Source of the DNA: Octopus bimaculoides
Lineage: Eukaryota
Direction: 5' to 3'
DNA length: 64,000 bases
Assembly: GCF_001194135.2 (NCBI RefSeq)
Contig: NC_068985.1
Location: 4,913,703-4,977,702, forward strand
The translations under genes were made by a program, and so were the position numbers. Positions within the stretch are counted from its first letter, which is position 1. Every line of letters starts with the position of its first letter. This document shows positions 1-64,000 of this stretch, piece by piece. A model generated the notes under the pieces. The model made no database searches. It worked only from the letters and a program-made list of their open reading frames with translations, and had not been told where the DNA came from.

Positions 1-609
1 ATATTGTATATTGTATATCATATTATATATTCCATATTCTATACCCCACATTAGTTCTGCAGGAATATAAATAAAACATAAAAAACAGACAGTGTTGGAA
101 CTCTTTTAAGCAAAATAATATATTCCTCTATACACAATCATACAAAAAACCCCACCTTTTTTGTATTTATTTTTACTCGCATATATNNNNNNNNNNNNNN
201 NNNNNNNNNNNNNNNNNNNNNNNNNNNNNNNNNNNNNNNNNNNNNNNNNNNNNNNNNNNNNNNNNNNNNNNNNNNNNNNNNNNNNNNNNNNNNNNNNNNN
301 NNNNNNNNNNNNNNNNNNNNNNNNNNNNNNNNNNNNNNNNNNNNNNNNNNNNNNNNNNNNNNNNNNNNNNNNNNNNNNNNNNNNNNNNNNNNNNNNNNNN
401 NNNNNNNNNNNNNNNNNNNNNNNNNNNNNNNNNNNNNNNNNNNNNNNNNNNNNNNNNNNNNNNNNNNNNNNNNNNNNNNNNNNNNNNNNNNNNNNNNNNN
501 NNNNNNNNNNNNNNNNNNNNNNNNNNTATATAACTTTTATAAGGAATATTCTAAAAGAATATGTAACTGAACTTATATTGAGTGCTCTATTATTTTGAGC
601 AAATATATA

Positions 610-641
<32 letters not shown>

Positions 642-1392
642 AATATGACAACAAAAGAATGAATGAGACCTATTATGTAAATAGAGGAGCGTTTTTGTCT
701 TAATAATTGATGAGATGTCAAGTAGCCTTTAGCTCCAGCATCTGGAACACCACTATTATGACAAGAAACTGATTGTCCTATATTATATATACAGACATAC
801 ACACACACACAGCAATAAGAAAATGGAGGGGATCAAGATGTGGTATTCATCAACTTTTAGACATTATGTCTATTCATTTATTTTTTATAAAAGCAATTAT
901 AACAATATACATACATGTATAACATATTATGCTTTACATATACAATATATAAAAATACCAGTAATTATTAAAATATATAATTTGGAGCATAGAAAGTAGA
1001 AAGCATCCTACTTTCTACACTCAAGTTACATATTTTAATAATTACTGGTATATTTATATATTGTATATGTAAAGCATATTATGCTATACATGTATGTATA
1101 TTGTTATAATGGCTTTTTTTTTTAAATAAATAAACAGGCATAATATAATGTCTAAAAGTTGATGAATACCGCCTCTTGATCCTCTCCATTTTCTTATTGC
1201 TGTATAAATTAAGGGTAAAAAAAACCTTATTTACCCTCACCCATTTATTACATTCGGTAGTGTAATTGTCATGCAATGAAAAAACACTTGTGTATTAGTA
1301 ATTGGGTATTCTACCAGCAGCATATTGGATAGATATTATCCCTTAGTTGGATTCACAACCTCTAACTCTCTTGGAATTATATATATTCGCCA

Positions 1393-1579
1393 TGATAGAT
1401 CAGTAGCCACTACACATTCTTTATTTTCTCTCCTTGATTCTTTCTGTGTTCGTTTCTGTGGAAGAGCGTAGGCTTGAAATGTTAAAAATTTTTTTCACTT
1501 CCTGAGCATTATACTAATACATCTGTTTGTTGTCTACACCACCTGTCTTCGTCTGTTGTCTTTTTCATGAATTTTCCCT

Positions 1580-1580
<1 letters not shown>
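1393..1580 (+). mobile_element. Penelope-type terminal repeat family with hammerhead-like motif (other copies at about 3430-3600 and 53747-53927 on the - strand)
   Basis: Three related copies carry CTGT(G/T)GA-A-GAGC-GTAG-GCT(C/T)-GAAA; the Penelope assignment is inferred from the motif. Confidence 0.55.
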
Positions 1581-1610
<30 letters not shown>

Positions 1611-2957
1611 AACAAATAGTAAATGAGTATATGCATATATACATACAGGTATGTGCATACCGACATCCACTTGTATGTATAGGTGCATATCTGGGTACAG
1701 GACATTGCAAACAAAACGTAGACGAGAAAACACACAAGCCACATAGAGAACATTCTTCTTCATCATATATATATATATATATATATATATGCACGCACAC
1801 ATACATATNNNNNNNNNNNNNNNNNNNNNNNNNNNNNNNNNNNNNNNNNNNNNNNNNNNNNNNNNNNNNNNNNNNNNNNNNNNNNNNNNNNNNNNNNNNN
1901 NNNNNNNNNNNNNNNNNNNNNNNNNNNNNNNNNNNNNNNNNNNNNNNNNNNNNNNNNNNNNNNNNNNNNNNNNNNNNNNNNNNNNNNNNNNNNNNNNNNN
2001 NNNNNNNNNNNNNNNNNNNNNNNNNNNNNNNNNNNNNNNNNNNNNNNNNNNNNNNNNNNNNNNNNNNNNNNNNNNNNNNNNNNNNNNNNNNNNNNNNNNN
2101 NNNNNNNNNNNNNNNNNNNNNNNNNNNNNNNNNNNNNNNNNNNNNNNNNNNNNNNNNNNNNNNNNNNNNNNNNNNNNNNNNNNNNNNNNNNNNNNNNNNN
2201 NNNNNNNNNNNNNNNNNNNNNNNNNNNNNNNNNNNNNNNNNNNNNNNNNNNNNNNNNNNNNNNNNNNNNNNNNNNNNNNNNNNNNNNNNNNNNNNNNNNN
2301 NNNNNNNNNNNNNNNNNNNNNNNNNNNNNNNNNNNNNNNNNNNNNNNNNNNNNNNNNNNNNNNNNNNNNNNNNNNNNNNNNNNNNNNNNNNNNNNNNNNN
2401 NNNNNNNNNNNNNNNNNNNNNNNNNNNNNNNNNNNNNNNNNNNNNNNNNNNNNNNNNNNNNNNNNNNNNNNNNNNNNNNNNNNNNNNNNNNNNNNNNNNN
2501 NNNNNNNNNNNNNNNNNNNNNNNNNNNNNNNNNNNNNNNNNNNNNNNNNNNNNNNNNNNNNNNNNNNNNNNNNNNNNNNNNNNNNNNNNNNNNNNNNNNN
2601 NNNNNNNNNNNNNNNNNNNNNNNNNNNNNNNNNNNNNNNNNNNNNNNNNNNNNNNNNNNNNNNNNNNNNNNNNNNNNNNNNNNNNNNNNNNNNNNNNNNN
2701 NNNNNNNNNNNNNNNNNNNTATATATACACACACTCATACACACGTGTGTGTGTGTGTGTGTGAGTGTATAACAAATAGTGAGGGCTGATCAATCCAGGT
2801 AAAATACTCCATAAGCTCTCTGTTGGTACACCACGCTAACACTATTACTTAGATTAGTGAAGAATTCCAAGCAATCTTTTGGTAGGGTCCCAAGTTATGG
2901 TTCATCACAATTCTATACTGTAAATCCCTGGATGGGCTTCAGATGAATTGGTTTTTA

Positions 2958-3227
2958 CAGAGTGAGATATAAGAAACAAGTTACAAATAATGGCCATTAC
3001 ACATAATTCCTTTATTACAGCAAAACTTGGTTTACAGTTGTTTCCAGTAGTCATTATAGGTACATTACTGATAGGTTTCCTTAATTGATGAATAGACCAG
3101 TTGAGTAAACCTATCAATAATGTACTTAGAATGACTACTGGAAACAGTTGTAAGCCAAATTTTGCTCTAATAAAGGAATTATATGTAATGGCCATCATTT
3201 ATAGTTTGTTTCTTATATCTCACTCTG
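2958..3227. mobile_element. 270-bp near-perfect palindromic MITE (Tc1/mariner-like termini)
   Basis: CAGAGTGAGATATAAGAAAC at 2958 is inverted at the 3227 end, and the arms pair almost to the centre; TA on the left flank. Confidence 0.8.
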
Positions 3228-3933
3228 AAATTATTGTGTATAGTGCTCACTATATGTGTGTGTGTGTGTGTGTTTGTGCGTGTGACCGTCTTTGTCACTG
3301 TTCTACTACAAATAAACATTAAAGAAATAAAAATTTTATATGGAACTTGCCAAACGTATAGTTTCACTTTCTCGAGACTAATACCAATCAGTAAATATGT
3401 CTTTCTTCTTAGTTGAAATTTACAGAAAAACAAAAGGCAAAGACAGGTGTATAAACAACAAGCAGGTGTATTAGTGTGATGCTCGGGAAGGTGAGAATGT
3501 CTTTTATGTTTCGAGCCTACGCTCTTCAACAGAAAGGAATATGAGGAAATAAACAGAGAGAATAAAAAAAAAACTGGTGGATTTAGCAGTCAATCAGGGT
3601 AAATGGTTGGAGAAAAGTAGTTGGACAGGAGAGCTGCACAAGCACAGCTTCACTCGAGGGAAGGGAATTGGAGGGCAGGGAATTTAAATTACAATTTTTT
3701 TTTTTTTGCTTATATCCCAGCAATGAACCACACATGATACTTTCCTATCATCAAACCATAAAATGTGTTTATCACGAGAAAAAATTGAAAAACTTCAATG
3801 CATGTGAGAGTGATAAAGAAACAAGGAAGGTGTTCATGGGATATAATAGAAACAACAGTCAAATCTCCCTTGAATGACATACCTTTTCATCTATATATAT
3901 ATATATATATATATATGTGNNNNNNNNNNNNNN

Positions 3934-4133
3934 NGTTTTCGTGCGGGTGACACGTAAAAGCACCCACTACACTCTCTGAGTGGTTGGCGTTAGGAAGGGC
4001 ATCCAGCTGTAGAAACTCTGCCAAATTAGATTGGAGCCTGGTGTAGCCATCCGGTTGCACCAGTCCTCAGTCAAATCGTCCAACCCATGCTAGCATGGAA
4101 GCGGACGTTAAACGATGATGATGATGATGATGA
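3934..4133 (+). mobile_element. RTE-type 3' tail repeat ending in (GAT)n; further copies near 13419-13870(-), 22578-22745, 24325-24720, 29888-30200(-), 36250-36590, 43965-44129(-), 49757-49915
   Basis: Shared GAGTGGTTGGCGTTAGGAAGGGCATCCAGCTGTAGAAAC...GGACGTTAAACGATGATG, continuous with RTE RT fragments at 11521-12640 and 35140-36590. Confidence 0.8.
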
Positions 4134-4504
4134 TATTGCACCAAAAAGGCTTCTCCCATGGTTTTTTAGCATGCAGTGCCCAAAACATTAGCTGGAGGGT
4201 GGTACTGAGGGGTGGTGATGAAAATCATAAATTTTCAAATAGGTGTTTTTTCATAAAAAAGATACCCTCCCTCCCACTATATCATTTCGAAGGCTGTGGT
4301 GGAAAATAAATTGGAAAAATCCCCATCAAGACTAAAAAAATCTAATTGATGTGAATGTCCTGATCAGAAACTCCGATAAAAAAAAAAAAATTGATAAATC
4401 TCCATTTTTCTGGAACTTATGAAAACATAAAGCCAACTTGCATAAATTTTATAAAACTTCTCTCCCAACCCTCGAAAAAAAATTTCATAACAAATTCTGA
4501 TATA

Positions 4505-4750
4505 CATTATTTACATTTGACAGATATTTGTCCTCATCTTGTTTATTGTTAACACAACGTGTCGGCTGATATACCCTCCAGCCTTCATCAGGTGTCTTGG
4601 GGAAATTTCGAACCTAGGTTCTCATTCCTAAGGTATTTTTCGATGTTACTGTTATTATTATAATTATTCAGGTCACTGCCTGGAATCGATCTCGGAATCT
4701 TGGGGTTAGTAGCCCACACTCTTAACCACTATGCCATATGTCTGTGGGCA
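4505..4750 (-). mobile_element. tRNA-headed SINE with (TAA)n linker and hammerhead-like tail (second copy about 27455-27705, + strand)
   Basis: A-box-like TGGCATAGTGG and B-box-like GATCGATTCC, then GACAC-CTGATGA-A-GGCTG...CAGCC-GACAC-GTT-GTGTT. Confidence 0.6.
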
Positions 4751-6049
4751 ATTATGAGGAGAATTTTAGGGCTTATAAATCTAATATTTTCCTATCCTTC
4801 CTTAATACCGATTCCCATATGCTTTCATATCTGCACTCGGTCTGCTTAGGGATTTATGTAATCTGAAGTGTGAACATAAAAAAAAATATTCTGGAAGTTA
4901 TGAGGAAACAAATTTGGAGTGGGTGGGCACACTTGTGAAAGTATGCCTAAAAAATAGACATTTTTCTGAAAGTTATGAGGAAACAAAACTTTCCTTTCGA
5001 GGGCTAATATTTCCTTTCAAGGGCTAATACAGAATCCCAGCCCCTGGAAAAATGCATTTAAAAAAAAATATTTTTCGGATTCTTACATTTTAGATGTCGG
5101 AGATTACAAATATGCAAAAAAAAAATTATAATTTCATTCTCCACACCCATCCAATTAAAAATCTTTGAACTTTTTTCAAAATTTTTTTCTCCTATATTTT
5201 AGATGACGGAGATTCTGAATACGCAAGAAACCACCTTTTCAAGATTTTTAATTCAAAAAGCATATAGATATATGTATAAAGAATAGATAGATATGAATGT
5301 CTTCCTGGGGTTAAAAACAATAGTAACACCGTCTTTTATAGGACTGCCACATTTAATTGACAAATATCTCTTATGAATAAACAGATAGGGATAAATAGAT
5401 TGACAGACAAATAAATGTATGGTTGAAACAGCTCAAAATTTAAAATTGGGGGAGGGGGTAAAATTTAAGCCCCTTGTTAAATTTTATAACATTAATGCTT
5501 GTTTCTCATAAAATGGTGTATATTTAATTTGATTACTTAAGGCAAACAAGTAAAATGCAAATTATTTTCACTTAAACGCTTTTGTCTATATTTAATTTCA
5601 ATTTGCATATGTTCGTCAATTTGCTACAATCTGTTTAAAGAAAACAGAATCAAAATTTTAAATTGGGTGGGGGGGGCAAGTGGTGGTGGTTTTGGGATNN
5701 NNNNNNNNNNNNNNNNNNNNNNNNNNNNNNNNNNNNNNNNNNNNNNNNNNNNNNNNNNNNNNNNNNNNNNNNNNNNNNNNNNNNNNNNNNNNNNNNNNNN
5801 NNNNNNNNNNNNNNNNNNNNNNNNNNNNNGGATATCTTTTAATGAAATTATATATATATTCCTTTCAAACAGCATGCATTACGGATGCCTAATGTGCCAC
5901 AAATCTCTTATTTTTGTTTGGCGGGTAGAAACCGGAACTATTGGAAAAAGTTTTTATTTTTTTCAATGACTGAATTACGGTGACCTAATCTGCAATCTGG
6001 GATTAATATATCCAGTGATTTTTAAGAGATATATAAAAGATATTTCGTT

Positions 6050-6490
6050 TTAATATTCTTTTCTACTCTAGGCACAAGGCCCAAAATTTTTGGGGAGGGA
6101 GCCAGTCGATTAGATCGACCCTAGTACGCAACTGGTACTTAATTTATTGACCCCAAAAGGATGAAATGCAAAGTCGACCTTGGTGGAATTTGAACGCAGA
6201 ATGTAAAGACAGACGGAATACTGCTAAGCAAGTGTGGCATGTTAACGTTTCTGCCAGCTCCCTGCCTTCATTTTGTTTTATTAGCACACCGAGTGAACTG
6301 CTTGGTGGTATTTCGTCAGCCATTATACGTTCTGAGTTCGAAATCCGCCAAGGTCGACTTTGCCTTTCATCCTTTCAGGGTCGATTAAATAAGTACCAGT
6401 TACGCACTGGGGTCGATGTAATCGACTTAATCCCTTTGTCTGTTCTTGTTTGACCCCTCTATTTTTAGCCCCCTGTGGGAAATAAGAAAA
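6050..6490 (-). mobile_element. tRNA-derived SINE family A (other copies: 16572-16870, 16875-17090, 18425-18645, 24732-24950, 37050-37265(-), 39017-39235)
   Basis: Shared GGCGAGCTGGCAGAA..GTTAGC...GAGTTCAAAT...GACTTTGCCTTTCATCCTTT..GGGTCGAT. Confidence 0.8.
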
Positions 6491-7271
6491 TAAATATTAT
6501 AATTTTACTTGTTTCCCCCACACACAAACACTAACGTGGTTTTTGTAGGGATTTTCTATCATTCTTTCTCTCTTCTGTCCAGACTGCGTAACCACTAATT
6601 TTTATAACTTCAGCATTTCCATTTATTATTCTTTTCAAACTTGCTTGAATTTTCAATCTAATGTAATCCACATTCTAGAAAACGTATTTCGGCAAAATGT
6701 TATCTTAAAATATGGATAAAGAAAAGGGGCTAATGCAGTTTCGCCCCTCACCTTCAAAAACGCATTTTTGGGGGTCCCTCACCTTTATTTTTCCAAACAA
6801 AAATTAGGGGTTTACGGCACATTAGGCATCCATAATGCATATCGTTTAAAAGTTATTTATATACAACTTTGGCGAAGGTAAAGAATACGCACACCCGGTG
6901 GTTAGGGGTTAGGGTATTTGTTACGCCGAAAACCGGTGGTATACGTATTCTTTATTGCCCCCACAACTTCATTAAAAGATATTTATTTTCCTCAAAGTTA
7001 TGGGCAAAAACCTCGGCTCTTGTGAATTTTTCAAAGTCCTCTCCCTACCCTCTCGGAAAAGATTCTACCCACAAATTTCTTTATAACCATAATGTACGCC
7101 GTTTGAAAAGTATTTATATAAAATTTCATTTAAAAAAATCCCATTTTCCTAAAATGAGGGAAAAACTCGGATCTTGTGAATTTTCCGAAGTCCTTTCCCC
7201 ATCCACCACCATTGCTTTCCGCGCATTTTTGTTTTCATATTCGTTTCCTACACATTTTTTTTTTTTTTTTT

Positions 7272-7455
7272 GGTAAATTTTCTGATCTTCACTAGGGTGT
7301 TAGGGTTAGGGTTAGGATTAGCGTTTAGGGTTATGGTTACGGTTTTAGGGTTAGGATTAGGGTTAGGGAATTCCGTCCCTAACCATAACCATAACCATAA
7401 CCGTAACCCTAACACCCTATTGAAGATCGTGCGGGTGTTAATCTGAAAATTTACC
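7272..7455. mobile_element. TIR element (GGTAAATTTTC termini) with head-to-head TTAGGG/CCCTAA arrays
   Basis: Inverted arms read directly; same family as 16596-16679. Confidence 0.75.
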
Positions 7456-8901
7456 CTTTTTTTTTAACACCTGTTGCAATATTTTTTTTGTTTTCTTTGA
7501 TTTCGTTTCCGGGTAATAATTGTAAACATTAACCATCATGATTGTTTCAAAAGAATGCATTTTCAAGGAGAGGTGCGATTCTGCTTTAGCCCCAAATTTC
7601 AATACAATTCTAATTTATACCATCTGAAAGGTATTAGTACAAAAAAATTTCATTAAAAAATATTAATTTTTTCTGAAAGTGATGAGAAAACAGTCGAAGG
7701 TGTACGCTTTTGTAGATAAACTATATATTGGTATATATGTACGCCTCCCGCTTTTTTTTTTACATTAAATTTCGATATAATCATAATCAATATCAACTGA
7801 AAGAATTTTGTGGAAAATTTCATTGAAATATATCCATTTTTCTGAAAGTTAAGAGGGAATAAAGTCGGAAACACGGATATACAAACTTATGTAGGACATT
7901 CGAAAATTTATGCCGAAGTCATTTCAATCGATGAAATATTTCTAATTAAATTTCTTGTCTTCCAGACAAATCATATTTATTACCAAAATAAAAAGTTTTT
8001 CCAACCCCCAACCAATCTCTTCTCACTTTTATTAATCGTAAAAGTTTATTTTTCGTTCAAACTTTTTTCATTTCCTGGTTCCCTTCAGTATAAATACTTT
8101 CAAATAAAACTTTAGAGACAATCAAACTTAACTTTATATTACAGAAATGTAGTTATATATAAACTTGAAAATTAGTTTATCATGTAATTTCCAATATCAT
8201 TATTAACATTAGTAATAATAATGATAAGATATTAATAATAACAATATAATTAAGCGAGCAAAACAATCTTACCTTCCTCCACTCAACTGAAGCCGAAGGA
8301 ATTAATGACGGAACTGTGCTTCCCTGACACCGGTCAATGGCAGTTACAACGATAATAATTCACTTTCAGTTTTAAATTTCGTTCTCCCACCTTGTTAATG
8401 TTGATATAATAATTTTGTTTACGTAAATCAGGTTCAATTTGTTAATTCTTAAGAGAAAATATTCAATTAGTATAAAAAATTTGCTTTGATTTTAATTCGA
8501 ACAATAGCAGTGTTTTCTTTTTTTTTTAGCAGACGACAATATTAGCAATGAAGTTTGCTGGGGAAGTAAGTTATCGAGTTTATTTGTGGAGCAACAAATT
8601 ACTTGACTTACTGATTCTCAAACTGACTAAAGCCACTAAAAGATACTAATGAAATTCTCTACTTTGCCATACCTCCTTATTAATGAGAAAACAACATATA
8701 ATTCTATCTTCGCCTTAGTGTTGGACGATTAAAAAGAAAATCAAATTATCTCTAATAGATTTTGTTGAATTTCTTCCAACAACTCTAAATTTTCATCAGA
8801 TTGTTTTCAAAAAATTAAGCTCTAATGTAGACAAGAAATTTGGAATTGTGGGTACTACTAAAGCAGCGCGGATCCGAACACGCAGTCGCGCGTCCGCGCT
8901 A

Positions 8902-9078
8902 GCTAGTCTTCAGTGGTCGATCCTAACCCTAACCCTATCCCTAACCCTAACCCTAACCCTAACCCTGTCTCTAACCCTAACCCTATCCCTATCCCTAACC
9001 CTATCCCTAACCCGCGTGTGCAAATGAATACGTGTTTAGGGTTAGGGTTAGGGTTAGGATCGACCACTCACGACTAGC
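8902..9078. repeat. Palindrome with CCCTAA and TTAGGG arrays and 35-bp inverted ends
   Basis: 8902-8936 matches the reverse complement of 9044-9078 at 33 of 35 positions; the right side runs into an N gap. Confidence 0.8.
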
Positions 9079-9885
9079 NNNNNNNNNNNNNNNNNNNNNN
9101 NNNNNNNNNNNNNNNNNNNNNNNNNNNNNNNNNNNNNNNNNNNNNNNNNNNNNNNNNNNNNNNNNNNNNNNNNNNNNNNNNNNNNNNNNNNNNNNNNNNN
9201 NNNNNNNNNNNNNNNNNNNNNNNNNNNNNNNNNNNNNNNNNNNNNNNNNNNNNNNNNNNNNNNNNNNNNNNNNNNNNNNNNNNNNNNNNNNNNNNNNNNN
9301 NNNNNNNNNNNNNNNNNNNNNNNNNNNNNNNNNNNNNNNNNNNNNNNNNNNNNNNNNNNNNNNNNNNNNNNNNNNNNNNNNNNNNNNNNNNNNNNNNNNN
9401 NNNNNNNNNNNNNNNNNNNNNNNNNNNNNNNNNNNNNNNNNNNNNNNNNNNNNNNNNNNNNNNNNNNNNNNNNNNNNNNNNNNNNNNNNNNNNNNNNNNN
9501 NNNNNNNNNNNNNNNNNNNNNNNNNNNNNNNNNNNNNNNNNNNNNNNNNNNNNNNNNNNNNNNNNNNNNNNNNNNNNNNNNNNNNNNNNNNNNNNNNNNN
9601 NNNNNNNNNNNNNNNNNNNNNNNNNNNNNNNNNNNNNNNNNNNNNNNNNNNNNNNNNNNNNNNNNNNNNNNNNNNNNNNNNNNNNNNNNNNNNNNNNNNN
9701 NNNNNNNNNNNNNNNNNNNNNNNNNNNNNNNNNNNNNNNNNNNNNNNNNNNNNNNNNNNNNNNNNNNNNNNNNNNNNNNNNNNNNNNNNNNNNNNNNNNN
9801 NNNNNNNNNNNNNNNNNNNNNNNNNNNNNNNNNNNNNNNNNNNNNNNNNNNNNNNNNNNNNNNNNNNNNNNNNNNNNNNNNNNNN

Positions 9886-10137
9886 CTGGTGTTGGGTGTA
9901 TGTCTTCTTTCTTCTATTCCCTGGCCTCTTCGATGCAGCATCAACGAGTGTCAGCGTCCAACTGATCGTCATGTCAAGTTCCCCTTTTTATATCTGCTGC
10001 TAGGCTCCAGCAGGCAGCCCCAGCTAGTTGTCACGTGACACTGTCTAAATTTCCCGCTGCTAGGGTCCAGTATGAATTTTAAACATACACACACACACAC
10101 ACACACACACAGAAAATCTGCCTTTTATAGTATAGAT
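9886..10137 (-). mobile_element. Probable non-autonomous Helitron 5' end
   Basis: Minus strand begins A|TCTATACTATAAAAGG followed by a (TG)n tract; the 3' end is not identified. Confidence 0.4.
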
Positions 10138-10889
10138 TAATGAATGCGATTTTCGTAACCAGCATGCAAAACTACAACAGAGTTACATTCTTCGAAAGAT
10201 AATCTTGGTTATCTTTTCTATTACTTTCACAAATCTGGAAATTTTAAAATAAAATGAACATTTTCACATTTGCTATATTGATGTCATTTTTCACACTGAA
10301 TCCGAGCGAAGGTAAGGAATACACACACCACCTGTATTCGGCGTTTAGGGTTAGAGTTAGTGTTAGGTTTAGGGCTAGGGTTAGGTTTACGTTTAGGGTT
10401 AGATTGGGGTTACGCCGAAAAGGGTGCTGTGCCTATTCTTTATCTCCACCTGAATCCAAATTTTAGATTCATTTATTCACAGGAATTTGTAGAAAATGTC
10501 ATAACCATCACATCCTTGTCTCGTTATTGAACATGGCAATTTGTCTGTCCCCCCTTTCAAATCAACACAGGGCCAGTTCCATTTTTGTCATGAGAAACAC
10601 TGACAAATGAATTGTTTGTAGCCTTTACTGGCCTTCACTTCTTTCTACTCACTGAATCTGTTTAGTGTAATATTTAGATAGGAACCCAGAAGAGATTTAA
10701 TTACAATACATTGAAATGTTCTTAAATTAAGCGGCGTTCATTTTCGTTGTCTTATTAATAGTCAATAATTGTGTGATGCTGATTAAATGTTCGTGCTTAA
10801 ACTTTCATCATATAAAATATTTAATTTAGTGAAAAGAAATGGATTTTACAAAAAAAAAAAACAAAGAAAGAGAGAAAAAAATAACGCAG

Positions 10890-11502
10890 CATCAAGTGCT
10901 TCAGTTGGTGTCTTATTTGGTGTTTGGAGTGATTACTAGTGATGGCGATGTTATGCCTCCATTCATCTTCCCACACAGCCTCACATTCAACAAGGAGGCC
11001 TACATCAAGTACCTAGAGAAGGTAGTGCTGCCCTGGGTCAAGAGTGTGGCTGCTGGAAGACCCTATGTCTGGCAACAAGACTCTGCATCATGCCACACAA
11101 GCAGGAGAACCCAGTCATAGCTGTCAGACAATTTCTGTGACCATACCACCCCTAACATCTGGCCACCTAACTCCCCAGACTGAAATTTCCTTGATTATTA
11201 TGTGTGGAGCACATTTGAGTGAGAGACCAACAAAACTCCTTGTAACACCAAAGATGAACTGAAGGCAAGGATTATAGCAACATTCATCAACTTAAGCAAG
11301 GAGACTGTCCAGAAAAGTTGCAGGAGATTTCGAAGTTATCTGCAGGCCGTGGTTGAAGCCAATGGCGATTTTATTGAATGAATTTAGTCTTTAGTATTTC
11401 AAGATATTTTAATGTAATTTTGGTAAATATATCTGTTAAAAAGAGATGTCAGTGTTATTTTCCTTTTTGTGTAATGTAGACAACAATATATTCACCGCAT
11501 CC
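10890..11502 (+). mobile_element. Degenerate Tc1/mariner transposase C-terminus, DD37D (maT/mori) spacing
   Basis: YVWQQD...WPPNSPD*NFLDYYVW with 37 residues between the two Asp; in-frame stops; ORF end at about 11381. Confidence 0.8.
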
Positions 11503-11520
11503 TATATATATATAACTTCA

Positions 11521-13225
11521 ATCGCAAGGAACGAAGCCAGTATGCTCTGATGGATGTGTAATGTCAGTGTGCTTACTAGACAGAGTGTAAGTACCTTGAG
11601 AGAAAAGTTGAACCGAAGAAGCATCAGTTGTGGTGTGTGAGAGAGACAATTGCACTGCTATGGTCATGTGGTGAGAATGGATGAGGATAGCTGTGTGAAA
11701 AAGTGCTACATCCTAGAGGTTGAGGGAACTTGTGGAAGAGGTAGACCCAGGAAGACCTGGGATGAGGTGCTGAAGCATGACTTTCGAACATTAGGCCTCA
11801 CCAAAGCAATGACTTGTGACCGAGACCTTTGGAAATATGCTGTGTGTAAGAAGACCTGGCAAGCCAAGTGAGACTATAATCTGAGGCCTCTGCCAGGGGC
11901 GCAGCCAGCCCACTTATGCGTACCTTTCCTTCATTGGACACTAAACTGTGTTTGCTAAGACCTGTTGAGGCAAATGAAATCGAACCAAATTTCGACGACT
12001 GGCACCAATGCCGACCTCTCCTTCATTGGACACTAAACTCGGCTTGCGAAGACTTGTTGGGGCAAGTGAAATCGAAATTGAACCAAATTTGACGACTGGC
12101 ACCAATGCGAACCTCTCCTTCATTGGACACTAAACTCCGCTTGCGAAGACCTGTTGGGGTAAGTGAAATCAAAATCATGATTGAACCAAATTCGATGACT
12201 AGCACCTGTGCCAGTGGAGCGCTAACAGCACTGTCCGAGCATGATCAATGCCAGAGCAGCTGACTGGCTTCCGTGCCAGTGTCACGTAAATAGCACCATT
12301 TGAGCATGATTGTTGCCAGTGTCACCTTACTGTCACTTGTGCCGGTGGCACATGAAAAAGCTTTTGAGCGAGGTCATTGCCAGTGCCACTGGACTGGCTC
12401 CAGTGCAGGTGGCACGTAAAATACACCATTTTGAGCGTGGCCATTGCCAGTACTGCCTGAGTGGCCTTCGTGCCGGTGGCACATAAAAGCACCCACTGCA
12501 CTCTCGGAGTGGTTGGCATTAGGAAGGGCATCCAGCTGTAGAAACTCTGCCAAATCAGATTGGAGCCAGGTTCGCCAGTCCTCAGTCAAATCGTCCAGCC
12601 CATGCTAGCATGGAAGGTGGACGTTAAATGATGATGATGAACTAGTATGCTTTTCTGAAGCTTGATAGAAATGAAACTAGTATGCTTTACTGGATGTGAA
12701 ATGTCAATGTGCATGTATGACAGAGTGTAAGCATCTTGAGAGAAAAGTTGAGCATAAGAGGCATCAGATGTGGTGTGCAAAAGAGAAGACTATGCTGGTA
12801 TGGCTATGTGATGTGTATGAGGACGACTGTTAAGAAGTGTCGGTTTCTAACTGTGGTAGACTCAAGAAGATGTGGAGTGATGTAGCGAAGCATGATCTTT
12901 GGATGTTGGGTGTGATGGAGGTGATGACAAATGATTGAGACCTTTGGAGGTTTGCTGTGTTTGAGAAGACTCGTCAGACCAAGTGAAACAGTAGTTGTGG
13001 ACAGTGCTGGTGACACATAAAAGGCACCTGTGCCAGTGACATGTAAAAGGCAGTCACTACACTCTTGGAATGGTTGTTGTTAGGAAGGACATCCAGCCGT
13101 AGAAACCAACTAAAATCAGACTGGTGCCTTGTACAGCTCTCTGGTTTACCAGTTCCATTTAAACTGTTTAACCCATGCCAGCATGGAAAACAGGCACTAA
13201 ATTATGACAATGATGATGATGATGA
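11521..13225 (+). mobile_element. Two truncated RTE LINE 3' ends (RT C-terminus plus 3' UTR)
   Basis: WYGHVVRMDED...VEGTCGRGRPRKTW, followed by the (GAT)n-ending tail at about 12640 and about 13225. Confidence 0.85.
11925..12200 (+). repeat. Three tandem 91-98 bp units within an RTE 3' UTR
   Basis: CCTTCATTGGACACTAAACT recurs at about 11929, 12020 and 12118. Confidence 0.8.
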
Positions 13226-13259
13226 TAAATATGAGTATACATATATCTACTTTTGTGTA

Positions 13260-13415
13260 GGAGTTCACCTCTTGTGTGTCATATTCCTCCAGGTCATATC
13301 AGAGGAATTCAAGACTGGCACCCCTGAGAGCTTCTCTATGCTGATAACTTTGTTCTTATAGCTGAATCACTACCTGAACTAGAGAAGAAATTTCAGGTGT
13401 GGAAACAAGGTCTGG

Positions 13416-13448
<33 letters not shown>

Positions 13449-13995
13449 TGTTTAACGTCCGCTTTCCATGCTAGCATGGGTTGGACGATTTGACTGAGGA
13501 CTGGTGAAACCGGATGGCAACACCAGGCTCCAATCTAATTTGGCAGAGTTTCTACAGCTGGATGCCTTTCCTAACGCCAACCACTCAGAGAGTGTAGTGG
13601 ATGCTTTTATCTGTCACCCGCACGAAGGCCAGTCAGGCAGTACTGGCAACGGCCACGCTCAAAATGGTGTCTTTTATGTGCCACCCGCACAAGAGCCAGT
13701 CCAGGGGCACTGGTAATGATCTCGCTCGAAAATCCTACGAAGGCCAGTCAGGCGGTACTGGCAACAGCCACGCTCAAAATGGTGCATCTTATGTGCCACC
13801 CGCACAAGAGCCAGTCCAGGAGCACTGGCAACGATCTCACTTGACAAATCACAAGTCCTCTCTGGGAGATGACCTTGCTTGATATGTAAGAAGAGTGTTG
13901 GTAGAAACTGCATGAGTTGTACTCAGTGCAAGCGTTGGACACATAAGAGCTGTAGCTGTATCAAGGGTAGGTTAACAGAGAAAATAGTCTTTGTG
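13260..13995 (+). mobile_element. RTE RT fragment interrupted by an antisense RTE-tail insertion (about 13411-13870)
   Basis: LYADNFVLIAESLPELEKKFQVWKQGLES before the insertion; Cys-rich CTQCKRWTHK after it. Confidence 0.7.
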
Positions 13996-14073
13996 GCAAA
14001 CGTGTGGGTGCATATATAAATAATATATCATCATCATCATCATTATCGTTTAACGTCCGCTTTCCATACCAGC

Positions 14074-14570
14074 GCAATCGTCTCTCTTGCACACCACAAC
14101 TGATGCTTCTTAGGTTCAGCTTTTCTCTCAAGATACTTACACTCTGCCGAGAATGCACACTGACATTACTCATCCATCGGAGCATATTGGCTTCATTCCT
14201 TGTGAGCTTACGCATGTCCTCAGCAGTCACGGCTCATGTTTCACTGCCATGTAGCATGGCTGTTCGTACACATGCGTCATATAGTTTTCCTTTTACTCTG
14301 AGTGAGAGGCCCTTTGTCACCAGCAGAGGCAAGAGCTCTCTGAACTTTGCCCAGGCTATTCTTATTCTAGTAGCTACACTTTCAGCGTACCCACTTCCAC
14401 TACTAACTTTGTCACCCAGATAGCGGAAGCTATCAACTACCTCTAGTTTTTCTCCCTGGAATGAGACAGAAGTTGTTTTCTGCATATTTTCAGTGTTTAT
14501 TGCACCTGAACATCTGCCACATAAAAAAACTAACTTCCTAGTTAACCTGCCTTTGATATTGCTACTAACT
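14074..14570 (-). mobile_element. RTE RT fragment
   Basis: EVVDSFRYLG...AWAKFRELLPLL...KLYDACVRTAMLHGSETW. Confidence 0.85.
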
Positions 14571-15666
14571 TCCTAGTTAACCGGCGTTATATATACATAT
14601 ATATATATATTGATACACACACACACACATAGATATATATATATATCAATATAAATACACGAAAGTTCACTTCATTTGACTAAAAATTCTTCAAGTTGAT
14701 GTTCCAGCATGGCCGCAGCCTAATGATTGAAATTAGTAAAACATAAAAGACAAAGATCCATGGAAGGTAATGTTGTTGAAGAGCACATGCATCACTAAAT
14801 GTGACTGATGCTAAAGAATTGATATTACCTACTACATGACAATACTACATGTGATTGGTGATGCATTAAGTTGTAGATCACTGTCTCTCTGCTTCACCAT
14901 AACCTTTCATCATCCAACATGATATCACCTCCTCCAATGTACCCTCCCTGACAAAAGAGCTTTTTTTTTTGTCTTTCAAGTACTTGGTGACTCTGTCTGT
15001 GCAGGTGCCACTTGAAAACACCCAGTTCACTGCTAAGTGGTTGGCATTTGGAAGGGCATCCAACTGTAAAAACCTTGCCAAAACTGACCTCGCCTGTGCT
15101 TGTACTGTGTAAAAAGCACTAAGTCCACTCTGCTGAGTGGTTGGTGTTAGGAAGGGCCTCCAGCCGTAAAAAGTCTGGTGCAGGTTTCTACCTGGCTGGC
15201 ACTTGTCAAACCGTCCTACCCATACCTGCATGGAAGGTGGATGTTAAACAATGATGATGATGAAATTCTTTATTTATAATAGTTAACTCCACCTACAGAA
15301 GATGTATCATAATTACCTAATAGCAAATATGACCAGCACCGTTTGAGGAAGTGACATGCCATTGAGAAAAAAGACAGACTTTTTTGTTTTGAGCCAACAA
15401 GACAGTCGTGCACACATGTTTCTGCGTCAATAGTTGCCATCAGAGAAAAAAGTTGAGTTGTGTGAATTTTCTGAAACTCTGCTCCCCAACTCCTTGGAAA
15501 AATTCTTTTCTATAAATCCCTATATACTCTGAACACAACATCAAAGCGGTATTTGTTGAAAATTTCGTTAAAAAGTATAAATTTTTCTGGAAGTTATGAG
15601 GCAACAAAGTTGGGGGTGGTTATACCATAAAAATCTAGCCTGTTGTCACAAGAATTATAGACACAA

Positions 15667-16138
15667 GAGTGGCTGTGTGGTAAGTAGCTTGCTTACCAAC
15701 CACATGGTTCCAGGTTCAGTCCTACTGGGTGGCACCTTAGGTAAGTGTCTTCTACTATAGCCTCAGGTCAACCAAAGCATTGTGAGTGCATTTGGTAGAC
15801 AGAAACTGAAAGAAGCCCGTCATGTATATGGTTAGAGCATTGATCTTATGACTGTGAGGTTGTGAGTTCGAGCCGGGCTGCGTGTTGTGTTCTTGAGCAA
15901 GATACTTTATTTCACGTTGCTCCAGTTAACTCTGCTGTAGAAATGAGTTACGACATCACTAGTACCAAGCTGTACTGGCTTTTGCCTTTCCCTTGGATAA
16001 CATCGGTGGCGTGGAGAGGGGAGGCTGGTATGCATGGGCGACTGCTGGTCTTCCATAAACAACTTTGCCTTGACTTGTGTCTTGGCGGGGAACTTTCTAG
16101 GTGCAATCCCATGGTCAGTCATGACTGAAGGAGGTCTC

Positions 16139-16195
<57 letters not shown>

Positions 16196-16430
16196 NNNNN
16201 NNNNNACTTAGCGGTTCGGTAATAGAGACCGATAGAATAAGTACTAGGCTTACAAAGAATAAGTCCTGGGTCGATTTGTTCGATTAAAGGTGGTACTCTA
16301 GTATGGCCGCAGTCAAATGAGTGAAACAAATAAAAGAAAAAATGTGTCTCTGTGTTTGTGTTAGCCCCCCACCCACCTTTTGACAACCGGTGTATGCTAT
16401 TCGTGTAACTTAGCAGTTGCGCAAAAGAAA
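15667..16430 (+). mobile_element. tRNA-derived SINE family B with CORE-like segment and a nested second SINE at about 15830-16139 (other copies: 31520-31680, 32955-33272, 34865-35125, 41190-41450(-), 45245-45640, 46380-46745(-), 47945-48325)
   Basis: GTGGCTGTGTGGTAAG...GGTTCAGTCC...CACCTTGGGCAAGTGTCTTCTACTATAGCC, then a microsatellite and a shared tail. Confidence 0.8.
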
Positions 16431-16595
16431 CCGATAGAAAAAGTAACAGGCTTTAAAAAAAAAAAAAAATACTTGGGGTCGATTGGTTAACTAAAACCTT
16501 TCAAGACAGTGCCCCACCATGGCCGAAGTCCAATGACAAACAAGATAAAAGATTAATATATAACTACGTTAGGGCGGCGAGCTGGCAGAATCGTT

Positions 16596-16679
16596 GGTAA
16601 ATTACCCTAACCCTGACCCTAAAACCCTAATCCTAACACCCTAGTGAAGATCGTGCGGGTGTTAATCTGAAAATTTACC
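16596..16679. mobile_element. 84-bp Merlin-like mini-element with telomeric-type repeats inserted in a SINE head
   Basis: GGTAAATT...AATTTACC termini; exact 8-bp target-site duplication GAATCGTT at 16588-16595 and 16680-16687. Confidence 0.85.
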
Positions 16680-17099
16680 GAATCGTTAGCATGCTGGGCA
16701 AAACGCCTAGCGACATTTCGACCACCTTTGAACCATGAGGGTTCAAATTCCTCCAAAGTCGACTTTCGATAAAATAAGCACCATTTGAACACTAGGGTCG
16801 ATGTAATCGACTTACCACCTCCCCCAAAATTGCTGGCCTTGTGCCAACATTTGAAATCATTATATAACCGCATCAAGGCAGCGAACTGAGAAAAATGTTA
16901 GCACCCTGGGCAAATTGCTTAGCAGCATTTCATCCGCTTTTACGTTCGGAGTTCACATTTCCCGAGATCTACTTTGGTTTTCATCTATTCGGAGTCGATA
17001 AAATAAGCTCCAGTTGAGCTCTAAGGACGACGTAATCGAATTTCTCCCTTTCTCGAAATTATTGGCCTTACGCCAACCTTTATAACTATTATATAATTG

Positions 17100-17209
17100 C
17101 ATTCTCCTCATAGATTTTACTTTCACTTCTTAACTGAAGGGTAGATAACTCGTACGAAATGAGTCAGCAAGATTAGAGAGCTCTTCTGCTTCTGCGACAT
17201 AAATTCAAC
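17100..17209 (+). promoter_or_regulatory. Proximal promoter/5' UTR of NSFL1C with AP-1-like TGAGTCA (17160-17166) and a 5-codon uORF (17159-17176)
   Basis: Motifs read directly; function and transcription start are inferred. Confidence 0.35.
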
Positions 17210-17314
17210 ATGGATCCCGGTCAGGAATCTTTGGTGGAACAATTTATTAAAGTCACTGAAGTAGACAGAGATCGAGCCAAATTTTTCCTTGAGTCTTCAT
17301 CATGGGATTTAGAA
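17210..17314 (+). CDS. NSFL1C: p47 exon 1 (UBA-like): MDPGQESLVEQFIKVTEVDRDRAKFFLESSSWDLE
   Basis: ATG in TTCAACATG context; 35 codons; phase-0 donor GTATTT at 17315. Confidence 0.93.
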
Positions 17315-17471
17315 GTATTTACATATTTTTTTATATATACCGTACAAACATTGAAGTATTATATGGATAATATCTTTTGTTTTTAAATAATTTTCATTCC
17401 AACGTATCTTCTATTGTCTAAATGTATGAATGTGTGTGTAGGGGGTATGTTTATACCTCTCTCTCTCTCTC

Positions 17472-17591
<120 letters not shown>

Positions 17592-17815
17592 AGGTTATAC
17601 GTTTATATGTGTGTGTTTATATATATCCACACATAGGTTGTATTTTGTGTGTTCATCTGTGTGTATATAGTGTTACTAATCGAGAGGCGACTAAGGTAAG
17701 ACCAGTACTGGACTGAGTACTTTACCAAAAGTAGAATGGAAATGAATTATCATATCGAACCAATTAATCAATCATTCAATCTCTCTCAAATTTCATATAT
17801 ATATATATATGTATG

Positions 17816-17846
<31 letters not shown>

Positions 17847-19215
17847 TGTGTGTGTCCGTGTGAGTATGTCTGAGATCCAGAAAAAACACCAATTGGTTAA
17901 AAAAATTCATTAGACAAAAGCCGTCATTTATAAAGCAGAGAAAGACAACATAGATACTGTTTGATTGTAGATATTTCAACAAAATATTCAGTCTGCTTCT
18001 CAAGGAAAAACAAATTAATGTAATGTATTCAACAGTGAAAGCATTATATTAAACCAAGAGTAAATAAATTAATCATAAATGAATTAAAAAAGAACAAAAA
18101 AACTATTTTAATTACTACGTACTTGGGTTTTTTTAATAGCGAGGTTTTGTCGTAGTGTTGTGTATTATTTTTCATATCAGCTGTCGACTGGAGATCGTAA
18201 CGATTTGCGTTACCTTCCGAAAGCATCGCTTCCAAACCGCAGTGATATTAATAGGGAATGTTTCGGTTCTTATAACGAACACAGTAGCACGTTTGTTTAC
18301 TCTTGTCTACACAACCATCTCACTTATTTGGGTGCCAGTGTAACCACCTCAACCTTGCAGCAACTGTTTTGTTTTCTAATTGCAGAATATTTTTCGTTCT
18401 AAGTTTCAATATTTCTCACATATAAAGCGGTGAACTGGTAGAAACGTTAGCACGTCGGGCAAAATGCTTAGCGGCATTTTGTCCGTCTTTAGGTTGTGAG
18501 TTCAAACGACGCCGAAGTCGACTTTACCTTTCAACCTTTCGGAATCGATAAAATATGTAACCAGTTGAACACCGAAATCAATGTAATCGGCTTACTCCCT
18601 GCCCTGAAATTGCTGGCCCTGTGCCAGCCTTTGAAATCAGTATATAACCGCATTATACAGTCGTAATCTAAATACGATTTTACTTTCACTTCTGTCCTAT
18701 TTCTCTTGTAAACTACTGCACTACTAATTTTCCTTAGTCCAAATACCACCCAAATAGACATTGTAGGCCTAGTCATAACCCCCACAACACCCCATTTCTT
18801 TTTGAAGCACTCTACACTTCCATTGTTGTACGCTAGATGATCCCTGAAGTCCTTCATAGTTTAGACCAGTGGTTCCCAACCTGTACTCCACGGACCCCAG
18901 GTTGTACTAGGGGTCCATGAATTAAATTCAAAATTTCATTGGCTCCTGTGCAGGTGGCACGTTAAAAACACCATTTTGAGCATGGCCCTTACCAGTACCG
19001 CCTGACTGGCCCTCGTGCTGGTGACACATAAAAGCACCCACTACTTTCTAGGAGTGGTTGGCATTAGGAAGGGCATCCAGCTGTAGAAACTCTGCCAGAT
19101 CAGATTGGAGCCTGGTGCAGCCATCTAGTTCGCCAGTCCTCTGTCACAATTAGTGACAATTAAATTTTACCTTTATGGTTTTATATTGTGCTTAATTTCT
19201 TCTATAATTCTTATG

Positions 19216-19271
<56 letters not shown>

Positions 19272-19274
<3 letters not shown>

Positions 19275-21078
19275 AAAAAAAGTCAAGGTAGAAAATGCTA
19301 AAATAATTTTATAAAAAACATTTCAGTACCGGTTTCAGTCATTGAGACTTTTTCAACTCTAATTATAGAAAACAATTAAATTTTGTAAAATTAAAAGAAA
19401 ATTTTCTTAAAAGAATATTTGCATAGTATTCAAATACAAGGGACATTTTCCTTGTTTCTGCCTGTTTCTGTCTCTCATGTTTACTCTTGTGGGTTCGAGG
19501 TCGTTGTGAATTCTTAGTAGGGAAGAAGAAGGGAGTGCCATGATAGTAGTAGGATGTTAAATGGTCAAGTGCCCTGAAAGTGACCCGTTGTGGATGGTAG
19601 TAGTGATTAAATTCTTGAGATGTCTCTTTTGAATGTTTTCTTTATAAANNNNNNNNNNNNNNNNNNNNNNNNNNNNNNNNNNNNNNNNNNNNNNNNNNNN
19701 NNNNNNNNNNNNNNNNNNNNNNNNNNNNNNNNNNNNNNNNNNNNNNNNNNNNNNNNNNNNNNNNNNNNNNNNNNNNNNNNNNNNNNNNNNNNNNNNNNNN
19801 NNNNNNNNNNNNNNNNNNNNNNNNNNNNNNNNNNNNNNNNNNNNNNNNNNNNNNNNNNNNNNNNNNNNNNNNNNNNNNNNNNNNNNNNNNNNNNNNNNNN
19901 NNNNNNNNNNNNNNNNNNNNNNNNNNNNNNNNNNNNNNNNNNNNNNNNNNNNNNNNNNNNNNNNNNNNNNNNNNNNNNNNNNNNNNNNNNNNNNNNNNNN
20001 NNNNNNNNNNNNNNNNNNNNNNNNNNNNNNNNNNNNNNNNNNNNNNNNNNNNNNNNNNNNNNNNNNNNNNNNNNNNNNNNNNNNNNNNNNNNNNNNNNNN
20101 NNNNNNNNNNNNNNNNNNNNNNNNNNNNNNNNNNNNNNNNNNNNNNNNNNNNNNNNNNNNNNNNNNNNNNNNNNNNNNNNNNNNNNNNNNNNNNNNNNNN
20201 NNNNNNNNNNNNNNNNNNNNNNNNNNNNNNNNNNNNNNNNNNNNNNNNNNNNNNNNNNNNNNNNNNNNNNNNNNNNNNNNNNNNNNNNNNNNNNNNNNNN
20301 NNNNNNNNNNNNNNNNNNNNNNNNNNNNNNNNNNNNNNNNNNNNNNNNNNNNNNNNNNNNNNNNNNNNNAAATTCATTCTGTGGTCCCTTTTTAGTAGGG
20401 GAATGTTTTGGAGGATGGTGTCGAAGGCTTCATTGTTAAGAGAGTTGTGTTTGGAGATGTATGGTAGGGTGTTCGGTTGTAAATCCTTCTTTAATTTGGG
20501 ATGTCTGAGTTTGTGGATGTTGAGTTGAAGGGCACGTTGAAAGCATATGTCAATTAGTGAAGGTCGGTAGTTCCTGGTGATGAGTGTATCCTTTAGTTCA
20601 TGTAGTTGTGTGTCTCTGGTGTTTGCATTAGAAACTATAGTACATATCCTTTTTGCTAGGTTGAAGGGGATATTCATTCCGGGGTGGCATGAGTTGAATG
20701 GTAGATATTGGTTGGAGTCTGTGTGCTTATAATATATATCTGTTTCTATTATGTTAGATTTCTTAATGAGTATGTAGAGGAAGGGAAGTTGTTGATGGAT
20801 ATTCTCCATTGTGAATTGAATGTTTACTTCAAGTTCATTTAAAAGTGCTTGGAATTCTTTAAGTTTCTCTATATTTTCATCCCAAAGAATGAAACGATCA
20901 TCCAGGTATCTCTTCCAGTTATTTTCTATGTAGAGAGAGAATGGGTTGCCATATTTTTCTAGAACCTTACGATAAAGACTAATTTCTAGATATCCCATGA
21001 CTAGGTTAGCAAAGGAGGGGGCCATTCTTGTACCCATCGCAGTCCCCGATTTTTGTCGAGAGGTTTTTGTCTTTGAAG
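19272..21078 (-). mobile_element. Penelope-like retroelement (RT, gap, 3' terminal repeat); partial terminal copy at 43687-43890 (+)
   Basis: GTAMGTRMAPSFANLVMGYLE, WKRYLDD, LPFL, YYKHTDSNQYL..SCHP are Penelope-type RT motifs; the expected GIY-YIG region falls in the N gap. Confidence 0.9.
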
Positions 21079-21158
21079 ACGAAGTAATTATTTTCCAGGA
21101 TGAATTTTAGCCCTTCTATCACAAGTTCTTTTTTGATGCAATGTGGGAGTTTGTTGGC

Positions 21159-21195
<37 letters not shown>

Positions 21196-21229
21196 AATGT
21201 AACATATATGTATGTATATGTGTGTGTGT

Positions 21230-21600
21230 GTCAGTGTCCCCTGACCAGCTCTCGTGTCAGCGGCATGTAAGTTGGTGTTGCAGATCATTAGGTCATTCGC
21301 ATCACAGAACTCCAGTAGCCTTGTTCCCTCCCTGTTTTGGGAACCAATTCCATGGCCCCCATGTGCATCGTGGACGATATCTGGGTGCTGCCCAATATGT
21401 ACATTGAAATCACCAATCACAAAGATGGAGTCATTGTCATTTGTCTTTGAGGTAACCTGCAGAAGAATATCATAAAAGTGGTCCTTTTGTTCATTTGGCA
21501 GACCCACTTGAGGGCCATGGGCAGAGATAATTGTTGCTGTATTACTCTGCAAAACTAACCCAAATATCACTGTTTCTCTGGAAATTTGCAGTTGGTGTCA
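21230..21600 (-). mobile_element. APE endonuclease fragment of a non-LTR (RTE-like) element
   Basis: IISAHGPQVG...IFVIGDFNVHIG...NREGTRLLEFCDANDLMICNT. Confidence 0.85.
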
Positions 21601-22544
21601 GGATCTTGTAGGTTTCAACGTCTAGGGAGCAGACTTTGGTATCAGTATTGTGCTGCAAATGCATTGTGGGATATTCTGTTGCTGTAAGAGGAAAGCTCTG
21701 ACTGATGTTTTGCTTAGTCACTTATAATTTTCTTTGTTTACACCCCCTTTTTAAATACCTAGGTTTTTTTGTACCACTAATTACATGGAGAGGGAGACAG
21801 AGACCATTGATGCAAAGATCTTGGGTTTGAAGAACAGTTTTTCCACATTCAGTTGTTAATAGCAAAACATGTTTTGATTTCAGAATTCTAAATATTTCAA
21901 GCATAGATCTTTAGATAATCCACAGAGAATTTATAGGTAATATAAGTGTGTTCTGCTGTTGCAGACTCTATGACATAGCCAGTGGATTTGGGGCCAAAAT
22001 AATCAGACGTACAGGTAGCATGTCACCTTGGTATATTTCCATTGAAATATTAATAACACTGGAGACAGTAATTCCATTTTCAGTTAAAAGAACCACTTCT
22101 TAGCTTTTCAATATCGGAGGTAGCAGGCACTTCTGCCTTGTGTATTGACTTTGAGAGCGATGAGTTGGAAATGGAATCTAATGCCATTCTGTCATTAAAC
22201 CTTTAGCATTCAGATTATTCTGTCCAATGAAATGCTTATTTATTTATTCACATTGTCTCGAATTAATCATGCATGATCTCATAGCTTCAAGATTTTGATG
22301 GTGTGTTTGATATTTTTAGAATGACATTGTAGGTTAGGAATGAGGTGCCATATTTGACCAGTTTGAACATAAAACAGGTAGGCTACTTGGGCCTCATACG
22401 GTCACTGTAAATGCTAAGGGATTAAACCACACAATCGCAAGGTTTCTGAGGTATCTTCTTATCTCAGACAACACAGCTTTATTTAACAAAAGAAGAGGTG
22501 AGTCTCCTTCCAGACCATTTATAGTTTGTATGGTAGCAAATGTT

Positions 22545-22581
<37 letters not shown>

Positions 22582-25007
22582 TACACTCTCTGAGTGGTTG
22601 GCGTTAGGAAGGGCATCCAGCTGTAGAAACTCTGCCAAATCAGACTGGAGCCTGGTGTTGCCATCCGGTTTCACCAGTCCTCAGTCAAATCGTCCAACCC
22701 ATGCTAGCATGGAAGGCGGACGTTAAACGATGATGATGATGATGATATGTGACACCCATGTAAATCACAAATATATTATCTGCTATGGTGATAGCCTAAT
22801 TTATGACTGCTTTATGTAGTACCAGAATATTTAATGCTATTGATTGGGGAAGGGGATTGTGTGCATCTCATCTAAGGAGCAGTCAACAGACCATAAAGCA
22901 ATGTCAGGACACTCTTCTATTTTCCCCCCCACATCCCAAAAGTATAGAAGGAATGAGTTTACATTCCTCTTTCTCTCACTGCTCGGCTTTCTAATACCTT
23001 AGGTTTGTCCTGTATTTGTTTAGCTGTGACCAAGTAGACTTGTGATGAGAGGTGTTCCAGCCTTGACCATTCCGTTTTTCCATATAACGGACTATTGCAG
23101 TGACAGTGTGTATGCCAAGTGATTAGAGTAATTGATTAGAGGTTGTGAGTTCAATTCCTGGTGGCATATAGTGTCACTGAGCAAGACGCCTTATTTCATA
23201 CTGTTCCATTCATCTTAGCTGGCAAACATGAGTGGTACCTGTAATACAAAAGGGGTCAGCCTTGTCACATTTTGTGTCATGCTGAATCTCCTTGGGAACT
23301 ACCTTAAGGGTACATGTGTCTGTGGAGTGCTCAGCCACTTGCATGTTAATGTCATAAGCAGACTTTTCTGTGGATCAGATCAACTGGAACCCTTATCATC
23401 GTAACTGATAGACTGCCAGCAAGGTGTGATTTGAGGAAGAATTAGGCTGTAATTTTTAATATTTCAAGCTATCATGTAGAGGTTCACTGGTCAGTTTGTA
23501 GTTTTGATTTGTTGAACCTGCAAGGGAGCCAACTTTTGACTGTTTATTCATCATTCGACACAATTCAGAAACAGTTAATCGTCCTTTTTATCCATCCAGT
23601 GAATTAACTGATTTAAATTAAGGTGGCCAGTTTAATTAAACCCCCTAGCATTTAAACCAGCCTTATATAGCTAAAATATTCTAGCTGTTTCTTGTTAAAT
23701 CTGGCCAAATGTGACCTCTCACACCTATCTTATAGTGCCACTCTAAGAATAAGCAAGCAACCACATCATCAAAGTCTCAGAACTATGAGATAGTGCATGA
23801 TTAATTCAAAACAACATGAATAAATAAAGCATTGCATTTGACAGTAAAGGTTAAGGTAAATAAATTTATTTAAATCATTACCCTTTGAAGGTGGCAAACT
23901 GACAGAAACGTTAGCACACTGGGTGAAATGCTTAGCGACATTTCATCTGTCTTTATGTGTGTGTTTGTGTGTGTAATTTCAGTTTCTGTCTACCAAATCC
24001 ACTCACAGGGCTTTGCTCGGCCTGAGGCTATAGTAAAGACACTTGCCCAAGGTACCACGCAGTGGGCCTGAACTCAGAACCATACGTGGTTGGGAAGCAA
24101 ACTTCTTACCAGACAGCCATGCTGCGCCTTTGCATTTGCGCCAGGTTTTAAATGTTCTATATCAATAAAAATGGAAGACATTCATCAAATGCTGCCCCAA
24201 AGCAGAATACTAAATCAGCTTTTTTTGATGACCAGTAGTAGATTAGTCAGTCACAATTTGTATTTTTGATTACTGAAAGTGACTTTTTCAGCATTTCCCA
24301 CATGATGTACATTATTTGTACATGACTTGCGAAGACTTATTGGGGCAAGCGAAAGCGAAATCGTGATGGCACCTGTGCCCAGCGTCACCTTTCTGGCACT
24401 TGTGCCCTGTGGCATGTGGAAGGACTTTCGAGTGAGATCGTTGCCAGTGCCCCTGGACTCGCTCTTGTGCGGGTGGCACATAAAATACACCATTTTGAGC
24501 GTAGCCGTTGCCGCCTGACTGGCCTTTGTGACGGTAGCACGTAAAAAGCACCCACTACACTCTCTGAGTGGTTGGCGTTAGGAAGGGCATCCAGCTGTAG
24601 AAACTCTGCCAAATCAGATTGGAGCCTGGTGTAGCCATCTGGTTTCACCAGTCCTCAGTCAAATCGTCCAACCCATGCTAGCATGGAAAGTGGATGTTAA
24701 ACGACGATGATGATGAGGAGGAGGAGGACTAAGGCGGCGAGCTGGCAGAATCGTTAGCACGCCGGGTGAAATGCTTAGCGGTATTTCGTCTGCCGCTACA
24801 TTCTGAGTTCAAATTCTGCCACGGTTGACTTTGCCTTTCATCCTTTTGGGCTCAATAAATTAAGTGCCAGTTGTGTACTGGGGTTGATCTAATTGACTGG
24901 CTCCCTCCCCCAAAATTTCGGGCCTTGTGTCTAGAGTAGAAAAGAAAGCATTACCTTTTGCTATCTTACAAGCCTTTTCTTTGGTTTACGTCGTCTAAAA
25001 TCTGCAA

Positions 25008-25328
25008 TAGTCGTTCTCAACCATTTTTCATCTCTGGAACTTTGATTACCATTTTATTCTGGTGGACCCCCATAGCCATTCAGTGTGTAAAAACTAGTTT
25101 TGTAGAAACTTCTTTCAAAATTCCTATTTTGTTTATCACACATTCCCTTGTGTAAGCCAAACTATGTAAAATATCAGAGAAAGAAACCTGTTTCTTGCAA
25201 TAGATACAACTAAAAAAAAACAAAACATTTTTAATGGACCATAAAATACTACTTGTGGACCCATTTTACTATTTTGGTTGCATGGACCCCGCCCAAGATC
25301 TTATATGGTCCTCAGTTGAGAGCCACTG
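25008..25328. mobile_element. hAT-type MITE
   Basis: TAGTCGTTCTCAAC...GTTGAGAGCCACTG termini; 8-bp flanks ATCTGCAA and ATCTACAA (one mismatch). Confidence 0.75.
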
Positions 25329-26076
25329 ATCTACAATCATCTTCTTGTAAATGCATTTTCTTCATTAGCCATTGTTCATTGACGTATTTTCTTGTCAATT
25401 CAACCATGCCTTGCATACATTTATCAGTGCATTTGAAACTCCGGATCTTTTTTAAAACGGGGGCCACATTTTTCATTAATGTTTTACGTAGTGTTTTTGG
25501 TACCGAAAGACTTTCAAACTTTGTATACTTATCTATTTTGTGTTCTAGAACAGAAAAATATTTTTGTATTCGAATTTATTTCATGTAAAAAATTATCTTA
25601 TTTCAATAATTTCAACCAATCACTGACAAGTATTCAGTTGTTTACATTTACTCCTTTGGCTGATTAAGCGGTGTAAAGCGTATTTAATCTCCATAGCTTC
25701 GTTTTGCTTTTTTCTTTTTAAATTTGCTGTTTTACCCTAACCCTAACCCTAACACCGATAGAATTGTTTCAGAATCGTTTGTTTATGTAGTCGGCACTTA
25801 ATGTATATCGGCTGAATGGACGTCAGTGATTGGTTGAAATTACAGAAATACGACAACTTTAACATGGAATAACTTAGGGATTTCTTTTTTTTTTAAGAAG
25901 ACTAAGAGAAAAAGATGTTTTATATGACACATTCTACCAGTGTTCCAAGTTTCAAAGTGTTTCGTTAATGAAAAATGTGGCCCCCGTTTTAAAAAAGATC
26001 CGAAACTCCTTTACTTCAGCTCAAGTCAACCAACTTGCGGCAAGTTAAGTTTATTATCCCTTTCCTGTCATTCCAG

Positions 26077-26219
26077 CTTGCCATGGAGAGTTTTTACAAA
26101 GATGACCAAGAACCTGATATGTACGATATGTTTCCATCTGCACCTATACCTGAAGCTACGAAACCACCTTCGGGACCGGCATTTGATCCTACTCCAGTGA
26201 CCCAAGAAGGAAACCCTCG
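26077..26219 (+). CDS. NSFL1C: p47 exon 2: LAMESFYKDD...QEGNPR
   Basis: Pyrimidine tract plus TTCCAG acceptor; LAMESFY aligns with p47 IALASFY; phase-2 donor GTTAGT. Confidence 0.88.
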
Positions 26220-26585
26220 GTTAGTTTGTTAGAGTTTGCTCTCCTTTATATAAACAGACAACAATGGAAAACAGCTTTGTCTAACTCTTTAGCATTTAAA
26301 CCATCCTTATCTGGTCCAAATATTATCGCTGTTTTATGTTCACCCCAGCCAGATCTGGCCTCCCACACCTACCCTACAGTGTCATTCTACAGAGTGTACT
26401 GGGTGCTTTTTACATGGTATCAACATGATCTAATTTAAAATTCTCCCTCAAAATTTCATGCTGTCTATGTTCCAAATGGCAGCTTAATAATAAAGTTATT
26501 TAACTAAATTCTATATTATTTTGAAAATCAATTGAAACAGTGGCAGTATATTTCAAAAGAAATTTGGTAACAAAAGAGTTAAATC

Positions 26586-27062
26586 AAGACTTAAGGACAC
26601 AGAATGCTTGTGTTACATAGCCAACTGGAAACGGTGTTTCCAAACAGCAGTAGCATTCTTCCCCTTCCTGGGACTGCCACATTAAGTTGGCAACAAACAA
26701 TCACTTTATTGTGCTGCTACTGTATAAGTCTCTCTCAGAGATTTAGAGATCCAATATTTTTAATTTTTTAGATCAGTGAATTTATTTCACTTGAAATTCT
26801 GTAAGTTTTCAAAGGCGAATAAGCATTGACAGCTAGCAAGCCAAGCTACTCCAGACTGATGAAGAGCAATGACTCTGAAACTAGTCTCCGGATGCTGGCT
26901 TTGCTGGGTGGAGGTGCTTATCTCCCTTGTTTGAAGACTTAAGGCCACAGAATGCTTGTGTCACATAGCCAACTGGAAACGGTGTTTCCTGGGGCTAGAT
27001 AGCAGTAGCATTCTTCCTTTTCCTGAAACTGCCACGTTAAGTTGGCAACAAACCATCACTTT
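26586..27062 (+). mobile_element. About 1.4 copies of a 348-bp hammerhead-containing tandem unit (retrozyme-like)
   Basis: Direct repeats beginning AAGACTTAAGG at 26586 and 26934, with the hammerhead between them. Confidence 0.7.
26836..26904 (+). ncRNA. Minimal type I hammerhead ribozyme, canonical core
   Basis: CTGATGA (26856-62), stem II AGAG/CTCT, GAAA (26877-80), palindromic stem III ACTAGT, cleavage triplet GTC (26884-86); stem I TCCAGA/TCCGGA extended by GCAAGCCA/TGGCTTTGC. Confidence 0.85.
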
Positions 27063-27365
27063 AGGATTATTTTGATTTTATTTTTCTGTTTAACCCATCA
27101 GCATTCAAACTGGCCATATCCAGCCAAAATATTCTACCTGTTTTATGCTCAAGCCATTCACACCTATGCTACAAAGTTATTCTAGAAATAACAAATCCCA
27201 TCATGAAGATCTTGAAGCTATGACATAATGCCTGAATGAACATTGTATTTGACAGAATAATTTGAATGCTAAGGAATTAATCCATTTTTAGAGTTAGTGT
27301 ATATGGCTACAAGTTCAGCAAGTTGTTATTATTTAGCCCTTGGTCTGTCCTTGTCCTACAGACTT

Positions 27366-27403
<38 letters not shown>

Positions 27404-27518
27404 CTTGGATGGTATTTCTAACAACTGCAACAACCACTGCGCCATATGCCCACAGGCATATGGCGTAGTGAGTGCGGGCTCCTAACCCCAAGATTCTGAG
27501 CTTGATTCCAGGCAGTCA

Positions 27519-27574
<56 letters not shown>

Positions 27575-28182
27575 TTGAAAAATACCTTAGGAATGAGAAC
27601 CCAGGTTTGAAATTTCCTCAAGACACCTGATGAAAGCTGGAGGGTATATCATCTTGTTAACAACAAACAAGATGAGGACAAATATCCGTGAAATGTAAAT
27701 AATTCCTCATCTCTTAAATATAGAACAACCACAGAGAGGTTTCCTCCAATTGTTTTACAAGGATACACTCTTATTGAAGTAGTGTATGTTGTATAACCCT
27801 TAGGTCAAACGTGATTGAGCAGGACTGTGATCAAACATCATTCACAATAAAATGATGCATGTATATACCTATGTGTCTGTGTTTGTCCCTCACTACCACT
27901 TGACAACCAATGTTGGTTTGTTTATGTCCCTGTAACTTAGTGGTTCGGCAAAAAGGAACTAATAGAATAAGTACCAGGCTGTAACAACAAAGAAAAGAAA
28001 AAGGCAGTAGGGTCAGTTTGTTTGACTAACCCATTCAAGGCCGTGCCCCATCGTGGCTGCAGTCCAATGACTGAAGCAAGTAAAGAAATTATTTCATTAT
28101 GTATGCAAAAAAAGGGTTTTTTTTTCTAAATGTATATCGTGTTCTATATGAATGCTTATCAAGACCAAAGAACACTCTTTAA

Positions 28183-28641
28183 CCCTTTCGATATCAACCT
28201 GGCTGAAACTGCCTCTGGCTCTGTACTACAAATGTCTTGTTTTCATAAGTTTTGAATTCAAATCTTCCAGCAAACCTTAGTCACAATTTATGTTCCTAAC
28301 ACCAGCTTAATGATAACTAAATTCTTTGCTATATTTAAAATTAATTGAAAGAAACACAGCATATCAACAGAAATACAGTAACAAAAGGGTTAAAATATAT
28401 AATAGAGAAACAATTCTTAACCCTTTTGATACCAACCTGGCTGAAACCGCCTCTGGCTCTGTAGTATAAATGTCTTGTTTTCATAAGTTTGAATTAAAAT
28501 CTTCCACCAAACCTTAGTCACAATTTATGTTCCTAACACTAGCTTAATGATAACTAAGTTATTTTACTAAATTCTTTGTTATTTTTAAAATTAATTGAAA
28601 GAAGCACAGAGCATCTCAAAATAAATATGGTAACAAAAGGG
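28183..28641 (+). mobile_element. Two adjacent piggyBac-type MITEs (28183-28389 and 28421-28641)
   Basis: Each has TTAA-CCC...GGG-TTAA ends and near-identical internal sequence. Confidence 0.8.
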
Positions 28642-28736
28642 TTAAGAAAACCAGTATAAGGCAGTTGTATTTGTAGTGATGAGCTTTATTATATTATAAA
28701 TTATTTATTAACATAGTAAGATCTTTCTTTTGGCAG

Positions 28737-28826
28737 ATTTGCCTCTATCGCTGATATGAGACAAGGAGAAACTGCAGATAGTGATGAGGAAGGACAAGCC
28801 TTCTATGCCGGTGGATCTGAACACAG
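28737..28826 (+). CDS. NSFL1C: p47 exon 3: FASIADMRQGETADSDEEGQAFYAGGSEHS
   Basis: TTTTGGCAG acceptor; EGQAFYAGGSE motif; donor GTATTT. Confidence 0.93.
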
Positions 28827-30994
28827 GTATTTTAACAGTAATTCTGTTAGTAAGCAAAATGTAATGAGTATTCCCATTCAAATCTTCTCCTAAACACTTC
28901 AATCAGGTTTTCTTGAGATCTATGACCTTCTGCAACTTAACATCATCATCATCATCGTTTGATGTCTGCCTTCCATGCTGGCATGGGCGGGACGATTTGA
29001 CAAGACTGGCCAAGCAGAAGCCAGCACCAGACTTCTGTGCCTGTTTTGGCAGGATTTTTATAGCTGGATGACCTTCCTCACACCAACCAGTAAGCAGAAT
29101 GGACTTAGTGCTTTTTATGTGGCACAAGCACAGGCAAGGTTTTTACAGCTGGATGCCCTTCTGAATGCCAACCACTTTACAGTGTGGAATGGGTGCTTTT
29201 TAAGTGGCACCTGCTCTGACAGTGTCACCAAGTAACTTGCAAGACAAAAAAAAATCTTTTGAGAGAGGAGGGGGCATTGGAGGATCTTGTGACAGATAAT
29301 GAAAAGTTATAGTGAGACAGAAACAGAAATGGGTGTCTTGCTTTAGAGGAGGTACACGGTTACCTGGCTGGCGAGAGAGAGATCAGGAATGAAGACAGAA
29401 ACAGGCTTTCTGCCGCAAAGGAGATACATAGTTACCCAACCTGAGGGAAGTGTAGGAAAAAGAGAGAGATTGAGTGGGAGACAGCAGGATAGAGATGGTG
29501 GCGAAGTGCCAGGGTATACTCATCCTACATAGATTTTTCACTCCAAACCTGAATCAACAAAGATTTTAAGCCAAACAATATCTGCATCAACTTAATCCAT
29601 TTAATCTTGTTTCTGTGTCATATTGTGCCTAAAATTACTCTAAACCCTGACCTCCTCAAACAAAAGTTTCAAAAGAAACAGTTTCAGTTTACAGTGTGGA
29701 CTGGATGCTTTTCACATGGCACCAGCACTGGCAGGGTTACCAAGTAATTTGCAAGACAAAAAAATCTTTTGAGAGGTCCATCGGAAGAAGTTACCTTGTG
29801 TCGGATGATGAAAGGTTAGAATGAGACAGAAACAGGTGTCTTGTAGAAGAAGTACAAGATTACTCGGCTGGAGAGAGAGAGATCATCATCATCGTTTAAT
29901 GTCTGTTTTCCATGCTGGCATGGGTTGGACGGTTTGACTGAGGTCTGGAGAGCCAGCTGCTGCACTAGGCTCCAATCTGATCTGGCANNNNNNNNNNCAT
30001 CGGCCATGTTCTGATGGTGCATTTTACATTCCACTGGCATGAGGGCCAGCTACAGGGTACTGGCATCGGTCACATTCGGTTGGTGCTTTTTACGTGCCAC
30101 CGGCACGAGGCCAGTCAGAGGGTACTGTCATCAGCCACGTTCAGATGGTGCTTTTTACGTACCACTGGCATGGGAGCCAGTCAGGTGGACCTGGCATCAA
30201 CTCAAAATAGTTTCTTATTCCTTATGTTAGAAAATTCATTTTCCTGTTCTTACTGTGGTGTGAAGCTGTTTGATAAGAGGAGGACTGAGGACTTGATGGA
30301 GATGCTGGGGTTAGAGGAATCAGTGGAACGGCTAGCAAAGACGAATGGAGTGTGGTATGGGCATGTGTTGAAGAGGGATGAGGAGCATGTTCTGAGGAGG
30401 GTGCTTGAGTTTGAGGTAAATGGACTGAAAGTGAGGTACACTGAGGAAAAGGTGGAGGGGACAGGTGGTGGAGGAGATTAGGAGGGTTGGCTTGAGAAGG
30501 GAGGATGCCCCAAACTGGGCAAGAGGGTGTGAGGGCGGTTACTATGGCATTGAGATAGATCCAGCCACCACCGTTAATGGGGATAAAACAGCGGATGATG
30601 ATGATTCTGTCCTCTATCAAATTTTGTAAAGGACATGATAATTAATATTTGCAAATTATAATTTGTATATACTAATTATGTAATTATATTGAATAGCAAT
30701 AATAGTCACATGAGGCAGAGCTTTGTGAACTTGTTAGATGAAATCTGAAGAAACTGAAGCCTCAGACATAATTACCAAAAATAGAGATGGAATATTTTGA
30801 ATAACAGTTTCAGTATCTGATTCGGCATGTGGTATCACTGAAATATGGATTTTTTTTTTTAAAGTGATAACGACCTGTTTTATATATTAAAGTTACCATT
30901 AAGTTTAATAGAATAATTTCATGTAATTTAACTGAATGATAAACAGTGTACAAGAGTAAAATATATATACTTTTTCTTATGCCTTTTCTCCTCC

Positions 30995-31030
<36 letters not shown>

Positions 31031-31194
31031 CCACCACCACCATCATCATCCCCACCATCATCACCACCACCACCACCATGTGAAACAATGAGGATGATGA
31101 TGATAATGATGAACTCTAGTCATCATAGCAATTTGCATTCATTCAATATTTGTGAAGTGTCCTTGCTTCATGCTGTTTTCTTTATAATTTTCAG

Positions 31195-31254
31195 TGGTCA
31201 GCAAGTATTAGGTCCTCCAAAGAAGTTTATGGATTTATTTAAACAAGTTAAAAA
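31195..31254 (+). CDS. NSFL1C: p47 exon 4: SGQQVLGPPKKFMDLFKQVK
   Basis: TTTTCAG acceptor; SGQQVLGPP motif; donor GTAAGT. Confidence 0.92.
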
Positions 31255-31675
31255 GTAAGTACTTCTAAATAATTCTTTGACAGACCGATTTTAATGTCAG
31301 TTTTCTACAGTTGCAGTTTGTTTATTGATTTTTTTTCTGTATGAAGCCAGATGTCATATGACAACATTCTGTTTCATAAATCTTTACAGAAATCTCTGGT
31401 GAGTCTTGTGCTGTAGTAATAAGTTCTCCAGGATTTATTTACCTACAGAAACTCTTTTCAGTTACTTTGATGGAATGCAAATTTGTGAACCATTCCAATT
31501 TTTTTTTTTAAATAGGCAACGGTGTAGCTGTGTGGTAAGAAGTTTGCTTCCAACCACATGATTCTGGGTTCAGTCTCACTGTATACCACCTTGGGCATGT
31601 GGTTTCTACTATAGCCTCAAGCTCACAAAAGCCTTGTGAATGGATTTGGTGGAGGAAAACTGTAAGAAGCCTGTC

Positions 31676-31707
<32 letters not shown>

Positions 31708-32736
31708 GTTAGTAGAGTTAGCGGTTGGAATAACCATCTAAGGTATAAGAATATCCGTTTTTACTACCAGTGTAAATTACCTATGTTAACCCTGGGCATA
31801 CATATGCAAGCATATTATGTTCATAGGATACAGGCAATAACAAAATAAACAAGTGTTTATCAGGAATCAAATTTAAATTAAGCAGAAAATGGAGAAAATT
31901 CTTGGTCAACAAACAAATTGACTAACATTGATTATTATTTTTTAATACAAAGCTTTATCCCTACTAACAGCCGTTTCTGCTTCCAGTGTCCCTCAGCACT
32001 GCCAAAGAAAATTCTGAGAATAATATTTGTCATATTCTATAGCACATCCGATCTGGTACATGGAGCTTCATCAGATTGAAGAAAAATACATATAATAAAA
32101 GAAGAGGAGAGAAAGGGACCTTGAGATGAGGAAAGAAGGCTTAATATATTTGACTCATACCATTTTGCAGTGTAACACTTCAAGTCATTAAGCAAATGAC
32201 TAAACTAGAAAATTAATTGGTGGGTTAATCTTTCTTCAGGGGTAACAGGGTGTATAAATAATAAGAAATAAAATAAATACTTTAGTGTAACGGGATTCAC
32301 CAATAGGTTTAGAAAAAGAATAGTACTTAAGATTTCATAAATAGTCTTAATTAATATTTACCCAAATAACATGCCTGTAANNNNNNNNNNNNNNNNNNNN
32401 NNNNNNNNNNNNNNNNNNNNNNNNNNNNNNNNNNNNNNNNNNNNNNNNNNNNNNNNNNNNNNNNNNNNNNNNNNNNNNNNTACATAAACTACTTTCTGCT
32501 TTTCTAGCGGAAAATTATATATATATAATTTTCCACTTTTCTAGTGACGACCCTGTATGTATGCATATATATATATATATTCATACATACAAGGTTGTCG
32601 GTAGATGATATATATATATATGTGTGAATAAGAATCCACAGTAATTTTATGTTTAAATAATTACTAAACACCAATAACAGTTTTAGGAATGTCTACTTTG
32701 TTTTATTTTAGTTTTTTTTATTCTTTTTATTCTCAG

Positions 32737-32881
32737 AGATGATGATTCTGGGCCTGAAGAAGATTTTGAATCCAAGTCTTCAGCTTTTTGTGGTACTGGT
32801 TACAGATTAGGGGATATGGAAAGTACCACCCCTGTTGTAATTAAAAGTGCAGCTTCAAACGAAAGCCCTGAAATGGCTAGG
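32737..32881 (+). CDS. NSFL1C: p47 exon 5, includes SHP box FCGTGYRLG
   Basis: TTCTCAG acceptor; F-x-G-x-G-Y-R-L-G; phase-0 donor GTAAGA. Confidence 0.9.
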
Positions 32882-33593
32882 GTAAGAGTTATGTCTATTG
32901 TCTTTAGATTTAGTATTCTCTCTGTAAATGACAGTGGAATGTTTATATTATATAGGTGTGGCTGTGTGGTAAGAAGATTGCTTCCCAACCACATGGTTCT
33001 GGGTTCAGTCCGACTGTGTGGCACTTTGGGCAAATGTCTTCTGCTATAGCCTCGGGCTGACCAAAGACTTTTGGGTGGATTTGGTAGATGGAAACTGAAA
33101 GAAACCCGTCGTATATATATATATATATATATATATTTGTGTGTCTGTGTTTGTCCCCCCATCATCACTTGACAACCGATGTTGGTGTGTTTAGTCCCCA
33201 TAACCTAGCAGTTCGACTAAAGAGACTGATACAATAAGTCCTACAGTCTATTTGTTTGACTAAAGGCAGTGCNNNNNNNNNNNNNNNNNNNNNNNNNNNN
33301 NNNNNNNNNNNNNNNNNNNNNNNNNNNNNNNNNNNNNNNNNNNNNNNNNNNNNNNNNNNNNNNNNNNNNNNNNNNNNNNNNNNNNNNNNNNNNNNNNNNN
33401 NNNNNNNNNNNNNNNNNNNNNNNNNNNNNNNNNNNNNNNNNNNNNNNNNNNNNNNNNNNNNNNNNNNNNNNNNNNNNNNNNNNNNNNNNNNNNNNNNNNN
33501 NNNNNNNNNNNNNNNNNNNNNNNNNNNNNNNNNNNNNNNNNNNNNNNNNNNNNNNNNNNNNNNNNNNNNNNNNNNNNNNNNNNNNNNNNNNNN

Positions 33594-33845
33594 NAATTCC
33601 CAGACCGGGCGTTGTGTGTATTTATTGAGCGAAAACACCTAAAGCTCCACGAGGCTCCGGCAGGGGATGGTGGTGCTTCCTGTTGTATTCTTTCGCCCCA
33701 ACTTCCTCTCACTCTTTCTTCCTGTTTCTTGAGTAACGCTGCGATGGACTGGCGTCCCGTCCAGCTGGGGGGAACACATATGCCATAGAAACCGAGAAAC
33801 TGGGCCCATGAGCCTGGCTAGGCTTTAAAAGGGCGCATAAATAAA
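33594..33845 (+). mobile_element. tRNA-derived SINE family C (related copy 48860-49150)
   Basis: Shared AGACCGGGCG...AACACCTAA...CTGCGATGGACTGGCGTCCCGTCCAG; a tRNA-like head is visible at about 48860-48920. Confidence 0.65.
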
Positions 33846-34464
33846 AATATATATGTATCTGGGATCGTCAATATAGAGTAGACTTTTTTGTGTTGTGTCC
33901 ATGATATAACCTCACTAGTGCTATTACCACCATTGGCACACTGCACTCTAATGGGGTCAGCTTCTGAGTGGGATGTGTGCCGGGTGGAGTAGATACTTTG
34001 TCTTGTCCTGTTGAGGGCATGCCAACTTCTTTTGTGCTTTTGCCTTGCTAAGATGCACCTAATACACTTTCTAAAGTGGTTGGTTATATGAAGGGCATCA
34101 TGCCATAATAATGACAGCTTAAGATGAAACCAACAAGCAAGGCATGATCCTCTGAACCATCTAGGAGGGACCATGATGACCCATCTAACCCATGTTAGCA
34201 TGAAAAACAGGCATCAAATGATGATGATGAATGAACTGGAGGAATGTAAAATAAAATGTCTTGCTGAAGACCACAATGCACTATCAGGAATTGAACTCAC
34301 AAGCTTACAATCATGAACCTAATATCGTTATCACTAAGCCACATGGTTTCACAGTGATGATATATGATTAAGTGTTTGTATGTACGTCCATATTTTACTT
34401 GTGACATGATATTTTAAGAAAAGCATTTATCATCGTTGGAACTTTTCATTTTGATTTGGAATAG

Positions 34465-34565
34465 GTTTTGAACATGTGGAAGAATGGCTTCAATGTTGAT
34501 AATGGACCATTAAGGGAATATACTGATGAAAGGAATAGAGAATTTCTGGAGTCCATCACCCGAAG
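34465..34565 (+). CDS. NSFL1C: p47 exon 6 (SEP): [33 protein letters not shown]
   Basis: TAG acceptor; SEP-domain WKNGF and FLESI motifs; donor GTAAAT. Confidence 0.94.
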
Positions 34566-35023
34566 GTAAATCCTTCTCTTTTGTTCTTTGTTTCATTTGC
34601 AACCCTAACCCTAATAGTACTTTGTGTCTGAAAGGTTCAGAATAGTAAACATTACTTGGAATATTCATGGCTTTTGCTCTTTATACTTTGTTTTAAATCA
34701 TCTGTGGAATCTTTAATCATCTCCTAGTCTGATACATATATGGATTTATAGAAGTTGAAGAATGAATAAAGCATGACTTTGTTATTTGTTACAATTGTTT
34801 CTGAACCGCGCTGTTTCTGATCACAATTACATGTAAATGATTCTTTGTGAAAATTATGCTTTGGCACAGGCATGGTTGTATGGTAAGCTGTTTGCCTCCC
34901 AACCACATGGTTCTGGGTTCAGTCCCATTTCGTGGCGCTGGGGGCAAATATCACTTACTATAGCCTTTGGCTGACCAAAGCCTTGTGAATGGATTTGGTA
35001 GATGGAAACTGAAAGAAATTTAT

Positions 35024-35070
<47 letters not shown>

Positions 35071-35139
35071 CTATATGTATGTATGTATTTGTGTGTCTGT
35101 GTTTGTCCCCTCACTATCACCTGACAACCAATGCAATAA

Positions 35140-36120
35140 CAGAGCAATTCAAGACAGGATGCCCCTGGGAGCACTGTTATGCTGATGACCTTGCTCTAAT
35201 AGCTGAGTCACTACCAGAACTAGAGAAGAAGTTTCAGGAGTGGATGCAAGGTCTAGAATCAAAGGGTCTTAGAGTGAATCTAGCAAAAACCAAAGTCTTA
35301 GTAAGTAGGAAGGCAGACAAATCACAAATCCCTTCAGGTAGATGGCTCTGCTCGATCTGTAGGAAAGGCGTAGGTAGAAACTCCATAAGATGTACCCAGT
35401 GTAAGCTATGGACACATAAGAGGTGCAGCAATATCAAAGGAAGGCTATCTGGGAAGATAGTTTTTGTGTGTGGCAGATGCACTAGTGCAGTAAAAACTGA
35501 AGATACACGGAAAACAGATTCCATCCGTGCCAGAGGGAAAAACTAGAAATAGTTGATAGCTTCCATTATCTAGGTGACCAAGTTAGTAGCAGGGGTGGAT
35601 GCTCTGAGAGCATATCTGCTAGAATAAGAATAGCCTGGGCAAAGTTGAGAGCTCGTACCTCTGCTGGTAACAAAGGGCCTCTTATGCAGAATGAAAAGCA
35701 GACTGTATGATGCCTGTGTGTGAACAGCCATGCTACATGGCAGTGAAACATGGGCTGTGACTGCTGAGGACATGCATAGGCTTGAAAGAAATGAAGCTAG
35801 TATTCTCCGCTGAATGTGTAATATCAGTATTCATACATGACTGAGTGTAAGCGCCCTGAGAGAAAAGTTGGGCATAAGAAGCATCAGATGTGGTGTGCAA
35901 GAGAGATGACTGCACTGGTATGGTCATGTGTTACGTATGGATGAGGACAGCTGTGTAAAGAAATGGAAGGAACCTGTGGAAGAGGTAGACCCAGGAAGAC
36001 CTAGGATGAGGTGGTGAAGCATGTCTTTCGAATGTTGGGCATCATTTAAGCAATGACAAGCAACCGAGGCCTTTGGAGATCTGCTGTGCTTGAGATGACC
36101 CGGCAAGCTAAGTGAGATCC
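35140..36120 (+). mobile_element. RTE LINE RT 3' half, frameshifted, with an internal Cys/His (PHD-like) finger
   Basis: CPWEHCYADDLALIAES...NLAKTK...WLCSICRKGVGRNSIRCTQCKLWTHKRC...CGRC, then MLHGSETW. Confidence 0.9.
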
Positions 36121-36584
36121 TAGCTATGGCCTATGCCAGCATCACATAACTGCCCAACAATCGCAGAGAATTCTTAAATGGACCAATGTGCTGTGCTTGA
36201 GAAGAGATATTGAGTCAAGGAAAATTGCTATAGTGGTTGATGCCAGTACCACCTGATTGGCTGCCATGTCGGTGACAAGTAAAAAGCACCATTCGAGCAT
36301 GGTCGATGCCAGTCCCGCCAGACTGGCTCCTGTGCTGGTGGCACATAAGCACTATTCCAAGTGTGGCCAATGCCAGTGCTGCCTGACTAGCTCCATGCTG
36401 GTGGCATGTAAAAAGTATCCACTACACTCTCGGAGTGGTTGGCGTTAGGAAGGGCATCCAGCTGTAGAAACCTTGCCAAATCAGATTGGAGCTTGATGCA
36501 GCCTCCTGGCTTGCCAGTCCTCAATCAAACCATCCAACCCATGCCAGCATGGAAAGGGGACGTTAAATGATGATGATGATATGA

Positions 36585-36672
<88 letters not shown>

Positions 36673-38840
36673 GGTTGCAGTTCAATAACTGAAACAAAGA
36701 TAAAACATATGAGTTGGGCTGCTAATCCATCTAACTCATGCCAGCATGGAAAGTGGATGTAAACGATGATGATGTTGACATTGTTGCTTGTCACTTGAGT
36801 AACAGAAACTAGCAATCAGTTTCTGTGACACAGGAGCCCTGATAAATACAAGGGATGGTTTTATTGGTAATATTATTACTGGAATCAAATGACAATAAAA
36901 GGTTATCTCTCTGTATGTATTGTTTATAGTTTCAGCTTAGAGCTGCGGCCATGCTGATGTACTACCTAGCGTTATATGAAGAAGCATGTGTAAGGGGTGT
37001 AATGCTGTATGGTGGTGAGTCGTGCCTAAAAATGCAGGAGACATCTGGATTTTCTTTTCTACTCTAGGCACAAGGCCCAACATTTTTGGGGAAGGGGCCT
37101 GTTGATTAGATCAACCCAGTATGCAACTGGTACTTAATTTATTGACTCTGAAAGGATGAAAGGCAAAGTCGACCTTGGCGGAATTTGAACTCAAAGCGTA
37201 AAGACAGATGAAATACCGCTAAGCATTTCACCCGGTGTGCTAACGTTTCTGCCAGCTCGCCACCTTAGGAGACCTCTGGATATTAGGAAGAAATATGTGG
37301 TGTTAACTTGGAATGAAAGGTATAGTATTAATGAGCTGAAAGTGGCTGGGCAATAAAGACATTGGCTAATGTGTGTAGGAGAATAAGTGCAGCACTGGTA
37401 TTGACAACTAAAGTAGATGGGAGGTGTATGTTGTTAAGGAAGGTATTCATGACCTGGAAGTGGTGAGATTAGAACTCCAGATGCTGAGCATTATTGATGA
37501 GATGACAGAACTGTCCAACCCATACTAGCATGGGAAAACAGACATTGACTTGTCATTATTCTCATTCATTTAATGTCTGTTTTCCATACTGGCATGGGTT
37601 GGATGGGTTAACAGATGCTGGCAAACTGGAGAGCTGCACCAGGCTCTGTTTGTCTGCTTTGGCTTGGTTTCAATAGTTGGATGCCCTTCCTAATCCCAAC
37701 CACTTTACAGAATCTACCAGGTGTTTTACATGCGGCACCAGGACCAGCGGGGTTGCCAGGTAACTTGCAAGTCAAAGACTGCTCAGCTGAAAGACCACTC
37801 AGCTGGAACCGAGGGAAGTGGCTGTGTGTCAGTTGAGAGGTTAGAGTATAATAGATGGGTGCAGAGGGATAGCTGTCTAATTATAAAGGAGATATTAATC
37901 ATCATCCCTTAATGTCTGTTTACCATGCTGTCATGGGTTGGCCGGTATGACTGAAAATTGGTAAGCTGGAGAGTAGCACCAAGTTCCTATCTGATTTGGC
38001 ATGATTTCTACAGCTGGATGCCCTTCCTAGCGCCAACCACTTTCTGCATGCCATCAGCATGGGTGTTAGTTACGAGACACCAGCATTGGCCACGACTATG
38101 ATCTCACTTGGCTTGACAGGTCTTCTCAAGTGAGTATATTACCAAAGGTCTTGGTCACTTGTCACTGCCTCTGTGAGGCCTAAAGTCTGAAGGGTGCTTC
38201 CTACTTGCCACCAACACGACTGCCAGTTACAAGACACTGGCATCAGCCACAGCTGTGATTTCACTTGGCTTGAGGAGTTTTGTTAAGCACAGCATATTGC
38301 CAAAGGTCTTGGTCACTTGTCATTGCCAACCATTTGAAGATCTTGCTTCACCACCGTGTCCCATCTTTTCCTTGGTCTCCCTCTCCTACAGGTTCCCTTC
38401 ACAGTTAGAGATCGGCACTTTTTCACACAGCTGTCTTCATCCATACACATCACACAACCATACCAGCACAGTTGTCTCTCTTGCACACCACATCTGCTGC
38501 ATCTTTATGCCCAGTTTTTTCCTCAAGATGCTTACACTGTCATACATTTACACTGACTTTGCACATCCAGTGAAACATTCTAGCTTCATTTCTTTCAAGT
38601 GTTGATGAATATTCTTTTTAACAAATCATCCTCTTTATTTCTCTTCATCATCATTTAATGTCCACTTCTTCCTGGAGATAATCATTCTGCAATACATCTA
38701 CTCACCAAGGTATTCTCAGAGTTAACCTGACTGTCAGATTTTTAATCTTGTTTTTTTTATTTGCATTGATGGTTTCATTATAATTTGTGTCAGTTATCTA
38801 TTTCTGTTTTGTTATGGCTCAATTCCATTTCTATTTCCAG

Positions 38841-38978
38841 AGAAATTCCACAAGAACTCAGCAGAGAAGCTAAAGGAGGTAAAATTAATTTAAACATCAA
38901 TGATTATCACACTAAGGATTACGTTCCACCAAAGGAAACAGTTGCTGCTTTCTCAGGCAAAGGACATATGCTTGGAAG
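38841..38978 (+). CDS. NSFL1C: p47 exon 7 (SEP end and second SHP box FSGKGHMLG)
   Basis: TTTCCAG acceptor; EIPQEL...FSGKGHMLG; donor GTGAAG. Confidence 0.93.
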
Positions 38979-41750
38979 GTGAAGTTTACATATTATTATT
39001 ATTACTATTATTATTAAGGCAGTGAGCTGGCAGAAACGTTGGCACACCGGGTGAAATGCTTAGCGGTATTTCATCTGTCTTTATGTTCTGAGTTCAAATT
39101 CCACTGCGGTCGACTTTGCCTTTCATCCTTTCGGGGTCAATAAATTAAGTACCAGTTGCGTACTGGGGTTGAAGTAACTGACTGGCTCTCTCCCCAAAAA
39201 TTTTGGGCCTTGTACTTAGAGTAGAAAAGATTATTATTATTGAGTGAAAGAGCAGCGCATGCCATCAAAGTGACACTGGGGTACAAATATACGAAGCACA
39301 ATATACCCATCATGTCTACCCATCTGACAAGAGTACACCAAGCACATGTATCGCAACCATATGTGCACAACATGGTGACCTCATATCAAGATAAACAGCG
39401 CATGACCTTGCAGGTGGGGTCAAGTTAGAATTTTCTTCGGGTCAAGTAGCCCATTCTGCTCAAAAGGTCCCTAATAAGGTTTGTTTAAGGATGAGGAAGG
39501 AAACACCCATGTTTCCAGAGGTGAATTATTCAAACCCCTTGCCCACTTCCCTCTCAGTTACCTTTACTCCCCACCTAGCTATCTTACTTCTCCTTTCTAC
39601 TGTCTCCACCAATCACCTCCTTTCTGTGTCTTTTCTTCCCTCCCTGAGGTGCTCTCCATCATTAACACCTTATTTGCCTGATATCACCCTCAATGCCCTC
39701 ACATATCTTCTGTAACCCCTGCCCCTAAGCCTCGCCTATATTTCTCTCCATCATTTACTACAGCCACCTCATCCTGTCTATTAATCGAGCCCACCTCTCC
39801 TGTTCTACTCCCTCCCCTCATGTCAGTTGAGGGCATGGCCTGACACATCTCTGCCCTCATTTCTCTCACTCTCACACTGGGGTATCCATGTATCTACTCT
39901 GCAGCATGACACCTATCTCTCGCCCCTTTATACCTTGAATCTTTCAATTGGCACAAAACTACTCCCATCACTACAACTCCCCCTTATTCCCAGTTGCAAG
40001 TTTTGTTTTGCAAGGTACTTGGTGACTCAGTTGGTACTGGTGCCGTGTAAAAATCACTAGTATTGGTATCGCATAAAAAGCACCTGGTACACTGTGTAAA
40101 GTGGTTGGCATCCAGCTGTAGAAACCATGATAAAAAAGACAAGTGGAGCCTGGTGCAGCCCTCTGGCTTGCCAGCTCCTGTCAAACCGTCCAACCCATGC
40201 CAGCATAGAAAACAAATGTTAAATGTTGATGATGACATTGTGGGTTCAAATTCTTCCATGATATGAATATACTAGCAAATCTACCCATCTACTATGGAGC
40301 CATAAGATGAGGGTGTGAAGTCATAACAGCAGTATGTATTGAGATATGTGTAAATGGATTTGATAGAATACTGGGTGATGTCTTAGAGAAATCACATTAT
40401 TGTTGATGATACAGCATTGTATTGCAGCTATATGACATGTTTTTTTAATGCTAAAAACCTTCCTGATGGCTATTTTTGTAATCCCGAAAAATATCGTAAC
40501 CAATGGTCCAGGTGTCTGGCCGTGAAAAGGGTACAGATAAAGAGGCAGACAGAGGGACATAACACCCATTATAATAAGATAGAAAATCTGCCAATCTACA
40601 ATGGAAAATAAAGGGATTGTATTGCAAATCTAAACCCTCTAAATTCATGAACTATACGGGGGTGGAAATCTGGAGTTTAACATTTTTTTTCACTAAAAGC
40701 CTTCCTGATTACCTCCTTCGTAATCACAAAAAACATTCTGACCCTTGGTCCAGCTGTTTGACCATGATGAGGAAACAGACAGATAAGCAGACATAATGCC
40801 CATTATAGTAAGATTCCAGTCAAATACTAGGTTCTGTTAAATAAATGACACTATTTTTACAAAATTACATGCATTGTGTCAGTGATCTTATTATTTTGTT
40901 GGTCAATGATAAAGCGTCATTGTTTGATCTCAGATCAGCTATGCCTGAGGAGATCTCTGATTAAAAGCATTCCTGTGGATACTATTCTATCTTTTTCCTC
41001 AGCACAATGCACCTAGGAAAATGTTGTTCACTGTGACCTTCCTTGAGAATGATTTTTGAAGGAACTGTGACTTATTTCTAGCAAGTCATGCATTCTCATA
41101 GGGGTCATATCTGTTGGAGAAAATATTTGGTCAAAGACATTCCAATTGTGAACATCCCATCTTGGACTGCTCAGTTGAACCAACCCCAGTACTTTATTTT
41201 TCTGTAAAGCTTGCTGCTTATTCCATTGATCTTTTTTGCCAAACTGCTAAGTTATGTGGATGTAAACACACCAACACCAGTTGTCAAGCAATGGTGAGGG
41301 ACAAACGCAGACACAAATACACACATATGAGCTTCATACAGTTTCCCTCTACCATATCCATTCACAAAGTCTGAGGTTGTAGTAGAAGACACTTGCTCAC
41401 GGTGCCGTGCATTGGGACTGAACCCAGAACCATGTGGTTGGGAAGTAAACTATAAAACTATAATGGTTATTTATTTACTTTACTCCTGGTTACTGTACAG
41501 CAATGATAAATTCTTGTGAGTTGAACCTGCTACAATTTATTTTCAGTTTTCGTCATTGCCATTGAGAAAAGCACTGTCATTACGATTTTCCTTCAACTCT
41601 TCTTTCAAATATTCCAGTCATAGTTCCTGTGAACAAAGCCCTAATTATACTCATTTTCATTTATTAATTCTTTTATATACTGTTTAAAAGTAACTAACTC
41701 AAAATAACCTTAATCTTTTTCCCCTCCTCTTATTCTTTTTCTTCATAAAG

Positions 41751-41885
41751 TCCTTTACCTGGTATGGTATCTACGACCAACACGTCCCCAGCAACTTCAG
41801 CTTCCAGTGCTCCAGTATCAAACATTGAAGTTAATAAATCTTTACCTACCACAAATCTGCAAATTCGACTTTCTGATGGATCAAG
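41751..41885 (+). CDS. NSFL1C: p47 exon 8 (linker and UBX start, TTNLQIRLSDGS)
   Basis: Long pyrimidine tract plus AAAG acceptor; UBX QIRL motif; donor GTAAAT. Confidence 0.93.
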
Positions 41886-44497
41886 GTAAATTCTCTATTA
41901 TTCCTTCTCTTTATCTATAAGCTGCTAAAATTCTGTGATTGCTTGCATGCATGCTTGTCTGTAATTTAATACAGCCAAACTGGTGCATAATAAGAAAATA
42001 CTCTGAAAGGAAGAAACCCCTGAAATGTGAATACAAACGGAATAAAATGGGTTTTGTGTAAATTGGACCACAAATTCCTGAGATATGCAGTTTTTTTTGG
42101 TACCTTCATAAATAGGCAAAATGGCGCATAATGGGAAAGTACTCCGAAAGTACCCTGATATGGGTATATATAATACTGTGAAAATTGTTTCCATTAATTT
42201 TATGTTATATAACAATTCATTTTGCATTTTTGTAGAGGTGTGCACATATGCCCTAAATAAATGTTGTTACTGGAGTTCAAGTTTATTCTTTAAGTTCTAT
42301 TTCTCTTAGATGCTGTAAATAATCAATAAAATCGTAAACATGAACTTGTAAACCATTCCTATGATGACATAAAAGATTTGAAATAGTTAACTGAATCATC
42401 ATAAAATTAACTTTCAATGCAATGTTGAAATCAGCTTCAGTGTTTTATAACCTGAACCATCAGTGACCCAATGGGTCAGGGGTAGTCTAGTCTTATATAA
42501 AATTCATATATCGTCATTATCATTATCATTGTCATCACTTAATGTCTGCTTTTTTTGCTAGCATGGGTTGAATGGTTTGACAAGAGCCGGCAAGCTGCAC
42601 TGAGCTCCAGTTGTCTATTTTGGCATGGCTTGTAAGGCTGGATGCCCTTCCTAATGCCAACCACTTTACAGAGTGTACTGGATGATTTTTACATAGCACC
42701 AGTACAGGGGCTTTTTACGTGGCACAGGCACAGTTGCTTTTTATGTGCCAAGACAAAGACCTCATACTTTATCAAAATGAAGTTGATGGCACATGGTACA
42801 TCTTTTTCCTTCTTGAGATTTTTTATTTCATTTTACATCTGTCTCTTACGAAAATGCTTTGTTATTTTCAATAAGACATCGCTACCTGAAGCCAATGTGT
42901 TGTTATGCTTTTGTTTTTTCTTGTGACCTGCTCTCTCTTCATCATCATCATCATTTAATGTTTGCTGTCCATGCTGGCATGGGTTGGACGGGTTGACTGT
43001 GCTGGAAGGCTGCACCAGATTCCAGTCTGATTTGGCATGGTTTTCTACGGCTGGATGCCCTTCGTAACGCCAACCACTCCAAGTGTGTAATGGGTACTTT
43101 TACGTGTTACCAGCACAAACAATAATACATTCGTTCTTCCTACATTTTGATAGAGTCAAAAAGTGAATATCTCATCATTGTTGTTTATCATCATCAGAGC
43201 ACATACCCTCCTTTTGCGTGTTCATAACATGCGATTCATCAGTGTAAAGGGATTTTGTGACAATACAGTTATAACCTTGTTGCATATCTCCTCAATCACA
43301 ACTACTCCTGAATGAAGAGTTCAGTCCCTTGATTATATCAACAAATTATTGTTGATGTCTGCTACACAGATATTCACATTCAAATCTACCAGAACATATC
43401 AAGAATGAGTAAATACATTATTGTTAGGACTCTTACTGTTCTTTGTGCATCTCATTAATTATTACCAGTTTGGCAGACAACAGCAAATCATTTATTTGCT
43501 GATTTTTGCTATAAATCCACTGGTTCTGGTGGGTTCGAGAAGATACGTCAAACTCAGTAAAATTGTGGCCATCTATGCATACAGGCTTGTCTTTGCAGGT
43601 GCTGGTGCCACATAAAATGCAATTGTGCTGGTGCTATGTAAATGCACTTGTTCCAGTGGCACATAAAATGCATCTAGTGCATACAAGAGAGACAGAGACA
43701 GGCAGAAACAAGGAAAATGCCCCTTGTATTTGAATACTGTACAAATATTCTTTTAAAAAATTTTTTTTTTATTTTTCCAAAATTTAATTGTTTTCCATAC
43801 TTAGAGGAGAAAAAGTCTCAATGACTGAAACCGGTACTGAAATGTTTTTTTATAAAATTATTTTAGCATTTTCTATCCTGACTTTTTTCCATATATATAT
43901 CAACTCATGTGTTTCTTTTCAACCTTCTACATATATATATATATGTATCATCATCATCATCATCATCGCTTAACGTCCGCTTTCCATGCTAGCATGGGTT
44001 GGACGATTTGACTGAGGACTGGTGAAACCGGATGGCAACACCAGGCTCCAATCCAATTTGGCAGAGTTTCTACAGCTGGATGCCCTTCCTAACGCCAACC
44101 ACTCAGAGAGTGTAGTGGGTGCTTTTACGNNNNNNNNNNNNNNNNNNNNNNNNNNNNNNNNNNNNNNNNNNNNNNNNNNNNNNNNNNNNNNNNNNNNNNN
44201 NNNNNNNNNNNNNNNNNNNNNNNNNNNNNNNNNNNNNNNNNNNNNNNNNNNNNNNNNNNNNNNNNNNNNNNNNNNNNNNNNNNNNNNNNNNNNNNNNNNN
44301 NNNNNNNNNNNNNNNNNNNNNNNNNNNNNNNNNNNNNNNNNNNNNNNNNNNNNNNNNNNNNNNNNNNNNNNNNNNNNNNNNNNNNNNNNNNNNNNNNNNN
44401 NNNNNNNNNNNNNNNNNNNNNNNNNNNNNNNNNNNNNNNNNNNNNNNNNNNNNNNNNNNNNNNNNNNNNNNNNNNNNNNNNNNNNNNNNNNNNNNNN

Positions 44498-44537
<40 letters not shown>

Positions 44538-45016
44538 CACACAGATACACAAACATATATTATCATCACCATCATTTAACATCCATTTTCCATGCTGGCA
44601 TGAGTTGGAAGGCTTGACAGGAACTGGCAAAGCCAGGGGCCACACCAGGTCCCATAGTCTGTTTTGACCTGGTTTCTACTGGTGGATGCCCTTCCTAATG
44701 CCAACTACTTTACAGAGTGTACTGGGTGCTTTTTATGTGGCACCTTGCATTTAGGCTATCACTTCTGTTGTGGTGGGTAGGTCTTGGGCATATGTGGATG
44801 TGTGTATGTGTATGCATTAATATGCATGTCTGTGTATATGAATGGATGTGAGTTCATGTGTTGGTGTTTCTGTTGTTGACACTTTTGTACAACTGGATTA
44901 ATATATTTGATTATGACTTAGTGTGATTGTCACCATCAACATCATTAACGCCATCACCATCATCACCGATGTATGCAGAAAAACGTATTTAAAATTTCAC
45001 TCTTGTATCTTTCCAG

Positions 45017-45076
45017 GATGACACTGAAGCTGAACCACACCCATCAAATTAGTGACATTAGGACACATATTTTATT
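45017..45076 (+). CDS. NSFL1C: p47 exon 9 (UBX): MTLKLNHTHQISDIRTHIL
   Basis: TTTCCAG acceptor; aligns with p47 FNHSHRISDIR; followed by GTATCCTTT. Confidence 0.92.
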
Positions 45077-45718
45077 GTATCCTTTCTTTTGATTTGTGCC
45101 TGTAGTTTCTTTTCTCATTGCTTTCCAACTTTTCAAACCTGGTGGCTATATGAACCCCAGATATAATCTCATTTGAACTCTAATCTATCAGATGTGAAAC
45201 TTGTACATAATAATAATAATAATAATAATAATGATAGGATTAGGGTGGGTTGTGGCTGTGTGATAAGAAGTTTGCTTCACAACCATACAGTTCTGGGTTC
45301 AGTCCTACTTCATGACACCTTGGGCAGGTATCTTCTACTAAAGCCTTGAGCCAACCAAAGCCTTGTGAGTGGATTTGATAGATGGAAACTGAAAGAGGCC
45401 TGTCATGTATGTATATATATATATATGTGAGTGTGTGTGTTTGTCCCCCATCACTGCTTGACAACTTTGTTGATGTATTTACATCCCTGTAACTTAGTGG
45501 TTTGGCAAAAGAGACTGATAGAATTAGTACTAGGTTTTTAAAATATAAAATAAGGACTGGGTTTGATTCATTTGACTAAAATTCTTCATGGTGGTGCCCC
45601 AGCATGGTCTCAGCCAATAACTGATTGAAGCAAATAAAAAAATAAACGATATTATTTTAGATAATGTGTCATTGTGTTCACATGTTATTTTTCTTGACTA
45701 GTTTTTTCTCCTTTGTAG
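45077..45718 (+). other. U12-type (minor spliceosome) GT-AG intron 9, phase 2
   Basis: 5' site GTATCCTTT is the U12 consensus. Branch-site-like TTTTTCTTGAC at 45688-45698, with its A 21 nt from the intron end. Splicing here restores the UBX reading frame. Confidence 0.85.
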
Positions 45719-45848
45719 ACAACATCCAGAATATGAAGGTCGTTCGTTCTTTTTGGCCACATATCCCAGCAAAGAGCTACAAAATGAGAGCTTAACACTA
45801 GCTGAAGGAAATCTTTTAAATGCTGTAATAATACAACGAATGAGATAA
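45719..45848 (+). CDS. NSFL1C: p47 exon 10 (UBX C-terminus): QHPEYEGRSFFLATYPSKELQNESLTLAEGNLLNAVIIQRMR*
   Basis: TTTGTAG acceptor; aligns with the p47 C-terminus KEL...NLLNAVIVQR; stop TAA at 45846-45848. Confidence 0.94.
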
Positions 45849-46320
45849 GCGAAGAAACTAACATTTCATTACGCTTTCTTATTTTCTGTTACCTAACCTA
45901 TCCAACTGATGGTGTAGAAATTTCTTAGGAAAGGTAACTTCTGTTCTCTGCTTTCTTTTCCTTTTTTTTTTGCCCCATTTAGCATGTTAAGTTAAAATGA
46001 AATAAAAAAATAAGTTAAAATCTCACTCTACTGTTTCAACACAGTTCCTAGCAGAGGCCATAATTAAAGGACAAAAAAAAAAGTTAAAAAAAAATTTTTT
46101 TCCAAGTCTTATGTGTATTTCTTGTTGACGTATCAATATTAATATTACAAATAATCATTAACTTGTTTCGTTATTGTTTTCATCTTGCTGCTACTTATGT
46201 TATGTCCAACTTGTATTCTCATCAGATAGTTGGTAAGATATTCAAGATGCATTAGAACCATGTTGAGAAGTGATGGCCACATGATTGTCACAAATAAAGT
46301 TTAATATCATGATAAAAGCG
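45849..46320 (+). terminator. Probable NSFL1C 3' UTR with candidate AATAAA poly(A) signals (about 46000 and about 46293)
   Basis: U-rich, repeat-free stretch after the stop codon containing two AATAAA hexamers; the cleavage site cannot be determined. Confidence 0.5.
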
Positions 46321-49300
46321 TGTATGTATATGTGCCTGTCTTCATGTATATGTTATTTCAGTGGGTTCTCTTCTATCTTTTACCTTTTACTTGTATTGGT
46401 CATTGGACAGCGGCCATGTTGGGGCACCATCATGAAGAACTTTTAGTTAAATGAATCGACCCTAGTACTTGTTTTTCTCTTTTTTTTTAAAGCCTGGTGC
46501 TTATCTGTCAATCTCTTTGCTGAACTGCTAAGTTACTGGGGGCATGAACACACCACCACCGGTTGTCAAGTGGCAGAGAAGGACACACACACACGAGCTA
46601 CTTTCAGTTTCCATGTACCAAATCCACTCTCAGGCCTTTGGTTGGCCCAAGGCTTTGGTAGAAGATACTTGCCCAAGGTGCTATGCAGTGGGACTGAACC
46701 CTGAACCATGCAGTTGGGAAACAAATTTCTTACCATACACTCACAGCGAGTGGATTTGGTTGAAGGAAACTGAAAGAAGCTTGTCGTATGTGTGTGTTTG
46801 TCCCCCGTCATTTCCTGACAACCGGTGTTAGTGCGTTTACATCTCTGTGACTTAGCAGTTTGGCACAAGAGACTGATAGAATAAGTACTAGGCTGAGAAA
46901 ACAAAAAAAGTATTGGGGGCCTTTCATTTGACTAAAACCTCTCCAAGGTGTTGCCCCAGCATGGCCACAGTCTAATGATTGAAACAAGTAAAAGATAAAA
47001 GACGATACTTATGATTGACACGGCAGCACATTTATTGATTTTATATTGTGTTTGGTAATCAATAGCCTGATTGGTTACTGGTTTCCAATCACCGGTTCAT
47101 TGTATGTCTGACAGTAGGAGTAACCATGGAGTGTCGGCATTTTGGTACAGAACGAAGGATTTCATTAAAAAAACACTGGATTTTTTGTATTTTTTTTTTT
47201 TTGCCGTTCTTTACAATATTTATTGATACCTGTTAGCAAAAGATATACCTACCTACATACATCTTCCTCCTCCTCATCATCATCATTTAACATCTGCTCT
47301 CCATGCTGGCATGAGTTAGACGGTTTGATTGGAGCTGATGAGCCGAAGAGCTGCATCAGGTTCCAGTTTGATTTAGCATGGTTTCTACAGCAGGATGCCC
47401 TTCCTAATGCCAACCATTCCAAGAGTGTAGTGAGTGCTTTTTACGTGTCACCGGCATGGGGCCAGTCAGGCGTACTGGCATCAACCATGTTTGGATGGTG
47501 CATTTTGTGTGCCACCAGCATGGTGATTAATAAACCAATGTGGTAAAACCAAAGTTCCACTTCTTAAACACATACAACACTTTAAAGGAATTTGTAGCTG
47601 TGTGTGTTTGTCTGAAGAATTGCAACTGCACTGATCTATACTGCATCTGTGTAGCTTCGTGAATGAGGAAGTGATGCAAGAAGCAGTGTTTTAATATTGT
47701 AGCCGTTTTTGATACTGTGACCACCACCACCACCACAAAAAGTCAGCATTATATTATTGGTTTTAAGAAGTTAAAATCTGGACCTGTGTTGAAAGTGGAG
47801 AATGGGAAATTGCTAAATGCTTGTGAGATGAGGCCATATTTTGAATCTGTTCAACTAGCAAAGGACATCCTTTTCCCATGGCTATCAACATTCAAAGGTA
47901 GATAAACATTCATGCATGTGTATCTACACATACTTCTTATGACACAGGCACAAGTGTAGCTGTGTGGAGAGAAGTTTGCTTCCCAGTCACATGTCTCCAG
48001 GTTCAGTCCCACTGTGTGGAACCTTGGGCAAATGTTTTTTTCTATTATGACTTCAGGCCAACCAAAGCCTTCTGAGTAGATTTGGTAGATGGAAACTGAA
48101 AGAAGCCTATTGAACATGTGTGTGTACCTTTGTGCCTGTCCACCAACACTGCTAACTGTTGATGAGTTGTTTGCATCCCCATGACTTAGTGGTCTGGCAA
48201 GTGAGACTGATAGAATAAGTATCAGGCTTTTAAAAAATGTAAGTACTGGGGTCGATTCAATTTGACTAAAAGTTCTTTAAGGTAGTGCTCCAGCATGGCC
48301 ACAGTCTGTTGACTGAAACGGGTAAAAGTACACTGTTGAATGTCTTGACTCTTCTGAGTTGAGCCAACTTTTAACAGATTTTGCTTTTCATTTCACAGGA
48401 TGTCCCATGTATCACCTTTGTCACCAAACAAGCATGATGGGGTTATCTGTTTACTTACACGGCATGAGTAGTGGTCATATGTACACGCATACTCTTGCAA
48501 ACATGCATACATATGTATGAGACTCGTATTGTAATACATAAGCAACATTATTCAGCAAAGAAAAAGCCCACCATCTATTTTTCTTGAGTTTGCAAGCATG
48601 CAAATAAGATCCCATTGGGAGATTGTGGTCATAGATACAGGCATACCCTTTATACCTCATCTGACTCATAGCCACTTCCTTCAGTTTCACTCCCGCTCTC
48701 AACTGGAAGATCTTTGTCTTGCAAGCTACTTGGTGGCCCCACTGGTGCTACATCAAAGGCACCCTTGTTGATGCCACATGAAAAGCACCCATGCTGGTGC
48801 CACATAAAAAGCACCTGTGCTGGTTCCATTTAAAAAGCATTCAGTACACAGTGTAAGGAGGCATATGGCCTAGGGGTTAGAGCAGCGGACTTGCAGTCGA
48901 GGGATTGTGGGTTCAAATCTCAGACCGGGCGATATGTGTGTTTATGAGTGAAACACCTAAGTTCCATGCAGCTCTGGCAGAAGGTAATGGCAAACTTCTG
49001 CTGACTCTTTTGCCACAACTTTCTTTCTCTCTTTCCTCCTGCATTTAACAGCTGACCTGCGACAGACTGGCATCCCATCCAGGTGGGGAACCTATATGCC
49101 AATGAAGCTGGGAAACCGCTCCTTATGAGCCAGGCATGGTTTGAGAAGGAACAAACATACACACACACACTGTTTAAAGTGGTTAGTGTTAGGAAGGGCA
49201 TCCAGCCATAAAGGTCATGCCAAAACACAACTGGAGCCTGGTGTAGCTTTCTGGCTTGGCACCTCCTGTCAAACTAACTCATGTCAGTATGGAAAATAGA

Positions 49301-50829
49301 TGTTAAATGATGACGGCGATGGATGCTAATGAACTTGAAGAGAAACATGAAATAAAAATCTGACACAGGTCTCTCTTTAAGGAACGTGAGAAAATCCTAC
49401 TTAACTCTGCAACAAAAGAAAAAAATAGACTTGTGGAGAAAGTAATGTACATGAATATTTGCAATGAAATTCTGTTTGATACTGACAAATACTTGGCATA
49501 TACAAACTGTTCAGGGAATGAGGGAAAACAGTAAAAGGTGACTTAGAGACTACAAACACTGCAGATTTCAGGTAAGAATATTCTTATTCTATAGAGTATA
49601 GTCAAAGCTCATATCATCTTATTTTCAAACAAATACTATCAGTGATACCTCCATGCAATTCAGCAGCGACAACTGATGTCAGCTGTGTAAACCCCAAAAC
49701 GTGCGATTTTCTGGCCCAGAACAATCTTAATTAGAGTGATTAAAAAAATACCTCTGAGTGGTTGGCGTTAGGAAGGGCATCCAGCTGTAGAAACTCTGCC
49801 AAATCAGACTGGAGCCTGGTGTTGCCATCCGGTTTCACCAGTCCTCAGTCAAATCGTCCAACCCATGCTAGCATGGAGAGCGGACGTTAAACGATGATGA
49901 TGATGATGATGATGAAGACAAACATTCTGGGAATGATAGATCAAAGGAATATTGATGGAATGTAAGAATGATGACAACCAAATTTAAGCATGAAATTGCA
50001 GATTTTTATTGTTCCAGATAGCAACTGTAACATGTGAATTATGGAACTATTTTCTTTCTCCAAGAATCTAAATTCCATCATAATTAGATCCAGGCAGATT
50101 GGTACATATCTTGCTGCTCTGAGTGAAAAGCTAAGAGTACAGTTTGGCTTACAAGATCTGCAGACTCCAGACACATTGATACTTAATATTCACCTGACTT
50201 CCATAACAGAAGTTTTATTTCCAGGTTCAGGCGTGGCTGTGTGGTAAGATGTCTTGCTTCCCAACCACATCGTTCCAAGTTCAGTCCTTCTCACTGGCTC
50301 GGGAACAAAATTTGCTTAGGGGATGCAAACCGTGTTTGTTTGTTTGCTTGTTCTTGGACAAGATATCTCGAAGAACTGCTGGATGGATTTGGATGAAACT
50401 TTCAGGGATGTTTGACCTCATGAACTTATTAAATTTTGGGATTGATTCGGTACCAGACAAGGATTCTGGATTATTTTCTGTTTTTTTTTTTTAATTTTGA
50501 AGATGGTCAGGTTCATTTTTAGTATTGTTGTTTGTGAGAGCATTCAAGTTTATTTCAGATATTCTCATTTTAAAGATCATCTCTGGCTCAACTTTGAGAG
50601 GACGTTGGTGCTGCCTTGGCAGAGGTTTGGGCTCTCTGACTCTTCTTGTTTATTTATGTTCTTTGAGAAGAGACCTAATTCAGGCTACTTTTTACAGATA
50701 ATTTTTTACTCATTTTTGCTAAACCTGAGAAAAATAAGTAGGGGTGTAAATTTTGATTTTGCACCCCACAAAAATTTTAGGGTGTGCAAATGAGAATGCA
50801 GGGACAGTTTGAATGGAATACACAAGACG

Positions 50830-52385
50830 TTAAGGATAATACAGCATCATGGGCATGGCTAGAGTGAGGTGAATTGAAGTGTACCACTGAGAGCCTGATC
50901 ATTGTGGCACAAGACCAGGCTCTCGCTACCAATTCAGTGAAGTATAACATCTATAAAACCTCTGAAACCCAGAAATGCAGACTCTGTGGAGAGAGTGTGG
51001 AAAATGTGACCCACTTGGTAAGTGGATGTGAGAGCCCTGCACAAAAAGAATACAAGCGCCGCCACGATAAAGTGTGTGTGTGTATCTTCATTGGCTCTTA
51101 TACTGTAAATGCCAATATGAAGTAACAGAACTGGTACNNNNNNNNNNNNNNNNNNNNNNNNNNNNNNNNNNNNNNNNNNNNNNNNNNNNNNNNNNNNNNN
51201 NNNNNNNNNNNNNNNNNNNNNNNNNNNNNNNNNNNNNNNNNNNNNNNNNNNNNNNNNNNNNNNNNNNNNNNNNNNNNNNNNNNNNNNNNNNNNNNNNNNN
51301 NNNNNNNNNNNNNNNNNNNNNNNNNNNNNNNNNNNNNNNNNNNNNNNNNNNNNNNNNNNNNNNNNNNNNNNNNNNNNNNNNNNNNNNNNNNNNNNNNNNN
51401 NNNNNNNNNNNNNNNNNNNNNNNNNNNNNNNNNNNNNNNNNNNNNNNNNNNNNNNNNNNNNNNNNNNNNNNNNNNNNNNNNNNNNNNNNNNNNNNNNNNN
51501 NNNNNNNNNNNNNNNNNNNNNNNNNNNNNNNNNNNNNNNNNNNNNNNNNNNNNNNNNNNNNNNNNNNNNNNNNNNNNNNNNNNNNNNNNNNNNNNNNNNN
51601 NNNNNNNNNNNNNNNNNNNNNNNNNNNNNNNNNNNNNNNNNNNNNNNNNNNNNNNNNNNNNNNNNNNNNNNNNNNNNNNNNNNNNNNNNNNNNNNNNNNN
51701 NNNNNNNNNNNNNNNNNNNNNNNNNNNNNNNNNNNNNNNNNNNNNNNNNNNNNNNNNNNNNNNNNNNNNNNNNNNNNNNNNNNNNNNNNNNNNNNNNNNN
51801 NNNNNNNNNNNNNNNNNNNNNNNNNNNNNNNNNNNNNNNAATAATAATAATAATAAATGTTCTGGTGTAGTACCAGGCAATGGCTCTCATGGCTTCTGAT
51901 CTTAATTGATTGGAAGTATTATCATGTACATTGTTTTGTCTTGGTATAAAAGATGGATTACAGCAAATATTCTGCTGAATACAACAGATTTGCTTGTCAG
52001 TTGTTTGACCGTGACCAGCTGAACATGTCCCTTTGTGGCTGACAATATGTGCATATCTGATCACGACCAGAAGTAGTGGGGGAGCATCATCGCCATGTGT
52101 TGAGAGGAATTCTGTGGGGTTTAGATAATTCATCTTTGGAAACATCAGTGTCGCGTTCAACATCCTTGAAAACCTATTCAGGTACCTTTTGAGCGGGATA
52201 AGCTACTCAACCTGAAGAAAATTTTAACTGGGTCTCACCTGCTAGGTCATGCGCTGTTATCTTGATATGAGATTACCATGTCGCGCACATGTGACTGGTG
52301 TACCTTTATCAGACGGGTAGTCATGATGGGTATGCTGGGTTTCGTATATTTTACCCCAGTGTCACTTTGATGGCATGTACCACGC
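50830..52385 (+). mobile_element. Restriction-like-endonuclease non-LTR element (R4/Dong/NeSL type): CCHC region, gap, 3' UTR with (TAA)n; 3' UTR copy at about 39235-39520 (-); RT piece at about 52430-52750
   Basis: AQDQAL...KCRLCGESVENVTHLVSGC...EYKRRHDKV; the 3' UTR is shared with the antisense copy. Confidence 0.75.
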
Positions 52386-52399
52386 TCTCTCACTCAATG

Positions 52400-52431
<32 letters not shown>

Positions 52432-52924
52432 ATCAAGGAGAGAATAGGTCAGAAGAACCAAATTAATAATGGGAAGTAGAATCAATGGAAAGAACAAGAC
52501 CAGGGCAATGAAAACATGAGCTGTTTCCTTAATGCGATACGGTACATGTGTCGTTAAATGGACAATAGACGGGTTTGAAGAAATGGATAGAAAAAAAACG
52601 GGAAATGATGACAATTAACAAGGACTAGCATGCATAAAGCGATACTGATAGACTGCATGAAGCTTGGAACAAGGGAGGAAAAGGCCTCATAGGATGCAAG
52701 GTCTGTGTTGCCAACATGAAGAACAGTCTGGGATGGTACATCAAACAGCGGAGTGATCTTTGCTTGCCGCTGTTTGAAATAATTTTAGTTTCCTCTTGAA
52801 ATAATTTTAATTTCCTCTTAACATACCCCGATTGTTTCACAAGATGACTCAAATACAGCATTTTTAAAAGTAGGACACGCTAATTATATCTGTGTTGTCA
52901 GAGATGCCATTAAGTTTGTTGTCA

Positions 52925-53135
52925 CAGGTTGTTTGAAAATGAGGTTAGATTGACGTTGTTCCTCAACTTTGTCACATCCGCTGTTCGAATTGGTCGAGTA
53001 CGATTGCTACGAATAGGACTGCTGCTTGTGAATTTCATCTTTGATCGTATTAGTCTATGGTCAGACCAACACTCCCCAATGGAGAAAGAACGTGTTTCTT
53101 GGACATCTTCCCTCATGGAAGACCTCCCAATTATG
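52925..53135 (-). mobile_element. Non-LTR endonuclease C-terminal fragment (RTE-like)
   Basis: DVQETRSFSIGECWSDHRLIRSKMK. Confidence 0.65.
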
Positions 53136-53148
53136 TCATTATTGATGT

Positions 53149-53193
<45 letters not shown>

Positions 53194-54120
53194 CCAGTTG
53201 TACACTCAATTAACGTTATGTCGTTTTGTCTATTTACTATAATTTTCCCTTTATACTATATATATGNNNNNNNNNNNNNNNNNNNNNNNNNNNNNNNNNN
53301 NNNNNNNNNNNNNNNNNNNNNNNNNNNNNNNNNNNNNNNNNNNNNNNNNNNNNNNNNNNNNNNNNNNNNNNNNNNNNNNNNNNNNNNNNNNNNNNNNNNN
53401 NNNNNNNNNNNNNNNNNNNNNNNNNNNNNNNNNNNNNNNNNNNNNNNNNNNNNNNNNNNNNNNNNNNNNNNNNNNNNNNNNNNNNNNNNNNNNNNNNNNN
53501 NNNNNNNNNNNNNNNNNNNNNNNNNNNNNNNNNNNNNNNNNNNNNNNNNNNNNNNNNNNNNNNNNNNNNNNNNNNNNNNNNNNNNNNNNNNNNNNNNNNN
53601 NNNNNNNNNNNNNNNNNNNNNNNNNNNNNNNNNNNNNNNNNNNNNNNNNNNNNNNNNNNNNNNNNNNNNNNNNNNNNNNNNNNNNNNNNNNNNNNNNNNN
53701 NNNATATTACTATATATATATATATTACTGTATATATATATATATGGGGAGAATTCACAAAAAAAAAGACGAAGACAGGTGGTGTAGACAACAAACATGT
53801 ATTAGTTTAACGCTCGGGAAGTGAAAAAGTCTTCACCGTTTCGAGCCTACGCTCTTCCACAGAAAGGAACACAGAAAGAAATAAGGAGAGAAAATAAAGG
53901 ATGTGTAGTGGCTAGCGATCTATCATAAGCTATATTAAATCTCTCAGCGAGATATAAACAGTAGCAATACGGAATCGAAACATATAATTGCCAACCAAGT
54001 ATGGCGCCCTATACAGGACAGTGCTACTAAAGTTTATAGCCCCAGGAAGACATCACTCCCAGCTGGCTAACGACACACATTCTGTGTCCGATTAGCAATC
54101 GCTCCCGTCTCTAGCCTTAT

Positions 54121-54177
54121 GTGATACACACAGACTCGAGTTTCTTGGTGATTACCCGTCCTCAGCGTGTTAATCAC
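54121..54177 (-). ncRNA. Type I hammerhead motif with palindromic stem III ACTCGAGT
   Basis: Reverse complement reads GTGATTAACACG-CTGAGGA-CGGGTAATCACCAA-GAAA-CTCGA-GTC-TGTGTGTATCAC; the base of stem II is mismatched. Confidence 0.7.
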
Positions 54178-54559
54178 CAGCTAGTGTCTTCCTGGGGCTA
54201 TAAACGTCAGTAGCACTGTCCTGGATAGGACGCCACATTTGGTTGGCAATTATATGTTACGATTCCGTATTCATGCGGTTTATATCTCGCTCAGAGATTT
54301 AATATGGCATATTACTCCTTTTTCGAGATCAGCGACAGTTTGTCGCTAGAAAAAGCATATAGTATTTTGTGAGTGAAACGAGTTTTCATCACTAGCTGGT
54401 GATTAACGCTCATGGGTGTTGGTAGTGAATTCTTCGACGTGAGTTCGAATCGTTACACACTGATATTGTGTTTGTTGTGAGTCACCCCGCTCGGGTGAAC
54501 CAAGATTCGTTGAATTGTTGAATTTTAGCCACTGTTTTGTTTGCACCTGTGTATTCCCC

Positions 54560-55881
54560 GTCTACGGGAGAAGAGGAGAGATAGAGAATAGACAAAGTTA
54601 CGCAGCGGCAGCGACCCAAGGAATAAATGTCAACAGCCTGGAAGTACAGGAAATAGAAATTGACACAAGAAAGTGGAAGGAAGGAAGGAAGAAAATTCCT
54701 AAAAAAGGAGGGAGCCTGTCTAAAGCTGACTCTCCCAGAAGAACTGATGAACAGCATAGCGAAGAGGACGGAGGTATACAGAACGTTGTCTACGTCCTCG
54801 AACAAGATAGAGTTCGCCCCGACAGAAGAAATAGAGGAATGCCTCGAAAATGTTAAAACATTGACCACATTCTATACACGTGGAAGAAAGTATGGCTCAG
54901 TGGAAGTAAGGTTTGACAATGAAGAAGATGCCATAAACCACTCCACGGACCCGTTACGGACAAAGAAATGGATACTACTTCCAACGTACTGTGGCAAACG
55001 CGTTGCCAGAGTGAGGGTCGGAAGAGTGCCTCCCGAAATCGAGGAAGAATGGCTGGTGGCAGCCATAACGTACGATATGAAGGATGGGGCGGAGATCCTC
55101 AAGATAACAAGGACCCAAAAGGTCAATTGGTGGGGATATGGCCTCAAAGTGACCATGCAGTTGTCTTTGGAGGACTTGCATAGTGTAGCAGAGGAAATAG
55201 TACTCCCGGAAGACACCAGACTTCGAATAACAGTAGAAGGAAGACGACCAACATGCTCCCTATGCGAGAAAGAAAACGGAGAGGAGAAGAAAAGTGAAGA
55301 AACAATACCGGATAGTATCAATAAAAGAGAAAGATTGAGTGGAGGAATCATTCACAGTAGTAAACACGAGGAAGAGAAAGGAACGGGTAAATTCTCCCCC
55401 AGACAGTTAAAAAAAAAAAATAAAAGGCTAAAAGAGATTGTGACGGAAGAAAAGAGAAATAGGTGCGAAGCGCCAACAAAAGCAGTAGTGAAAGAAGGTA
55501 CACAGGAAAAAACAGCATTACAACAGGTAGAAAGCGTTTATGAAATTGGTTATGATATTTCTGCACGCCCGAACAGATCAGGACGGGAGCCGAAGCAAGC
55601 AGAAATAAAAAGGAAGAGATATAAGTGGCATTTGGTTACGTATACCAAAAAGTACATAAATAGAGAAAACGATTGTAAAATATAAATCGGTAATAAGAGT
55701 AAAGCTGCTGCCTGGAAAATACCCGGAAAGCACTAAAGGAATAGTCATAGATAGAGAGAGATTTGAGAAACTGAGAGAGATGTATGGAGATTACATGGAC
55801 CCGCTGGGGGTTTTAGTTGAGTTTGACGAGCTTCCACCGGTCCTGGAATTAGAAGATTTGAAACCCTTTACGAACATTTAA
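54560..55881 (+). pseudogene. Frameshifted non-LTR ORF1-like (gag-like RRM plus zinc-knuckle remnant) protein
   Basis: SYAAAA (54596-54613) is in one frame. The main 341-aa frame 54660-55685 has RRM-like segments (YGSVEVRF; RVRVGRVPPEI) and LRITVEGRRPTCSLC. A shifted frame continues to a stop at 55879-55881. No RT or endonuclease follows. Confidence 0.6.
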
Positions 55882-56219
55882 AAGCAAGTAAAATTTGTGC
55901 TTCATAAAAAAAATTAAAAAAAAAAACGAGGAAAATAGACTGTTAAAAAGTTTAAAGAAAAAAGAAAAAGAACGATCCAAAATAATAAGACTAAGAAAAA
56001 GAACGAGCTAAAAAAAGAAAAAAAAGAAAAGACTGTAAGAACGTTTAATTGTAAAAAAGAAATCACGGTTTCATCTCGGAGCAGGACCGAGAAAAACGTC
56101 TCATATTCGTTGTAGTTTAATTCATTGTAATTCATTATTTCATATGTTTTTTGTTCCCGCATGTCTATGTATGTCCCCTCTGTGTTCAGGCCTTGTGTCT
56201 ATAATAAAGAGAAAAGCTG

Positions 56220-56278
56220 GTGATTAACACACGCTGAGGACGGGTAACCACCCAGAAACTGGAGTCCGTGTGTATCAC
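56220..56278 (+). ncRNA. Type I hammerhead motif
   Basis: GTGATTAACACACG-CTGAGGA-C-GGGT-AACC-ACCC-A-GAAA-CTGGA-GTC-CGTGTGTATCAC; stem I pairs well, with a C-A mismatch at the base of stem II. Confidence 0.72.
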
Positions 56279-58224
56279 GTAATGCTAGAGATGGGAGCGA
56301 TGACCTCCTGTCGTAAATACTAACCAGACACAGAATGTGTCTCATTAGCCAGTTGGAAGAGATGTCTTCTTGGGGCTATAAACGTCAGTAGCACTGTCCT
56401 GTACAGGGCACCCAATTATAAACTCATATAAGTGATGCAACGACAGTTTGTGTATAAAGCTTGAAACACGTGTACCGCGGAATCCTTTGTGTTCTGTTTT
56501 CATTTTACGTTTTAATATATATATATATATATATATATTTGTGTGTGTGTGTGTGTCTGTATGTGTCGGAGCATTAGTACGCATATGGATGTATATGTGA
56601 ACGACCATGTATGTGTACGTATAGGCCAATTCGTAAAGGTCAGCTAAGGACAGTTACATGTGTAACCAACCATGAAGAACAAATCAACAGAATATATGTC
56701 TCTTGATGAGAAGCATTGACAGATCGGTTCTGTTAAGCACCGCCACTACATCTTCTTTACGTAAATCCTTATCTTTGCAGTTTCTAAGACTGGATTTCCA
56801 TATTTTTGTGGAAACTATTCTGCTTTGTTAGACGCGGAAACTTTCACTCGTGATAAAAATCTTGTACCCCAGGCATGGAGTGTGAACAAAAACTCAGTTG
56901 ATATTTTTTCTTCAAAGAAAGCTAACACTATCATTAATTTTTATTTGCTGCTGACCTACACCCTGTGACAAAATAAATCGAACCCCTGTTATCAATAAAC
57001 ATGTAAGCTAAAGTAAAATACTACTGTACTTTCTTATACACAAAAATGTCTGCATTAGCCAGAAGGATTTCTTAATTAAATCTATAAATTACCTGGAGAG
57101 GTCGAGAAACTAAATAACGACGTCTCATAAATAATCTAAAATCGGATAACCAACTCCTAACAAGCACAATTATTACATATGCACGCATAAAAATATCGTG
57201 TTCTCCAATAATAACCCCATAAAGTTGGATGCGTATCACCCGTAATATTTCAAAATTTCTATAGAACACATAATCAATAAGAACAGTAGAGTATGCATTT
57301 CATCGTCTGTCATTCAATTAAAAGAATAATTTCCCATAATTTTCCCCTAAATTCTCTCCCCATATATACAGATATATTTACAACGACACAACCTCATGAA
57401 CATGTTGCAGGACTGTGCCTCAGTTTGAACCCAGACTGTTTTCTCTTCATGCCGGTTTATGTATACAAAAACAGGATCTTTCAAATTGAGTGATAATATC
57501 AAGGAAATGCTAATGACGTTCAACAGTTACTCATCAGATTCATTGAGTGACATCAGCCAAAATACTGACCAATCAAAAGTCAGCCAAGATTTGATTGAGC
57601 TAAAAACAACTTATAAAAGAGTGGCGAACAACGGATGGTGATGGAGAGACAGAAAACGGAGTGTGGACGCAGTCTTGCATTAAGTTAGGCTTAGTTCAAT
57701 ATAAGTTGTTGCTCGACACCCAACCTCGTCAATATGAGCAGACAAACCTGAAATTATTCATCGTAGGAAATACTTGTATTCTTTCACTCTCCGTCGTCTC
57801 ACGCTATCTCTTTTCCACTGACGCAAAATCACATAAGCCGTTATTTTCTTTGGACCTTAGTCTTCTCATACTCAAAATGATTATAGACACAACATTAATC
57901 CTACTTTATGGCGTTTCTTGGAACCGTGGCGTTCTGTTTGAAACTTTTAACAATAAAACAGACAGTGAATTGAAAACGGCAGAGTACTCTTATTTTTCAT
58001 TAGACCTTTTCATCATTGTGAAAATAATCTTGTTGTTAAAAAGTCATTAGTTACATAGCGTTTTATTTTTTAATTTCATTTTGATTCTCTACCATTTAAT
58101 CTCCAGTCTCTAATATTTATCTCNNNNNNNNNNNNNNNNNNNNNNNNNNNNNNNNNNNNNNNNNNNNNNNNNNNNNNNNNNNNNNNNNNNNNNNNNNNNN
58201 NNNNNNNNNNNNNNNNNNNNNNNA

Positions 58225-58940
58225 TATATATATGTATGTGTAGATGGTGTACGTTTAATAATGTACCTAACGGGGAAAGACACACACTACATGAGACATA
58301 TACACACTCATACATTTGCACACATACACTCACAGACAGATACATAGTCATATACAGAATGTGATGTCGTTGTTGTCGTGGTATAAAATGTCCTGTTGGC
58401 AATAGAAATATTAAGTCCATGAAATGTTATATTGTTTTAATGGAAATGAAAATAAAATTTCGTATTGACATTGGCCAGCCCTCACATACATATAGTAAGC
58501 TAGACACACACAGACATACATTCACGCATGCCAGTCGTCACATATGTATATGTATGTGTAGATTTTGTGCTTAATAACGTACTGTTACATATGTATATAT
58601 ATGTGTAGATGTGTGTATATTTAATAACGTAGCTAACACAGAAAGACACACACAATGAGACATGTACACTCATACACTTACACACAGTCATATACAAAAT
58701 GTGATGTCGTTGTCGTTGTGGTATAAAATGTCCTGTTGACAATAGAAAGATTATATCTATAAAATGTTATATTGTTTTGATCGAAATGAAAATTAAAATT
58801 TCGTATTGACGCTGACCAGCCTTAACATACATATAGTATGTTTAATAACGTACCTAACGCATAAAAACACACACACTCACACACATACATTCACAGACAG
58901 ATACGCAGCCATATGCAAAATGCGACGTCGTCGTTGTCGT
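58225..58940 (+). repeat. About two copies of a roughly 340-bp tandem repeat
   Basis: TATAAAATGTCCTGTTG at 58383 and 58723 with long shared flanks. Confidence 0.75.
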
Positions 58941-60016
58941 CTTCGCCGTTGTTAGATTTAGAAGTAAAAAAGTGAAACAATATATCACACTACAATATAG
59001 ATGTTATTCTTTCATTTTCATTCTTTGACTTTTGACACATAATGCCAAACCAGTGCCAATGTTGCATTGTTTTAATCCAAATGACAAAACAAACTACATG
59101 TTGACACTCACGAGGTCTTATAGTATTATCATGTAAAATTTTATTTGATTTGAGTGAGCCGTTTGAGAATGCACTGGGAACAAATTATATATATATATAT
59201 ATNNNNNNNNNNNNNNNNNNNNNNNNNNNNNNNNNNNNNNNNNNNNNNNNNNNNNNNNNNNNNNNNNNNNNNNNNNNNNNNNNNNNNNNNNNNNNNNNNN
59301 NNNNNNNNNNNNNNNNNNNNNNNNNNNNNNNNNNNNNNNNNNNNNNNNNNNNNNNNNNNNNNNNNNNNNNNNNNNNNNNNNNNNNNNNNNNNNNNNNNNN
59401 NNNNNNNNNNNNNNNNNNNNNNNNNNNNNNNNNNNNNNNNNNNNNNNNNNNNNNNNNNNNNNNNNNNNNNNNNNNNNNNNNNNNNNNNNNNNNNNNNNNN
59501 NNNNNNNNNNNNNNNNNNNNNNNNNNNNNNNNNNNNNNNNNNNNNNNNNNNNNNNNNNNNNNNNNNNNNNNNNNNNNNNNNNNNNNNNNNNNNNNNNNNN
59601 NNNNNNNNNNNNNNNNNNNNNNNNNNNNNNNNNNNNNNNNNNNNNNNNNNNNNNNNNNNNNNNNNNNNNNNNNNNNNNNNNNNNNNNNNNNNNNNNNNNN
59701 NNNNNNNNNNNNNNNNNNNNNNNNNNNNNNNNNNNNNNNNNNNNNNNNNNNNNNNNNNNNNNNNNNNNNNNNNNNNNNNNNNNNNNNNNNNNNNNNNNNN
59801 NNNNNNNNNNNNNNNNNNNNNNNNNNTCTTTCTTTCTTTCTTTCTTTCTTTCTCCCCTTCTCTCACACACACAGCAACATTACACACAAAACACATGTTG
59901 CCAAAAAGAAATAGACGCTATCTTTTTATAGTGAGTATGCGAGACAGAAAGTGTGGTGTGTATGTGAAGTTCTTTTGTTAATGTGAGAGAGCAGCATGTG
60001 TGTGTGAGACAGGGAG

Positions 60017-60059
<43 letters not shown>

Positions 60060-61035
60060 GAGATAAATGTGTGTAAGGGATGGAGAGAGATAGAGAGGGA
60101 GAGCACGCTCTCTCTATCTCTGCCGAATTGATGTAAACAAACCCATGTGGTCTGATTTTCACGTTTCTAGGTATTGTACCGTAAATCGCCATTTCCAAAA
60201 TATATTTATTTCAAATTATTTATCCTTATATACATGTAAGGCAAGGTGTGTGTGTTTTGTTGATATACGGGCAACACACACACACACATACGAACATGTA
60301 TGCGTACAAAAAATATGTATGCAATTGGTGTACATACGTGCGTGTGTGTATGTGTGTGTTGCTCATATAAATATATATATATATANNNNNNNNNNNNNNN
60401 NNNNNNNNNNNNNNNNNNNNNNNNNNNNNNNNNNNNNNNNNNNNNNNNNNNNNNNNNNNNNNNNNNNNNNNNNNNNNNNNNNNNNNNNNNNNNNNNNNNN
60501 NNNNNNNNNNNNNNNNNNNNNNNNNNNNNNNNNNNNNNNNNNNNNNNNNNNNNNNNNNNNNNNNNNNNNNNNNNNNNNNNNNNNNNNNNNNNNNNNNNNN
60601 NNNNNNNNNNNNNNNNNNNNNNNNNNNNNNNNNNNNNNNNNNNNNNNNNNNNNNNNNNNNNNNNNNNNNNNNNNNNNNNNNNNNNNNNNNNNNNNNNNNN
60701 NNNNNNNNNNNNNNNNNNNNNNNNTATGTATATATGTATATATATATATTTAAGACTTCGTTGTGATCTGAACAGAACCGCTTCTGACACAGAGAATCGG
60801 GACCCCTTTTCGTCATTCTATTTTCCTTGCTGGAAGGGTTCCTAACCCATGAGCAAAGAGGGGTTAGATGATGGCGGTGGTGTTTTCAAAGGGATGGCAT
60901 GTGTAACCTGATCACCTCTGCCGATCAAACTTTCAACCCATGCGCTCCAACACTGATTCTGCCCAAATTTGACGTCATGTTACTTAGTTTGGTTTGAAAT
61001 AAAGAACTTGATTAGCTTAATAATCCCAACTTAAT

Positions 61036-61063
61036 CCCGGGCAAAGCCGGGCTATACTGCTAG
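61036..61063 (+). mobile_element. Helitron 3' end
   Basis: CCCGG-GCAAAG-CCGGG hairpin, 8 nt, CTAG, then T: the canonical Helitron terminus. Confidence 0.75.
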
Positions 61064-61146
61064 TATATATATATATACATACATGCATACACACAAGCAT
61101 ATACATATATGTATTTATATACATACATTCATACATGCATACATAT

Positions 61147-61269
<123 letters not shown>

Positions 61270-62143
61270 CATGACTGCTACTTTATTTCATCGTTTCCAA
61301 AAGGATGGAATTTAAAGTCGATCTCGTCAGAGCTTGAAACCATCGCGTAAACAGACTTAACTAAATATCAGAAAACATTTTCTCTGATGTTGCTCTACCA
61401 GTTCAGCTTAATTAGGACTTATATAATGATAACACCAATTCTTATTATACTACAGTTGCTACGTACAGAAACTAAACAAATTTAATGATGTGTTTTTATG
61501 TTTTTTGCCTATTGAATTGCAAAGTAACAATACTCCTGATCAATAAATATAAATTCGTAATAGTGATGATAAAATGTATTATTGATATTTACGCTCTGTT
61601 CTGTAATTGGACATGGCAATAATATTTAAATATTTCTACAGCTGTTACTTTTATGGCTCTATATGTTCTATCTTTATTTTCTTCTGTTTTTCTTTTATCT
61701 GAACGTTGAGAAGCCTGATACATGTAGTTATATATAATCGTACAAGTGTATTTAGATTAATATGTATGTACATATGTGTATGTGTGTGTATGTGTGTGTA
61801 TGAGTGTGTACATGCATGCACGTATGAGTATGTGTAGATATATGCATATATATACATATATACATACATGCATACATGGTGGTTGTCTACTCCCTATTCA
61901 GAGTTTCACCACCTCCTGTACCTGTACCTTAGGACCATTTCTTATATAATAAGTTTAGATAATTTATGGATTCATATAAACCCTATTTTATGTTACTAAT
62001 TGTTGTGGTTATGGTTTGTAGTAGTAGAATGTGTATAAAGAAGCACGTGATTATAAAGGATATATAACATATTTAGAATAAGATTAAACTAGGTTGTTTA
62101 TAAAATGATTAATTAAATAAATAAATTAATGAAAATAGATTAC

Positions 62144-62192
<49 letters not shown>

Positions 62193-62629
62193 GTATACAC
62201 ACCCTCCTATCACACACCTACACCCGCACATATACAAACATATGCATATCCGTATAAACGAAGGAGGCCTGAAAGTCGCACATATGTACCTGTGTCTGAA
62301 GCTTAATATGTGATTGTTGAATCACTGGAATAAACGAAAATCTACCAAATTATCCAGTTATATATGGTTCTTAAAAGAACAATGTGTCAACTACAGGATT
62401 TACTGGACCATCCATCCATCCATCCATCCATCCATCCATCCATCCATCCATCCATCCATACATACATACATACATACATAATACTAAGATATATACAAGC
62501 AAAGCGCAGAAATATTAACACTACGGAATAAGCCAAATGGAAAAAATGTTAGCTATTCTAAAAGACCTTCTTAGTTACATTACTTTAAATAGAATGAAAT
62601 TTGCAAGGATAGGAAGTTTAAGTACTTAC

Positions 62630-63567
62630 TGCAATGCATTACGAAAGAATTTTTCGGTAATATAGTCTCTACAGTTGGAATTTTCGAATGCCAGGTAAAA
62701 TTTATATTCCTCTTCTAACTTTCTGAAACATTGCTCTTCATTCTTTCTTTTACAGACTTTAGTACCGCATCCACCATAAATATCAACCTGGATATATTTG
62801 GCAAGTTCTTTAGCATAGTCTGTTCGGTTGTTGTTAGGATAGCAGTTGGATACGAACCAAGCGACCTTTTTCGGTTTTCCCATTGCATAATTTCGGACTT
62901 GTTCTTTTTGTGTTATCAACGAATTGAAATAACGAAATCTACTGTATGGATATGCAATCGTACTGTCCGGACGATATGTAATCGTCCAGTTGATACTGTT
63001 ACTTAGATGTTTTATTGGCGGGCTGAAAACTGGACACTCGTGAGTCATGAACATCCATATTTGGTTCCTGTGCACTAGTTTTCGTGATAAGCGTACTCTC
63101 TCAATAAAGAAAATAGCGTCTACGCTTTTTTCCTCAGATTTGTTGTATGTGACTAAACATGTATTAACTGGACATTTATATTCCAGGAAACTTCCTTGAT
63201 TTTTTTTCAATGGTTTCAACCACGATAGATTGTCTATTAATAATTTTTTATACTGTTGTCTAAGTGGTTTTAATTTTCCATCAGCATCTGACTGACTTTG
63301 TTTCGTTTTCTTCCATTTATCATTTTTCCGTGTTTTCTCTGTAGGTAGAACATATTTCAGTTGAGCTTCGATACGAACATCGCGCTTGTTGATTGGAAAA
63401 AGCAAGGCAGCATTGTAGGAAACTGATTGCCTAGTGAGTAAAGTCCCGTTCCCCAAATTTTCAGGATTCTTGTGATAATATTCAAATTGATAGTTGTATT
63501 TATATAAAAGAATATTTACTGTTATGATAAAGAGACAGAAGGAAATGATTGTGCGTTGGACTCTCAT
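62630..63567 (-). CDS. Alpha-1,3-fucosyltransferase (GT10, FucTA-like), first coding exon; C-terminal exon not located
   Basis: First ATG gives MRVQR plus a hydrophobic TIISFCLFIITVNILLY (type II anchor). Motifs KVAWFVSNC, IQVDIYGGCG and YKFYLAFENSNCRDYITEKFFRNAL. The frame ends at a phase-2 GTAAGT donor (62629-62624). The track start at 63645 is a GTG. Confidence 0.9.
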
Positions 63568-64000
63568 TCTTTGTCTAGGGTGATGTGAATACTTTGAATT
63601 AGTTACTAGTGTGGCAGTAAGTTTTCTTTGAATTGGGCAATACACTTCCTTCGCAATAGTGGAGATGGGAGCTGCTTTTTATAAAGATATACAACAAACT
63701 GTTATGATCTTCTTTACCAATGAAAAATTAGGCAGTCATTATAATGTCGACGCTTTGCTGTGTATATAACCGTCAAACCTCTCTCAAAACACACCTGAAC
63801 ATCTTAAACAGAGCCGGACGCTATAGTTCTTGTGAATTAAGTGTGAAAATATGAGAGCGCGAAGAGAGTAGACCTGTCATTAAACAACACCAACAAAATC
63901 TAAAGTCTTATAGCATAGCTCCCACGTCTACGTGATAACGATTATCACTTCATTTTATCTAATACCAGGATCGATAATACCAGGTGTGATCTCGCTAACA

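What the first reader, a model, noticed from the sequence alone, without database searches (positions are those of the whole stretch)
53929..56460. Hammerhead-bounded element carrying only an ORF1/gag-like gene: candidate new retrozyme-derived mobile system
Label the repeat segments B' (contains the hammerhead), A' and C; together they form a ~335-nt unit. The locus reads inverted(B'A'), A', C, a 14-nt stub of B', a 1.8-kb cassette, AATAAA, then B', A' and a C remnant. The unit is homologous to the intronic one at 26586 (shared GACACAGAATG, TTCCTGGGGCTA, CAGTAGCA, CTCAGAGATTTA). An inverted upstream copy plus a downstream hammerhead repeat is Penelope pseudo-LTR architecture. Yet the cassette encodes a LINE-type RNA-binding ORF1-like protein and no RT or GIY-YIG. 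Either a hammerhead element captured an RNA chaperone gene, or an ORF1-only LINE derivative targets the ribozyme unit, with AGCTGGTGATTAAC as its TSD. I know of no description of either arrangement, but I cannot search.
Basis: partly seen in the sequence, partly recalled or inferred. Interest (0 to 1): 0.85.

Follow-up and report, generated by a model that had tools for sequence, protein, structure and literature searches.

The report
Octopus ORF1-only LINE fused to hammerhead retrozyme
This is a dead copy of a composite jumping gene found in three octopus species: a LINE element that kept only its RNA-binding ORF1 gene sits directly upstream of the self-cleaving hammerhead ribozyme of a small "retrozyme" repeat, a pairing of two retroelement classes I found no description of.

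Summary

- **The ~340-nt unit** is a metazoan retrozyme-type repeat. It is homologous to the 348-nt array at 26588 and folds far better than shuffles. Helices I and II covary between lineages.
- **The cassette** is a complete ORF2-less LINE derivative. It has a 5'UTR, an ORF1 (two RRMs, CCHC knuckle, C-terminal domain), an A-rich 3'UTR and a 75-nt tail shared with an abundant SINE-like repeat. An O. sinensis relative has this ORF1 followed 11 nt later by an AP-endonuclease ORF2.
- **It is not a one-off.** O. sinensis and O. vulgaris loci have the same tail 18-19 nt upstream of a hammerhead, in non-orthologous flanks.
- **The composites carry Penelope-like hallmarks:** (TA)n targets, inverted 5'-truncated arms and a shared 3' end. 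The fusion therefore looks co-mobilised through the retrozyme end.
- **Limits.** The window copy is dead, with two stops, a frameshift and the knuckle deleted. Only three composite loci were seen. How the junction forms (TSD insertion, site preference or template jumping) is unresolved.

I rate it a new variant of known kinds, of moderate interest.

The parts
53704..53750 (.). Left flanking (TA)n-type microsatellite, interrupted. An N gap lies just upstream.
53752..53926 (.). Unrelated interspersed repeat abutting the inverted arm. Other copies lie at 1392-1573 and 3427-3566, and in L004 and L005.
53925..54190 (-). Inverted arm of the retrozyme unit. On the minus strand it reads 14-mer, hammerhead, A'. 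Its hammerhead (about 54134-54181) has a weakened helix II.
54185..54393 (+). Direct, 5'-truncated unit copy: A' at 54185-54312 and C at 54313-54393.
54394..54407 (+). 14-nt AGCTGGTGATTAAC, copy 1. This is native unit sequence at the C-to-hammerhead boundary and reads as a target-site duplication.
54408..54626 (+). Cassette 5'UTR. Its 5' end coincides with cassette 5' ends seen at the tandem junctions in L003 and L007.
54627..55881 (+). Degenerate LINE ORF1: two RRM-like domains, CCHC knuckle (deleted here), K/E-rich linker and C-terminal domain. Lesions are TAG at 54654, a 33-nt deletion after 55265, a +1 frameshift near 55640 and an extra TAA.
55882..56214 (+). A-rich 3'UTR. It ends in a conserved 75-nt tail (56140-56214) with AATAAA at 56203-56208. 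The tail is shared with a SINE-like repeat and with the other cassettes.
56215..56228 (+). 14-nt AGCTGGTGATTAAC, copy 2. It forms the distal 5' strand of the extended helix I.
56227..56273 (+). Type-I hammerhead motif with predicted cleavage after 56266.
56215..56470 (+). Downstream retrozyme unit: B' with the hammerhead, A' at 56320-56412, an internally deleted C remnant at 56438-56451, and a short extension.
56515..56540 (.). Right flanking (TA)n microsatellite.
26588..27063 (+). Cassette-free relative of the unit. It is 1.37 copies of a 348-nt repeat, with a hammerhead core at 26856-26886.
5297..5376 (+). Solo 5'-truncated unit fragment. It ends at the same unit position as other copies.

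Best explanation
The locus is a dead copy of a recurrent chimeric, non-autonomous retroelement of Octopus. It has two parts.

**Part 1: the retrozyme unit.** This is a ~340-nt hammerhead unit of the metazoan non-LTR retrozyme / Penelope pseudo-LTR kind. It sits in a (TA)n microsatellite as an inverted 5'-truncated arm plus a direct ~1.5-mer.

**Part 2: the cassette.** This is a complete 1.8-kb ORF2-less LINE derivative. It has a 5'UTR, an ORF1 with two RRMs, a CCHC knuckle and a C-terminal domain, and a 3'UTR ending in the tail that this LINE lineage shares with a SINE-like repeat. It lies between two copies of a 14-nt unit sequence, 19 nt upstream of CUGAGGA. The hammerhead and the unit's 3' end therefore stay intact.

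**Shown**
- The architecture.
- The LINE ancestry of the ORF.
- The shared tail.
- The duplication.
- Recurrence of the tail-hammerhead junction at three loci in three species.

**Inferred**
1. LINE machinery, acting in trans through the tail, inserted the cassette with a 14-bp target-site duplication.
2. Transcripts starting in or upstream of the cassette run through the unit.
3. A Penelope-type RT/endonuclease supplied in trans primes at the unit's 3' end and copies the fusion as one RNA. This would give 5'-truncated and inverted partial copies in (TA)n.
4. The hammerhead trims or circularises such RNAs only where two sense copies flank them. That is not the case at this locus.
For: **The unit is a retrozyme-type repeat**
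- It is homologous to a cassette-free 348-nt array and to a solo fragment.
- GC is 41-44%.
- Monomer RNAs fold with z = -5.3 and -3.9.
- The hammerhead core is conserved.
- Helix I covaries: ACACACG/CGUGUGU versus CCUGAA/UUCAGG versus UCCAGA/UCCGGA. Helix II covaries: C.A, U-A, A-U at 10.1-11.1 and G-C/A-U at 10.3-11.3.

**The cassette derives from a LINE**
- 542 representative homologues share the RRM-CCHC-linker-C-terminal architecture.
- The fold is tandem RRM.
- In L005, ORF1 is followed by an AP endonuclease.
- The tail is homologous to that of a SINE-like repeat, which is itself flanked by a 14-nt duplication.
- ORF2 is absent at five loci.

**The 14-mer is native unit sequence**.

**The association recurs**
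- L001 (O. sinensis) and L004 (O. vulgaris) have the same tail 18 nt upstream of CUGAUGA. Their flanks are not orthologous.

**The fusion appears to move as one piece**
- The L004 inverted arm (9186-9941) copies 530 nt of cassette plus 226 nt of unit, at 89% identity to the direct arm.
- L001 is a 5'-truncated cassette plus unit, with no unit sequence upstream.
- Unit copies share a 3' end.
- Composites abut (TA)n, although only about 8% of the sequence lies within 60 nt of such runs.
- All of this matches the published Penelope-like element (PLE) hallmarks.
Against: - Only three composite loci were seen. They were found through protein hits, so the sample is small and biased.
- No RT-bearing Penelope-like element with this unit as its pseudo-LTR was found.
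- No full-length LINE with this tail was found.
- Window ORF1 is closer to the hammerhead-free L003 cassette (55% aa) than to the composite L004 cassette (32-39% aa). A single ancient capture therefore needs recombination or several origins.
- In the window, the inverted arm contains no cassette sequence. The perfect 14/14 duplication fits an insertion into a pre-existing retrozyme locus, not inheritance of a composite.
- The hammerhead has a C.A mismatch at 10.1-11.1. The L004 hammerhead has U at 15.1. Rfam finds none of them.
- Cleavage and transcription are untested.
Confidence: 0.5

Rival explanations
1. Insertion preference only. The ORF1-only LINE derivative repeatedly lands, by LINE-type target-primed reverse transcription, at the same spot just 5' of helix I in hammerhead units. 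Composites are never mobilised as a whole. The truncated and inverted copies are later DNA rearrangements.
For: - The window cassette is complete and sits between perfect 14-nt duplicates of native unit sequence.
- A SINE-like repeat with the same tail also makes a 14-nt duplication.
- Cassettes exist without hammerheads.
- The ORF1 tree conflicts with a single capture.
- The window's inverted arm lacks cassette sequence.
Against: - The target sequences share no similarity: AGCTGGTGATTAAC versus CGGATACGCTACC.
- SINE-like copies with the same tail insert elsewhere, so the enzyme is not site-specific.
- The L004 inverted arm spans the cassette-unit junction.
- L001 has no unit sequence upstream of its truncated cassette.
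Confidence: 0.2
2. End-to-end template jumping. During one integration event the RT reaches the 5' end of a unit RNA and jumps to the 3' end of a cassette RNA, or from one cassette RNA to another. Each event creates precise tail-to-head fusions afresh.
For: - The junction sits at the same base of the unit at three loci. The window's inverted arm also starts at that base, 54190.
- Head-to-tail cassette junctions have nothing between tail and 5'UTR (L003 at 9742, L007 at 348 and 2050).
- Adjacent L007 cassettes are only 66% alike in their tails, so they are not simple duplicates.
- No cassette 3' end seen here runs straight into ordinary flank.
Against: - It needs unit RNAs that both begin and end with the same 14 nt. 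A target-site duplication explains this more simply.
- The hammerhead cleavage site (56266) does not coincide with the junction.
- Only a handful of junctions were seen.
Confidence: 0.15
3. A one-off nested insertion of a truncated LINE into a satellite-like repeat, with no wider significance, or an assembly artefact.
For: - The window is a gapped draft assembly.
- Nested transposable elements are common in octopus DNA.
Against: - The same junction occurs in two other species' chromosome-level assemblies, in different flanks and in two ORF1 subfamilies.
- No N gap lies inside 53704-56700.
Confidence: 0.03
4. A hammerhead element captured a host RNA-chaperone gene.
For: The ORF has no Pfam match, and its relatives are annotated only as uncharacterised proteins.
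Against: - In L005 a homologue is ORF1 of a LINE with an AP-endonuclease ORF2.
- The cassette ends in a retroposon tail shared with a SINE-like repeat.
- There are hundreds of diverged, mostly fragmentary copies.
Confidence: 0.02

Closest known systems
Metazoan non-LTR retrozymes (Cervera & de la Pena 2020, PMC7229834; preprint 10.64898/2026.07.22.740005)
   Same: - Low-GC repeats of 150-450 bp carrying a type-I hammerhead, found in short tandem arrays.
- Highly self-paired monomer RNA.
- Thought to derive from Penelope pseudo-LTRs and to depend on those elements.
   Different: - Described retrozymes are small and non-coding. Here a 1.8-kb protein-coding LINE derivative rides inside the unit.
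- Circular RNA was not tested.
- Arrays here are only 1.4-1.5 units long.
Penelope-like elements, including Chlamys-2_cBra with a 3' hammerhead and an upstream zf-CCHC gag-like ORF (Craig et al. 2021, PMC8557442)
   Same: - Partial tandem copies forming pseudo-LTRs.
- An inverted 5'-truncated copy at the 5' side.
- An extension at one end (58 nt on the L004 direct arm).
- (TA)n targets.
- A hammerhead in the terminal repeat.
- Precedent for a knuckle-bearing ORF upstream of a 3' hammerhead.
   Different: - There is no RT and no GIY-YIG endonuclease anywhere in the element.
- The ORF is homologous to LINE ORF1 and carries a LINE/SINE-type tail.
HAL1 'half-L1' ORF1-only LINE derivatives of mammals (my own knowledge, not checked here)
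   Same: A long-lived non-autonomous lineage that keeps the 5'UTR, ORF1 and LINE 3' end but lacks ORF2.
   Different: - The ORF1 type differs: RRM-RRM-CCHC rather than coiled-coil-RRM-CTD.
- There is no poly(A).
- It is recurrently fused to a ribozyme repeat or arranged in head-to-tail arrays.
Composite retroposons built from parts of different elements, such as SVA and U6-L1 chimeras (my own knowledge)
   Same: Parts of separate retroelements are joined and then amplified in trans.
   Different: Here the partners come from two different retroelement classes, LINE and Penelope/retrozyme. One carries a ribozyme and the other an ORF.
Hammerhead-bearing SINE-like elements of schistosomes, Sm-alpha and Sj-alpha (my own knowledge)
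   Same: A dispersed retroposon carrying a type-I hammerhead.
   Different: Those are short and non-coding.

Membership tests
Hammerhead ribozyme, type I | Conserved core CUGANGA ... GAAA ... UH at the correct spacing | tested here: met
   The window motif at 56234-56266 has CUGAGGA, GAAA and GUC. L001 and window 26856 are also canonical. L004 has GAAU, with U at 15.1.
Hammerhead ribozyme, type I | Helices I and II supported by compensatory change | tested here: met
   Three different helix I sequences all pair. Helix II covaries at 10.1-11.1 and 10.3-11.3. Only 3 independent lineages were available.
Hammerhead ribozyme, type I | G10.1-C11.1 pair and match to the curated Rfam models | tested here: not met
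   The window and L001 have C.A at 10.1-11.1. No Rfam hammerhead match appeared even at E<=10. The canonical-looking 26856 motif is also missed, so the models seem insensitive to this minimal helix III type.
Hammerhead ribozyme, type I | Self-cleavage | not testable with these tools
   This needs in vitro transcription of monomer and dimer constructs.
Metazoan non-LTR retrozyme | Tandem repeats of 150-450 bp with low GC and a type-I hammerhead | tested here: met
   The array at 26588 has a 348-nt period and 1.37 copies. The pre-insertion state at this locus was about 1.5 copies. GC is 41-44%.
Metazoan non-LTR retrozyme | Highly self-paired monomer RNA | tested here: met
   z = -5.3 and -3.9 against dinucleotide-preserving shuffles.
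Metazoan non-LTR retrozyme | Expression as circular RNA | not testable with these tools
   No transcript data were available.
Metazoan non-LTR retrozyme | Small and non-coding | tested here: not met
   The composite carries a 1.8-kb cassette with an ORF of about 418 codons.
Penelope-like element (autonomous) | ORF encoding RT plus GIY-YIG endonuclease | tested here: not met
   The cassette ORFs have no Pfam match. The only long ORF is the ORF1 homologue.
Penelope-like element (insertion signature) | Partial tandem or inverted 5'-truncated copies, an extension at one end, and microsatellite targets | tested here: met
   The window has an inverted arm plus a direct partial unit. The L004 arms are 89% identical, with a 58-nt extension on one side. 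(TA)n lies at the ends of all three composites.
LINE ORF1p (RRM plus CCHC type) | RRM fold | tested here: met
   The AF2 model has pLDDT 86.8. The top Foldseek matches are tandem-RRM proteins such as IMP3 RRM12 and hnRNP A1 UP1, at probability 0.99.
LINE ORF1p (RRM plus CCHC type) | CCHC zinc knuckle | tested here: inconclusive
   The knuckle is present in relatives (zf-CCHC in P0001 and P0011). In the window copy it is deleted by a 33-nt gap.
LINE (autonomous) | ORF2 with endonuclease and RT downstream of ORF1 | tested here: not met
   ORF2 is absent from the window, L001, L003, L004 and L007 cassettes. It is present only in the relative L005, as Exo_endo_phos at E=1.2e-7.
ORF1-only LINE derivative (HAL1-like) | LINE 5'UTR, ORF1 and 3' tail kept; ORF2 lost; flanked by a target-site duplication | tested here: met
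   Five loci lack ORF2. The tail is shared with a SINE-like repeat. The 14-nt duplication is exact.
Plant LTR retrozyme | LTRs with type-III hammerheads, PBS and PPT, and 4-bp duplications | tested here: not met
   The hammerhead is type I, there are no LTRs, and the duplication is 14 nt.

The most novel reading that the evidence does not exclude
Octopods may harbour a lineage of protein-coding retrozymes. These would be hammerhead-bearing, Penelope-dependent RNAs that have permanently adopted a LINE ORF1 (RRM-RRM-CCHC) as their own RNA-packaging protein. In that case ORF1, the conserved LINE tail and the ribozyme unit evolve together as one element, which draws on two different retrotransposition machineries.
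Probability: 0.2. Interest if true: 0.8.

Novelty: new variant of a known kind. Interest (0 to 1): 0.55.

Why it matters
Animal retrozymes are described as small non-coding parasites of Penelope-like elements. LINE derivatives are described as parasites of LINEs. A recurrent fusion of the two would show several things.

- Ribozyme repeats can carry kilobase-sized coding cargo.
- Two retroelement classes can be stitched into one transcript.
- The position just 5' of hammerhead helix I is either permissive or preferred for such fusions.

It also gives a concrete system for asking whether a hammerhead can set the 3' end of, or circularise, a protein-coding retroelement RNA.

On the practical side, the ORF1 family has 542 representative clusters and no Pfam model. 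It contaminates cephalopod gene models, and this work supplies a fold assignment for it.

Tried and rejected
- **Rfam.** A gathering-threshold scan of the whole window and E<=10 scans of both repeat regions found no hammerhead. I treated this as a sensitivity limit, because the canonical-looking 26856 motif is also missed.
- **Sequence-level annotation of the ORF.** Pfam and the PDB sequence search found nothing.
- **First AlphaFold run.** With 4 sequences it gave pLDDT 35 and was unusable.
- **Word-indexed protein searches.** They returned only 3, 1 and 8 hits. The exhaustive HMMER search was needed.
- **Pfam on the ten longest homologues.** No RT was found. The WD40, LDL-receptor and astacin hits are chimeric gene models.
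- **Orthology of L001 to the window.** Rejected, because only interspersed repeats align outside the element.
- **P0002.** It has no contig on record.
- **L002, L006 and L009.** These are fragments or too degenerate to show 3' ends.
- **tRNA origin of the SINE-like repeat.** ARAGORN found nothing, so I call it only 'SINE-like'.
- **Metagenome scan for the tail.** It gave one chance match in an unrelated coding contig.
- **Automatic alignment of the hammerheads.** MAFFT put helix III and helix I out of register. I registered the pairs by script and by eye instead.
- **Using the tail for phylogeny.** Rejected. The tail is 70-93% conserved across cassettes whose ORF1s are only 32-55% identical, so it is under constraint.
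- **Not done.** I did not look for a Penelope RT/GIY-YIG gene carrying this unit as its pseudo-LTR.

Full report
**Source and observation**

The window is cephalopod DNA from a gapped draft assembly. Its ORF matches only uncharacterised Octopus proteins.

- an inverted unit arm at 53925-54190
- a direct partial unit at 54185-54393
- the exact 14-mer AGCTGGTGATTAAC at 54394 and 56215
- a 1,807-nt cassette at 54408-56214
- a downstream unit from 56215.

The hammerhead reads ACACACG / CUGAGGA / CGGG-UAACCA-CCCA / GAAAC-UGGA-GUC / CGUGUGU, with predicted cleavage after 56266.

**The repeat unit**

A profile built only from this locus and L001 finds three further matches:
- the repeat at 26588-27063, at E=1.7e-13 and 6.8e-10
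- a solo fragment at 5297-5375
- the units in O. vulgaris locus L004.

The 26588 array has a 348-nt period and 1.37 copies. There, segment C runs straight into a 14-mer-like sequence and then into the hammerhead. The 14-mer is therefore native unit sequence.

GC is 41-44%. Monomer RNAs fold with z = -5.3 and -3.9. In the fold, the 14-mer forms the distal strand of an extended helix I.

Across three unit lineages helix I has three different but pairing sequences, and helix II covaries. Rfam detects none of these motifs. The window motif has a C.A mismatch at 10.1-11.1, and the L004 motif has U at 15.1.

These features match metazoan non-LTR retrozymes (PMC7229834). A 2026 preprint derives those from Penelope pseudo-LTRs.

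**The cassette**

ORF1 starts at 54627 and is broken in four ways:
- an in-frame TAG at 54654
- a 33-nt deletion after 55265 that removes the CCHC knuckle
- a +1 frameshift near 55640
- an extra TAA.

Pfam finds nothing. An exhaustive HMMER search finds 542 representative homologues. Their architecture is an N-terminal domain, a CCHC knuckle, a K/E-rich linker and a C-terminal domain.

With a 25-sequence alignment AlphaFold gives pLDDT 86.8. Foldseek's best matches are tandem-RRM proteins.

In O. sinensis locus L005 a homologue ends 11 nt before an ORF that matches Exo_endo_phos above Pfam's cut-off. The family is therefore LINE ORF1.

The last ~75 nt of the cassette are homologous to the 3' end of an abundant SINE-like repeat. 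One copy of that repeat is flanked by a 14-nt duplication.

ORF2 is missing in the window, L001, L003, L004 and L007. The ORF1s at these loci are only 32-55% identical where they can be compared. This is a diversified ORF1-only lineage, not a sporadic deletion.

**Recurrence**

L001 (O. sinensis) is a 5'-truncated cassette of the window's subfamily with two secondary insertions. Its tail is followed after 18 nt by CUGAUGA and the unit.

L004 (O. vulgaris) has a very different ORF1, but its tail is 93% identical over the last ~55 nt. That tail is again followed after 18 nt by a hammerhead and unit.

Outside the element, the window and L001 share only interspersed repeats. Hammerhead-like motifs in all the DNA held are essentially confined to cassette tails and to 26856.

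**How it moves**

The L004 inverted arm (9186-9941) copies 530 nt of cassette plus 226 nt of unit, at 89% identity to the direct arm. The direct arm runs 58 nt further.

All three composites sit in or next to (TA)n runs. Only about 8% of the sequence lies within 60 nt of such runs.

Unit copies share a 3' end.

These are the hallmarks listed for Penelope-like elements in PMC8557442. That paper also reports a Chara element with a 3' hammerhead and an upstream zf-CCHC ORF.

I infer that the fusion is copied as one RNA from the unit's 3' end by a Penelope-type enzyme acting in trans. I found no such enzyme gene linked to this unit.

**What remains open**

In the window, the complete cassette and the perfect duplication fit a LINE-type insertion into an existing retrozyme locus. 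The inverted arm there has no cassette sequence.

The junction falls at the same unit position in units whose local sequences are unalike. This argues against a sequence-specific endonuclease.

L003 and L007 show cassettes joined tail-to-head with no hammerhead. The neighbouring cassettes in L007 are diverged from each other. This raises end-to-end template jumping as an alternative origin of all these junctions.

Three loci cannot separate these models.

**Verdict**

The feature is real and recurrent, and it is built from known kinds of parts in an arrangement I found no description of. This copy is dead, and the element is non-autonomous.

Noticed in passing
L003:8477-10400 (O. bimaculoides CM046615.1): A circularly permuted cassette. 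The second half of ORF1, the 3'UTR and the tail are joined directly to a 5'UTR and the first half of ORF1. The outer breakpoints coincide within about 3 nt. The cause could be a collapsed tandem array, a partial tandem or a copy of a circular template.
   Followed up: partly
L007:250-2263 and L008 (Logan contigs SRR11869391 and SRR11869384, species not known): Three ORF1-only cassettes lie head to tail, with nothing between tail (AATAAAGAAA) and the next 5'UTR. Adjacent tails are only 66% identical, so this is not a recent tandem duplication.
   Followed up: partly
all cassette 3' ends seen (window, L001, L003, L004, L007): No cassette tail runs straight into ordinary flanking DNA. Each is followed either by a hammerhead unit or by another cassette. 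SINE-like copies with the same tail do sit in ordinary DNA.
   Followed up: no
L005:10159-12750 (O. sinensis CM016868.1): A degenerate LINE with an ORF1 of this family, followed 11 nt after its stop by an AP-endonuclease ORF2. It is truncated before the RT by other repeats. The LINE clade was not determined.
   Followed up: partly
L004:11790-11823 and 9394-9361: Both arms carry a hammerhead with U instead of A at position 15.1. They have an 8-bp palindromic helix III (CAUGCAUG) and a proper U-A pair at 10.1-11.1.
   Followed up: partly
window:26000-26230 and 26588-27063: The cassette-free retrozyme array lies about 350 nt downstream of an exon-like open stretch.
   Followed up: no
P0014, P0078, P0092 (representative proteins): Gene models fuse this ORF1 domain to WD40, LDL-receptor class A or astacin domains. 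These are most likely annotation chimeras caused by the element.
   Followed up: partly
window:53752-53926, 1392-1573, 3427-3566: A separate ~175-nt interspersed repeat family abuts the inverted arm. It also occurs in L004 and L005.
   Followed up: no
L001:10449-10668 and 11107-11502: Two different SINE-like insertions lie inside the O. sinensis cassette. The first has a 14-nt duplication (GGTTATGATGTTTC) and the shared tail. ARAGORN finds no tRNA-like part.
   Followed up: partly
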